From contig OX597818.1 in the NCBI GenBank assembly GCA_951406725.2, positions 4,774,001 to 4,838,000 of the forward strand: a DNA stretch of 64,000 nucleotides, read 5' to 3'. Shown here piece by piece: positions 1 through 64,000 of this stretch. Source of the stretch: Octopus vulgaris. Its lineage: Eukaryota. The stretch's first letter is position 1, and each line of letters starts with the position of its first letter. The translations under genes and the position numbers were made by a program. The notes beneath the pieces were generated by a model. It saw only the letters and a program-made list of their open reading frames with translations, was not told where the DNA came from and did not search any database.

Positions 1-165
1 ATACCGATCGAACCACAGTGACATGCTATTTGTACACTATATTTAACTTTTTAAAGCTACTTCTACAGATTTTCTGTAGAAATTATAACTAGTGAAAGTT
101 ACAATGTTTCGTATACGAATATATCTATGTAAACAATGCGATCGAAGATAGAAAAATAGACAATG

Positions 166-210
166 GATGTATATGTATATTTCAGGAATCCTTGCTCCTT
201 CTTCAGCACC
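166..210 (-). ncRNA. Minimal type I hammerhead ribozyme motif
   Basis: Minus strand: GGTG-CTGAAGA-AGGA(gcaaggat)TCCT-GAAA-TA(taca)TA-TA-CATC. Core intact, 4-bp stem II, short stem III, 4-bp stem I with one GU pair. Confidence 0.6.
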
Positions 211-1777
211 ACATCCAACCCAGTAACCATCCAGGAACACATTGCTTAAATAGCAATCAAATATAGCAGTGTAATACAATTGGACATACCAATATTACAT
301 AATAGATATATTCCTGGCAACTGGTGCCTATATATCAATTGCTACTAAGGACACCGTATTTCGTTATACAACCAAGTATATTCAAGACTTAATTTAATTT
401 CAGTTTGTATTCTATTTCTGCATTTTAGGTAGTAATATTCGTATATATGTTTGAAACTAGATCTAAGTTCGTTCAACTATTCATGCTCTTTTGTTATTTC
501 ACAGATTTCTAATGATAAGTTTTAGTGGATTTACGCATGCTTGTAGTATGTGCAGTATGTGCACTTGCACATACTGCCTTATTATTCTATACCCTAAGCC
601 ACTTAAGCCAATTTTTCCAATTTTTTTTACTCTTTGCTATAATCAGTATTCTTCTTACCCATATTGCTATGCTTTTTAGGTAGAAGGGGCACGGTGCTAC
701 TTCTATAATGAGGGAAAGTTTCTTTTTTCCTAATTAAAGCACATCATTTAGTGAACACCCATTAGTAGAACTTTTTAAAAAGAAAACCAAATAAATAACC
801 CCTCCAAATATCTTCTTTTCTTCGATTGTAACCACCGCAAATTTAAAATGGCGGAATCAAAAGTTGTAGCAAAGTCTAAAAAAGCTAAGAAAAATTTATT
901 TTATAAAATAAAACCTTTGTGCATGCGTGATTTTAAGTTTTTACTTTAATTTAGTATCAAAAATTCTATCCGTTTCAAACTACGATAACTCCCATAATGT
1001 TAGATAGTGTTAGATTTTGCAAAAATTTGCAAAATACTTAGATTATAAATACATTTTGCTATATTTATAGCGACAATAATAATAACCTCCATCGGAGCGT
1101 ATTGTTTTCAAAACGTACGACTGTGAAGCATCTAAAAGTACAAAAGTTAACATTTTTGTTATATCGAAAAACCCTATACATTAAATTATGTACTTAGCGC
1201 AGAGAATAACATTTTCTTTAGCTTTAGAAATAGCGGTGAACAGTACTGTAAGTCCATGGTTGCCTGTTGATAGTTAATACGATTAGGCTGTTTCTTGAAT
1301 TATGCGCCAGGTTTTAAGATTTGCTCACTTTCATTCATCGAAAACAATCTTTCACAAAACACAATGCATATTTCAGAAATTGGAAAAGAAAAATGAAAAT
1401 CAGATGCGCCAAGCATAATTCTTACTTAACACGCAACTTTTCCGGAAAATGTAACTGTGTCAGCTGCCAGTGGACTCAAGTGACATTCATCATTCAGATT
1501 TCGAGAACTTTAGTGTGGTTTTGTGCAGTTCTAAAGAGCGCCGTTTTCTGTAGATGTTTTATCTTCACATTTCCTCCTATCTTTTCAGTCCAGCAATGCG
1601 TGCAACACTCTCCGTTTCCAATGAACACAGTCTTTTTAATTTCCACTTCAAATTATCATATATGAGCTTCTTTCTTTCTTTTCTTTCGGATACAATATCA
1701 TCACCAGAAGTTGCAAAATCTATGATTACAGAGATTTTGCTTCATTCACAACCATTATATACACCTTTTGATGTTTA

Positions 1778-2520
1778 ATTATCAATGATGGTCGTCTTTC
1801 TTGTGTCTTCAACCCTGAGTAGGTCATGAGATATGCCAGGACACATGGTCCTGACGTTCCAACTTCCTAACCGCAGGACTGGTGATTTCTTGTCTTTTGA
1901 TTGTTTGCCTGGTGCAGAGGTTGCAGACCGTTTTTAAAGTCAAACTCTTAGCTCCAAGCACCCAATAAAGCAGGCGGCCTGTCGTGGGTCAGTACCTTAT
2001 TAACTGGGGGCTACCCAGCTTGAGGTGGGCAGTAGCTAACCAGTAGGACACGAGGGTCCCTCCCACCGTCAGAGGTAACCCCTAGCGTCCATATCCTACG
2101 GCAATCTGAATGGACTTATCACTCGTGACTGCTACCGCCCATACTTTTTCAGTCACTTTTTACAGCAGCATTGAAGTGTCCTCTCCTGTTCTGCGCAGGC
2201 CTGGGCTAGATATAAGAAAATCCTGGGTAGCCCAATCGTCAGGATTCCTCTCTCGACCTTGCTGACGTAGTCCAAATGAGTGCAGAGCATTACGTTTGGC
2301 ACCAGTTTGGTTGCAGGAGCTGCTGGAAGAGTGTCGAGTCGAACACTAAACCGCCTACGGGGCTCGTCTCCGGATTTCTTTGAAGGTTGTCTCCTTTCTG
2401 TAACCTTGGATAGGGGCTCATACCGGGTACTGTCAGCCGGAGCCAGCTGAGCCCGGGACTCGTGTCAGGCAGGGTCGTCACTCCCTGAAGTAGTGAAGAA
2501 AATCGCTACCCACTACCTGT
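1778..2520 (-). mobile_element. RTE-clade LINE, 5' fragment (5'UTR plus start of APE endonuclease)
   Basis: Minus strand translates APGKQSKDKKSPVLRLGSWNVRTMCPGISHDLLRVEDTRKTTIIDN*, containing the WNVRT motif of APE domains, after a GC-rich leader. Confidence 0.75.
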
Positions 2521-2594
2521 ATTTAATAAGGATACAGTATTAATTACTGCCACTAAATATTCTACAGCCACCTTCGCATTCCATGACTACAACG

Positions 2595-3101
2595 AGGATC
2601 TTATATCAAGATAAACAGCACATGACCTTGCAGGTGGGGCCTATGTAGAATTTTCTTCAGGTCGAGTAGCCCATCCGTTCAAAACGTTCCTGAATAAGGG
2701 TTGTTTGAGGATGTTGAACGAAACACCTATATTTCTAGAGGTGAATTATCCAATCCCCAAGAGATTCCTCTCAATACATAACTATGATGCTCCCCTACTA
2801 CTTCTGCTCGTGGTCAAAGATGCACATATCGTCAGCCACTAAAGGACATGGTCAACTGGTTAAGGTCAAACAACTGACAAGCAAATCTGTGGTATTGAGC
2901 AGCATATTTGCTGTAGCCCATATTTTATATCAAGACAAAACAATGTACATGATAACACTTCCAATCAGTTAAGATCAGAAGCCATAGGGGCCACTGCCTG
3001 GTACTGCATCCGGGCTAAATTGCTACATTTGCTGTAGCCCATCTTTTATATCAAGACAAAGCAATGTACATGAGAGCCACTGCTTGGTACCGCACCAGCG
3101 C

Positions 3102-3105
<4 letters not shown>
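2595..3105. repeat. Unclassified interspersed repeat ending in (ATT)n; partial second copy at 31107-31440
   Basis: TAGAATTTTCTTCAGGTCGAGTAGCCC...AAATCTGTGGTATTGAGCAG...ACAATGTACATGATA aligns with 31107-31440. Internal duplication 2905-3015 / 3026-3100. Confidence 0.7.
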
Positions 3106-3149
<44 letters not shown>

Positions 3150-3155
3150 TATTAT

Positions 3156-3808
3156 TGTCATTTACTTTTAATCTGCATGTTTGATGCAATCACCTGCCGG
3201 GGCACACCCAGCGCCCTAGGGCAAGTGAAGGTTAAGAGTTGTTGAAATATAGCTGAAAGCTTGGGGAGGGGAAGTAGAGAAATATCTCCATGTAATACAA
3301 ACACAAACATTTACATTGATAGGGTTTTTCTAAGGATGTGGGCAGTACTTGTTAGCACAATCTTTTGGATTTCCTTGAGACATGGTTTTCCAGGGATATT
3401 GTCTAGGTGTTTCTGACATCCCTTTTTTATCATACCTAGGGCACCTACAATAACAGGAACAGTTTTTGTTTTAAGATTCCACATCCTCTGTATTTCGATT
3501 TCCAGGTCCTTATATTTACTAAGTTTGTCAAATTCCTTGACAGATACATTTTTATCAGTGGGGACGCTTACTTCTATTAGTCTGCAGGTATTTTCTTCCC
3601 TGTCTTTAACAATTATGTCTGGTCGATTAGCCTTGATCGTTCTGTCAGTGTTGACTGGAAAATCCCAGAGGATGGTGACATCTTTACCTTCAACAACTGG
3701 CTGAGGATGGTGTTCATACCAGTTAGCAGGAGTGTCGGATTTGTAGTGTTTACATATCTTCCAATGTATATACTGTCCTACCCTATCGTGGCGATTTTTG
3801 TATTCGTT
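3156..3808 (-). mobile_element. R4/Dong-like RLE retrotransposon, family A, 5'-truncated
   Basis: NEYKNRHDRV...RPDIIVKD...LIEVSVP...KLSKY (restriction-like endonuclease) plus 3'UTR. Near-identical to 36306-36965. (ATT)n on both flanks. Confidence 0.92.
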
Positions 3809-3809
3809 T

Positions 3810-3849
<40 letters not shown>

Positions 3850-3920
3850 CTATTACTATTACTATTACTATTATTATTACTATTACTATTATTATGATTA
3901 TTATTATGATTATTATTATG

Positions 3921-3974
<54 letters not shown>

Positions 3975-4090
3975 TTTATTAATATTATTATTATTATCAT
4001 TATTGTTGTTGTTGTCGTTGTTGTTGTTTTTGTTGTTACTATTGTTGTTGTTGTTGTTGTTGTTGTCATAATGGTGGTGATGATGATGAG
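3809..4090. repeat. Compound (ATT)n/(GTT)n/(GAT)n microsatellite
   Basis: Seen directly. Confidence 0.95.
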
Positions 4091-4242
4091 ATAGCACCAT
4101 CTTCCTCATCCTCACCAATAGCATCGTTAGCGTCGTCTAGTCATCATAGTTGTTATCAAACATCATTAGACTACAATATTTTATATTTGATTATATTAAA
4201 TTTTCCCCCTACTCTGTCTCTGATTCTGTACATACGCACACT

Positions 4243-4295
<53 letters not shown>

Positions 4296-5431
4296 GCACA
4301 CACACACACACATACACACACACACTAACACAAATACATACACATATGTATGCGCATGTGTGCATGTACAAAATGAAGCATAGATATACATTAGTGCATG
4401 CACCATCACATAGACATACATGATCATATCTATAGCTAGCAGCCAAATAATATAAAAAAGAAGGGTAATAAAAAATTTTAGAAATGTTTATTTTCTGATA
4501 TATGTTATTGATTTTTTAAATTCAACATCTTTCTTATCTTTGCTGCTAAAATAAGAGAAATATATTCTTTGATGAGCCTTTGCATTAATCAAGTTAACAC
4601 GGAAAACACTTATTATCACTTTATATAATCTCGGATAAAAGTTGAAAAGCAATATAAATACAAAACAGTGATAAAAAAAAGTTGCGAAAGCTAGTTGCAG
4701 TGGTAGGAACATCAATATTCACAACTATGATGCAAAACTACAATTTTAACGGCGATCAACAGAAATGTCAATGATGAAGTAAAAGTATTTTATGAAATAT
4801 TGGAAAGTAATTATAGTTTTCTTAGAAACTCTCTTCTACAAGCTGAGTGATTTATCATATAGTGACGAAAAGATGGATAAGGGAGGGAAATGAGTATGAT
4901 GTGATTTTGTTCTCAGTTGCCGCATTGTTTACCGCGCAAACGAAATATTTGGATATATATTTTGTACCTTATTAATATCTCGAACAGTTTTAAGCTGATT
5001 ACTACACATTAATACCGAGGAAATAGAATTGTTATCTTGATACATTGAAAATCGATATTGAAATCTAAAAAGGAAATTAGATTTACTATAATTATCGAAC
5101 AATAATTTCAATAATTTTCTTTTTTTTTCTCAAATTAAGTAGAGGCAATTATTACATGCTTTAGGAAAGACTAAATATGAAAGCAGAATAAAATAAAATT
5201 AATTAAAGCTGAACAGAAATGATGCATAAATTCGTGTATCAATCTTCTACGTATATTGCATCAGCTGTGTATATTTGTTTTCAAAAAACATGCGCGTACA
5301 TAAACATGACTTATGTGATAGCAAACACCGGGGAAATGAAAGCAATTTCGAAAATTGATGTATGTAAGAGCAGAAAATTATATAAATTACATAGTATATA
5401 TAAACAGACAACATTAGGTTTGAATATATGC

Positions 5432-5433
<2 letters not shown>

Positions 5434-5494
<61 letters not shown>

Positions 5495-5570
5495 CATACA
5501 CACACATATATATGTGTGTGTGTGTATGTGTGCGTGTCCGCATATGTGTCTGTGTGTATATATATGTGTG

Positions 5571-5648
<78 letters not shown>

Positions 5649-5756
5649 GTATCTATACATAATTTATATTATATATATATATATATATACATATATGTAA
5701 ACACACACTTATAATCGTAAATGTGTATACATGTATAAATCCCTGTGTATATATGA

Positions 5757-5829
<73 letters not shown>

Positions 5830-5940
5830 TACATATGTATATTTTTTACTTGTGTATATGATCGTAAATAAATATGTATATGTATGTATGTATGTGTGTG
5901 TGTGTGTGTGTGTTTGCATATGTGTGTTTGTATGTATATG
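5434..5940. repeat. (TA)n/(TG)n microsatellite cluster
   Basis: Seen directly. Confidence 0.95.
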
Positions 5941-6054
5941 AATTCTATTTAAATCTACAATGAAAGTATGAAGCGAGAAATGACATTAAACTGAATTAAC
6001 AGCTTACATTTGTAAGAAGGACTTCGCTAGGTAAAGGGAAATTGAATTATATGA

Positions 6055-6072
6055 ATAATGATAATAGCAATA

Positions 6073-6110
<38 letters not shown>

Positions 6111-6211
6111 AATGATGTGGGTGAGCAGCAGCAGAAAGAAGGAGGAGGAGAGGGGGGAAGAAGAGGAGGAGAAGGAGAAGAAGAAGAAGAAGAAAGAGAA
6201 GAAGGAGAAGG

Positions 6212-6281
<70 letters not shown>

Positions 6282-6320
6282 GAAGAAGAAGAAGAAGAAG
6301 AAGAAGAGGAGGAAGAAGAG
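6055..6320. repeat. Compound triplet repeat (GAT)n-(GAR)n-(AAT)n-(AAG)n
   Basis: Seen directly. Confidence 0.95.
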
Positions 6321-7062
6321 GTTGAGCCCTCAGTAAGGAAATCCCTGACACAGTGAGAACTGGAAGGCATCAGAAATAGATATGGTCTCCAACTCTAGGT
6401 TGAAACTCCTCACCAATACCCATGAACTCATAGCGGCTGCACGTAACAAAATGCATAACAGATCAGTCTCATCACTTGGCTGGATGCTAGTAAGGATAAA
6501 AACACTCTAACCCCACAAGCAAAACGCTATACACCCTCAAATTTATAGACCAGTAACATGCCCATCACTAACATCTAAAGCTCTCATATCAATAGCGCAC
6601 AATCGGTCAGTTACACATTGAGAAAACAATAATACTTTACCAGAACAAAAAAGGCACCGGAAGGTTTTGCATAGTTGCAAAGTGTAGCTAGTGCTGAACT
6701 GGGCCTTTATAGAAAATTGTAAAAAGGAAACCAAACCTCTCTATAGTATGGATTGACTATCAGAAAGCTTTCGATAGTCATGGTCACTAGAATCATGCCA
6801 CATAAATGAAATAGTCCTAATATTGCTGAAGTGTATCAGTGGTGCGATGATAAAGTAGAAAACTAACCTAATATTGAAAAAATGGGAGAAGTCCATTCAA
6901 ACCAGCCCTGTGTCCTTAAAAATGGGAATTTTCTAAGGAGTCTCATTATCCTCCCTACTTTTCTTCCTTTACGACTCACCACCCGGTACATATACTATGG
7001 ACAAATTATAAATTATCTCATGTATAGGGTCGACTTTAAATCTTTTTAATGAATAAAAGCAA

Positions 7063-7420
7063 TTCTTTTATTCTTTTACTTGTTTCAGTCATTTGACTGT
7101 GGCCATGCTGGAGCACCGCCTTCAGACGAACAAATTGACCCCAGGACTCATTTTTTGTAAGCCTAGTACTTATTCTATCAGTCTCTTTTGCCGAACCGCT
7201 ATGTTACGGGGACATAAACACATCAACATCGGTTGTCAAAGGATGGCGGGGGGGGGGAGAGGCAAACACAGACACATACAAATATACACACACACGCACA
7301 CGCACACACATACACACACACAAACACATATACGACGGGCTTCTTTCAGTTTCCGTCTACCAAATCCACTCACAAGTGGTTGGGAAGCAAGCTTCTTATC
7401 AAACAGCCACTCATGCGCCT
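7063..7420 (-). mobile_element. tRNA-derived SINE S1, internally deleted
   Basis: Tail GGCGGTGCTCCAGCATGGCC..GTCAAATGACTGAAACAAGTAAAAGA and head match the other S1 copies. Confidence 0.85.
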
Positions 7421-7431
7421 ATGTGGGAAAT

Positions 7432-7847
7432 TATTCTTTTATTCTATTTTTCTTTTACATGTTTCAGCTATTTGACTGTGGCCATGCTGGAGCACCACCT
7501 TAAAGGCTTTTTTAGTCGAAGAAAGCGACCCCAGGACTTGTTCTATCGGTCTCTTTTGCTGAAATGTTAACGGGATGTAAACACACCAACATCGGTTGTC
7601 AAGCGATGGTATGGGGACAAACACAGACGCAAAGACACACACACATAAATATCTATACACACACACATATATATATATGTATACGACGGGCTTCATTCAG
7701 TTTCCGTCTACTAAATCCACTCACAAGGCTTTGGTCGGCCCGAAGTTATAGTAGAAGACACTTGTCCAACGTGCCACGCAGTTGAACTGAACCTGGAGCC
7801 ATGTGGTTGGGAAGTGAGCTTCTTACCACACAGCCATTCATGCGCCT
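7432..7847 (-). mobile_element. tRNA-derived SINE S1
   Basis: A-box-like TGGCTGTGTGG, B-box-like GGTTCAGTTC, internal microsatellite, S1 tail. Confidence 0.85.
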
Positions 7848-7991
7848 ATGTCAATTTCAGCACAGACATATGGATGAGCATAAAATGTACCAAGTCAACT
7901 TTGAGAATAGATAAATTAACCAGCACTGAGAATATAGCACTAGCCATAGACACTGAAATTAGAAAATTAGGCCACAATCACTTATAAAATA

Positions 7992-9260
7992 CGAGGGGCG
8001 TTCAATAAGTAATGCCTCTGACCCACTTGCAGTTGTTTGATCTAGCTGAAAGTTTGCATGTGCAATTATTTATATCTCTATAGATTAAGTGGCAAATTAC
8101 AGCTCTGAACTAATTGTGGTTCTGATTTACAGGTGTTTGAACTGAGTCAAGTGTGAAACGGAGCCTGTTGAGTGTCGAGCAGTGATGCGGTTTTTGTATT
8201 TGAAAGGACGCACACCACGGGAGACTTTTGATGAAATAAAAGTAACTTATGGTGATGATGCCCATCATATGACCTTGTAAAACGCTGGCATCGTGAATTC
8301 AAACATGGTCGGAACTCTGTGGAAACAGCTCCCAGATCTGGTCGCCCCCTTCTGCCATTGATGAGGCATCTGTCCGTCAAGTTGAGGCTGCCATTTTGGA
8401 AGATCGACGCATAATTATTCGCCAAATAGCCCATGAGGTCAAGATTAGTACCGGGTCTGTGGAAACTATCATTCATGACCATTTGCATATGCAAAAGGTG
8501 TCTGCCAGATGGATTCCCAGGCTGCTCACGCCTTTCCAGAAGCAAGAACGCGTCGATTGCGCGAGGATGAATTTGAAGATGTGCCAAGAAGATGAGTCAA
8601 AATTTTTCAAAAGACTGATTACACAGGATGAAACCTGGGTCCATCACTATGATCCAGAGACCAAAGCCCAGTCAATGCAGTGGAAGCACCGTGATTCACC
8701 TCCTCCAAAGAAGGCAAGGGTGCAGCCATCCGCTGGCAAGGTCATGCTCACAGTCTTCTGGGACCAGGACGGAGTAGTGATGACAGATTTCTTGGCAAAG
8801 GGTGCCACAATTACAGGAGAGGAAATTAAGAGAAGCTATCAAAATCAAGAGGCGGGGCAAGATCAGCAAAGGCATCCTCCTCCTGCAGGACAACGCTCCG
8901 GTCCACAACTCGCGTGTCGCCAGATCAGAAGCACAGGCGTGCAGCTATGAACTCATCCCCCATTCTCCCTACTCTCCTGACCTGCACCCTTTGATTTTCA
9001 CCTCTTCCCAGCCATGAAGTTGTTTTTGAAAGGAAAGCGTTTCCCAGATGATGCAGCCTTGATTTCTGAAGTCACGTCGTGGTTGGAGGACCAAGCTGGA
9101 GTCGTCTATAAAAACGGTCTTCAGAGCTGCATCAAACGATGGGAGAAATGCGTAACTCTGGGTGGTTCCTATGTAGAAAAATACTAATAACTGTGCCAAG
9201 TTTCGTTGCTCTACTGCTATGGGAAGTGGGTCAGGGGCATTACTTATTGAACGCCCCTCG
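7992..9260 (+). mobile_element. Mariner (DD34D) transposon, full length, inactive
   Basis: TIR CGAGGGGCGTTCAATAAGTAATGCC at both ends, TA duplication (7990-91, 9261-62). Motifs WIPRLL, ITQDETW, QDNAPVH, PYSPDL. Start codon mutated to ACG, frameshifts, ~20-bp deletion near 8820. Confidence 0.95.
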
Positions 9261-9409
9261 TACAACACACAGAAATGAAAGAAAAAGTATGGAAGAGTAC
9301 TGCAGAAAAGTTAGACTAATGCTAAAATTTGGACTTAATGCTAGAAGATAAGGTTAAGTATGCTACTTATACCAGTTATAAATTTTAGAAGAAAAAAAAC
9401 CAAACAAAT

Positions 9410-9817
9410 AGGTGCAGGAGTGGCTTTGTGGTAAGTAGCTTGTTTACCAACCACATGTTTCCGGGTTCAGTCCCACTGCGTGGCACCTTAGCTAAGTGTC
9501 TTCTACTATAGCCTCGGGCCGACCAAAGCCTTGTGAGTGGATTTAGTAGACGGAAACTGAAAGAAGCCCGTCGTATATATGTATATATATATATATGTGT
9601 GGGTTTGTGTGTCTGTGTTTGTCCCCCTAGCATTGCTTGACAACCGATGTTGGTGTGTTTATGTCCCCGTTACTTAGCGGTTCGGCAAAAGAGACCGATA
9701 GTATAAGTACTGGGCTTACAAAAGAATAAGTCCCGGGGTCGAGTTGCTCGATTAAAGGCGGTGCTCCAGCATGGCCGCAGTCAAATGACTGAAACAAGTA
9801 AAAGAGTAAAAGAGTAA
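9410..9817 (+). mobile_element. tRNA-derived SINE S1, full length
   Basis: GGTGCAGGAGTGGCTTTGTGGTAAG...GGTTCAGTCCC head, internal (TA)n(TG)n, (AAAAGAGT)n tail. Confidence 0.9.
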
Positions 9818-10479
9818 ACAAAAAAATAAATAGGAAACAGTTAACAGTGTATCGAAGTCATCAGCCCAAGCAGATTTAGATAGAATCTATCTTGCTTTCT
9901 AGGAGGATATGATCTCACGCAAACAGAAATTTACTATGAAATAACAACAGTCAGACTGGAAAAATGTTTAGAAACTAAGAATGCCAAGCATTACCTTATG
10001 AGGCTAACAGTATTAGTAGTGAAAATATCATTACTGGTGATCTGCGTTTATGTCAACCCGAAGAGCTTATATAAGAGGACTCACAGGAACATACACTCAT
10101 ACGCTTGATGTCACAATGCCACCCAACAAAATAAGTGGACAGACAAAAATTCCTGAACTGAATGCCAGTCTGCTGCAAGGCCGAGCTTATGGTGGTGATT
10201 GACGGTGCTTTGTTAAGTACCAAGTTCTGCCGACAAAGTACTTGTGCTTGGCTGTTCAAGCATTTGAACCAAGGTCTCATCTTCCGGGTTTTTACATCAA
10301 TGGTTTAAATCTCATCAAATGTTCAATCAAATACACAGCCTTCCATGATTGTTTCCACTTGTCATTTAGAAATATATTCGTTGACCGATAATTTAATAAC
10401 TGTTTTTGTAAGTTGTTGAAGTTATGTAAATGGCCCAGCAGCTCCCTGAAATTACAGCTAATTTGAAATATATATTTTT

Positions 10480-10687
10480 TTCTTTTATTCTTTTACTTGT
10501 TTCAGTCATTTGATTGTGGTCATGCTGGAGTACTGCCTTTAGTCGAACTGCCTTTAGTCGAAAAGATCGACCTCAGGACTTATTCTTTGTAAGCCTAGAG
10601 TACTTATTCTATCGGTCCCTTTTGCCGAACCGCAATATATCGGGGACGTAAACACAGCAACACAGGTTGTCAAGCAGTGGGGGACAG

Positions 10688-10773
<86 letters not shown>

Positions 10774-10940
10774 ACACGACGGGATTCTTTCGGTTTATGT
10801 CTACCAAATCCACTCACAAGGTTCTGGTCGGCCCGAGGCTATAGTAGAATACACTTGTCCAATGTGTCATGCAGTGGGACTGAACTCAGAACCGTGTGGT
10901 TGGAAGGCAAGCTTCTTACCACACAATCACGCCTGTGCCT
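10480..10940 (-). mobile_element. tRNA-derived SINE S1 with long internal (CA)n
   Basis: Aligns with the other S1 copies. Confidence 0.85.
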
Positions 10941-11158
10941 ATATATTCTCTTATTCTCAATTTTTCTTTCACTTACATGCATATATGTATACATGTATAC
11001 ATACATGCATGCCTGTATACATACATACATGCATACATACACATACACAAACATACATATATACATACATACATACATACATACATAATACACACATAAA
11101 ATACATACATGTTCACATACATACATGCCATACTTACATGAATACATACTTACTCATA

Positions 11159-12451
11159 CGAGGGTGGGCTGATAAGTTCATAGGCTGACTATGAAGGTGT
11201 GATACTAAGGCAGTGAAATCTTGCATGCATTAATTTCAACTCTTCTTGTCAATAACTGCATGGTTTCTTATAGGTAAACTGACATCGGATTATTTAAATA
11301 ACACTTCAAATGTAACTACTTGTGACTTCTCTGGAAAATGGACAAAATTTGGCATCGTGGTCTTATCAAGTATCTGCGGAAAAAGGCTTTAGCCCAAAGG
11401 ACATTCATACTGACAGGTTTGTTACATTAGGGGATGACACCCCAACTGTATCAACTGTTCAAAAGTGGGTAGCTGAATTTTGAAGGGGAGGGGAGAGTAT
11501 TGAAGATGACTCAAGATCTAGAAGACCTGAAACTGCCACTACCGAGAACATTGATCGTGTTCACCACATAACGATGGCTTAGAGACAATTGGCTATAAAC
11601 CAAATAACCGATGTTATTAGCGTATCCTGTGAGGAACTTGAGAATATTCTGCAAAATGAACATGACATGATGAAAGTTTCTGCTCGGTGGGTGCTACATC
11701 TTCTAACATCCGACCGAAAGTGCACCAGGCTGATTACATCACGGAAAAAAATTGACATTGTTTGAGGCAGATCCAGCTTGTTTTCCTTCAATGTTTCCCG
11801 AGCTAGGATGAGTGTTGGGTTCATAATTTTGAATCAGAGACAATGAGACAATCCATGCAGTGGAAACACCCGTTCTCACCTGCGCCAAAGAAGGCCAAGG
11901 TTGTTTCATCTTCGGGGAAACAGATAGTCTCAGGTTTTGGGAAGCAGACGACCTCAGGTTTTGCGTTTATTGACTATCTTCAAAAGAGCCACATCATCAA
12001 TGGAGAGTACTATGCCAACTTGCTGAGGTAGTTACGAAAGGCTATCAATTCCAAACACCCAAGAAAACTGATGAAAGGGCTCTCATATCACCAGGAGAAA
12101 GCTCCAGCACACACGCCCTTGGTTTCAATGGCAGCTGTGCATGTCTGTAGTTTTGAACTGGTTGATTCTTCTGATTTGATCCCATCTCACTATGATCAGT
12201 TTCCCAAAATGAAAAAACACTTGACTGGGAAGTAGTATCGCAGTGCACTGTGATTATGACGCCATATCTGCCGTTGATGATGCTTTTGACCAACAGGATG
12301 AAAGCTTCTACATCAATGGGATCGAAGCACTGCAACACTGACGGAAGAAGTGTGTGGACCGCGAGAGAGACTATGTTGAAAGATAAATCTCATTTGGTCA
12401 CATCTCATGAAAGTATCTTGGTCATCCTATGAACTTTTCAGCCGACCCTCG
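11159..12451 (+). mobile_element. Second mariner family, full length, degenerate
   Basis: TIRs CGAGGGTGGGCTGATAAGTTCATAGG / CCTATGAACTTTTCAGCCGACCCTCG with TA flanks. MDKIWHRG start (11338), KVSARWVLHLL, RQSMQWKHP..PAPKKAKV, INGEYYANLL. Confidence 0.9.
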
Positions 12452-12525
12452 TACATATATGATTTTGATTTTTGATTTTGATTTTTCCAGTTTCAGCTAA
12501 TGAGCTGTGGCCATGCTGGGGCACC

Positions 12526-12577
<52 letters not shown>

Positions 12578-12582
<5 letters not shown>

Positions 12583-12745
12583 TTATATATAGAGGGCATT
12601 ATTATACATAATGCCCTCTATATATAAATTAATATGTTCAATAAGAAAGAATTATTTTCGAAATTTTTCTCTTATGAGGTTTTTCACGCTATCTACCTGA
12701 TAATTTCTTATTAAGATTCCTTATTAAGATGTTATCCTTAATTGT
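12578..12745 (+). mobile_element. Short hairpin-capped element in (TA)n, related to 15585-15690
   Basis: Palindrome ATTTATATATAGAGGGCATT..AATGCCCTCTATATATAAAT followed by TTTTTCTCTTAyGAGGTTTTTCACGCTA..CTGATAATTTCTTAT, shared with 15620-15690. Confidence 0.55.
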
Positions 12746-14058
12746 TATATATATATATATATATATATATACATACATATTTTCATATGTATATGTGTGC
12801 ACGTGCGCGCGCGCATCTCTTATGTGTGTATGCACTTCATTTAATAAAGACAAAAATCTGCATTAAAAAATATGTAACTCCGGAAAACTATATTTTGCTG
12901 AATGAGTTTTCAAGGTAATCTAATTTTCTCTTTTCATTATCCTTAAGAACAAGTGCTCTTGTGTTTTTATTTGATGGTCTTTGAATGTGATTCGTAATCC
13001 AAAACCAAGGTAGCGATTCTCTTGGCAAATACATTTCTTACTAATCACTCTAATACAGAAAGATCAATACTTATAAGAAATACAACAAAATTTCTGATAT
13101 AATAATATGCAGAAATTTTGTCTGGTCGAAATTTAAAATAGGTAATGTGTTGAAATTTAAAGTTACACGGGTGAGAATTTACTTAATGGTTCTTCAAATA
13201 TTTCTCCAAATCACACACACTTGTTATTGAATGTTGCGTTTAGTCTAAATTTTCTCAAAGAGGACTAATTTATATCAAAATGTTTAGAAAATAACAATGT
13301 ATCAGCAGAAAGCAGTTTTCCAGGTCAAAGAAAGAGAAGAATCAAAACGTAGTTTCTGGTCTGATTCCATTTATTAAATTCTCATTATATTCGTGAATCT
13401 CTATCAAACGGTGTTTCTCATCGAAATTTCAATTTATGATTTAACGGTGTAATGAAATGCCGTATCAGCTTAGAACGCTCGGTTTATACTTAAAATTTGT
13501 TAATTAAACATCAGAGGCATAATATTATTTTGAAATATACTCATGAAATTTATATTCCGTTTTGGAATATGCAACAAAATTATTGCAAAAAAGAAAAAAA
13601 ATTGAAGATAACGAATTTAAAATTTGTTCAGCTTAGATTTAATGGTGCTTTGTGTGTCTACGTAAAGGCACATGAACTTCTTATGAACATCCATTACGTT
13701 TTCATTTACTTTCATATATTTTTTTTGTGCATCAATAGGTTAACTAATTTCATCCTGAATGACAACACAGAAAGTGAAACGAAATATGCTGAAACTACCA
13801 TTTACAGACTTATATCTGGAATGGATTTCTAAAATTTAACAAGGTTACAATCGTAACTTGATGTTTAGCATGTATCATGTCGTATGAGATAAAAAAAATG
13901 TGCGATAATACACAAAGTAACTGAATTCCTTATATACACAAACATCATATACATATCTGAACATGAGCTCCCCCCCACACACACACACGAAAGCACACAT
14001 ACATATCAGGTATTTCATGGATATATGTGCAGTGCCATATATATATATATATATATAA

Positions 14059-14934
14059 AATTTATAAAAATATGGTAAAGTAAAAAAATTCACTTTACCA
14101 CACACCGAACTTTTCAGAAATAGCAGCCAAAAATTTGGCTATTTCTTCAACTGCAAATAAAAGTCTCCAGACAATGCATACTCAGAAAATAACTCACATA
14201 GGTATAAGGGAAAAACAATGAAAGATCACATCCATATACGATACCCGAGGACAGTCTGTTTCTGGATTTGTGGGTAAAACGCCACTTTTCCTTCATCAGC
14301 TCAGAGATTTCTTCTGATTTAGATTTGAAAATACTAAGAATCAAACATACCCGTCCGATATCTGTAACATCGGACAAACCATGCCAGACACCCAGTACTA
14401 GCGAATCCAAAAATACGAATGAGATCTATTATTCTCCCTGTCCACCCACGTGAGTCATAGAGCATTACATTTCTACAGAGGTAAAAACTGCAGTTCAAAT
14501 TCTTGGAGAGAAAGCATTATATTGTCATCAAAAAAAAGGGGTAGAATTAATTAATTGTTATTAAATTCGACCAAGCAGTATTCGGTATGTAAAGACCGTT
14601 TACGGTATATTTGAAGTATTAATTTATAAAAAATCCAGAAACAGACTGTCCTCGGGTATCGTATATGGATGTGATCTTTCATTGTTTTTCCCTTATACCT
14701 ATGTGAGTTATTTTCTGAGTATGCATTGTCTGGAGACTTTTATTTGCAGTTGAAGAAATAGCCAAATTTTTGGCTGCTATTTCTGAAAAGTTCGGTGTGA
14801 GGTAAAGTGAATTTTTTTACTTTACCATATTTTTATAAATTAATACTTCAAATATACCGTAAACGGTCTTTACATACCGAATACTGCTTGGTCGAATTTA
14901 TTAACAATTAATTAATTCTACCCCTTTTTTGATG

Positions 14935-14940
<6 letters not shown>
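14059..14940. mobile_element. Penelope pLTR/retrozyme-like element with A-X-B-A'-B' inverted structure, in (TA)n
   Basis: 14059-14269 is inverted at 14631-14841 and 14518-14632 is inverted at 14830-14940. Contains a hammerhead motif. Confidence 0.75.
14244..14305 (-). ncRNA. Type I hammerhead ribozyme motif
   Basis: TCTGAG-CTGATGA-a-GGA aaa GTGG(cgttttac)CCAC aaa TCC-a-GAAA-CAG(a)CTG-TC-CTCGGG. GUC cleavage site, near-palindromic stem III, A.A mismatch at 10.1/11.1. Confidence 0.7.
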
Positions 14941-15022
<82 letters not shown>

Positions 15023-15142
15023 TGAGGGTATTACTATTCATAGATACCGCACGCTAAGAGGGACCAATGCGGTCAAAACTACTAAAATAAACAAAATTTT
15101 AACGAATGCAAAACTTCAATTTGTCATTAAAAAAAGAATTTA

Positions 15143-15206
15143 GTTACATATCACCTGTGATTTCGCAATTAATGCAGAATATGCATTCTATGTTCATCAG
15201 TGCAAC
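15143..15206 (-). ncRNA. Type I hammerhead ribozyme motif (left arm)
   Basis: Exact reverse complement of 15387-15450. Confidence 0.75.
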
Positions 15207-15386
15207 AAACTCAAGACATATAAGAAAAAAACATAACGTTACAAACCCGATAGCCAACCGTAGAATTCGTCGTAGCATGTTTATCTTTACATATGTAAAG
15301 ATAAACATTCGTACATGCTACGACGAATTCTACGGTTGGCTATCGGGTTTGTAACGTTATGTTTTTTTCTTATATGTCTTGAGTTT

Positions 15387-15450
15387 GTTGCACTGATGAA
15401 CATAGAATGCATATTCTGCATTAATTGCGAAATCACAGGTGATATGTAAC
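15387..15450 (+). ncRNA. Type I hammerhead ribozyme motif (right arm)
   Basis: GTTGCA-CTGATGA-aCA..ATGCA(tattc)TGCAT..TGc-GAAA-TCA(cagg)TGA-TA-TGTAAC. 6-bp stem I, AUA cleavage triplet. Confidence 0.75.
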
Positions 15451-15685
15451 TAAATTCTTTTTTTTTAAATGACTTGCTTTGAAGTTTTGCATTCGGTAAA
15501 ATTTTGCTTATTTTAGTAGTTTTGACCGCATTGGTCCCTCTTAGCGTGCGGTATCTATGAATAGTAGTACCCTCAATATAATATAAATAAATATTTTCAA
15601 AGTGGAAAAATTTACGGATTTTTTCTCTTACGAGGTTTTTCACGCTAACTACTGATAATTTCTTATAAAATTTTATCCTCAATTG

Positions 15686-15801
<116 letters not shown>

Positions 15802-15821
15802 TACATATATATACATACATA

Positions 15822-15863
<42 letters not shown>

Positions 15864-15889
15864 TAAATATATATATACAGTACATATAT

Positions 15890-16290
15890 ATATATGTATA
15901 CTCCACAAAATCTGTATAGGTTATCCAATTGGCTGCTTTTACTGCATCTCTGTCCCTTTTGTGCATCCGGTTGATAGTTTCTGTCCCTGGATTGCAAACG
16001 CATACCCTTCAAAGTGGGAGTTAGTAATCCGGTTGTTAGTCCATGATGAGGAATGATACTATTATCCTAGAGCTTTCTACTGACATATTTATGCATGGTC
16101 TTCTGAGCGCTGATATGCGCTCATCCTTTCATCTGATGATACATTGCGATAGAGTCATGCGACTTCTTTGGGCATGTATTTAAGGTTATCGGACAAAGAA
16201 TGCTGCTCAAGACGTTGCTTTCTAAGTCTCAATGTGTTATCAGCATCATGTATGCAACTTGGACAAGGGATGCACTTCGACACTTCATGG
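15890..16290 (-). mobile_element. Degenerate R4-like LINE fragment (related to 18750-21400)
   Basis: [12 protein letters not shown]...YRFCGV remnant, similar to HFESYALAIQEQ at ~19280. Confidence 0.55.
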
Positions 16291-17220
16291 TTAAAAGATG
16301 TTGCTGAAGGGATATGATACGACATATATAGACATTTGAGAAATCAAAATGCCTAGTATGCATTCCATATACATGTATATATATAAGCAGTCAACTACCC
16401 TAGTCGTTACCACTCCCAATGTAGGATTCCTCACCATCCAGGTGACAGGCACAGCCGTAAGATGCATTACGAATCTATAGCAATTGGAAGGTCGTGACCC
16501 AACTGAAATAAACATTAACAACTGTGTGACTTGAGGGCTAAGGTGAAATGAAAGTGTCACATCGGAGTTTGCAAATGACCACTATACTGATATGTAACTG
16601 GACAGAATAAATTTACAATCTATAAATGTCTTTGAATAACCAGTCATTCATGTGGGAAGGCCTTGAAATCAATGTTACCATCTGGGGACTATGTGTGACC
16701 CAGTGATAATAAAATGACTGAAAGGAGGTCTGCAATGAAATAACTTTACTCCACACTTTGCAACTGAATCAGTGGAGGCAGAGATGCCTCTCATTTACTT
16801 GACAATTTATGCATCACATTGTAGAAATCACAATGTAAGTGTATGTCAAAGCAAAGTGTTACACTGTTGTACCATTGAATTACAAATAATGCACATCTTT
16901 TATGCTTGGGTAACCCTACAGCTTCCAACAGTACAACTGTATTCGTCTTTGCTTAGATAAAATGACAAAATTGTAGGTGTTAAGTCCCCATGGAGGGGTT
17001 TTTCTAACTTATAAGAAAATGAAATTTTATAAATATTACTTCATTTGTGTCAAATATTTGTGATTAAAATTTCATCAACAGCAAAAATATATGAATTGTC
17101 ATGGCCCTTATGCATAGAATAATTTCCAAATTTCATAAAGATCCATTCTGTACTTTTGACCTAGTTTTGGATCATAAAAGAAATGACTAAAATTTGGGAG
17201 TTAAGGCCCCCATTAAGGTG

Positions 17221-17261
<41 letters not shown>

Positions 17262-17299
17262 GTAGATAGATAGATATAAATATAGATATATATATACAC

Positions 17300-17711
17300 A
17301 CACACATATATACAAAGATAAATTGATAGATACAACTGAGTGGGCAAACAAAAATATGAGCCTAGTGCTTCTTTTTATGTTGATAAGCCTGGTACTTATT
17401 CCATGAGTTTGTTCTTGTGAAACCAGTAAGTTATGGGGATGTAAATAAATGTGAAGCAGTGATGAGGGCGAAACACAGAGACAAAGACACACACACACAT
17501 ACACTTACATATATACATACATATATGCAATTGATTTCTTTCAGTTTCTATCTACAAAATCCACTGACAGGGCTTTAGTTGGTCTGAGGCTATAGCAGAA
17601 GACACATGCCAAGTTACCACACAATCGGACTGAACTGAGGACCATGTGCTTTGGAACTAAGTTTGTTACCACACAGCCACACCTGCACCTATGTACGTGT
17701 GTATGGGTATG

Positions 17712-17745
<34 letters not shown>

Positions 17746-18130
17746 GATACATTGATAGATACAACTGAGTGGGAAAAGAAAAATATGAGACACTTCCTAG
17801 TTTTTTTTTTATTTTGATAAGCCTGGTACTTATTCTATCAGTTTCTTCTTGTGAAACCAGTAAGTTATGGGGATGTAAATAAGCGAACACCAGTTGTGAA
17901 GCAGTGATGAGGGAGAAACACAAAGACACACCCATAGACTTACATATATACATACATATACATACAATTGATTTCTTTTAGTTTCTGTTTACAAAATCCA
18001 CTGACAAGGCTTTGATTGGACTGAGGCTATAGCAGAAGACACATGCCAAGTTACCACACAGTGGGACTGAACTGAGGACCATGTGTTTTGGAACCAAGTT
18101 TGTTACCACATAGCCATATCTGCACCTATG
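17300..18130 (-). repeat. Tandem duplication (~425-bp unit) of a degenerate S1 SINE plus flank
   Basis: ATTGATAGATACAACTGAGTGGG at 17322 and 17751. Both SINE copies share diagnostic changes such as GACACATGCCAAGTTACCACACA. Confidence 0.8.
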
Positions 18131-18434
18131 TATGCGTGTGTGGGTAGGTGGGTGTGTATGTGTGTATGGGTGTATATATGTATGCATGTATATATGTGTA
18201 TATATATATGTGTACATATTACCTGTGCATCTTTATATATATACATCTACACATACATGTATACATATACATCTATATATATATACATATCTATATATAT
18301 ATATAAGAAGGGTGAGAAATTGAATATTAATTTGATTAATATGAATTGAAAACCAGTGGTGTAGCATATAAGACCATAGCAGATCTTCTTCTAGCGAAAT
18401 GGATGTCCACAGTTAATGGTTCATCTCTCTTATA

Positions 18435-18694
18435 TATTAGTTTGACTTTAATAGTTTCAGTATTAAAGTGAAAGTATCTGACATTATAATGTTTTTCTTT
18501 CACTTTTGACACGTAATACTGAAATAGTGGAGAAGATATGATATTGTTGGGGGCTCGCCCTAGGCAAGAAGTTAAAATTTTCTTTTGCCCATGACACTAC
18601 ATAGACCCTAAGTAAGGCATGTGTAAAATTTGAATGAAATTGGTTGTGTAGTTCTCAAGTTTTAAGGATTCACACAGACAGACACACATTCTCA

Positions 18695-18700
<6 letters not shown>
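18435..18700 (+). mobile_element. Possible Helitron/Helentron-associated non-autonomous element end
   Basis: TGTAAAATTTGAATGAAATTGGTTGTGTAGTT...ACAGACAGACA..TTTTATATATA terminal pattern, judged by resemblance only. Confidence 0.35.
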
Positions 18701-18739
<39 letters not shown>

Positions 18740-18749
18740 GTCTCTTTAT

Positions 18750-21400
18750 TTTTTAATTATTATAAATCACAGTTAACACAGACAAATTCATATTTGGAAC
18801 TTCAGTAAAGGCTTGCATGTTTTTACTGTTACACTCATAGATTGCACTTGTAAGAATTAGCCGGTCTGTTTTCTATTTCAGAAAAAAACGCAGTTTATCC
18901 AGATTCTTCATTGAACATTTACTAACAAAACCTAGGGCTTCAATTATTATTGGTATGAACATGAATTCATAGTCTGAATATAGAAGCTGGATGTTTCGAA
19001 GAAGTTGTTCCATCAGTATTCCTTGAGTTGGTGTTTCTGTATTCCATAACAGAAGAATTTTCTAAGTTTATATCAGGACCTCTTTTTTTTGCGGATGGCA
19101 TTGTAAATTGCCGCATAGGGAGGTAATACCGTGAAGACATTTTAGGACAGCTGCTAATCACATGCGTGATGTCTTTCACAGAAACATGACATACATGAAG
19201 TTGCACCTTGAGAGTACAAGAACGTCACTGTCTCTATGGTTTATCAGGCACTTAATGGCAATCTTCTGTTCCTGGATTGCAAGCGCATAGCTTTCAAAGT
19301 GTAATGTGATGTAGTGGTCTCTTCAAGCTTCCGGGCAACATACCCATGCATAGTCCTTTTTTTTGTATGCTGAGTGGTTTCCATCCAGGTCTTCTCTAAG
19401 GTAAGAGATCCCAGCTATTTTGGGGCTGTGTAGGAGATCATCAGGAAGAGAGTGCTTCTGGAGAAGCTCACTGCTAACTCGTATATTGTTGCTCACTCCA
19501 CTTTTCAGCACTGCATTTATATATTTATTTTTGCTGCTGTTGTTTAGCAGGTGCTGTCTGATTGATAACCATACAGCATTCAAAGGCCATCTGATCTCAG
19601 GCACTCTACTGATCTCAGGCCTCTACCACCTTCATTTCTTCTTAGGTAGAGCCTATCAATATCACTATTTCTGTGGAGGTTCCCAGTTGTCAGGATTTTA
19701 CGGGTTTTGATAAATATGAAGTTGATTACCTCTACACACCAATCAAGTATCCCAAATGTTGGGATCAGCACTAGTACAGCAAATGCATTGGGGGATATTG
19801 TTTTGTTGTAAGAGGAGAGTTCCGACTGCTATATTTACCTAAGTCTGGTGTAATATTCTCAGGTCACTTTATTTTTATTCACAGTGCCTTCACTTGTAAC
19901 ATTTTTTTGTGTGGAATAAGGGAGATAGAGAGACCGTTGATGCACAGGTTTTGGGTTTGGGAGACTGACTTTCCCCGTTCTATAACCAAAAATGAACATT
20001 TCCTTTGGCCAAATTCTATGCTGAAAATGTTAATTCCAGTTATTTTTGGCATTGTTAACACTTTAAGCATAAATCTTCAGGTCGTCTACAAAGACATTAT
20101 GAGTTACATTGATATTTTTAGCAGTTAAAGATCCTAGCATGTAACCATTTGTTTTCTGCAGTAGGAACAATAATGGATTCAGTGTCAAATGAAAAGAAGT
20201 ACAGAAAGACTATCTCCCAGAAATATTCCCTTTGAATCAAATATCAGAAACAATTATCTTCTCAGTTGTAAGGGTTAAAATGGTTGTCCATGTCTTTGTG
20301 AGTCTCTCTATAGCAGGAGTTAAGGTAGTAGGTACTTTTGTCGGATGTAGGCATGTCAACAGCTATGGATGAGGGATAGAATCGAATGCCTTCCCATAAT
20401 CAAACCATAGTGTCACATGGTTTTTACGTTGTTTTCTTACTTAAGACTGTACAACTTTGTTTATTAAAAGCTGTTCTGCGCAACCCCACACTCCCTTCTT
20501 TCCACCAGCCTGTTCAACAGTCAATTTTGTTCGACTCACAATAGTCCTGGAGGAATTGGTCGAGACAACTTGCATACAGTTTATACATAATGTTTAGGCA
20601 AGCAATGGGCCTGTAGCTTCCGGTGATTTCATTTTTGACAAGATTTGCCCTTGCTGTAGCAAGCCAATTTGGTATATCAGTCTGACCTTCCATAGTCCTT
20701 TTGAACATACATATCAATTGATTTCTATAAAATGTCAGCTTCTTGTACCAATATCCAATTATTAGGTCCCATTGTTGATGTTTTCTTCAAGTTTTGTTTT
20801 CCATCTAGGTTGTTTCCGTTTAGTAATTTCGTTACTTTGTTTACTGTAGATTTCTCCTAGGTGTTCTTTAAGCATAATAGCAGCTGTGGATATAAGGATA
20901 TTCATATTCCAGTAATTAACATTACATGATTCCATATGCTCTCCAGTGACATCGTTGATAACTATAAACATTAGATCGGTCGGATTTTTTATCACTCTTG
21001 TTGGGAATGGTCTGTTACTATACGAAAGCTTCGAGAAAGTAGCAAAATTTTTTTCGAACTGTAATTTTAAAATGTTTTTGAGTTGGATGCATTCCGCAGT
21101 CTTCGCTACTGAGTCAGCTGAATTTGGAGACACTCGAATTTAGTGATGACGGGAGCGGTGGTTTGTTTACATTATTTTTTTACGCCGCCTCTAGCAGATT
21201 TTGGTCCATTCTCAGTGTTAGTTTCAGACATAATCGTATTTGCGAGATTCCACGTGGTGTAGATGTACATTAAAAATTTTTTTCAGTATAATGCTACGTT
21301 GGTGAGTAAAAAGTGTTTCTCTTATTAATTACTATTGGAGAAATAAACCAGTTACCGATTTAAGCTGGAGAAGTCGGCATATTTCTAGAGGAAGGCGTTC
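18750..21400 (-). mobile_element. Old degenerate R4-clade RLE LINE (family E)
   Basis: YRPIACLNIMYKLY (20610), WFDYGKAFDSI (20400), GIFLGDSLS, HRNSDIDRLYLRRNEGGRGL (19650), DITHVISSCPKMSSRYYLPMR (19150). Confidence 0.8.
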
Positions 21401-21458
21401 AAAACGGACTTTTTAAACGGTTCTCTTCATCGGCACGTCCGATGTTGACGGTACTCTT

Positions 21459-21615
21459 ATGTATGTATGTATGTATGTATGTATGTATGTATGTATGTAT
21501 GTATGTATGTATGTATGTATGTATGTATGTATGTATGTATGTATGTATGTATGTATGTATGTATGTATGCATGCATGCATGTATGTATGTATGTATATAT
21601 GTATGTATGTATGTA
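21459..21615. repeat. (TATG)n microsatellite
   Basis: Seen directly. Confidence 0.95.
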
Positions 21616-22298
21616 CGTGTATATTTATATATATTGCCGTGTCTAGTGAGAATCATTACGCCAATAGTAGTAACATACGCACGCGTTCAATTCCACTCCT
21701 TTATTATTAGTCAATTGGTTAAATTAATTGATCGTTAGTTTAACTTGCTAATTACTGGTTTGTTTCGTTTTTGTTTGTCGCCAAAGTATTTTCATTGTCA
21801 TTTGCAACCTTTTCAGTGACATATTTCTTAGCCTGTTACGCTGATCTCGTTTGTCTGTCTGAGACCTTATCGCTTGAGGTGTGTGTATGTGTGTGTGTTA
21901 TTGTGTGTTTTCTTGCTTCCGTGTGTGTGTGTGTGTGTATGCGTGCCTGTATGCGCGTGTTTCTTTTGCATTTAATCATTTAAATTATTCCTCTGAAAGA
22001 GCTAGTTTCTAACAAAGATACAAAGCTCTATCTTTGGAATGTAGATAAAGAAAACAATATCACATTTTAAACCCGAGAAAAGTCTTGCATAGTTTTACTG
22101 TTTCACTAACAGACTGTACTTGTAATGTGCGAATCAGTTGGTTGATTTCTTTTTCAGAAATGTATGTATGTATGTATGTATGTATGTATGTATGTATGTA
22201 TGTATGTATGTATGTATGTATGTATGTATGTATGTGTGTGTGTTCTACTGCATGTGGGTGTATTCCTGTGTCTGTGTGTGCGTGCCTACGTTACAGCT

Positions 22299-22364
<66 letters not shown>

Positions 22365-22369
<5 letters not shown>

Positions 22370-22850
22370 GGAAATAATATATAAATATATGCATATATAC
22401 ATAGATATATGTATGCATATATGGGTACAGGACATAAAAAAAAACGTTGAAAACAATGAGAAACGAAAACATAAAAACAAAAACATAGAAACGAACTTTT
22501 TTTGGGACAACGAAAAAAACAAACAGAGAAACGAGACATACAACAAAGAACTGTCCCCTTCTCTAGTTGTCCCTGTTTCAACTACTCCACGATTCGAAGA
22601 AGTCGCGTCTTGTCCTTGCCTTTGAACGTGGAGTAGTTGAAACAGGTACAACTGAAGAAGGAGACTATTCTTTATGTTGTATGTCTCGTTTCTCTGTTTT
22701 TTCGTTGTCCGAAAAAAAGATCGTTTCTATGTTTTCGCTTCTCATTGTATTCAACGTTTTTTTATGCCCTGTACCCATATAGGCATGTATATATGCATAT
22801 ATTTATATATTATTTGTATTATTATATGATCGAACGTCACGCATCCTTTT
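22365..22850. mobile_element. Imperfect ~460-bp palindromic element in (TA)n, Penelope pLTR-like
   Basis: 22365-22595 is the reverse complement of 22620-22825 (e.g. TTTCAACTACTCCACG / CGTGGAGTAGTTGAAA), followed by a short unique tail. Confidence 0.65.
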
Positions 22851-22854
22851 CCAT

Positions 22855-22909
<55 letters not shown>

Positions 22910-22930
22910 GTATGTATATATAAATTAATA

Positions 22931-23310
22931 TAAACAACTAGGTACAATGTAATACCATAAAGGAAAATATTTTATCACCACTAAGTGTGACTAAGGATAC
23001 TGAAGCACCTACATTGCTAGAAATAAGAGTTAAAAGCTCTTAATGCTGTAAGAAGACCGTAATATTTATACACTGACAGGGGATGTAACCGCCCCATGTC
23101 CATCCCTAGAATCACTAGACTGGGCCTGGTGTCTCCTAATGTAGGTATCGTCAATGGTAACTACTGAAACGGTCGATGGATTGGCTAATTCCGTCTGCCA
23201 GTATATATATTTTCACCATAAAAATTATGGCTGATTTAGCAAAATGATAATGCGTACACTAAACAACTAGGCGCAATGCAATACCACAAAGGAAAAATTT
23301 AATCGTCATA
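22931..23310 (+). repeat. ~330-bp unit with ~45-bp terminal direct repeat
   Basis: TAAACAACTAGGyrCAATGyAATACCAyAAAGGAAAA at 22931 and 23259, with nested internal inverted repeats. Confidence 0.65.
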
Positions 23311-23316
23311 TTAATT

Positions 23317-23319
<3 letters not shown>

Positions 23320-23415
<96 letters not shown>

Positions 23416-23537
23416 ACTATATGTCTGTCTGTTTGTCTGTCTGTCTATCTATCAATATACCTACCTACCTACCTACCTACCTACCTACCTACCTACCTAC
23501 CTACCTACCTACCTACTACCTACCTACGTACGTATGC

Positions 23538-23570
<33 letters not shown>

Positions 23571-23627
23571 TGTATGTATGTACGTGCGTTCGTACATAGG
23601 TATGTATGCATGTATCTGTCTATCTAT

Positions 23628-23671
<44 letters not shown>

Positions 23672-23745
23672 TTATCTATCTATCTATCTGTCTGTCTGTT
23701 TGTCTGTCTATCTGTCTGTCTGTTTGTCTATCTATCTATCCATAT
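23320..23745. repeat. Compound (ATCT)n/(ACCT)n/(TATG)n microsatellite
   Basis: Seen directly. Confidence 0.95.
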
Positions 23746-23759
23746 ATCCACAACAACTC

Positions 23760-25570
23760 CACCACAACACATTAAAATCATACACATAACAGAACATACA
23801 CAACACATTGAAATCACTCTACCCGGATGCAGTAAGGAGATTTCAAAAATACCTCTCTAAAATCTATACAAAAACATTCTGGGAGAAGACTGAGGTGAAG
23901 GACAAACAACTTTCGGACAGTAACTAACTCTCTCTCCCCCTTTCTCTTTCGTTTCCCTTTCGTGTGTGAAACACAACTTTAGATAGGAACATGCTCAAAA
24001 TAGGCAGTATAAATGTACGTGGCTTGGGATCGCCTTGCAAACAAGGCTACCTGTTAAACAAAATCTGCATATCATGACCATCAGCGAGACAAGACTCGAC
24101 AGCCCACGGGCCCTCCAGCACATGTTCGGCAGACCTTTCGACATTTATTTTTCTCCGCGCCTGCCGAGAATGGGCGGAGGAGGCACCGCGGTGCATCTTC
24201 GGAAGAGTCTGGACCTCTAAGTAAGAACAATTTTCCTAGACCTGGAGGGAAGTCTGGTCGTCTTGGATGTCGATGGAAGAAGAATTGGGACGAAATAACG
24301 ACTTGGGTGGTCATTCTCACCCCGCAATGGGCCGTGAGGAAACTATCCCTAATAGGTCGGGCGGAGGTGGCGAACGCGTACATTGCATCCGTCATCGATT
24401 ACCGTCTGACCGTCGTGCCATGTCCCGACCCTACCATCACCAAACTGGAACGCATATTCTTCCGCTTCTTGTGGAAGGGAAGCGTTCCGATGGTTAGGCG
24501 ATTCCTTTGCTGTCAACACCCGCTGAATGAAGAACCAGGCATGCTGTGGTTGATGATGCGCAGTCATGCGCTGAGACTGCGACATCTCTGGCGCTTCATA
24601 GACGACGGTGATCAGGTGTGACCGCAGCTCGTCTCCTTGGCCGATCTGCAGTCGTGGATCAAACAGAGACTGAGGCTAAGCGAATGGCACCACGAGTGCC
24701 GCGTTGCTCTCAAGCAACTCTGACGTCCGGGACTAAACTTGTGCGACTTCATTACAACAAAGGCGTTCTATAGAGGATTAGTGGAGGGGTGGTGCGACAA
24801 CGTTCTCGGGCAGAATCTGGTTGTCGACGAGGAACACTTGACCCGCCTGTTCAGGACAACTTTCGGGCCGGGACCTATGGACAATCACTAAAGATCCCTG
24901 GCCTAGCAATGCTATTGAGAATCATTACCCGTTCGGGATAAGCTCTACAGGCACGGTTCAAGACACACCGGACCGACTTGCCTGAGATGCGGTCAGAGCG
25001 ACGAAACCGTTCTGCACGCACTCGTGAAATGTCCAACCATTTCGGACCTGTGGGCTTATGTCGACGGCTGCTGTCACCTCAACCGGTAAGGCAGGGCAGT
25101 CTTCATTGTAATGGTGACCGTGGTGAAATAATGTATGTGGTGGACTCGAGCGAAAGGATTAGAGACTAACACTTACAGCTCGTCAACTTTTTCAAGTACC
25201 ACTTGTCACGTGAAAGTTTTGGAAAAAGGTGGGTGAATGTAGCAAAGATGGTGCGTGCGAGTAACGAAACCACTTTGAGCATGATCCTGTTAATCGAAAA
25301 GAGAGAGAAATAGAGAGAGAGAGCACTTTGCTCTCATGTCTCTATTTCCTCCCTGCCTGAGGTTACCGTGGTCTTTTCCGCAGGCATTTATTTCCATGGA
25401 TAAACCTGATCTTACTTTTACATTTTTAAAATTCTTCAGTGATACACTATGCTTTTGATCGGAATTTTACTTGTTTTCTTATTTTCCCCCTTTTTTTCAT
25501 TTTCGAAAAGAAATGCTCTACATTTGTATTTGTCCACTCTGTGTTCAGCCCTGTGTGGCCAATAAAGAGA
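23760..25570 (+). mobile_element. Tx1/L1-like LINE with large internal deletion
   Basis: ORF2 start MLKIGSINVRGLG (23991), ISETRL and LVVLDVD, then a jump to KNWDEIT..RKLSLIGRAEVANAYIAS. CLRCGQSDETVLHALVKC zinc knuckle. AATAAA at 25561. Confidence 0.85.
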
Positions 25571-25672
25571 ACCTCATGCGTTGGCACTTATCACGAAACT
25601 CTATTCGCCATTGAGTCACTCTGTTGCTTCTGCTAAAAATTAGTAAATATATATATATATATATATATATTT

Positions 25673-26083
25673 AGGCGCAGGGGTGGCTGTGTGGTAAGTA
25701 GCCTGCTAACCAACCACATGGTTCCGGGTTCAGTCCCACTGCGTGGCATGTTGGTCAAGTGTCTTCTGCTATAGCCCCGGGCCGACCAATGCCTTGTGAG
25801 TGGATTTGGTAGACGGAAACTGAAAGAAGCCTATCGTATATATGTATATATATATTTATATATATATATGTGTGTGTGTGTTTGTGTGTCTGTGTTTGTC
25901 CCCCTAGCATTGCTTGGCAACCGATGCTGGTGTGTTTACGTCCCCGTCACTTAGCGCTTCGGCAAAAGAAACCGATAGAATAAGTACTGGGCTTACAAAG
26001 AATAAGTCCTGGGGTCGATTTGCTCGACCAAAGTCGGTGGTCCAGCATGGCCGCAGTCAAATGACTGAAACAAGTAAAAGAGT
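25673..26083 (+). mobile_element. tRNA-derived SINE S1, full length
   Basis: Aligns with 9410-9817. Confidence 0.9.
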
Positions 26084-26169
26084 ATATATATATATACTCT
26101 TATATACATATATATATATATATATATACTCATATGTTGAGTTGTATTTTTCCTGTTAGCATCAACAAA

Positions 26170-26229
<60 letters not shown>

Positions 26230-27890
26230 AAAAATAGAAGTTGGAAATGTATTGAAAATAGTTAAAATATTTTTTATTATTATATGTAAAGATTCAACCG
26301 GATTCACAGTTTACACTGATTTTCAAAAATTTGAAATAGAAAGACGTGGCTTATATCCAAGCAGATTTGCTTCTGACTAGTGTTTGAAGCTTGTCCTATT
26401 TTTATAGGGAGTTCATTGCTCAAATTAGTATATGCATTGAAATATATGAAAAATGACTCAATTCAACACCGATCATTCTCCCCAAAAACTACAGATAAAA
26501 CCTATCGCTAATGAATCCGAACAACAACAAAAAATTAGAGGAAAGATGGCTCTTGACAAATTCAAAATGGAAACCCACCTATTACGGCTAAGAACAAATT
26601 CCAACGAAGAGAAATTTAAAACAATTGACGCACAAATGTGAAAAGAAATTTCGAAAACATCCGAAGGCCGAGAAAACAATATTAAACTTTGAAGAGAAAA
26701 ATGTGCAAACGAGGAATTATCATCTCTTCAACGGTGGGAGAGAAGTGCTCTTTGGTTCTCCAATTATGAATCTCACTTCAAAAACGAATACTCTACCGCG
26801 AACCCATTCCTGAAAAAGTTAAAATCCACAAGCCACACTCAAAGCGAAATTATATTCACAAATTTCATAAGAACAATTCAAAACTATTTCAACAAGAAAA
26901 TAATCCAAATAAAGAATCGAATTTTTCCCTCCGACTAGACTGAACTTTCTTCCAAAACCGAAGACATACACAACGGATAAAAAATATCAACTTAAAAACA
27001 ATTACAGAGAGAAACGACCACAATCCAGAACAACAAATGTGCAAAATCGACACAAAAGAGGACAAGTTAACAGAGAAAATGACATCATATATATAAATAG
27101 TAATAAAAGAAAAACCTTGAAAAATAATTTTTTAGATCCAACCGACAGAGTTCTTGACACCAGATGGTACAAACCGAAGATGAGAAACCGAAAGTAATTA
27201 ACCTATCTAAAAACTTCTCTCAGTAGAAGAAATTAATATTTTGTCAAAAGGCCTAAAATCTATCCCAACACCACAACACCCTAACTCCAATGAAATAGAG
27301 AACAATAATTCACAGTTCTGTAGAAAACTACGTCTAACAGAACTACTATAAAGAAAACGGAGACGAATCAGTTGTAAGAAACAAGAGCGATTACAAGTCT
27401 ACGAAAGGTAAGAATAAAGCTTTAGATAAATTCTGTGAATTTATATCTACCTTCCCTTAAAAAGAACTTCCACATCCTAAAATCAAACCCAATACCTGTC
27501 GGAAGGAATGGGATATTATATATGAACTGAAAAACAATAACGACATAATAATTAAGGGAGCAGATAGGGGAAGTGCTATAGTTACTATAGATATTGAAAC
27601 ACTACAAAAGAGATATACTATCTATATTACAAGATATGACCTACAACGAAAAGGTAAATAATTACCAAAAATCAAAGACAATGACTAAACTGAACACAAT
27701 CATTCACAGACATCAAAAAGGTTTAACAAACAATGTGACTAACTAACCCATTCTGATTGCAAGACTAGCTACTTCTACGGTCTCCCCAAAATCCATAAGA
27801 ATCAAACTATTAGGAATGCATGTAAAGAACCAACTTCAAGTTGCATTAACATATAATATTCCACCTAATTGCGATAAAGGATCTGAAATA
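26230..27890 (+). mobile_element. Penelope-like element, degenerate N-terminal RT fragment
   Basis: KVINLS...EINILSKGLKSIPTP (27191), FCRKLRLTE, NNDIIIKGADRGSAIV (the IIKxADKG motif), FYGLPKIHK (27773). Starts at a (TA)n tract. Confidence 0.85.
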
Positions 27891-28106
27891 CCTGTTACGT
27901 GGTAGCAGGGCGTGCAAGAAATAGCAGCCAAATCTTTCTTTTCTGGGGGAAATAAGCCGTTTACGCGTGATTTTGATGTCACATTCGTTGAAAGCATGCG
28001 AAATAATCTGGGAAAGAAAAAAACCAACGAAACAAAACCTCGTTGCTGGGAAACTCAGACTTTCCTGATGACCCAACGGGTCACGGGTAGTCTAGTATGT
28101 GTATAT

Positions 28107-28143
<37 letters not shown>

Positions 28144-28660
28144 CGTGTGTGTGTGTGCGTGCGTGCGTGTGCGTATGTATAGTATGTTATGTATTTCTCG
28201 CACAGACAATTAATGTCCATTAATTTAACAGGAGGAGAAATATCACATCACATTTTGTCTGGAGCTCGATAGATTCTTTCAAAACCTGAACAATAAAATA
28301 AATGGTAACGGCAACAAATATATAATTACAGTATAACTAATTAAAGAAAATATTCCCTTCAAATTATTTGGATTCTCATACTGGTCCATAAGCAATTCGA
28401 ACCATTGAATTTGGATAATTTCGGTGAAGTAAGATCAAGCGGCACCGTTGTTTGATACACCACTTTTAAAATTAAATGAAATGCTGCTATTATGAATATA
28501 CTTGTAAACTTGCTTCTTACAACATACACAGATGGCTCATTGAATGAGTAACTGAATAAGAAACTCTCAAATTATCCAATCTGATGTATAAATACATAAA
28601 TCGGAGAAGTATAATACCAATACTTACAACACAAGGAATGCTGCATATATTATTGACATA

Positions 28661-29952
28661 CGAGGGACGTTCAATAAGTAATGCTTCTGACCCACTTGCA
28701 GTTGTTTGATCTAGCTGAAAGTTTGCATGTGCAATTATTTATATCTCTATAGATTAAGTGGCAAATTACAGCTCTGAACTAATTGTGGTTTCTGATTTAC
28801 AGGTGTTTGAACCGAGTCAAGTGTGAAATGGAGCCTGTTGAGTGTCGAGCAGTGATCCGGTTTTTGTATTTGAAAGGACGCACACCACGGGAGACTTTTG
28901 ATGAAATAAAAGTAACTTATGGTGATGATTCCCCATCATATGACCTTGTAAAACGCTGGCATCGTGAATTCAAACATGGTCGGAACTCTGTGGAAACAGC
29001 TCCCAGATCTGGTCGCCCCCTTCTGCCATTTATGAGGCATCTGTCCGTCAAGTTGAGGCTGCCATTTTGGAAGATCGACGCATAATTATTCGCCAAATAG
29101 CCCATGAGGTCAAAATTAGTACCGGGTCTGTGGAAACTATCATTCATGACCATTTGCATATGCAAAAGGTGTCTGCCAGATGGATTCCCAGGCTGCTCAC
29201 GCCTTTCCAGAAGCAAGAACGCGTCGAGTGCTCGAGGGTGAATTTGGAGATGTGCCAAGAAGATGAGTCAAAATCTTTCAAAAGACTGATTACACAGGAT
29301 GAAACCTGGGTCAATCACGATGATCCAGAGACCAAATCCCAGTCAATGCAGTGGAAGCACCGTGACTCACCCCCTCCAAAAAAAGGCAAGGGTGTAGCCC
29401 TCCGCTGGCAAGGTCATGCTCACAGTCTTCTAGGACCAGGACGGAGTAGTGATGACAGATTTCCTGGCAAAGGGTACCACAATTGCAGGAGCCTATTATG
29501 CTTCACTTTTGAGGAAATTAAGAGAAGCTATCAAAATCAAGAGGCGGGGCAAGATCAGCAAAGGCATCCTCCTCCTGCAGGACAACGCTCCGGTCCACAA
29601 CTCGCGTGTCGCCAGATCAGAAGCACAGGCGTATGGCTATGAACTCCTCCCCATCCCCCCTACTTTCCTGACCTTGCACCCTCTGATTTTCACCTCTTCC
29701 CAATCATGAAGTTGTTTTTGAAAGGAAAGCGTTTCCCAGATGATGCAGCCTTGATTTCTGAAGTCACGTTGAGGTTGGAGGACCAAGCTGGGTTCTTCTA
29801 CAAAAACGGTCTCCAGAGCCGCATCAAACGATGGGAGAAATGCGTAACTCTGGGTGGTTCCTATGTAGAAAAAGACTAATAACTGTGCCAAGTTTCGTTG
29901 CTCTACTGCTATGGGAAGTGGGTCAGGGGCATTACTTATTGAACGCCCCTCG
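28661..29952 (+). mobile_element. Mariner (DD34D), same family as 7992-9260
   Basis: TIRs and TA duplication. Transposase pseudogene 28828-29879 with frameshifts and an in-frame stop. Confidence 0.95.
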
Positions 29953-30531
29953 TATACTATATGTAGAACACATAAATGCATATGTACATGTAGTTGTGGG
30001 ATGTTACTCCATCAATGAACCAGAGGCAAAATTTGATGCTTGACAAGAAAAAATTAGTGCAGTTGTTAATATTGCCAACCTTGAAGCGTGTTGCCATTAT
30101 ATCAAAGGACAAAGTAAAGCGAAATACAAACAAAACATCCAAAAACGGTAGATCACTGGAAAAAAGAAAAGATAAATGAAAAACATCCGTGCATCAGATT
30201 TATAATTAACGTGAGAATTCTTTATAGTTTAGCAATATAATTGAAAATATGACAACGTACGTGTTAGAAGAATAGAGTGTATTGTATATAGCGTAAACGT
30301 AAGCATACAACCACAATGTGCGTGTATACACACGCATAGCATACTCATGCTGGGAATGCGCATGCGCACAAACATGTGTGTATGTATGTGTGTGTAGATA
30401 CATAGTAAAGGAATAAAATGTATATACATGTCAAGCGACTGAGAGAGAGAGAGAGAGAGAGGGAAAGAGAGAAAGAAAGAGAAACGGAGATTAGGAGAGA
30501 GAAAAATGTAATGAAATGTGTGTATGTGTAC

Positions 30532-30617
<86 letters not shown>

Positions 30618-30635
30618 TTGTGTGTGTGTATGTAT

Positions 30636-31105
30636 ATTGAGGGTGCAGTGAATAAACTGTCGTCTAAATTACCCATTTTAACAGATATATTTATCAAAAT
30701 TACATAAAAATATCTTGAAATACTATAGAGTAAATTTATTCAATAAAATCACTATTGGCTTCAACCATGGTCTCCAGACGACTTCAAAATATCCTGCTAC
30801 TCTTCTGGAGTTGGTGAATGCTGCCATAATACTTTCATCTTTGGTGTTACAAGGAGTTTTGTTAGTCTCTCGCTCAACCGCACCACACACATCATAATCA
30901 AGGGTTTGCAGTCAGGGGAGTTAGGTGGCCAGACGTTAGGGGTGATATGGTCGCAGAAATTGTTTGATAGCTATGACTGGGTTCTCCTGCTTATTTGGCA
31001 AGGTACAGAGTCCTGTTGCCAGGCATAGGATCTTCCAGCAACCACCCTCTTGACCCAGGGCAGCACTACCTCCACTAGGCACTTGATGTAGGCCTCCGTG
31101 TTGAG
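30636..31105 (-). mobile_element. DD37D (maT-like) transposon 3' fragment
   Basis: LNTEAYIKCLVEVVLPWVKRVVAGRSYAWQQDSVPC...VWPPNSPDCKPL(D). 37 residues between the last two Asp after correcting one frameshift. Confidence 0.75.
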
Positions 31106-31106
31106 T

Positions 31107-31440
31107 GCGGGGCCCAGTTAGAATTTTCTTCAGGTCGAGTAGCCCGTCCCACTCAAAATGTCCCTGAATAAGGGTTGTTTAAGGCTGTTGAACGAACCAT
31201 CCATGTTTCCAGAGGTGAATTATTCAAACCCCGCAAAATTCCTCTCAACACATGGCTATAATGCTCCCTCGCTACTTCTACTCGTGATCAGAGATGCACA
31301 TATCGTCAGCCACATAAGAGACATATTCAAATGGTTAAAGTCAAACAACTGACGCGCAAATCTGTGGTATTGAGCAGAATATTTGCCGTAGACAATCTTT
31401 TATGCCATTACAAAACAATGTACATGATAGCACTTTCATA
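31107..31440. repeat. Partial copy of the repeat at 2595-3105
   Basis: Direct alignment; followed by (ACA)n(ATT)n. Confidence 0.7.
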
Positions 31441-31474
31441 ACAACAACAACAACAACAACAACATCAACAACAA

Positions 31475-31542
<68 letters not shown>

Positions 31543-31544
<2 letters not shown>

Positions 31545-33530
31545 TACTTTTAATCTGCATGTTTGTTACAATACCTTGCCAAGACACACCCAGCGTCCTA
31601 GGGCGAGTGAAGGATAAGAGATGTTACAGTATGCCTGAAAACTTGGAGAGGGGAAGTGGCAGGGGCAGTAGCAATATATCTTCATGTAATACAACACAGA
31701 CATTTAAATGGATAGGGATTTTCGTAAAGATATGGGAAGTGCTTGCCTGCACAATCATTTTGATTTCTCTGAGACGGTTCTCCTGGGATCTTATAAATAC
31801 CTGGGGATAGACGCCGGTATCTAATTTAATAGAAGCTGTTTGCCTGAGCTTGCCTCTTACAAAAGTTTACATATTTTCCAATTTTGCGGGGTTTGGAAAC
31901 ATAGGTATTTCGTTCAAAATTAACAGGAATAGTTCTCGCTTTAAGATGTCAGATCTTTTGTATCTCAATTTCCAGGTCCTGATATTTACTCAGTTTATCA
32001 AAGTACTTTACAGATATATTTTTATCAGTGGGAACACTTACATCTATCAGTTTACAAATATTTTCTTCAATGTCATTAATAATTATGTCATTCTGTCAAT
32101 GTTGACTGGAAAATCCCAGAGGATAGTGATTATTTTTACCTTCAACGACTGGCTCAGGATGATGTTCATACCAGTAAGCAAGGAGTGCTGATGATGTAGT
32201 ATTTACATATTTTCCAATGTAAATACTGTTCTACCCTATCGTTTGGTGTCATCACAGGAATTCTGAGATGAGATGATCTATTGTTTCATCAAATGTGTCG
32301 CAGAATCTGCATTTAGGGCTAGAACCGTTTTGAAGAACGTTAGCCTGTGAGCGAGTTTTGATCTTGTGCCGACAATATGAAACCTTCAGTCTCTGCTTTC
32401 AGTCCTGAGCTCCTCAGGATTAATGCCAAGTTCCCTTGCGAATTTGCAAGCTTCCTTGACAATAGAATGTGATTTGTTGCTGCTTTCATGTTTGCACACA
32501 AGCCGCAACATCCACTCCTCTGTACTAGATAAGTACCTGTTTATTGCTATTGCGGAGGTATTTATGGGACAGTTCTACATGCATCATTCCTCTTCTCCCA
32601 TTACTCCTAGGTCGGTACAGACGATCAACATCAGCTTTTGGGTAGCATGTTCATAGATGTTAGTTGTTTTCTCATCTTCTTGTCCAGGCGTTGGAGTTCT
32701 GTAAGATTCTAGTTAATGATGTTAAAACTATATTGAACTATTGGGAGTGTCAGGGTGTTACTGGCTTCGATGCAATTTTGGAGTTGAGTTCAGTTTTTAG
32801 AATTCTTCTGTAATACTCCTTTCATATTTTTTCTTCATTGTAGCATGTTGTATTCCACATCATTCGTTTATCCCCAGGTATTTGTAACTTTCTTGTGGGT
32901 CAAGTTCTTTGATGGAAACGTCGGTATCTAATTTAATGGAAGCTGTTTGCTTACAAAAGTTGCTTTAGCACCCTTATCAAGGCCGAAGTCCATCCCGATG
33001 TCATTACTGAATTCTTTAACAATGGTTAGTAGCCCTGTTAGCTCTTTCGTCATTTCTAGCAAACAACTTCAGATCGTCCATATAAAATAGACGGTTTATT
33101 GTCGTATTGTAAACTTTGAACCCGTACCTAGTATTATTCAGTTCGTGTAAGAGTGGGATCAGTGCCATGTGAAAGAGTTGATATTAATGTTATTAGATTG
33201 GCTCATCCCATTAACATGGTTTAGAAGGAGACGCGTATTCCACTTGGCCATGCTACCATGTAAGAATTTGGAAACGACAGGAGAGATTATATATATCTCA
33301 AGGGACTTGAGTAGCTAATTATGAGGGGCACTATCAAACACTTTCCTATAGTCTATCCATACCACACTCAGGTTCTTCTTGTTGCTCCGGCAATTCTCTA
33401 CGATCATTTTATTAATGAGTAATTGAGCTTTGTAGACATAAGAATTCCTTTTACAGCTTGTTTGAGCTTGTGGAAAGGTAGACTTCTCTTCAAGGAAGGC
33501 GCATATTCTTTCAGTTGGTATGGGCGCGAG
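31543..33530 (-). mobile_element. Older degenerate relative of Dong-like family A
   Basis: 3'UTR similar to family A. WIDYRKVFDSAPH, LFYMDDLKLF, CRFCDTFDETIDHL. Many deletions. (ATT)n flanks. Confidence 0.85.
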
Positions 33531-33532
33531 GA

Positions 33533-33584
<52 letters not shown>

Positions 33585-33586
<2 letters not shown>

Positions 33587-34305
33587 TTTTTTTTTCTTCT
33601 TTCAAATTTGCTTCCATTTCTTGCCGAGTGTCTTCCCGACTCCTAGGGCAAAGAAACTCATAGTATACATTGGTAGGCCATTAAACTAAACTCAATAGTT
33701 CGTTCATTTTTTTTTTTTAACTTAAATTAAAATACATGGGTAGTAATAATTCTCACATCGACGATGCTCTTCTCAATACGTGTGATGTACCAATTAAGAC
33801 AATCTTTTGCACTTCTTGCAGGGATGGTAAGCCAGGGATCATTCTCATATAATTTTCGGTTCCCTTCTTGATCATTCCTAGTGCTCCTACGATCACTGGT
33901 ATTGTAACCGCCTTGAGATGCCACATTTCTCAATTTCAATGAGTAGGTCTTTATATTTTCTGAGCTTGTCAAACTCTTTCGCTGAGATATTATGATCACA
34001 GGGGATGCTCATGTTGATCAATAAGCAAACTTTATTGTTTTGGTCTTTCACAACAATATCTGGTTTATTGGCCTTGATGGTTCGGTCTGTATGTACTGGA
34101 AAGTCCCACAGAATGGTTACATTTTCTCCTTCAGTTACAGCCTCAGGGTGGTGATTATACCACTTGTCGGCAGTTTTGATATTGTAATGCCGACTTATTA
34201 GCCAGTGTAGATATTGATCAACTCTGTCATGTCTTAATTTATACTCCACTGGCGCTAAGACTTTACATCCAGAGATTAGGTGGTCCACTGTTTCAATCAT
34301 TATTC
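33585..34305 (-). mobile_element. Dong-like family B, 5'-truncated
   Basis: ETVDHLISGC..RHDRV..KPDIVVKD..KLRKY. Near-identical to 44131-44808. (ATT)n flanks. Confidence 0.92.
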
Positions 34306-34306
34306 A

Positions 34307-34399
<93 letters not shown>

Positions 34400-34402
<3 letters not shown>

Positions 34403-35790
34403 TAGTCTTATTTTTATCATGTGCTTTCATTGCACTACCGAGCGCAGCTTTGTGTGCCTTGAGCACGTACTGTGGTTTGTTGTGACGCTCTTATTTTTAC
34501 TGCACTGAAAGCGTTTTACGGAGGACGCCGGGCGAAATGCTTAGCGGCATTTCGTCTGCCGTTATGTTCTGAGTTCAAACTCCACCAATGTCGACTTTGT
34601 CTTTTATCCTTTCGGGGTCGATTAAATAAAGTAGCAGCTACGCACTGGGGTCGATGTAATCGACTTAAACCCTTTGTCTGTCCTTGTTTGTCCCCTCTAT
34701 GTTTAGCCCCCTGTGGGCAATAAAGAAATTTATATATATATACTTGTTAGTCCTGGTGTTTTTGTAATGTATTTGCCTGAATATTTTTGTCATACATAAT
34801 GCGTCTACTATGATAGGAATTGTTTCTGTTTTTAGACTCCACATTCGAGTTTCCTCTATTTTCAGATAATTGTATTTTGAAAGTTTCTCCGTTTCTTTTA
34901 GAGAATCATTGTCACCTGTTTGTATTGATACATCGATTAGAAAGCATTTTTTCCTTGGGGATCTTTGACAACTATATCCGGCTTATTGGCCTTAATTTTT
35001 CTATCTGTGTGTATTGGCATAACCCGGTGTATGATTGCTTTCTCATTTTCTGGGCTGTGCCTATACCATCTTTATTCTGTTGTTATTCCATCGTGTTGGC
35101 ATAGCTTCCAGTGTATATAGGTCCCAACTCTCTCCTGTCTGTGAATATATTCCTTCTTAGCCATGACTGGGCAGCCAGAGACAATATCATTTATTGTTTC
35201 TTCTCCATCACCACGTATTCTGCAGTTACTTGTATTTCTTTTCATTACGTGTATTTTGGTGATTTCTGGTGTGTAGACTTTGATCTTGTGCTGAAATTAA
35301 AAATCTTCCAGTCTCTGCTTTGAGTCCTGAGCTTCTCAGTCACTGTTGGGATATTGCTTTGTCTATTTCATTTCTGTTTAGTTTAATCCAATATTCGCCA
35401 TGTAGGGGCGTTTCTCATCATCGTTTTATCCTGATACGTTGCTGTTTGGATTTCAATTGTGTTACGGGTCTTGCAGTTTCTTCTTTTTCTTCGGCTTCTT
35501 CTTTGTATTTGTCAGCTTCCTTAAAGACAGAAAACTGTTTTTTGTTTTGTTCGTGTTTTGTAGCTATTTGTATCAATTTTCTTTGCTTCTGAAGTAGGTA
35601 TTTCTGTAATCCTATGGTGGTTATATTGTAATAGTTTCCTAGCTGTATAGGGCCTATACCACCTTCAATACGTTTTATATATATAAAAACTTTCCATGTC
35701 AGATTTTGGGTGAGGCATCCTAAAATGCTGTCATTATTTTTCTTGTTTTCCTATTTTGATTTGTTCATTTAGAGTCCAGTTAAGAATATC
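34400..35790 (-). mobile_element. Dong-like family C, older copy interrupted by SINE S2
   Basis: 3'UTR shared with 35851, 36165 and 43843. Remnants include KPDIVVKD and LHGEYWIKL..SSGL. Confidence 0.75.
34522..34728 (+). mobile_element. SINE S2, 5'-truncated
   Basis: GTTCTGAGTTCAAACTCC B-box-like and ATCCTTTCGGGGTCGATTAAATAAAGTA central motif; similar to 40876-41083. Confidence 0.7.
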
Positions 35791-35850
35791 CTCCTCCTCC
35801 TCCTCCTCCTCCTCATCATCATCATCACTATCATTATTATTATTATTATT

Positions 35851-36085
35851 CAGTAGTTTTATTTTTATTTTTATAGCGTGCTTTCACTTCACTACCGAGC
35901 ACAGCTCTGTGTGCCTTGGGTATGTGCTGTGATTTGTTGTGATGCTCTGATGGTTATTGTATGGAAAGTGTTCTGCGTAGGATGTGTGCAGTGCCCAGTA
36001 GTGCAATTTTCTGTATGTTATATGTGTTTGTAAGTCCTGGTGTTTTTGTTATGTATTTGTCTATTACATGTTTTTGGTAATTTCT
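35851..36085 (-). mobile_element. Dong-like family C, short 3' fragment
   Basis: DKYITKTPGLTNTYNIQKIALLGTAHILRRTLSIQ* plus 3'UTR. (ATT)n flanks. Confidence 0.88.
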
Positions 36086-36086
36086 G

Positions 36087-36164
<78 letters not shown>

Positions 36165-36167
<3 letters not shown>

Positions 36168-36272
36168 TAGTTTTATTTTTATAGCGTGCTTTCACTTCAC
36201 TACCGAGCGCAGCTCTGTGTGCCTTGGGTATGTGCTGTGATTTGTTGTGATGCTCTGATGGTTATTGTATGG
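36165..36272 (-). mobile_element. Dong-like family C, 3'UTR-only fragment
   Basis: Near-identical to 35851-35965. (ATT)n flanks. Confidence 0.85.
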
Positions 36273-36460
36273 TTATTATTATTATTGTTATTATTATTAT
36301 TATTATTGTCATTTACTTTTAATCTGCATGTTTGATGCAATCACCTGCCGGGGCACACCCAGCGCCCTAGGGCAAGTGAAGGTTAAGAGTTGTTGAAATA
36401 TAGCTGAGAGCTTGGGGAGGGGAAGTAGAGAAATATCTCCATGTAATACAAACACAAACA

Positions 36461-39400
36461 TTTACATTGATAGGGTTTTTCTAAGGATGTGGGCAGTACT
36501 TGTTAGCACAATCTTTTGGATTTCCTTGAGACATGGTTTTCCAGGGATATTGTCTAGGTGTTTCTGACATCCCTTTTTTATCATACCTAGGGATATTTAT
36601 CATACAATAACAGGAACAGTTTTTGTTTTAAGATTCCACATCCTCTGTATTTCGATTTCCAGGTCCTTATATTTACTAAGTTTGTCAAGTTCCTTGACAG
36701 ATACATTTTTATCAGTGGGGACGCTTACTTCTATTAGTCTGCAGGTATTTTCTTCCCTGTCTTTAACAATTATGTCTGGTCGATTAGCCTTGATCGTTCT
36801 GTCAGTGTTGACTGGAAAATCCCAGAGGATGGTGACATCTTTACCTTCAACAACTGGCTGAGGATGGTGTTCATACCAGTTAGCAGGAGTGTCGGATTTG
36901 TAGTGTTTACATATCTTCCAATGTATATACTGTCCTACCCTATCGTGGCGATTTTTGTATTCGTTTGGTGTCAGCACAGGACATCCCGAAACGAGATGGT
37001 CTATTGTTTCGTCAAATGTGTCACAGAATCTGCATTTAGGGTCAGTACCGTTTCGGAGAACGTTAGCCTGGTAATTTCTGGTAAACAAGCTTTGATCTTG
37101 TGCTGCCATTATGAAGCCTTCAGTCTCTGCTTTCAATCCAGAACTCTTCAGCCACTGATGGGTTGTTGCTTGGTCTACATCAGCATTTTGGCTTCGGAGA
37201 ATGTATTGTCCATGCAGGGGCTTCTGGCTCCACCGCCTCTCAATTTGATTCTGCCCATTCTTTTTTGCAGTCTGCCTGATTCGCTTTGCTTGCTTGGTAG
37301 CAGTGGTTTCTGGCTCTTCACCTGATTCAAGGTTAATGCCTAGTTCCCTTTCGAACTTATAAGCTTCCTTGACAATAGAATGCAGCTTTTTGCTGCTTTC
37401 GTGTTCACACACAAGTCGCAGCATCCAGTCTTTTGTACTAGATAGGTACCTGTTCATTCCTACAGTAGAGGTCTTATAGCACAGCTCTAATTGCATCATT
37501 CCTCTCCCCCCGCTGCTTCTAGGTAGGTACAAGCGGTCTACATCTGCCTTAGGGTGGTGCATGCTCCTGGATGTCAGTAACTTTCTTGTCTTCCTGTCCA
37601 AGCGTTGGAGTTCCGTAAGGTTCCAGTTAATGATGTTAAAACTGTACTGGACTACTGGAAGTGCCAGGGTGTTAATGGCCTCAATGCAATTTTTGGAGTT
37701 GAGTTCAGTCTTCAGTACAAGCCTTATTCTCCTATAGTACTCCTTTCTTATTTTTTCCTTCATAGTAGCATGATGTATACCATCTCCTTCGTTGATTCCT
37801 AGGTATTTGTAACTTTCTTGTGGGTCAAGTTCCTTGATGGTAGTGTCAATATCTAATTTAACAGAAGCTGTTTGCCTGAGCTTGCCTCTTACAAAAGTTG
37901 CTTTAGCACACTTATCAAGGCCAAAATCCATTCCGATATCATTGCTAAACTCTTTAACAGTTGTTAGCAGCCCTTCTAGCTCTTGGTCATTCTTGGCAAA
38001 CAGCTTTAGATCGTCCATATAAAAAAGGTGGTTTATTAACTTGCTAAAAACTTTGTACCCATATCTGGCACTATCCAATTCGTTTGAGAGTGGGATCAGT
38101 GCCATGCAAAAAAGTAATGGAGAGAGGGAGTCACCTTGAAAGATGCCTCGTTTGATGTTGATGCTGTTGGACTGGCTCATCCCATTACTATGGCTTAGAA
38201 AGAGACGTGTGTTCCACATGGTCATGCTATTCTCTAAGAATTTTGAGACGACAGGGGAGATCTTGTATATCTCAGGGCCTTGAGTATCCATTTATGTGGG
38301 ACACTGTCATACGCTTTCCTGTAGTCTATCCATGCCATACTCAGGTTTTTGTTTTTGCTCCGGCAATTCTCTACAATCATTCTGTTTATGAGCAATTGGT
38401 CTTTGCACCCATAAGAGTTTCTTTTACAACCTTTTTGAGCTTGTGGAAGGATAGAATTTTGTTCAAGGAAAGCGTACATTCTCTCCGTTATTATGGATGT
38501 GAGGATTTTGTAGGTGGTGTTGAGACATGTTATTGGCCGGTAATTCTTTGGGTTTTTTGTGTCTTCGGTTTTAGGTAATAGGTAGGTGGTTCCTTCAGTC
38601 AGCCAAGCAGGTATTTGCTCTGGGTTCTGAATGACATCAGACAGAGATGCAGCGAGATGTTCGTGCACCTCTGTCAAACAATTCAGCCAGAAGTTAGGGA
38701 TTCGATCCAGTCCTGGGGTTTTCCATTTATGAGCCTTCCTAAGGACACACCTTAGCTCCTCTATTCCTATTGCTTCCCACTTCTGTTCTTCAAGTTCATC
38801 CAGTCTCTCTTTCTCACGTTCTATCCAGTCAGCCTCAGCATTAAACTCTTTTTCGTTGCTCCATACCTTCTTCCAGAACTCCTCCACTTCCTCAATCTTA
38901 GGTGGATCTTCTATGTGTATTTTATTTTTGCCAATTTCCCTATAAAATTTCTTTGCATCTGTCTTAAAAAATTTATTTTGTCGATAAAATTTGTTTCTTT
39001 TGTCATACCTTCTAAGCCGTTGAGCTTTCAACTGTATCCGTTGTTTCAACAGTTCCTTAGTTGCAGGGAGGTTTATGAGATCTTTGATTTTATATTTTTG
39101 CTTGATTTTTCTAGCTTTTCTCGGCTTAATATTCACTCCTCTAGCAAGCTCATCGAGAACTGAAACATCCGCCCGCAGAGATTCAATCTCTTTTTGTATC
39201 GCTACTTTCCACTTAGGAGGTTCATTGACATGCCTGGCCTTTTTCTTTGTCATCTTAATACCTAGTTGGGTAGTTACTACTTTAGCAGTGGAATAAATGA
39301 GATTATTTAAGGTTGTCAAATCATTCCCCTTATTTCTTAAGATCTGTCCTAGGGCAACGTTATATGTCATGATTGTGTTGTTATTTCTTGTGCCATTTGA

Positions 39401-40138
39401 AAACTTTGGTAGTGGTTCTCTATTAACCATGTCAGTGAGCTCAATCTTGCCGAGTTCTCTCATAATGTCCACTTTTGCTTCCATAATCTTTTCTCTATTA
39501 TTCACCTCAAATTCTATGTCATATCTATTTTGGTTTTCTTGAGGAAGGTCTACGTTCTCCTCTTTTTTCAAATCTCTCGTCTTCGCTATTCTTTGTTTAA
39601 CTTCCCCATTGGGAAGTTGATTTGCCGCTTGTACACTGGCTTCTGTGCTACTGTTACCTATTTCGTCTACATTGTTGCTGTTTTCTTTTGGTCTACCATG
39701 AGCTATTAGTGTCCTAATTTTGTCAATTTCAGCGTCAGTTAGTCTTTTGTTTTTAATTATATCTCTGCGTACATTACTTAATTTATTTGCGTCTATATAT
39801 CTACGTACGTCATCGCCTACTGAATTTCTCCATGAGATGTATGTTTGTACACTGAGGTTATTGTTTGGGTTTAGTTGGGCTGTATAAAAAGCTTTCAACA
39901 CATCTCTATAGTCCTCTCTGGTCCATTTTATACGTTTTGCTTTAGGTGGTGTTTTTGGTGGTGTCACTACAAGTCCAGAGTTAGAAGTATTCTGGTTCTG
40001 GTCACCTGGTAGATCGTCTTTTTGAGAGTTTGTTCCAGCAGCAAACTTTTCGACCCCAGTCTGGTTCCCTACTGGGTAACGCGGTCCTTGTTGTCCCGGG
40101 CGATGACCGATCCGGCATGATTTTTGGCTTGTTTTCAT
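36461..40138 (-). pseudogene. Retrotransposon polyprotein (~1220 aa) with one frameshift (~38274) and a double stop (~36600)
   Basis: KRIKWTRED (Myb-like); YRPITCL, QKG, WIDYRKAYDSVPH, GIFQGDSLSPLLF, FYMDDLKLF (RT); CRFC..ETIDHLVSGC; RHD; PD..E..K.KY. Confidence 0.9.
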
Positions 40139-40347
40139 TAAATGATTGACGGCGACATCAGAGGGGTCATTTTTTCAGAGTCAACTTTTTGACAAGACGC
40201 CGCTTCTGTGACGGTGACAGGCTCAATTTTTTGACAAAACACCGCTTCTGAATTCTCCGAATTAATATATTGTTCATATCGAACTCGCATAAGACTTACA
40301 GATCGAAATTCGCCTTTATTTCTTTTGGTAGTCATGTTTCCGGGCAT
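40138..40347 (-). CDS. 69-aa upstream ORF whose stop overlaps the polyprotein start (TAATG)
   Basis: TAA at 40140-40138, ATG at 40138-40136. Internal repeat EAVFCQK/EAASCQK. Translation not shown. Confidence 0.35.
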   Translation of the reverse strand: MPGNMTTKRNKGEFRSVSLMRVRYEQYINSENSEAVFCQKIEPVTVTEAASCQKVDSEKMTPLMSPSII

Positions 40348-40772
40348 AACTGTGTAGTGACTTTCTAAATTCAGTGACCAATTTTCTCTTTTTTGCGTTT
40401 GTTCGTGAAAAATCGCTTTGTCTTTGTTTTGTTTTCGTCCGCGTAACGTGGTTTTTCTTTCTGTGTGTACGTGTGAGCGCGTGTAAGCATTATTTATGCT
40501 TTATAATTAAAATGTGTACATGTATGCACAAACAGTTGCATGTATACTTTATAATTAAAATGTGTACGTGTATGCATAAACAGTTGCATGTATACTTATT
40601 TAATTAATTAATTAATTAATCAATTTATGTACTTACTGTCTTTCAAGAACTCTGATGTTCGCTTCTATTTCTTATGCATGTCACATGGAAATATTATGCA
40701 TAAAAGAAAGAAAACCATACTATATATGGCAATAATAGTTCGGACTTTTTAGTTACTTTGCCTTAAAAGAAA

Positions 40773-40844
<72 letters not shown>

Positions 40845-40875
40845 CATTATTATTATTGTTATTATTATTACTATT

Positions 40876-41083
40876 AAGGCAGCGAGCTGGTAGAATCGTT
40901 AGCACGCCAGTCAAAATGGTTTGCGGCGTTCCGTCCGTCTTTACGTTCTGGATTCAAATTCCGCCGCGGTCAACTTCGCTTTTCATCCTCCGGGGGTCAA
41001 TAAATTAAGTACCTGTTGAGTACTGGTGTCTATGTAATCGACTCATCCCTACTTCCCCCATTTTGCAGGCCTTGTGCCAATAA
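40876..41083 (+). mobile_element. SINE S2, split near its 3' end by the Chapaev3-like element (remainder 43721-43732)
   Basis: GGCAGCGAGCTGGTAGAATCG head, GGATTCAAATTCC B-box-like; resumes as TAATAGAAAGG(ATT)n. Confidence 0.75.
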
Positions 41084-41213
41084 CACTGGTCTGCATTTGG
41101 GAATTAAAAAAATTTAATTTTTATTCATGGATATGATGTTACATATTCTTGGGTTGCTGATTATAAATATCTAAACCATTTTGCTCTGTCACATAAGGAT
41201 GTTGAATAAAATA

Positions 41214-41262
<49 letters not shown>

Positions 41263-43284
41263 GTGAATTTGTAATAAATCGTTACTTTATAAAAATGAAG
41301 CAATTAATCAAGGAAAAGCACATTCTGTTAGTTTTAAGAACATATGTTTTCCAAATCAACATGAAATGAACCACGTTCATTATGAAATGAATCAGAATTA
41401 TCAACATCAAACCAAATGAATGTAAAAAATATGCTCCTAGTGGTTAGCCTATATGTTGATTCAAAGGAAGGAGGACCGCTTTGATTTCCGCTTGTGCTGT
41501 GCATCGGGACCTTCACGTTTCAATGACCAGCAGTAATCCACCATCATGCTGACATTCCATTTGCCCTAGTATCGGATTTCCATGGTGCAAATGTCATGAT
41601 GGAACCGCTCTCCTTGTTCCTCACTATAGTCCCCACAATTCTTTGGAAAATAGTCAAGATGCGAGTGCAAAAAAGGAATTTTCTCACTCATTCTAGACCC
41701 AAGTTGTTGGAAACTTGATATCAGGTCTTGGATCATTTTTTCACATTCTGGGAAGCCTCTGTTTTGGGCAATTTTCTAGAAGGAAAACCAGGTATTCACT
41801 TCGACACCTGCTAATGCTTCCTCCAAATGCTTGTCCTTCATCAATTCCCGAATATAAGGGCCAACAAAGATTCCTGCTTTGAGCTTGCCTTCACTTATAC
41901 GAGGAAACTTTGACTCCAGGGACTTGAAAGCAGCTCCATTCTTGTTCAGGGCCTTCGCAAAATTTTTGATAAGACCCACTTATGTGTTGAGTGATGGCAG
42001 CAGAATGTTTTTGGGGTCAACTAGTGGCACAGCTTTCACGTTGTGATTTCCGGGTAAGAAGCTAGTTTTTGGTGGCCAGTCTTTTTGTTCATAGCGCTGG
42101 CTGTTTGCCCTACTATTCCAAAAACACAGAAAACAGGGATACTTAGTGTATCCCCCTTGAAGACCTAGTAGGAGAGCAATACCTTTTAAGTCACTGCAAA
42201 TGAGAAAATTGTGATTACAGTACTTGATTACAGTCATATTTTCGTAAGTTTCTGGCATTTGGACACTATGGCCAACCGGCACGGATGCAGCTGTGTTCTG
42301 TTAGAAGAATCAATGAAGAGCCTCCATTCATCTGCTTTGTACGACATCCCCATGTGTTCAATAAGGCCAGAAATATTTGAACAGAAAACCAAAGAATCCT
42401 CTTTCTCAAAGAACTGAATGAATTCCGCTTCACAATGACGGTAGCAAGCGAATGTTGTTCCAGGAGCTAAAAGCTTTTGTTCCTGCAGTCTAGAGCCAAG
42501 TAAATGTGCACTTTCTTTTGGAAGGTTAAGGTCTCTAACCAAGTCATTGAACTCAACTTGGTTGAAGAATTTGGGATCGCCATTTGTTGGGTCATAGTCT
42601 ACTTCCATCTCACTAGTATCACTAGTATCAGACTCTTATGAAATTTCCCATGGCTCAGGTGGCACAAGTACAGGAATATCATCTGAGTGTGGAACAGGAT
42701 TTATTGCTGAAGGAATATTTGGGTATATCATGCGATCTTTAGTCTTGTTGAATCCAGTTACTTTAGTCATACAAAAGTAGCAGTCATCATAGTGGCTCAT
42801 CTGCTCCCGCCATACCATCATTACTCCAAAGGGCATACATTTAAGTTTTCCAACTGACCACATTTGAAGCTTACTGATGTAACTCTTGCAAGCTTTGTGA
42901 GGTGAAAATGACTTGCCCTGGTTTACCAAAATAAGCTAAATAGAAGCGCTTCAACAAAGGAGTAATATTGTTCCGGGAATCTGAAGGGGTGAATTGCCCT
43001 GAGACATAGCAGAATATATCTGGTGAATTTATGCAGCCTCTAAGCATATTCACAGACTGAAAATAAAGAAAAAATGTATTAGATTTAACATTTAAGTCAA
43101 TATAAGGTAAGCATTTTAATTTATCGTGGTAAGTAGCTTGCTTACAAACCACATGGTTCCGGATTCATTCCCACTGCGTGGCACCTTGGGCAAGTGTCTT
43201 CTACTATAGCCTTGGGCCGACCAAAGCCTTGTGAGGGGATTTGGTAGGCGGAAACTAAAAGAAGCCCGTTGTATATATGTATAA

Positions 43285-43350
<66 letters not shown>

Positions 43351-43720
43351 GTACGTGTGTATATGTTTGTGTGTCTGTGTTTGTTCCCCCAACATCGTTT
43401 GATAACCGATGCTGGTGTGTTTGCAACCCCGTAACTTAGTGGTTCGGCAAAATTGACCGATTGAATAAGTACTAGGCTTACAAAGAATAAGTCCTGGGGT
43501 CCATTTGCTCGACTAAAGGCGGTGCTCCAGCATGACCGCAGTCAGATGACTGAAACAAGTAAAAGAATAATATGTTATACAAAAAGAGACAAGTAACGTC
43601 TCCGTATAACTGGACAACCTGATGTGATAGAGATGAATAAAAAACATAATGATTCATTATTTTTCATATATATTCAGAAAAAGATACCATATAGCCAATA
43701 AAAAATCATGCAGACCAGTC
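41084..43720 (-). mobile_element. Chapaev3-like (CMC superfamily) DNA transposon, full length, degenerate
   Basis: TIR CACTGGTCTGCAT / ATGCAGACCAGTC with TAA duplication. Transposase motifs C.NSPDIFCYVSG, VWREQ..HYDDCYFC, NDLVRDLNLPKE, EWRLFIDSS, LLGLQGGYTKYPCFLC, KLKAGIFVGP. Confidence 0.85.
43125..43570 (+). mobile_element. SINE S1 inserted in the Chapaev3-like element
   Basis: Aligns with the other S1 copies; slightly 5'-truncated. Confidence 0.88.
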
Positions 43721-43747
43721 TAATAGAAAGGATTATTATTATTGTTG

Positions 43748-43842
<95 letters not shown>

Positions 43843-43845
<3 letters not shown>

Positions 43846-44051
43846 TAGTTTTATTTTTATAGCGTGTTTTCACTTCACTACCGAGCGCAGCTCTGTATGC
43901 CTTGGGTATGTGCTGTGATTTGTTGTGATGTTCTGATGGTTATTGTATGGAAAGTGTTCTGCGTAGGATGTGTGCAGTGCCTAGTAGTGCAATTTTCTGT
44001 ATGTTATATGTGTTTGTAAGTCCTGGTGTTTTTGTTATGTATTTGTCTGAA

Positions 44052-44052
<1 letters not shown>
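43843..44052 (-). mobile_element. Dong-like family C, short 3' fragment
   Basis: Near-identical to 35851-36060. (ATT)n flanks. Confidence 0.88.
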
Positions 44053-44130
<78 letters not shown>

Positions 44131-44132
<2 letters not shown>

Positions 44133-44807
44133 TTTTTTTTACTTCTTTCAAATTTGCTTCCATTTCTTGCCGAGTGTCTTCCCGACTCCTAGGGCAAAGA
44201 AACTCATAGTATACAGTGGTAGGCCATTAAACTAAACTCAATAGTTCGTTCATTTTTTTTTAAAACTTAAATTAAAATACATGGGTAGTAATAATTCTCA
44301 CATCGACAATGCTCTTCTCAATACGTGTGATGTACCAATTAAGACAATCTTTTGCACTTCTTGCAGGGATGGTAAGCCAGGGATCATTCTCATATAATTT
44401 TCGGTTCCCTTCTTGATTATTCCTAGTGCTCCTACGATCACTGGTATTGTAACCGCCTTGGGATGCCACATTTTCTCAATTTCAATGAGCAGGTCTTTAT
44501 ATTTTCTGAGCTTGTCAAACTCTTTCGCTGAGATATTATGATCACAGGGGATGCTCATGTCGATCAATAAGCAAACTTTATTGTTTTGGTCTTTCACAAC
44601 AATATCTGGTTTATTGGCCTTGATGGTTCGGTCTGTATGTACTGGAAAGTCCCACAGAATGGTTACATTTTCTCCTTCCGTTACAGCCTCAGGGTGGTGA
44701 TTATACCACTTGTCGGCAGTTTTGATATTGTAATGCCGACTTATTAGCCAGTGTAGATATTGATCAACTCTATCATGTCTTAATTTATACTCCACTGGTG
44801 CTAAGAC

Positions 44808-44808
<1 letters not shown>
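44131..44808 (-). mobile_element. Dong-like family B, 5'-truncated
   Basis: Open RLE domain ORF 44298-44795. (ATT)n flanks. Confidence 0.92.
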
Positions 44809-44899
<91 letters not shown>

Positions 44900-44900
<1 letters not shown>

Positions 44901-46707
44901 TATGTTTGACTTTTGCTTTACATTTCCACAAGCTGGCTCCAAGTCTCACCCAGAGATCTCAAGAGACAACAAGTTGGAAGTTCATGTTGGTGTTATGCCT
45001 AGGGTGCCATATATTTGGTTTTGTACTTAGTGTTGTACTAGTGAATGCCTAAAAAAAACCATACGAAAATTATGTTTGTTTTAAAACTTGAGATTTCAAA
45101 GAAAGTATTTTGCGTAGGATATGAGCAGTTCCCATGAGCACTATCTTTTGAATTTCTGCAATTTTGGGGTTTCCTGGTATCTGAGTTAGGTAGCAATCAG
45201 CCCCTTTTGCTATCATTCCCAGGGCACCGATGACAACAGGTATTGCTTTAGTCTTCAGGTTCCACATTTTGCTGATTTCTATTTCCAGATCTTTATATTT
45301 GCTCAGTTTTTGGTAGGTCTTGACAGATACGTTTATATCGATTGGGACAGTCATATCAATGAGGAGGCATGCTTTTTGTCTGAAGTCTTTTACTATGATG
45401 TCTGGCCTGTTCACATCTATCTTTCTGTCAGTTTGAACGGTGAAGTTCTAGAGGAGTGAGATGTGGTCATTTTCAAGCACTGGATGTGGTTTGTGTTCCC
45501 ACCAGTTTTTATCATGGGGCAAGTCCAGGCTTCCGCAAATTACCCAGTGAATATATTGTGCAGCTCTATCATGCCTGTTGAGATACTCTGTAGGCGCAAG
45601 AAGATTGCACTTGGAGACAACATGATCAATGGTTTCATTTTGTTGTTGATATACACGACATGTTGGGCTACTGCCGTTCTTTAGTATGTTTGTCTGGTAG
45701 TTCCTTGTAGGTAGGAATTGATCTTGAGCTGCTATGATAAACCCTTCTGTTTCAGATTTTAAGCCAGAGGCCATTAGCCATTGATAGGTCAGGGCTTTGT
45801 CAACATCTGCATTATTCGCTCTCTTTGGGTATTTGCCATTGAGAGGTTTTTCTTGCCATTTATCATTCAGAATATCTAAGGCAGCAGTTTTAGCACGGGT
45901 TTTCATGCGCTTAGCTTTTTCTGTGCTTGTTTCTTGTGTGTCTAATTCCAGAATTTGTTGTATTCGGAATTCACTTAGATATTCCTTTGCCTGTTTTGTT
46001 TCTGAGTATGATGCTTTCTTGTTTACATGTTTTGAGACAAGTTTTAACATCCAGTCCTCAGAGTTTTTCAGGTAGGTGTCTAGGCCAATTGTAGCAACCT
46101 TCATTGTTATTGCCAGTTGTAAAAGCCCACGGCCTTCCTCTTTTCTTGGTAGATAAAGTCGATCTATATCTGGCTTAGGTTGGTGCATTCTATGCATTGT
46201 CAACAGTTTTCGTATTTTTCTGTCAAGATTACATATTTCAGTAATTGAACAGTTAACGATATTGAAACTGTAAGTCACAACTGGTATGACTAAAGCATTG
46301 ATCGCTTCGATCCTGTTTCTTGCACTCAGCTCTGTCTTGAGTATTGCTCTTACTCTGCGATAACATTCTCTCCTGATCCTTTCCTTCATCATTGAATGCC
46401 TTATTCCATCCCCTTCAATTACCTCTAGGTACTTGTAGCTCTCCACTGGGTCTAACTCTTTTATGACATTCTGCTGGTCGAGGTAAACGGTAGATGTTTC
46501 TGTTATTTTTCCTTTGATAAAAGTAGCTTTTGCACATTTATCGAGGCCAAATTGCATTCTGATGTCATCGCTGAATTGTTTAACAATCGTTAGTAAGCCC
46601 TTGAGTTGTTGGTCATTTTTTGCAAAGAGCTTTAAATCATCCATGTAAAGGAGATGATTTATATTTTTATCCAACATTTTATATCCGTACTGTGCGTCAT
46701 TGAGCAA

Positions 46708-46708
<1 letters not shown>
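44900..46708 (-). mobile_element. Dong-like family D, 5'-truncated within RT
   Basis: LLYMDDLKLF, GLDKC, RHDRAA, RPDIIVKD..LIDMTVP. One premature stop at 45448. (ATT)n flanks. Confidence 0.92.
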
Positions 46709-46748
<40 letters not shown>

Positions 46749-46754
46749 TATTAT

Positions 46755-49700
46755 TGCCGTCAGCCTGTGAAGAATTTAAGTATTTTGCTTGGATTGTCTG
46801 GATCGAGGTGGTGACATTTTGTGTAATTGTATCCGTTTTTGGGATGTAATAATTGAGTGACATTATGAAACCACGTGTTATATGGCTTAGTAAGGAGGAG
46901 AAAAAATCCTCCGAAAGACGGACACTTGTCCGAAAAGCGAGCATTTATATGTGTTTCTCGCAAGGAGAGGAAACCTAAATTTCCCACTCCGGCAGAGACT
47001 GAAAAATGCCTCGAAGATGTGTGGCCCTCAGTATTAAACATACAAAATGTATACACAAACAATATGGAATGGTAGCTGCTATATGCATCAGTGAGCAAGA
47101 AGCCAGCAGAATGGCTACTATAACTTGCACATATCAGGATTTTGTAATGATTCCCCATTATATGGTGAAAGTTTGACTCGAATTCGAGTCAAGAACGTGC
47201 CGGGTCACCGTGATCCGGCAAAGGTTTTAGTCATTCTGGAAGAGCATGGTGAGATTGTGGAGGTGAAGTCCATCCCACAACTCAACTAGACTAGAATTCT
47301 TATGGAATTCCAGATGCTAGTTTCTCCAGTGGAAATAAATCGCATTCCTGATTTTTTCTGTTTCGAGGAATGTGAACAGATGCCAGTTTCTATAGGAGGA
47401 GAAAAAAAGAAGTGTTTTGTGTGTGCGACTTCGAACTACCTCAAAGACTTCTGCCCCGCGGTGAAGAAAACTCGAAGCCCTCCACCGTTACTACCAAGTC
47501 CTCCGACTCAGGCCTCGCAAAAGCAAAGTCCTCATAGACATCGCACCAAAAGGCCTTTGTTGGAGATAAGAGAAAAACTGTTTATGAAACAGAGACTTGC
47601 CTAAATTGAAGGTCCTAAGACATGCCGGTAAAAAAATTCTTATTAAAAATAAATCAACACCAACATCAACATCTTCATCACGAGACAATAAATTTTTACA
47701 TACAGATTCACAACTAAAAAAAAGAGAAAACCAAAAACAAAATGACCAGCAGTCACATTCTCTGTTACATACTTCCTTCACCAACTTCACTGTTGTTCAG
47801 AAGAGCAACATTGAATTGATTGAGTAAGTTATTAATAACAAAAACATTACAAGTGGAGAAGGTTTGCGGAACTCCTCCCAAGAACTCCACCGGACAGGAT
47901 GTTAATCCGAACACACACGGACACATATCTTGATTTGGAACGGAAGTTCCCCCAGGATATTGGAGAGATTAGTTAGTACTCCCCAGCAAAAAGACTTCCT
48001 AGAACTGCCCCCTCGACCAAAAAGAAGACAGTGTCAACAGTTAACCCTGAAGACCAAGGTACATAATTCCATTTTCTTTCCTCTAAGTTAAATGGTTATA
48101 CTTAGAATAGGCTGTGCAAATGTTCAGGGCCTGGGTTCGACTTGGAACAGTGTGGCAGTGTTATTCCGGAAATCCTTAGATCTCAAAGTAAGCGCAATCT
48201 TCTTAGAGTCAGACGGTAAGTTGCTGGTCCTGGATGTGAATGACAGTGAAGGTTGTACCTTTAGATTGGTGGCCGTGTATGCTCCGACAAGGGCTGAGAG
48301 GCCAGATTTCTGCAGGCGTCTAGAAATATTCCTGGGAACGTCTTGTACTTTAGTACAACTGGGGGACTGAAATAGTATTTTGGACGCGCGGAAGGACTGT
48401 GTGAGTTTAGTATAAAAGCCACGAAAGCCTGCTTAGAAACTTCCAGCTTTCTGACAGATATCGATTGGATTTCCCTGATGTGTCAGTGTTGACATGGAGC
48501 AATCACAATAGATCATCCAGATCGTATCTAGATAGAATATTTGTTAGGTCAGCAGAAAAAGATAGTTTAGGGTATCCAAAATTCAAATTGGTCGGCTACA
48601 TAAACCACAAATTTGTGATCTGCAAAGTCGATTTAGATAGGACTCGTTGGCAGGGACAGGTTACTAGAAGTTGAAGGCTTTCTTTCCAGCGAGCAAAAAC
48701 TACACGGACTGGATTAGCGAACTAGTTGACTGGGGCAATCGTTAACAACCGGTGGTGGATCGCTCTGAAGAAGGCGATTAGAGCAGAATCAATAGCATTT
48801 AGCGAAGACTTAGCAAGAGAAAGAAGCAGATTAGAGTGAGAACTACTTAGCAAACTAGTAAAAGCATCGGATCTAACGTGTTATCGCCGGGAATGGCTCT
48901 TGACCATTTCTTTGAGGCGAATCACGAAGGTTGCGTTGTCAGAGCTAAGGCCCATGCGCTTAAACATAAGAAGACTAAATCCGTCCGATGTACTCGAACG
49001 GTGAAGACTCGACGTGGCAACAAAACCACAATCGCGTCTTTGACAGATAGGAATGGGCGCGTGCTATATGGTTCTAAGCAGATGTGTGCGGCTTTTCAGC
49101 AGCACTTCGCACAACTGTTTGGAAGGGGTGATTTGTCAACAACGGTAACAGATTTTAGTTCGTACCTAGATGGCCTGCCGCGGCTCTCGGCAGCGGACGC
49201 GAAGCCCTGCGAAAAGCGATGACGGCCACTGATATACGAGAGGCGATGAGCGATTGCACAAGGATCAAATCACCAGGTTTAGATGGTCCGCTCTATGAAT
49301 TCTATATATTTTTGCCAGATTTGTTTGGCGACTTCTTGGCAGACGTTTATCGCAACTGGCAATAGAACGGGAGAATCCCTAATACTGTTAGTTGGGGTGT
49401 GGTGACACTGTTGAAGAAGGACACAGACAGTGGGGACATAATAGGTAATTTTCGGCCCATAACTCTGCTACCTGGATGCTTTTTTTAAAGCGGCCGATTT
49501 CGGATGCGTTTTCAGAGGCTGGATCGCTGCAATGCACAGCGGCACCTGCTCGGTAGTCAAAGTAAAAGGCCATCTATCGGAACCGTTTAGTATCACACGG
49601 TCGGTCCATCAGGGCTTCCCGCTGTCACCTCTTCTGTATGTGCTGGGTCTCGGACCACTGCAGTGGAAGCTGGAACAATTGAGAAGCATCCCTTTCGAAC

Positions 49701-50300
49701 TGCGACTTAGAAGAGCAGTATCTGCATACATGGACGACATCACTGTCATGGTGCCGGACACCTCCGAAGTGGAGAGGGTCGGCTCCATTCTAGAAGAATA
49801 TGAGTCGGTTGCAGGGCCTAAAATTAATACCGAGGAGTCGGTGGGCTTGCACCTGGGCACCTGGAGAGGCAGGTCTATGCCATTAGACGGTGTCGTCGGG
49901 CACTGGAATGACGGATCAGTTAAACTGTTTGGGGTCTGGTGTGGGATGAGGTGATGAACAAGCTGGCCAGTATTACCCAGAAATAGGCTAAGAGGAAGCT
50001 ATCCTTGAAAGGTCAAGCAGAGGTGGCGAATGCCTACATCGCCTCCGTTATCATTTATCGTCTGACCGTCGTACCTTGTCCAATCATTGTTTGATCAAGT
50101 TGGAATGTCTCCTTTTAGAAGGGACGCGTTCTAATGGTCAGGCGGTCAATGTGCTGCCATTTTCCTCTGAGTTGCAGTTTAGGCATGCGTCACTTCTGAT
50201 GCGCAGGCATACTTTCAGGTTGCGCTACCGGCATCGATTTCTACAAGGTGAACGTGTGTGCACGGATTTTCGCATCTCATCACCTTCACGGAGCTGCTGT
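46755..50300 (+). mobile_element. Tx1/L1-like LINE, degenerate, 3'-truncated
   Basis: ORF1 knuckle CFVCATSNYLKDFCP. ORF2 LRIGCANVQGL, VAVYAP, SYLDRIFV, KSPGLDG, FRPITLL, QGFPLSPLLY, AYMDDITV, RKLSLKG. Confidence 0.88.
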
Positions 50301-50304
50301 TCAG

Positions 50305-51750
50305 TTTGAACATACATATCGTTGTTATGTACATTGTTTGGCGTATGTTTATATCTCTCGTGTTAGTTTTTATGTTTTAGTGTTGGCACATTGTCCAGTG
50401 GATATGTTTGTATATATATTCAGATTTGGCAAGGACTTGGCAGCTAGAGGTGATATGGTCAAATGTCTCATTGTGCTGGTTGCACATTCTGCATTTGGTG
50501 TTTGGGCCTGCTTTCATTATTTTGATTTTATAGCAGTTTGTGGTCAGGTATTGGTCTTATGCAGCGAGAATCAGTTCTTCCGTTTCTGCTTTTAGTCCAG
50601 AACTTTTTGAGCCATTGTTCGCTTTTAATTAGGCTCACTTCTCTGTCAAGCCTTGCAGGGTATTGACCTTGGAATAATTTTTCTTTCCATTTCTTCTTTA
50701 GTATGTTCTGTATTTCTGTTTTTATGATATTTTGTCTTTTTTTTTCTGATATGTTGTCATCTGAGCTCATTGTATCAGCGTAGTCTGTTTCTGTTTCTGT
50801 CGCCTCCTTGCGTATAGAGAAAAGAGTTTTCGTTTTTACGTGTTGCTTTATTACATCAAGTAGTTTTCTACTTTTGTTTCTTAATAATTTTCTAGTCCAC
50901 CTGTTGTTATTTTATAGTAGTTCTCCATCTGTATCAGGCCGCGACCTCCTTCTGAGCGGGGTATATATATTCTGTTTGCGCCTGCTTTGAAGCAGTGATT
51001 TCGGTCTGCTGTTAATAAATTTCTGGTTTTTGTATCTTAGTTTCTCAATTCACTGATCTTCTAGTTTATTATGTTGAGGCTGTAATATATGTCTTGAATG
51101 GCTAGCGTGTTTATCCCTATTATCGTATTTTTAGGATTGAGTTCAGTGTCTAACTCTTTTGTCATATTCTCTCCTAATTTTCTCTTTCGTTTCTGTGTGT
51201 TGTATTTTAGCAGTTTCGTCTGTTCCCTAGATATTTGTATGGGCGTTTGTGGTCTAATTCTCTGATTTCTGTGTCTATGTCGAGTGCAGTGTTTACAGTG
51301 CTGATTAATTTGTCTCTTCTCAATGTCATTTTGGTACATTTGCCCAGTCCCATGTTTATCCCAATGTCCTTGCTAAAACTATGGACAATTTTTAGAAGGT
51401 TTTTCTCTTCTGTGGTACTATTAGTGAAAACTTTTATGTCATCTATGTATAGGAGATGATTTGTAGTTTGTCAAGTGCATCATTCAACAAGCTTGTTACG
51501 GGGGTCGGAGAAACACAAAAAAAGTGAGGATAAAAAATTCCTCTTATGGGTATGGAGCAGGTTTTATTGACATGCGATTCATTTTTCAGTGTTATACTGG
51601 TTTTCCAGTTTGCCATTACATAGTTGACATGTTTTAATAGTGTGGAGAGATTTCAGCATCCATGAATGTGGAACAATGTCGAATGATTTGTGGTAATTAA
51701 TCCAAGTTGTATTGAGATTTGTCTTCTTTTTACAGTCCTCTATAATGTCT
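50305..51750 (-). mobile_element. Old degenerate R4/Dong-like LINE (family F)
   Basis: WINYHKSFDIVPHSW, HLLYIDDIKVF, INMGLGKC, TELNPKN..IGINTLA, WKEKLFQGQYP, CRMC..MRHLTI remnants. Confidence 0.75.
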
Positions 51751-51774
51751 AGATTTTACAGTTCTCTGTAATGT

Positions 51775-51922
51775 CTAATAGTTTCTTATGCTGAGAACAT
51801 GCCAAATAATGAATTATAACATTTGTAATATCTCAGCACAGTCATCAGACACAAACTGTATTGAGATGTTACACATATCATAATTCATTATTTGGCGTGT
51901 TCTCAGTACAAGTAACTATTAG
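51775..51922. repeat. 148-bp imperfect palindrome (MITE-like)
   Basis: ~68-bp arms (CTGAGAACAyGCCAAATAATGAATTAT and its reverse complement) around a 12-nt loop. Confidence 0.75.
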
Positions 51923-52019
51923 TAGCACACAAATGACATATATTGAGTCTATTAAATAATATTTCTCTCTTAACAGATGGAGTACTTTTTGTACCATCAT
52001 GTAAATCAGTTATCATTTA

Positions 52020-52210
52020 TTTCTCAATTGTTTCAGTCATTAGGCTGCAGTCAAGCTGATGTACCGCTTTCGAGAATTTTAGTCGAACGAATCGACTCCA
52101 GTACTTATTGATTTTAAGTCTAATTTCATCGCTCTCTTTTGCTGAAAAGCTAAGTTATGGGTATGTAAACACTCCAACACCGGTTGTCAAGCGGTGGTGG
52201 GGAACAAACG
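52020..52210 (-). mobile_element. SINE S1 3' half, degenerate
   Basis: TTGTTTCAGTCATT..GTAAACACTCCAACACCGGTTGTCAAGCGGTGG. Confidence 0.7.
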
Positions 52211-52781
52211 CATATATAAAGCTCGCATCACACGCAGCGCGCGCGCGCGCACACACACACACACACAATGATATTCCTGCTGTGTATGCAGACAACGTAA
52301 CCCCTTTCGTGTAGAGAAAAGCCAGTTATATGGTTCCCGTACATTCAAAGTCTAGTAGATTGTCTGACATTAATTGATTTATCACCATTAACTTGAAAAC
52401 AGTTGACAATTCCCAATGGATTTGATTCTAAATGGTTGAAGATTGCATTCTACATAAAGTCTTCTAAATATAAGTTACTAGGTCACCCCTCTTTTTATCC
52501 TCATCCCATACAATTTCCTCTGCTGCTCTCTAAAGTATTTAATCACCCTAAAATAAATTACATTATCTTTTAGACTCATTCTGCCACAGATATGACAAAA
52601 GAAACGATGGAAATATTTTGAGTTCCATTATTGATATGATTATGTTAAGAACATGGTTCTAACCTTTATGTTTGAAGTTTATGCGGTGATCTGCAGAGAA
52701 TGTTTTCTTTCAAATGATATAATGTTTTCATTAATCAATTAAAGGAGTCACACGGCCGTAATGAATTGACACCTGTACATA

Positions 52782-52990
52782 CTCTTTTACTCTTTACTAT
52801 TTTACTTGTTTCAGTCATTTGACTGTGGCCATGCTGGAGCACCGCCTTTAGTCGAGTAAATCGACCCCGGGACTTATTCTTTGTAAGCCCAGTACTTATT
52901 CTATCGGTCTCTTTTTGCCGAACCGCTAAGTGACGGGGACGTAAACACCCCAGCATCGGTTGTCAAGCAATGCTAGGGGGACAAACACAG

Positions 52991-53069
<79 letters not shown>

Positions 53070-53235
53070 TACGACAGGCTTCTTTCAGTTTCCGTCTACC
53101 AAATCCACTCACAAGGCATTGGTCGGCCCGGAGCTATAGCAGAAGACACTTGCCCAAGATGTCACGCAGTGGGACTGAACCCGGAACCATGTGGTTGGTT
53201 AGCAAGCTACTTACCACACAGCCATTCCTGCGCCT
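52782..53235 (-). mobile_element. tRNA-derived SINE S1, full length
   Basis: Reverse complement of the 9410-9817 and 25673-26083 copies. Confidence 0.92.
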
Positions 53236-53431
53236 AACATCTTTGTTACTCATTTATATATATATATACAAAATGGGACAAGAACTCAAAACGTCCGGAC
53301 AACTAGGTGACACAAAATGGGACAACAAAAAATCCAGATAGACGATACAAAAAACACGGACGGGTCATACGAAGCCTTTAATCTTCAGTGAAGAACCGGA
53401 TCATCCTCGCAATTTCGGCTGATTAATCTTG

Positions 53432-53464
<33 letters not shown>

Positions 53465-53481
53465 TATATATATATAGGGGT

Positions 53482-53532
<51 letters not shown>

Positions 53533-53600
53533 TCAGTTGATCATATATCCGAAAAAGAAGCAGTAATGTCCTTACATGCAGTTAAATATATGTGCGATCA

Positions 53601-53664
53601 TAGAGTGTCCAATGGTTTCACACCCATAAAGCGCTTAGCTTTATGAAGGACTCGTCAGACTCTA
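53601..53664 (-). ncRNA. Type I hammerhead motif, probably inactive (U16.1 to A)
   Basis: TAGAGT-CTGACGA-...-GAAA-CCATTGG-AC-ACTCTA. Confidence 0.6.
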
Positions 53665-54032
53665 ATGGCGGAGAGCATATAAGCCCTCTTCAAACAGGAG
53701 ATAGAAATCCGTTACGGTCAGTTAATATGAAAACAAAGAATAAAATACCATTTGAGATTTAACCAGGACCAGTTATCTCTTTAGACTAGTTCAGTTGGCA
53801 ACTGTTATGGTCGCTTAGAGCCGGAAAAAGTCCTCGTTGGCTGATAACAGCCTAAGGGTGGAGATTCCCTGTTCACTCCTTAAGTTCATAAGATTTGCCA
53901 CTTAAACTGGTCTGAGGGAGACAATTCCTCCTGGCTAAACTTCAAACGTTATTTTATTCTTAGTTTACAAATTAACAGACCGTAACGGATTTCTACCTCC
54001 GGTTTGACGAGGGCTGATATGCCCCCCAACAT

Positions 54033-54096
54033 TAGAGTCTGATGAGTTCTCCATAAAGCTGAGCGCTTTATAGGTGTGAAACCATTGGTCACTCTA
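54033..54096 (+). ncRNA. Type I hammerhead ribozyme motif
   Basis: TAGAGT-CTGATGA-g..CC ATAAAGC(tgagc)GCTTTAT aGG..t-GAAA-CCA(t)TGG-TC-ACTCTA. Perfect 6-bp stem I, GUC site after 54090. Confidence 0.8.
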
Positions 54097-54101
54097 TGAG
54101 C

Positions 54102-54165
<64 letters not shown>

Positions 54166-54209
54166 ACACTCATGTATATGTAGATAAGTGTAAATATCTA
54201 TACATATTT

Positions 54210-54244
<35 letters not shown>

Positions 54245-54282
54245 ATGTGTGTGTGTGCGCGCATGTGTGTATGTGTGCGCGC

Positions 54283-54313
<31 letters not shown>

Positions 54314-55646
54314 TCCGTGTATGCAATACACATACACACAAATATGAATGTATTTGTGCTAGCGAAATGAGTTTTATAAGATAATAATAAATTCTAAGTA
54401 TTTAATCCTCCTGAAATAAATTACATAAAGTTCGTTGCAATGTCAAAGTAGCGACTCACCAAATGGGTGTTTGCCAAAAGTATTTCGGCCAGAACGTCTT
54501 TAATATGGACAAAAGTTAGCTTAAAAATTGGCTATCAGGTATTTTATTATTTTAATTTAATAGCTGGTACTGGTTACGACGACATACCGAAATACAAGAA
54601 ATCAGTTATTATGTTTATCAAGTCAAAAGTTGGCAAGTTTGACCTGCCGCCTATCTGACATTTGGCTAGATTCCATCATTACGAAAGGCTTATTTTACCA
54701 ATATCATTCAAATATGCTTTACATTCTTTAATATCATCCTAAAATGAATGACATGTTCCCTCGTTTATAAATATCCGACGTTCATTATTGCCCCCAAACC
54801 ATCTACTCATCTCAATTTAAACTTTTCCATTAAATATGAAGTGCATTACATCGAAGACATTTCGCAGAGCACTTAGATACATAAATTAATGATATATGGC
54901 ATTCAGTGAGATCATGTTTGTCTTTGTGTGTGCCAAATATCATATTAGGCGTGTGCTATTAGCGCACCGTTGCTAAATGTAGTTATCTATGAATACAAAA
55001 TGTTTGAATAAGTTTATGCTGGCATATTTACATACGCGTATATGTTAAATGCCACTCGTAGATACACATATGAAAAAGCACTTATGCACAAGATTTCATC
55101 GGCAAACATGTACGGCAGTAAATTAACATACGCAACCTCAGACATCTTTCCCTCTCTTTTTTTTTGTATCACAATATATCTCTCCACTTTTTTTTTACTG
55201 ACGTTACTTCTTAAAGAGCAACAACAGACCACTCAGTCACGCAGTGACGAAAGAAACATGGCTGCTACTGACTATACCGTACATCGCTTCTTACAGGGAG
55301 GAAACAACGCAAGTGACACTTTCCATCGATGCGGGTGATATCCTGGCTGCCTGCCGCAAAATAATGAATACATTTGAACATTATGTTTTATGATTTTCGT
55401 TCATGGAAGTTCTTGAAATGTGAAATTGATCATGTTTGAATGTAGAGTACAAAGAACTACATTCACTTTAAAGATAGGATGGTTAATTCTGGTTAGTTGG
55501 GTGATCAGAAATTCAACGATAGTTAGATTTCATATCAGAGTATCCTTCTTCTAGATAAATATTTTGATAAGAACTAAAGGTTCATCACTCTTAAAGATAT
55601 TTTACTGCGTGTACTGTCTCCAATGCTTCTGTATCTCTTTCACTTC

Positions 55647-55832
55647 ACACACACACACACACACACATACATGCACGCACGCAAACACACACATACACAT
55701 AGATGCACGCACGCACATACTCACAGATGCAGGCAGGCACGAACAGACACACACACAGACACACACATACACACACATGCAGGCAGGCACGCACAGACAC
55801 ACACACAGACACACACAGAGGCACACACAAAG

Positions 55833-55905
<73 letters not shown>
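55647..55905. repeat. (CA)n-rich microsatellite
   Basis: Seen directly. Confidence 0.95.
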
Positions 55906-55909
<4 letters not shown>

Positions 55910-56515
55910 CTCTATTGATTTCGTGTTTTTGTATATTACTTTTATCAATTTTTCAATTAGAAATTCCACGGTTGTTTTGAAAACTGAGATGGTTGTTGAA
56001 AGTTTACAGAGAATCAGGAAATCGCATTTTGTTTGAAACATGATTCTATAGATGGTGTAAAAGTCTACGCAGATAGAATCAAATGTGTAGTCCTAGGGGG
56101 CAACATCGCTAAACCTTATACATCCTGTGATACACTTGTAATCTTCCTATCTTAAGAGTTATCTATTTACTTATCATTTTATGTTAAGATGTGAATAATC
56201 TTAACTACGAGAGGAAATCTAAAATACAATCTTTCAATTATATCATTCTATGACTGTACAACTTTGTTGGTAAAACTTTAGCAAATCTTAACATACATTA
56301 TATCATACATTGTATACTTAGTTTCATTTCAGAGAAAATTTGATATGGTTAGATTTGAACCCATAGTCCCAGTGAACTCTGGATTCACACCCCGTCCCAG
56401 ACGTATGGTCGCATGGTTAACATTTCGCTTCGTAGCCATGTGATGCTTTGCACCTTGGACAAGCGTCTTCTGACACAGCCTCAAGTTTTGAGTGAAAGTC
56501 AAGAATGGCAGCTCA

Positions 56516-57186
56516 TGTATGTATGTATGTACGTACGTATGTATGTATGTATGTATGTATGTATGTATGTATGTATGTATGTATGTATGTATGTATGTAT
56601 GTATGTATGTATGTATGTATGTATGCATGCATGCATGCATGTATGTATGTTTGTATGTATGTATGTATGCATGCATGTATGTATGTATGTATGTATGTAT
56701 GTATGTATGTATGTATGTATGTATGTATGTATGTATGCATGTATGTATGTATGTATGTATGTATGTATGTATGTATGTATGTATGTATGTATGCATGCAT
56801 GCATGCATGTATGCATGTATGTATGTATGTATGTATGCATGCATGCATGTATGTATGTATGTATGTATGTATGTATGTATGTATGTATGTATGTATGTAT
56901 GTATGTATGTATGTATGCATGCATGCATGCATGTATGTATGTTTGTATGTATGTATGTATGTATGTATGCATGCATGCATGTATGTACGTATGTATGTAT
57001 GTATGATTGTTTGTATGTATGTATGTATGTATGTATGTATGTTTTGTATGTATGTTTGTATGTATGTATGTATGTATGTATGTATGTATGTATGTATGTA
57101 TGTATGTATGTATGTATGCATGCATGCATGTATGTATGTATGTATGTATGTATGTATGTATGTATGCATGCATGTATGTATGTACG

Positions 57187-57220
<34 letters not shown>

Positions 57221-57460
57221 TGTGTGTATGTATGTATGTATGTATGTATGTATGTATGTATGTATGTATGTATGTATGTATGTATGTATGTGTGTATGCA
57301 TGCATGTATGTATGTATGTTTGTATGTATGTATGTATGTATGTATGTATGTATGCATGCATGCATGTATGTATGTATGTTTGTATGTATGTATGTATGTA
57401 TGTATGTATGTATGTATGTATGTATGTATGTTTGTATGTATGTATGTATGTATGTATGTA
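56516..57460. repeat. ~950-bp (TATG)n array with CATG/TTTG variants
   Basis: Seen directly. Confidence 0.97.
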
Positions 57461-57813
57461 GGCATATCTGTGTGTGTGTGTGTGTGTGTCTGTCTGTATG
57501 TATGTAGGCATATCTTTGTGTGTGTGTGTATGTAGGCATATCTGTGTGTATATGTGTGTGTGTGTGAGAATGTGTTTACATAGATGCTGCTTAAAAAGAA
57601 CTGCGTGGGTTATTTATGCTCGTCTAAACACTTTCGGGCGGTGTTCCAGAATAACCGCAATCCAAAAGCCGGTAACAAACTAAATGATTAAAAATATAAA
57701 TACCATATTTAATTTAACGTGGTTAACTTTATTATAATTGTAACAATTACCATATATATTACAAATACGTTTGACAGAACTGTGTGTTTAGTTACACATG
57801 TAACAGCTTTTTC

Positions 57814-57861
<48 letters not shown>

Positions 57862-57940
57862 CTAGCATATATAAATACATATACAAACACAAAAGGTATT
57901 AGCATTACAATTAGATACTATTAAAAAACTCCAATCAAAC

Positions 57941-57985
<45 letters not shown>

Positions 57986-58677
57986 GAAAGAGGGAGAGAG
58001 GGAGAAAGGGAGAGAAAGTGTGAGAGAGGGAAAGAGAGAGACAGATAACTAAACATGCAGCTGCTTCCCAAACTTTCCTCCATCTTGATATCTTCTTTCT
58101 GTCCGCCGTCCTTGTGTTTAAATATGACTATCACTCTCTTGCATGTATATTTTAACACACTTTTGCTCAGCATTTCACTTCTTAGAGTACTCTGTGTCAC
58201 TTTCTCGCTCTCTCCTCCCCCTATCTCTCTCTTTCTTTCTCTCTCTCACTCACTCGAGTTTTTAACTCTCCCTGTCTTTCTGTTTCGCTCATGTTTTAGC
58301 GTTACACACAACGTAGGTAAATAGGAACGTACTGTTGTGCTGCTGAGTTCAGCAAGAAACTTTACGAATATCTTTTGATTTGATCATACGAGAGTTTGCC
58401 ATGCCAAGGAAGTTCCAACTATTGCACTATATTATACATACATGTCTGTCAGTAAAACTTTCTAGCACGTAAAGGAAAAACTCCATTTGAAATTGGCCAA
58501 GAACCAACTTAACCTGAGGCTACTTATCTTCCAATTACTAATCAAAATATAATGGACAATCTACAGTATAGGAATGAAAGAAAATAAATAAGGAAAATTG
58601 GAAATATCAACAGTTACTTAACGACGTATATACAAATACTGAGTGATATCTCCTTTCTTATACATAATCATACACTC

Positions 58678-58710
<33 letters not shown>

Positions 58711-58835
58711 TGTATGTATGTATGTATGTATGTATGTATGTATGTATGTATGTATGTATGTATGTATGTATGTATGTATGTATGTTTGTATGTTTGTATG
58801 TAAGTGTGTGTGCGCGCGTGCGGTTGTGTGTATGA

Positions 58836-58884
<49 letters not shown>

Positions 58885-59022
58885 CACATACATAAACTTA
58901 AAAATACAGGTCGACCTGTATCTTCTACTTTTAAACTTGCGTTGTTTTGGTTAAAAAACAACACATTTAAACATTTATGTATATTAGACAATGCTTCATA
59001 AAACATATACTACTCAATTATC

Positions 59023-59054
<32 letters not shown>

Positions 59055-60290
59055 TGTATGTATGTATGTATGTATGCATGTATGTATGCATGTATTTATA
59101 CTCATATTTATACACGTATATACTTACAAACACACACACATACAGACACATACACACACACATATATACTCAAGTATGCATACATACGCACAGACACAGA
59201 CATAACACACACAGACCTACATAACACAAAGATAAATTCATTTACAGTGTGTAAAGAAAATGAATTATTTTCAAATATACAAAATAAGTACTGATTTTCT
59301 TTCATATATCTCAAACCTGAAGTATATAAGAAATAAATAATAGATTATATTGGCATATTAAAAAAATGTCAAATATTCTAAAGATTCTCAAACGCTCTAA
59401 TACATTTTCTTTGGCTAATGTGCAGGAGAGTTTCAAGTATTTTTCTCTTTGAAAACTTGGCATCGACAATTTTCTTCATGACTTTTATTTATGTTATTAA
59501 TTTTATGGTATCAGTTTTTATGGTACCTCTCTTTCCCTTATTTTATTATTCTTCATGAACGATCTGTAAAAGTATTTTGGCAAAGTAAACACATTACTAC
59601 AAATTCATATAATGAAACTTTATGTTCTTCTGAAGAGTTTTTTTTTCTTGGTTGTGGTCTCCGTGTTAATGCGTCCTATGGAAAATAAGAGTAAAATGCG
59701 AGGGAAATAAACAAATTATGAATCTAAAGAAGTTACGCACCTAACTAAATAACGACGGTAGTTCCCAGAGAATCTATACATTTACGAAACATTGAATTGA
59801 AAAAACGATGAATTCTAAAAACAAAGCTGTAGTAGAAAAAATATGTAACTCATATCGAATCACTACCGGCAATATTTCCTTTTGTAGTTTCCTTCTAGAT
59901 TTGGTAAAGGAATAAAAGGGTTGAGATTGCATTATCTCTTGCTCTTCGACATACTTTTTGATGCATCTCTGGGTCTGGTTTCTAGTCAAGTAAAATAAAT
60001 TGGATCCTCTATCTATTTCTAGTCCCAGGTTTCGGCAAGATTTCCACATCTATGATAAAATGTACAGTAAAATGACAACTTATTGCGTTAGGGTGTCTCA
60101 AGAGGTCATTGCTATGAGATTACTTATAGTAAACCGAATACTGACACAGTGTGCACGCAAATAGGTTACAAAAGAAAAAAAAAACATATGTGTAGGTGTA
60201 ACAAACATACGTTTGACTTCGCTGTGGAAATACAACCGATAACGCTTTCTCTTCAGAATGAGCTGAAAATAATTCATTAACACACACACA

Positions 60291-60373
<83 letters not shown>

Positions 60374-62738
60374 ACACATATGTATATTACACTCACGCAT
60401 ACACGGATACGTGCACGCACATACATGGTTACATGCGCGCACACAAACACACATATCGGCATTTCTTCATTGTCGAATATATCAAAGCTTCTTTATTGAT
60501 ATTGTGGATTCCATTGTTTTTGCCTTCCGATGTTTGAGAGGAATAGTATGAAACTGAAGTAGTGAAGAGTTTCTTTGTTCTAGAAATCTTCTTTCTTTTG
60601 GTCCATTTTCTTCAACTTGTAATTCACTGTAGTCTTCTTTTTATTAGGTTGAATGTTGAATAAGTACCACACTTGTTTAAGAAACCATGTGTCCTTTTTA
60701 CATGTCCTAGCCATGTAAAAAGGCTGGGAACATTTAAAAGGGGGAAGACTTTTCACAATGTTTACAAAAAATAAGATAATTTGAAAAGGGAATTGTACTT
60801 GTACAATTCCACGGCGAAGTAAGAAAAACTATATGATGATAAAATATATTTAATCTTCTCATTTAAAAAGAAAAAGCGGAGCAAAATATTTTGGTGCAGG
60901 GAAGGAGTTAATTTGAGAAGCACCGCATTTTCAGTACACTGAAATTGCATAACCACTGATTAACTACTAGGAAAAAGAAAGATTGTGGAATGCAATAAAG
61001 ACAATTTAAAATGTTTAACTGTAGTGTTTCTCATAGAAAAGACAGTCCTCAGCCTTAGATGGACCTCTGAGGGTTGAAAAAGGAGATGACAACCAGGTTT
61101 CAAAAAAAATTAAGATTATCAGATTATCAGAAGGTTTTAAAGCTTCGGGTGAATGTCTTGATTCGAAAGTTATGGCTGAATGGGCTGTGTTAAAAATTTG
61201 GAAGTTTGTAAAAATATTATTTTTTAAAGATTTAGCTGTTATTTCTGTACGAGAAACGATCACATTGGGACCTCACTCATTTCGTCTGCTGGTTCGACAA
61301 GCTTTTAAACTTTTAAAATCGTCATTTCTGAATTTTAGCATTTGTGGGATTAAGTAAAAATGTCGAGGAGCTGGTTTTGGGGTAAAATCTTAAGTCAGTT
61401 GTCAAAAACACTGAAATCAAGAAATTTTTGAAAAGCAGAAGAGGCAGGTTTCGTATTCGAAATGTTCGATCCAAATCCTTTATAACTTCTTTCAGTAATG
61501 TTACATAGATTTGATGAAGCTTATATGTTGAATTTCAAGTTAAATTTCTTTGCAAAAATAATACAAAACTAGATATTTGAAGAATGTTGACGCCAGTTAT
61601 ATACAAATTATGTACGACTATTTTTAATGCATTTGCCTAGCTGTTACAAACTGTGCGGAAAATATCCCGTGTATGTACATGAAACTTTGATGACTGCCAA
61701 TTTTGTTCACTGAATATATAATAAATTTTCGTGTTATATTTCTAATCTATTCAAATGAGATTATTTATTAATGATCTTCCATTAGAAAATTAATCTAGTT
61801 TGTGAAATACATTTTCTCAATTGGAGAATATTTTATTTAACGAAACCTTATTATCTACGTATACAATTTCTTCACATTATTGATTTCAAATTAAAACGCA
61901 TCTTTTGATGACAAATAAACCAAAATAAATATATTTTCAAATCTGTCTAATTTATATAAAGAAAATTGAATTACTTTAAATATATTGGCAGCTCTATTTC
62001 TGTGTGCATTACAGAGCATTGCGAGACAAAACAAATTAGATTATATTCTATGATGATATAATAGATACGTAATATACCACAGTGCCCTTAAATTGAACAA
62101 AATAACACATGATAGAAAACGTGTTTAAAACTATTTTAAATACCTAATGTAAGCTGTCTTTATTATATCCTGGTTTTAAACTGAAATGTTTTCAATTGAT
62201 TTTCGAAGTCTACTCCCCACAAAGATATGCAGTTTTGGTTTAAGTAATATTGGTATAGTTTGGCTAATCAAAAATAAAATTTCTAAAGAGTAGTTTTTAG
62301 ACGAGTGTATTACTGTTAATTAATTTATTGATCTTCGAAATATAAAGAAATATAAATATAAAGAGAGGTTATATTAAAATTATCTTGATTACATAGTTGT
62401 TGTTTTCCTGAAACACAGGCAGTTAAGCGGCGAGGATACAGAAACGTTGAATATCTCTATTGTAAAGAGATAAAAGTAAATTAAGCGCATGCCATTTAAT
62501 TGAGGTTTACAATTTCTCAGAATTCATCAGTATTAACTTGGCTGTGATATTGAAACTGGATGGGAATTCTTTTACATTCAAGTTTAGGAAATTCAGGTTA
62601 ATTTTTATTAAGTTTTACAATTTTACATTTATATTTGTCAAATGAGGATCCGGACTCTTTGATTTGACGCCTGTAACCTGTTTCAAATGAAGTTAAGAAA
62701 TATCCAACGCGAGGAAAAATTTTGTGAATTAAACTTAC

Positions 62739-62839
62739 CCTATCATATCTGGAAGCAGGAAAGGAAAGGTTGTCGTCAAGATCAGCTTTGCTTTTTTTTT
62801 TACTTCCGAGGTGAATAGAACAAAAGTACCAATCTGTTA
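62739..62839 (-). other. Candidate isolated 101-nt exon
   Basis: Acceptor TATATCTATTTCAG, donor GG|GTAAGT, one open frame (TDWYFCSIHLGSKKKSKADLDDNLSFPASRYDR). No recognised homology. Confidence 0.2.
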
Positions 62840-62947
62840 CTGAAATAGATATAATCGATTATACCCTTTTTTCAAAATGTGAGACCTTGAGCCCGAATAA
62901 GAAATTTTTACATTCAGTTTTCCAAGGAAGATCTACTAACAGATTGA

Positions 62948-64000
62948 TAGTATACTCATTTTGCACGTATTCTTTTTGCACGGTTCTGAAATAACACGGT
63001 CAAAAAAAAAGAGCCGATTATTTTTTTGCAGCATTTTTTTTTACTTTAACACGGTTTAAACATCTGTCCTTTTGTGACCACCGAATTTATAAGCAAGTGG
63101 CAAGTAAGCGATTAAGTAACATCAATCGATTATAATTTACAAAATGCCCAAACTCTACGTAATATGATTAAGTAACAATTTAGCGAAGTAAAATAGAATC
63201 TAACCTATTTTTTCTATATAGTGATCCCCTGCTCTCCGGTGTGGGCGGGACCTATGCATGGTACATACTTCTGGTTGCCTTTTACCGCTCCATCAGAAGG
63301 CTCGCGGTGGCATTCGTTAGCATCGGGTCTAATACGAAAGACGTGTCGCGTGTTTTATCCTCTGCTATATTCTTTATTTGCAATCGTGATAGTGATAACC
63401 TATCCCAAAATGTCGGTTGATACATCTAAGAAAAATAAAAGAGCATCAATTTCTTTGGAGACCAAGATCGTCTTCGTAAGGGCGAAAGTTCAGCGTCCTT
63501 GGGTAGAGATTTCTTCCTGAACACAGCTATGATAAGAACGATCAAAAGGAATGATGCTGCCATTTGAAGATTTGTAGCTTCTGGAACAAAATTATCTGCC
63601 AAGTCGTCGTCATATACAAGAGACATGATTCAAGAAAAAATGGAGAAAGCATTAATAATATTGATAGAAGAAAATAAAAAAAATGGATACCAGTAGATGG
63701 TAAAACCACAAAAAAGATGACATTACGATTTTACAAGAAGATGAATAATCTGGAGTTATCAAGTGCGTTACATCTGTCTAGTGACAAAAAGAAGAATGAA
63801 TTTGCTGCAAGCACGGGATGACTTGCAAAATTCCTCGAAAGATACTCACTGCAAAATATAAAAATGAGAGGTGAAATTTCATTGGCAGATAAGATTGCTG
63901 CTAAAGAATTTCTTCCAAAACTAGCCAAAATAATTGAAGAAGGCGGTTACATTTCAGACAAAGCTTTCAACGCAGATGAAACTGGTCATTTTTGGAAAAA
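62948..64000 (+). mobile_element. Tigger/pogo DNA transposon, degenerate, runs off the window
   Basis: MSVDTSKKNKRASISLETK (63410), FAASTG*LAKFLERYSLQNIKMRGE, IEEGGY...FNADETGHFWK. Confidence 0.88.

Follow-up and report, generated by a model that had tools for sequence, protein, structure and literature searches.

A two-armed hammerhead retrozyme insertion in the Octopus vulgaris genome, probably copied from one circular RNA by a Penelope-like enzyme

The closest described relatives of the element analysed here are the animal non-LTR retrozymes of coral, Mytilus (350–390 bp) and axolotl (330/350 bp) (PMC7229834), for which unit lengths of 51–972 bp have been reported (10.64898/2026.07.22.740005). 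As characterized in the accessible text of these sources, they are non-coding tandem repeats of low GC content with one type I hammerhead, whose weak or palindromic stem III works as a dimer, and they are dispersed as monomers to oligomers; rolling-circle copying of a circular template by Penelope-like elements (PLEs) is proposed for them (PMC4209133, PMC7229834). For PLEs, the available portions of the literature give partial tandems, an adjacent inverted copy, a tail at one end and a (TA)n bias as hallmarks (PMC8557442), and report that an anole PLE cuts and extends both target strands, starts reverse transcription (RT) at two internal sites and is a predicted dimer, with insertion not needing cleavage and uncleaved RNA as the main substrate (PMC11167929). 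Both the copying of retrozymes and the reason for tandem and inverted PLE insertions have so far been proposed, not demonstrated.

In the window, the whole 64,000-nt stretch of O. vulgaris DNA that was analysed, positions 14059–14942 stem from one insertion event of a young family of hammerhead repeats, 562 nt long and without coding capacity. The unit resembles these retrozymes in the sequence characters listed above, including a length within the reported range, low GC (35%) and a stem III predicted to pair as a dimer; circles have been shown for animal retrozymes in the published text, whereas the octopus unit is known from sequence and contigs. We classify the element as a new member of the animal non-LTR retrozymes that works like a non-autonomous PLE, and not as an autonomous PLE. 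That it is a PLE-mobilised retrozyme we hold with high confidence; that the insertion was templated by a circle is quite likely. Our overall reading, a single retrozyme insertion into (TA)n by a PLE enzyme that copied one circular RNA monomer from both cut ends, we consider likely. The plant LTR retrozymes, with a type III hammerhead in LTRs, PBS/PPT and a 4-bp TSD, do not match a type I, tandem unit that has no LTR pair.

Unit positions are counted along the minus strand, with 14632 as position 1. Arm 1 (14059..14632, minus strand) is a full 562-nt unit plus 12 nt (unit 1–574), with the same 12-mer at both of its ends; its 3' end, at a position that we call site 1, meets the left (TA)n target tract (14037..14058). 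Arm 2 (14631..14942, plus strand) is an inverted partial copy comprising unit 364–574 followed by 13–115, whose 3' end, at site 2, meets the right (TA)n tract (14938..14965) via ATATA microhomology. The arms join with a 2–3-nt overlap of A residues and have the private variant T35C in common. Positions 14059–14269 are 100% complementary to 14631–14841 over 211 nt without gaps (99.5% by blastn), and 14532–14632 are 99% complementary to 14830–14930, with pairing continuing to 14942 at 97%. The 562-nt period is borne out by tandem arrays at other loci and by contigs that return after 562 nt. The initial annotation was thus right to describe a unit of about 560 nt with a hammerhead and an inverted partial copy, to conclude that the two outer segments of the forward part are contiguous in the source (the inverted copy joins them directly), and to place the start of that copy within stem II of the ribozyme, at unit position 364. 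Its right boundary, given as 14940, belongs at about 14942, and (TA)n lies directly against each outer end.

Within the insertion there is one complete hammerhead and half of another: at 14631..14656 on the plus strand, arm 2 retains half of stem II, GAAA, stem III, GUC and the 3' strand of stem I. By the definition of an active copy in the accessible preprint text, two consecutive complete hammerheads (10.64898/2026.07.22.740005), this copy would not count as active, and with its one complete hammerhead it is probably a dead end, unable to release a monomer.

A second two-armed hammerhead element, of another family with a period of about 495 nt (2394 candidates), lies at 15004–15690, about 60 nt away in the adjoining microsatellite; its cores are at 15200 (minus) and 15393 (plus), its arm ends are two sites about 96 nt apart, and a diverged piece of its family is found at 12622–12714. 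At 53430–54070 a further hammerhead with a palindromic stem III forms an inverted pair: one core is at 53658 (minus), where GUC has become GAC, and the other at 54039 (plus). By blastn this pair is unrelated to the three families tested.

The predicted hammerhead of the unit (14244..14305, minus strand) is of type I, in agreement with the earlier detection of a ribozyme. It consists of a 6-bp stem I (14305–14300 with 14249–14244), a CUGAUGA core (14299–14293), stem II (14291–14264) with an A.A mismatch at its base, GAAA (14262–14259) and the palindromic stem III ACAGACUGU (14259–14251), with predicted GUC cleavage between 14250 and 14249. The call rests on motif, pairing and covariation of stem I, in which three of the six pairs are changed on both sides across sibling families; Rfam is silent, with no match at gathering score on the locus and no hammerhead family at E<=10. 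The Rfam miRNA and sRNA matches at E<=10 were rejected as perfect inverted repeats of the neighbouring element. The hammerhead sequence is identical in 38 of 44 complete copies. According to the portion of PMC4209133 available, the base of stem II is normally a conserved G10.1–C11.1 pair; HHR_Amex2, as described in the accessible literature, likewise has a mismatch there. The strand of stem III is a palindrome around one A, of which two copies would pair at −6.9 kcal/mol, while a monomer would require a strained 3-nt loop, so that cleavage as a dimer, suggested at the outset from the near-palindrome, fits the modelled energies. In the minimum-energy circle of the unit the hammerhead is not folded, unlike most metazoan retrozymes as described in the text available; for Xenopus retrozymes, that of the preprint reports that one of nine dimers was cleaved in vitro (10.64898/2026.07.22.740005). 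With PLE hammerheads, as far as the accessible descriptions go, the unit shares an AUG within the core, an extra nucleotide after A9 and the palindromic stem III. The AUG opens a 49-codon frame, the longest such, without a Pfam match.

Just past stem I there is a splice-like GT, and a pyrimidine-rich AG precedes the 3' domain described below (14244–14151, minus strand); both seem to be kept in sibling families. Splicing (GT at unit 389 and 435, AG at 482) was set aside, since no contig from six probable RNA runs skips the interval, an absence which in itself proves nothing.

The family is dispersed through the 2.8-Gb genome. A first search gave 1396 candidates, from which 40 scored loci yielded 128 matches; a second, with a 171-nt query taken from inside the unit, turned up 427 candidates and 43 matches. 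The former favours copies that cover unit 1–574, and the latter does not. At the sequence level 37 distinct loci were viewed: 24 from the first search after removal of six duplicate windows, the locus L102 and 12 from the internal query. Across the 40 loci the longest run ranges from 0.96 to 3.58 units, exceeding 1.05 units in 34 and reaching two or more units in six. Half of the loci (20/40) have two or more complete hammerheads in one run and could release a monomer.

The outer ends of the copies lie in similar surroundings: as raw counts, (TA)4 is no more than about 20 nt away from 54 of the 57 outer 3' ends, and 15 of the 17 outer 5' ends lie at (TA)n. On the unit itself the two kinds of end behave differently. 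The 3' ends of runs (66 in 40 loci) are concentrated at unit <=34 (site 1, 35 ends) and 95–116 (site 2, 12 ends), two sites about 100 nt apart that together account for 47 of them, with five more at 66–73; 5' ends are scattered round the unit. Among the new loci found with the internal query only, 8/9 have an end at site 1 or 2, the exception being L123. The fixed 3' ends are likely RT start sites, some 190–205 and 290 nt downstream of the cleavage site. Random permutation of units is thereby ruled out, and what stands of the earlier reading of the forward part as one full permuted unit is the full unit, 562 nt plus 12, but not its free permutation. The exact one-unit length of arm 1 is one outcome of a scattered 5' stop, and the start of arm 2 inside stem II is likewise a random 5' truncation. 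A comparison of permutation points across copies, proposed in the initial annotation, therefore gave a divided answer, fixed at 3' ends and scattered at 5' ends. Ends shared by all copies, together with a lack of circular or cleaved RNA, had been named there as evidence against a circle; the fixed ends are half of that, and as they are likely RT starts and not the cleavage site, the circle is unrefuted.

Back-to-back arms are found in 20 of the 37 loci, with varying arm lengths, and are absent in 17. Site 1 is paired with site 2 in seven of the two-armed loci and with another AT-like point in nine; site 2 is paired with another point in two, and one locus uses neither. Both arms end at the same site in one of the 20 (site 1 twice), where 4.9 are expected (P about 0.007). 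Head-to-head inversions joined by microhomology and primed from both target ends are familiar from twin priming of LINE-1, but in its classical form that process leaves a poly(A) tail and pieces that do not overlap. In the 562-nt family the arms overlap (by 115 nt and 211 nt at 14059–14942) and both end at fixed sites; by inspection, the classical process fits only about two loci (L022 and L141).

What was copied can be read from variants private to a locus. In 25 loci, 15 such substitutions are present in every unit (10 loci), one is partly shared and 41 are single; three of the 15 span inverted arms, including T35C in the present insertion. The same count with 37 loci gives 14 fully shared, one partly shared and 54 single, and divergence in these loci is 0.61% within a locus versus 1.59% between loci. 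Private variants that are present in all units of a locus mean that each insertion repeats one monomer haplotype. Of the 47 crossings of the GUC cleavage site in 25 loci, 46 are identical and one has a substitution, with no indel; 5' ends within 5 nt of the site number one in 66, against 1.3 expected. The template is continuous across GUC, and a monomer is amplified to a multimer at or near each insertion. Seamless crossings and the lack of a 5'-end excess speak against a linear cleaved monomer with jumps at GUC. Continuity and shared haplotypes favour a ligated circular monomer as the simplest fit, and the origin first proposed, reverse transcription of a circular or tandem RNA, is supported.

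The unit sequence is present in 20 sequencing runs of six studies, none of them on record as RNA; we compared contigs from six runs guessed to be RNA and one of unlisted kind. In run X4 a single 597-nt contig (depth 76.6) holds the whole unit and closes on itself through a 30-nt self-overlap, and by hand comparison its haplotype carries variants seen in one genomic copy (L028). In X5 there is a closed loop with one two-way bubble (depth about 91). A contig of X3 crosses the unit junction, and X1, X2 and X9 are fragmented. The closed contigs in two of six probable RNA runs have no exits, a closure that a tandem transcript or homogeneous tandem array gives equally. One contig of X9 (depth 3) looks like the product of ADAR A-to-I editing: 12 of its 13 differences are T>C on the plus strand, corresponding to A>G on the ribozyme strand, mostly after U. 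Of 13 candidate sites in X9 and X3, nine follow U, seven fall in a long predicted hairpin of the unit, and only one has a genomic counterpart with A>G.

Two sibling families, one with a 602-nt unit (2063 candidates) and one with a 545-nt unit (1979 candidates), can be aligned around the whole 562-nt unit, with about 68–70% identity in the blastn-aligned parts, and have the same end pattern. As all three align in this way, their ancestor was already unit-sized. In the 545-nt family, each of the five two-armed loci that could be viewed in full has one arm ending at site 1 and the other at site 2. Compared with shuffles, the 562-nt unit folds strongly as a linear molecule (z −9.4) and as a circle, in which the sense strand (z −9.7) exceeds the antisense (z −4.1). 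The 602-nt sibling likewise favours the sense strand (z −9.5 versus −1.1), and the 545-nt sibling folds at least as well in antisense (z −9.5 versus −6.9 in sense). In a common fold of the three families, 32 of 111 pairs are changed on both sides, versus 2–7 in slid controls, a contrast that is inflated because the structures were derived from the same few sequences. Within the 562-nt family there is no clear sparing of pairs: 12 of 37 inherited variants break a pair, as do 21 of 54 that arose after insertion.

Two parts of this fold may be connected with the life cycle. The first is a predicted long rod, unit 136–220 with 396–486 (14147..14497, minus strand), which encloses the hammerhead and the long hairpin (unit 222–315; 14411–14318, minus strand) and in which 13 of 35 pairs (helices 3–6) are changed on both sides across the three families. 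As modelled, the rod flanks the cleavage site and would hold both ends of a cleaved monomer together. The other is a structured 3' domain of hairpins and a multi-way junction (14754..14942, plus strand), conserved by covariation, with 9 of 30 pairs changed on both sides across eight sequences versus 1–3 in controls. Site 1 lies in a single-stranded linker of its junction and site 2 just past its last hairpin, and we infer that the domain is a candidate RT-binding and initiation element.

Further diverged siblings with this common 3' domain are found at L008:2825-3030, L038:2504-2790 and L057:297-527; in the L057 copy the hammerhead core appears to be UUGAUAA. The 545-nt sibling is very young at L149–L168, with copies that are about 100% identical and arrays of four to five units. 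At L159:1-2437 full units alternate with 388-nt deleted units, as if a 933-nt heterodimeric circle had been copied or locally duplicated. At L104:1019-1875 the 602-nt family contributes an inverted arm that runs straight into an arm of the 495-nt family, which suggests one integration event using two different RNAs, and at L080:210-1490 a mariner transposon lies within a 602-nt family copy.

The link to Penelope elements made in the initial annotation is supported by the footprint of the insertions. As described in the available text on EN+ PLEs (Poseidon PAc of Anolis, Neptune, Naiad and the non-autonomous Chlamys/MRC1; PMC11167929, PMC8557442, PMC4209133), these share with the unit an AT-rich or (TA)n target, 5' truncation, partial tandems, an adjacent inverted 5'-truncated copy, and two RT start sites that give a tail at one end only. 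The differences are that the unit has no RT or endonuclease and that its tail is about 100 nt, against 30–40 in PLEs. The accessible text of the animal retrozyme papers contains no description of 3' ends fixed at two sites, of insertions with two arms, of a (TA)n target or of haplotypes specific to a locus, all of which are found here.

A partner that might supply the enzyme was sought with the PF01541 (GIY-YIG) profile, by which 150 of 6136 candidates were scored; 30 loci and eight extended regions, 38 GIY-YIG loci in all, were compared with the unit by blastn and nhmmer. The genome contains young PLEs with an intact 781-aa RT plus GIY-YIG frame, which we take to be of the Neptune clade from their CxxCxxC linker. 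These autonomous elements also form inverted arms, and their ends in (TA)n fall on two sites some 40 nt from each other. Among the 38 loci we found neither an autonomous PLE that shares sequence with the unit nor a sister pseudo-LTR (pLTR); the matches there are separate sibling insertions. The pLTR region tested from an autonomous Neptune-type PLE is not folded (z +0.7), whereas the whole unit is folded strongly and conservedly, and the unit shares no sequence with the sampled PLEs. One candidate, L048, looks like a host nuclease exon. No RT or GIY-YIG ORF is present within or adjoining the unit, and none of the 37 excised loci of the family runs into a PLE ORF; a unit flanking a Penelope ORF, which the initial annotation had proposed to look for, was not found. 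Searches for the siblings likewise returned only non-coding units: 30 fam2 and 20 fam3 loci scanned for ORFs contain no PLE ORF (one 315-aa ORF belongs to a nested mariner), and the mapped fam4 loci, 11 in number, are arrays of units. Since the PLE footprint matches and sequence is not shared, the enzyme is inferred from footprint and not from homology.

Taken together, the following series of events would account for the locus. Tandem source loci would be transcribed (contigs of probable RNA runs contain the unit), and cleavage would follow once two hammerheads pair as a dimer by their palindromic stem III. The resulting ends, held close to each other by the conserved rod, would be ligated, perhaps by RtcB, to judge from the available text of PMC7229834. 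A PLE RT-endonuclease, of the kind suggested by the accessible account in PMC11167929, would then bind the conserved 3' domain and cut both strands of (TA)n; cDNA would start from site 1 on one target end, and on the other from site 2, which lies about 100 nt more to the 3' side. How far each cDNA runs would be random, reaching up to 3.6 turns, and short microhomology would join the pair into head-to-head arms. At 14059–14942, copying would have ended after one turn for arm 1 and after about 0.55 of a turn for arm 2.

The same element and PLE enzyme might instead have used a linear template, which we regard as unlikely: an uncleaved or terminally redundant transcript (one unit plus tail) would be copied, multimers would be built by homology-guided strand transfer on the same molecule, and the hammerhead would be slow or otherwise used. 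Such a template is in keeping with the uncleaved main substrate and internal RT starts in the accessible anole work (PMC11167929) and with the non-canonical A.A at the base of stem II, and transfer within the redundant stretch would also leave junctions without seams and haplotypes in common. The starts of several near-monomer copies, at unit 23–45 or 105–122, could mark an RNA 5' end, although query bias and hairpin stops confound this signal. The rod is nevertheless kept paired across the cleavage site by compensatory changes in three families, as expected of joined ends; runs of up to 3.6 units carry one haplotype, the X4 and X5 contigs close without exits, and circles have been shown for other animal retrozymes in the published part of the record (PMC7229834).

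It is considerably less probable that the unit is a pseudo-LTR or 5' fragment of an unfound autonomous PLE, with arrays formed by DNA duplication or gene conversion from truncated PLE insertions. The accessible preprint text reports pLTR homology for 21 of 57 Xenopus retrozyme families (10.64898/2026.07.22.740005), the 49-codon frame opened at the hammerhead AUG resembles the arrangement in the anole PLE (albeit with no Pfam match), and the partner search covered 150 of 6136 candidates. Against such an origin are the lack of continuation into a PLE ORF in the loci of the 562-nt family, fam2 and fam3, the fam4 loci that proved to be unit arrays, the unfolded autonomous pLTR and the unit-sized ancestor of the three families; stepwise DNA duplication, moreover, should leave partly shared variants, of which one was seen. 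A fold-back DNA element (MITE) or an assembly artefact, with a hammerhead motif by chance, is scarcely credible. Ends that look like inverted repeats, AT-rich and repeat-rich surroundings and the silence of Rfam might suggest it, but it is already contradicted by copy structure: arm length varies, 17 of 37 loci lack an inverted arm, there are tandem arrays with fixed 3' and variable 5' ends, and the motif is conserved with covariation in siblings, in a unit found in runs of six studies.

Returning to a circle copied by a PLE enzyme, we tentatively propose a wider scheme, which is possible though doubtful: the 545-, 562- and 602-nt families may form one old clade of viroid-like circular RNA parasites without a surviving PLE parent, in which the covarying rod sets up circularisation and a dimeric PLE enzyme, loaded by the covarying 3' domain, uses two different sites of the same circle to prime the two cut ends of the DNA. 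If this were true, each insertion in the genome would be a record of rolling-circle reverse transcription, and the 3' domain would be a portable signal for PLE trans-mobilisation; should that domain suffice, it would define the cargo rules of PLEs. The family offers a concrete test substrate, since its unit is defined, its two start sites are mapped, its 3' domain covaries and each insertion has one haplotype, and the intact young PLE ORFs in the same genome add to its use. The class of element is already in print, and the 562-nt family adds whole-fold covariation across families and RNA-contig hints to it. Among openly accessible papers and the main texts of preprints, we found none on a cephalopod retrozyme or on two-site priming of retrozymes.

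The abundant young Neptune-type PLE at L061:406-4087 has an upstream open frame of about 330–360 aa that overlaps the 781-aa RT-endonuclease frame. Its pLTR contains repeated CCAAT/TGACGT motifs and a minimal hammerhead with a U3–A8 core.
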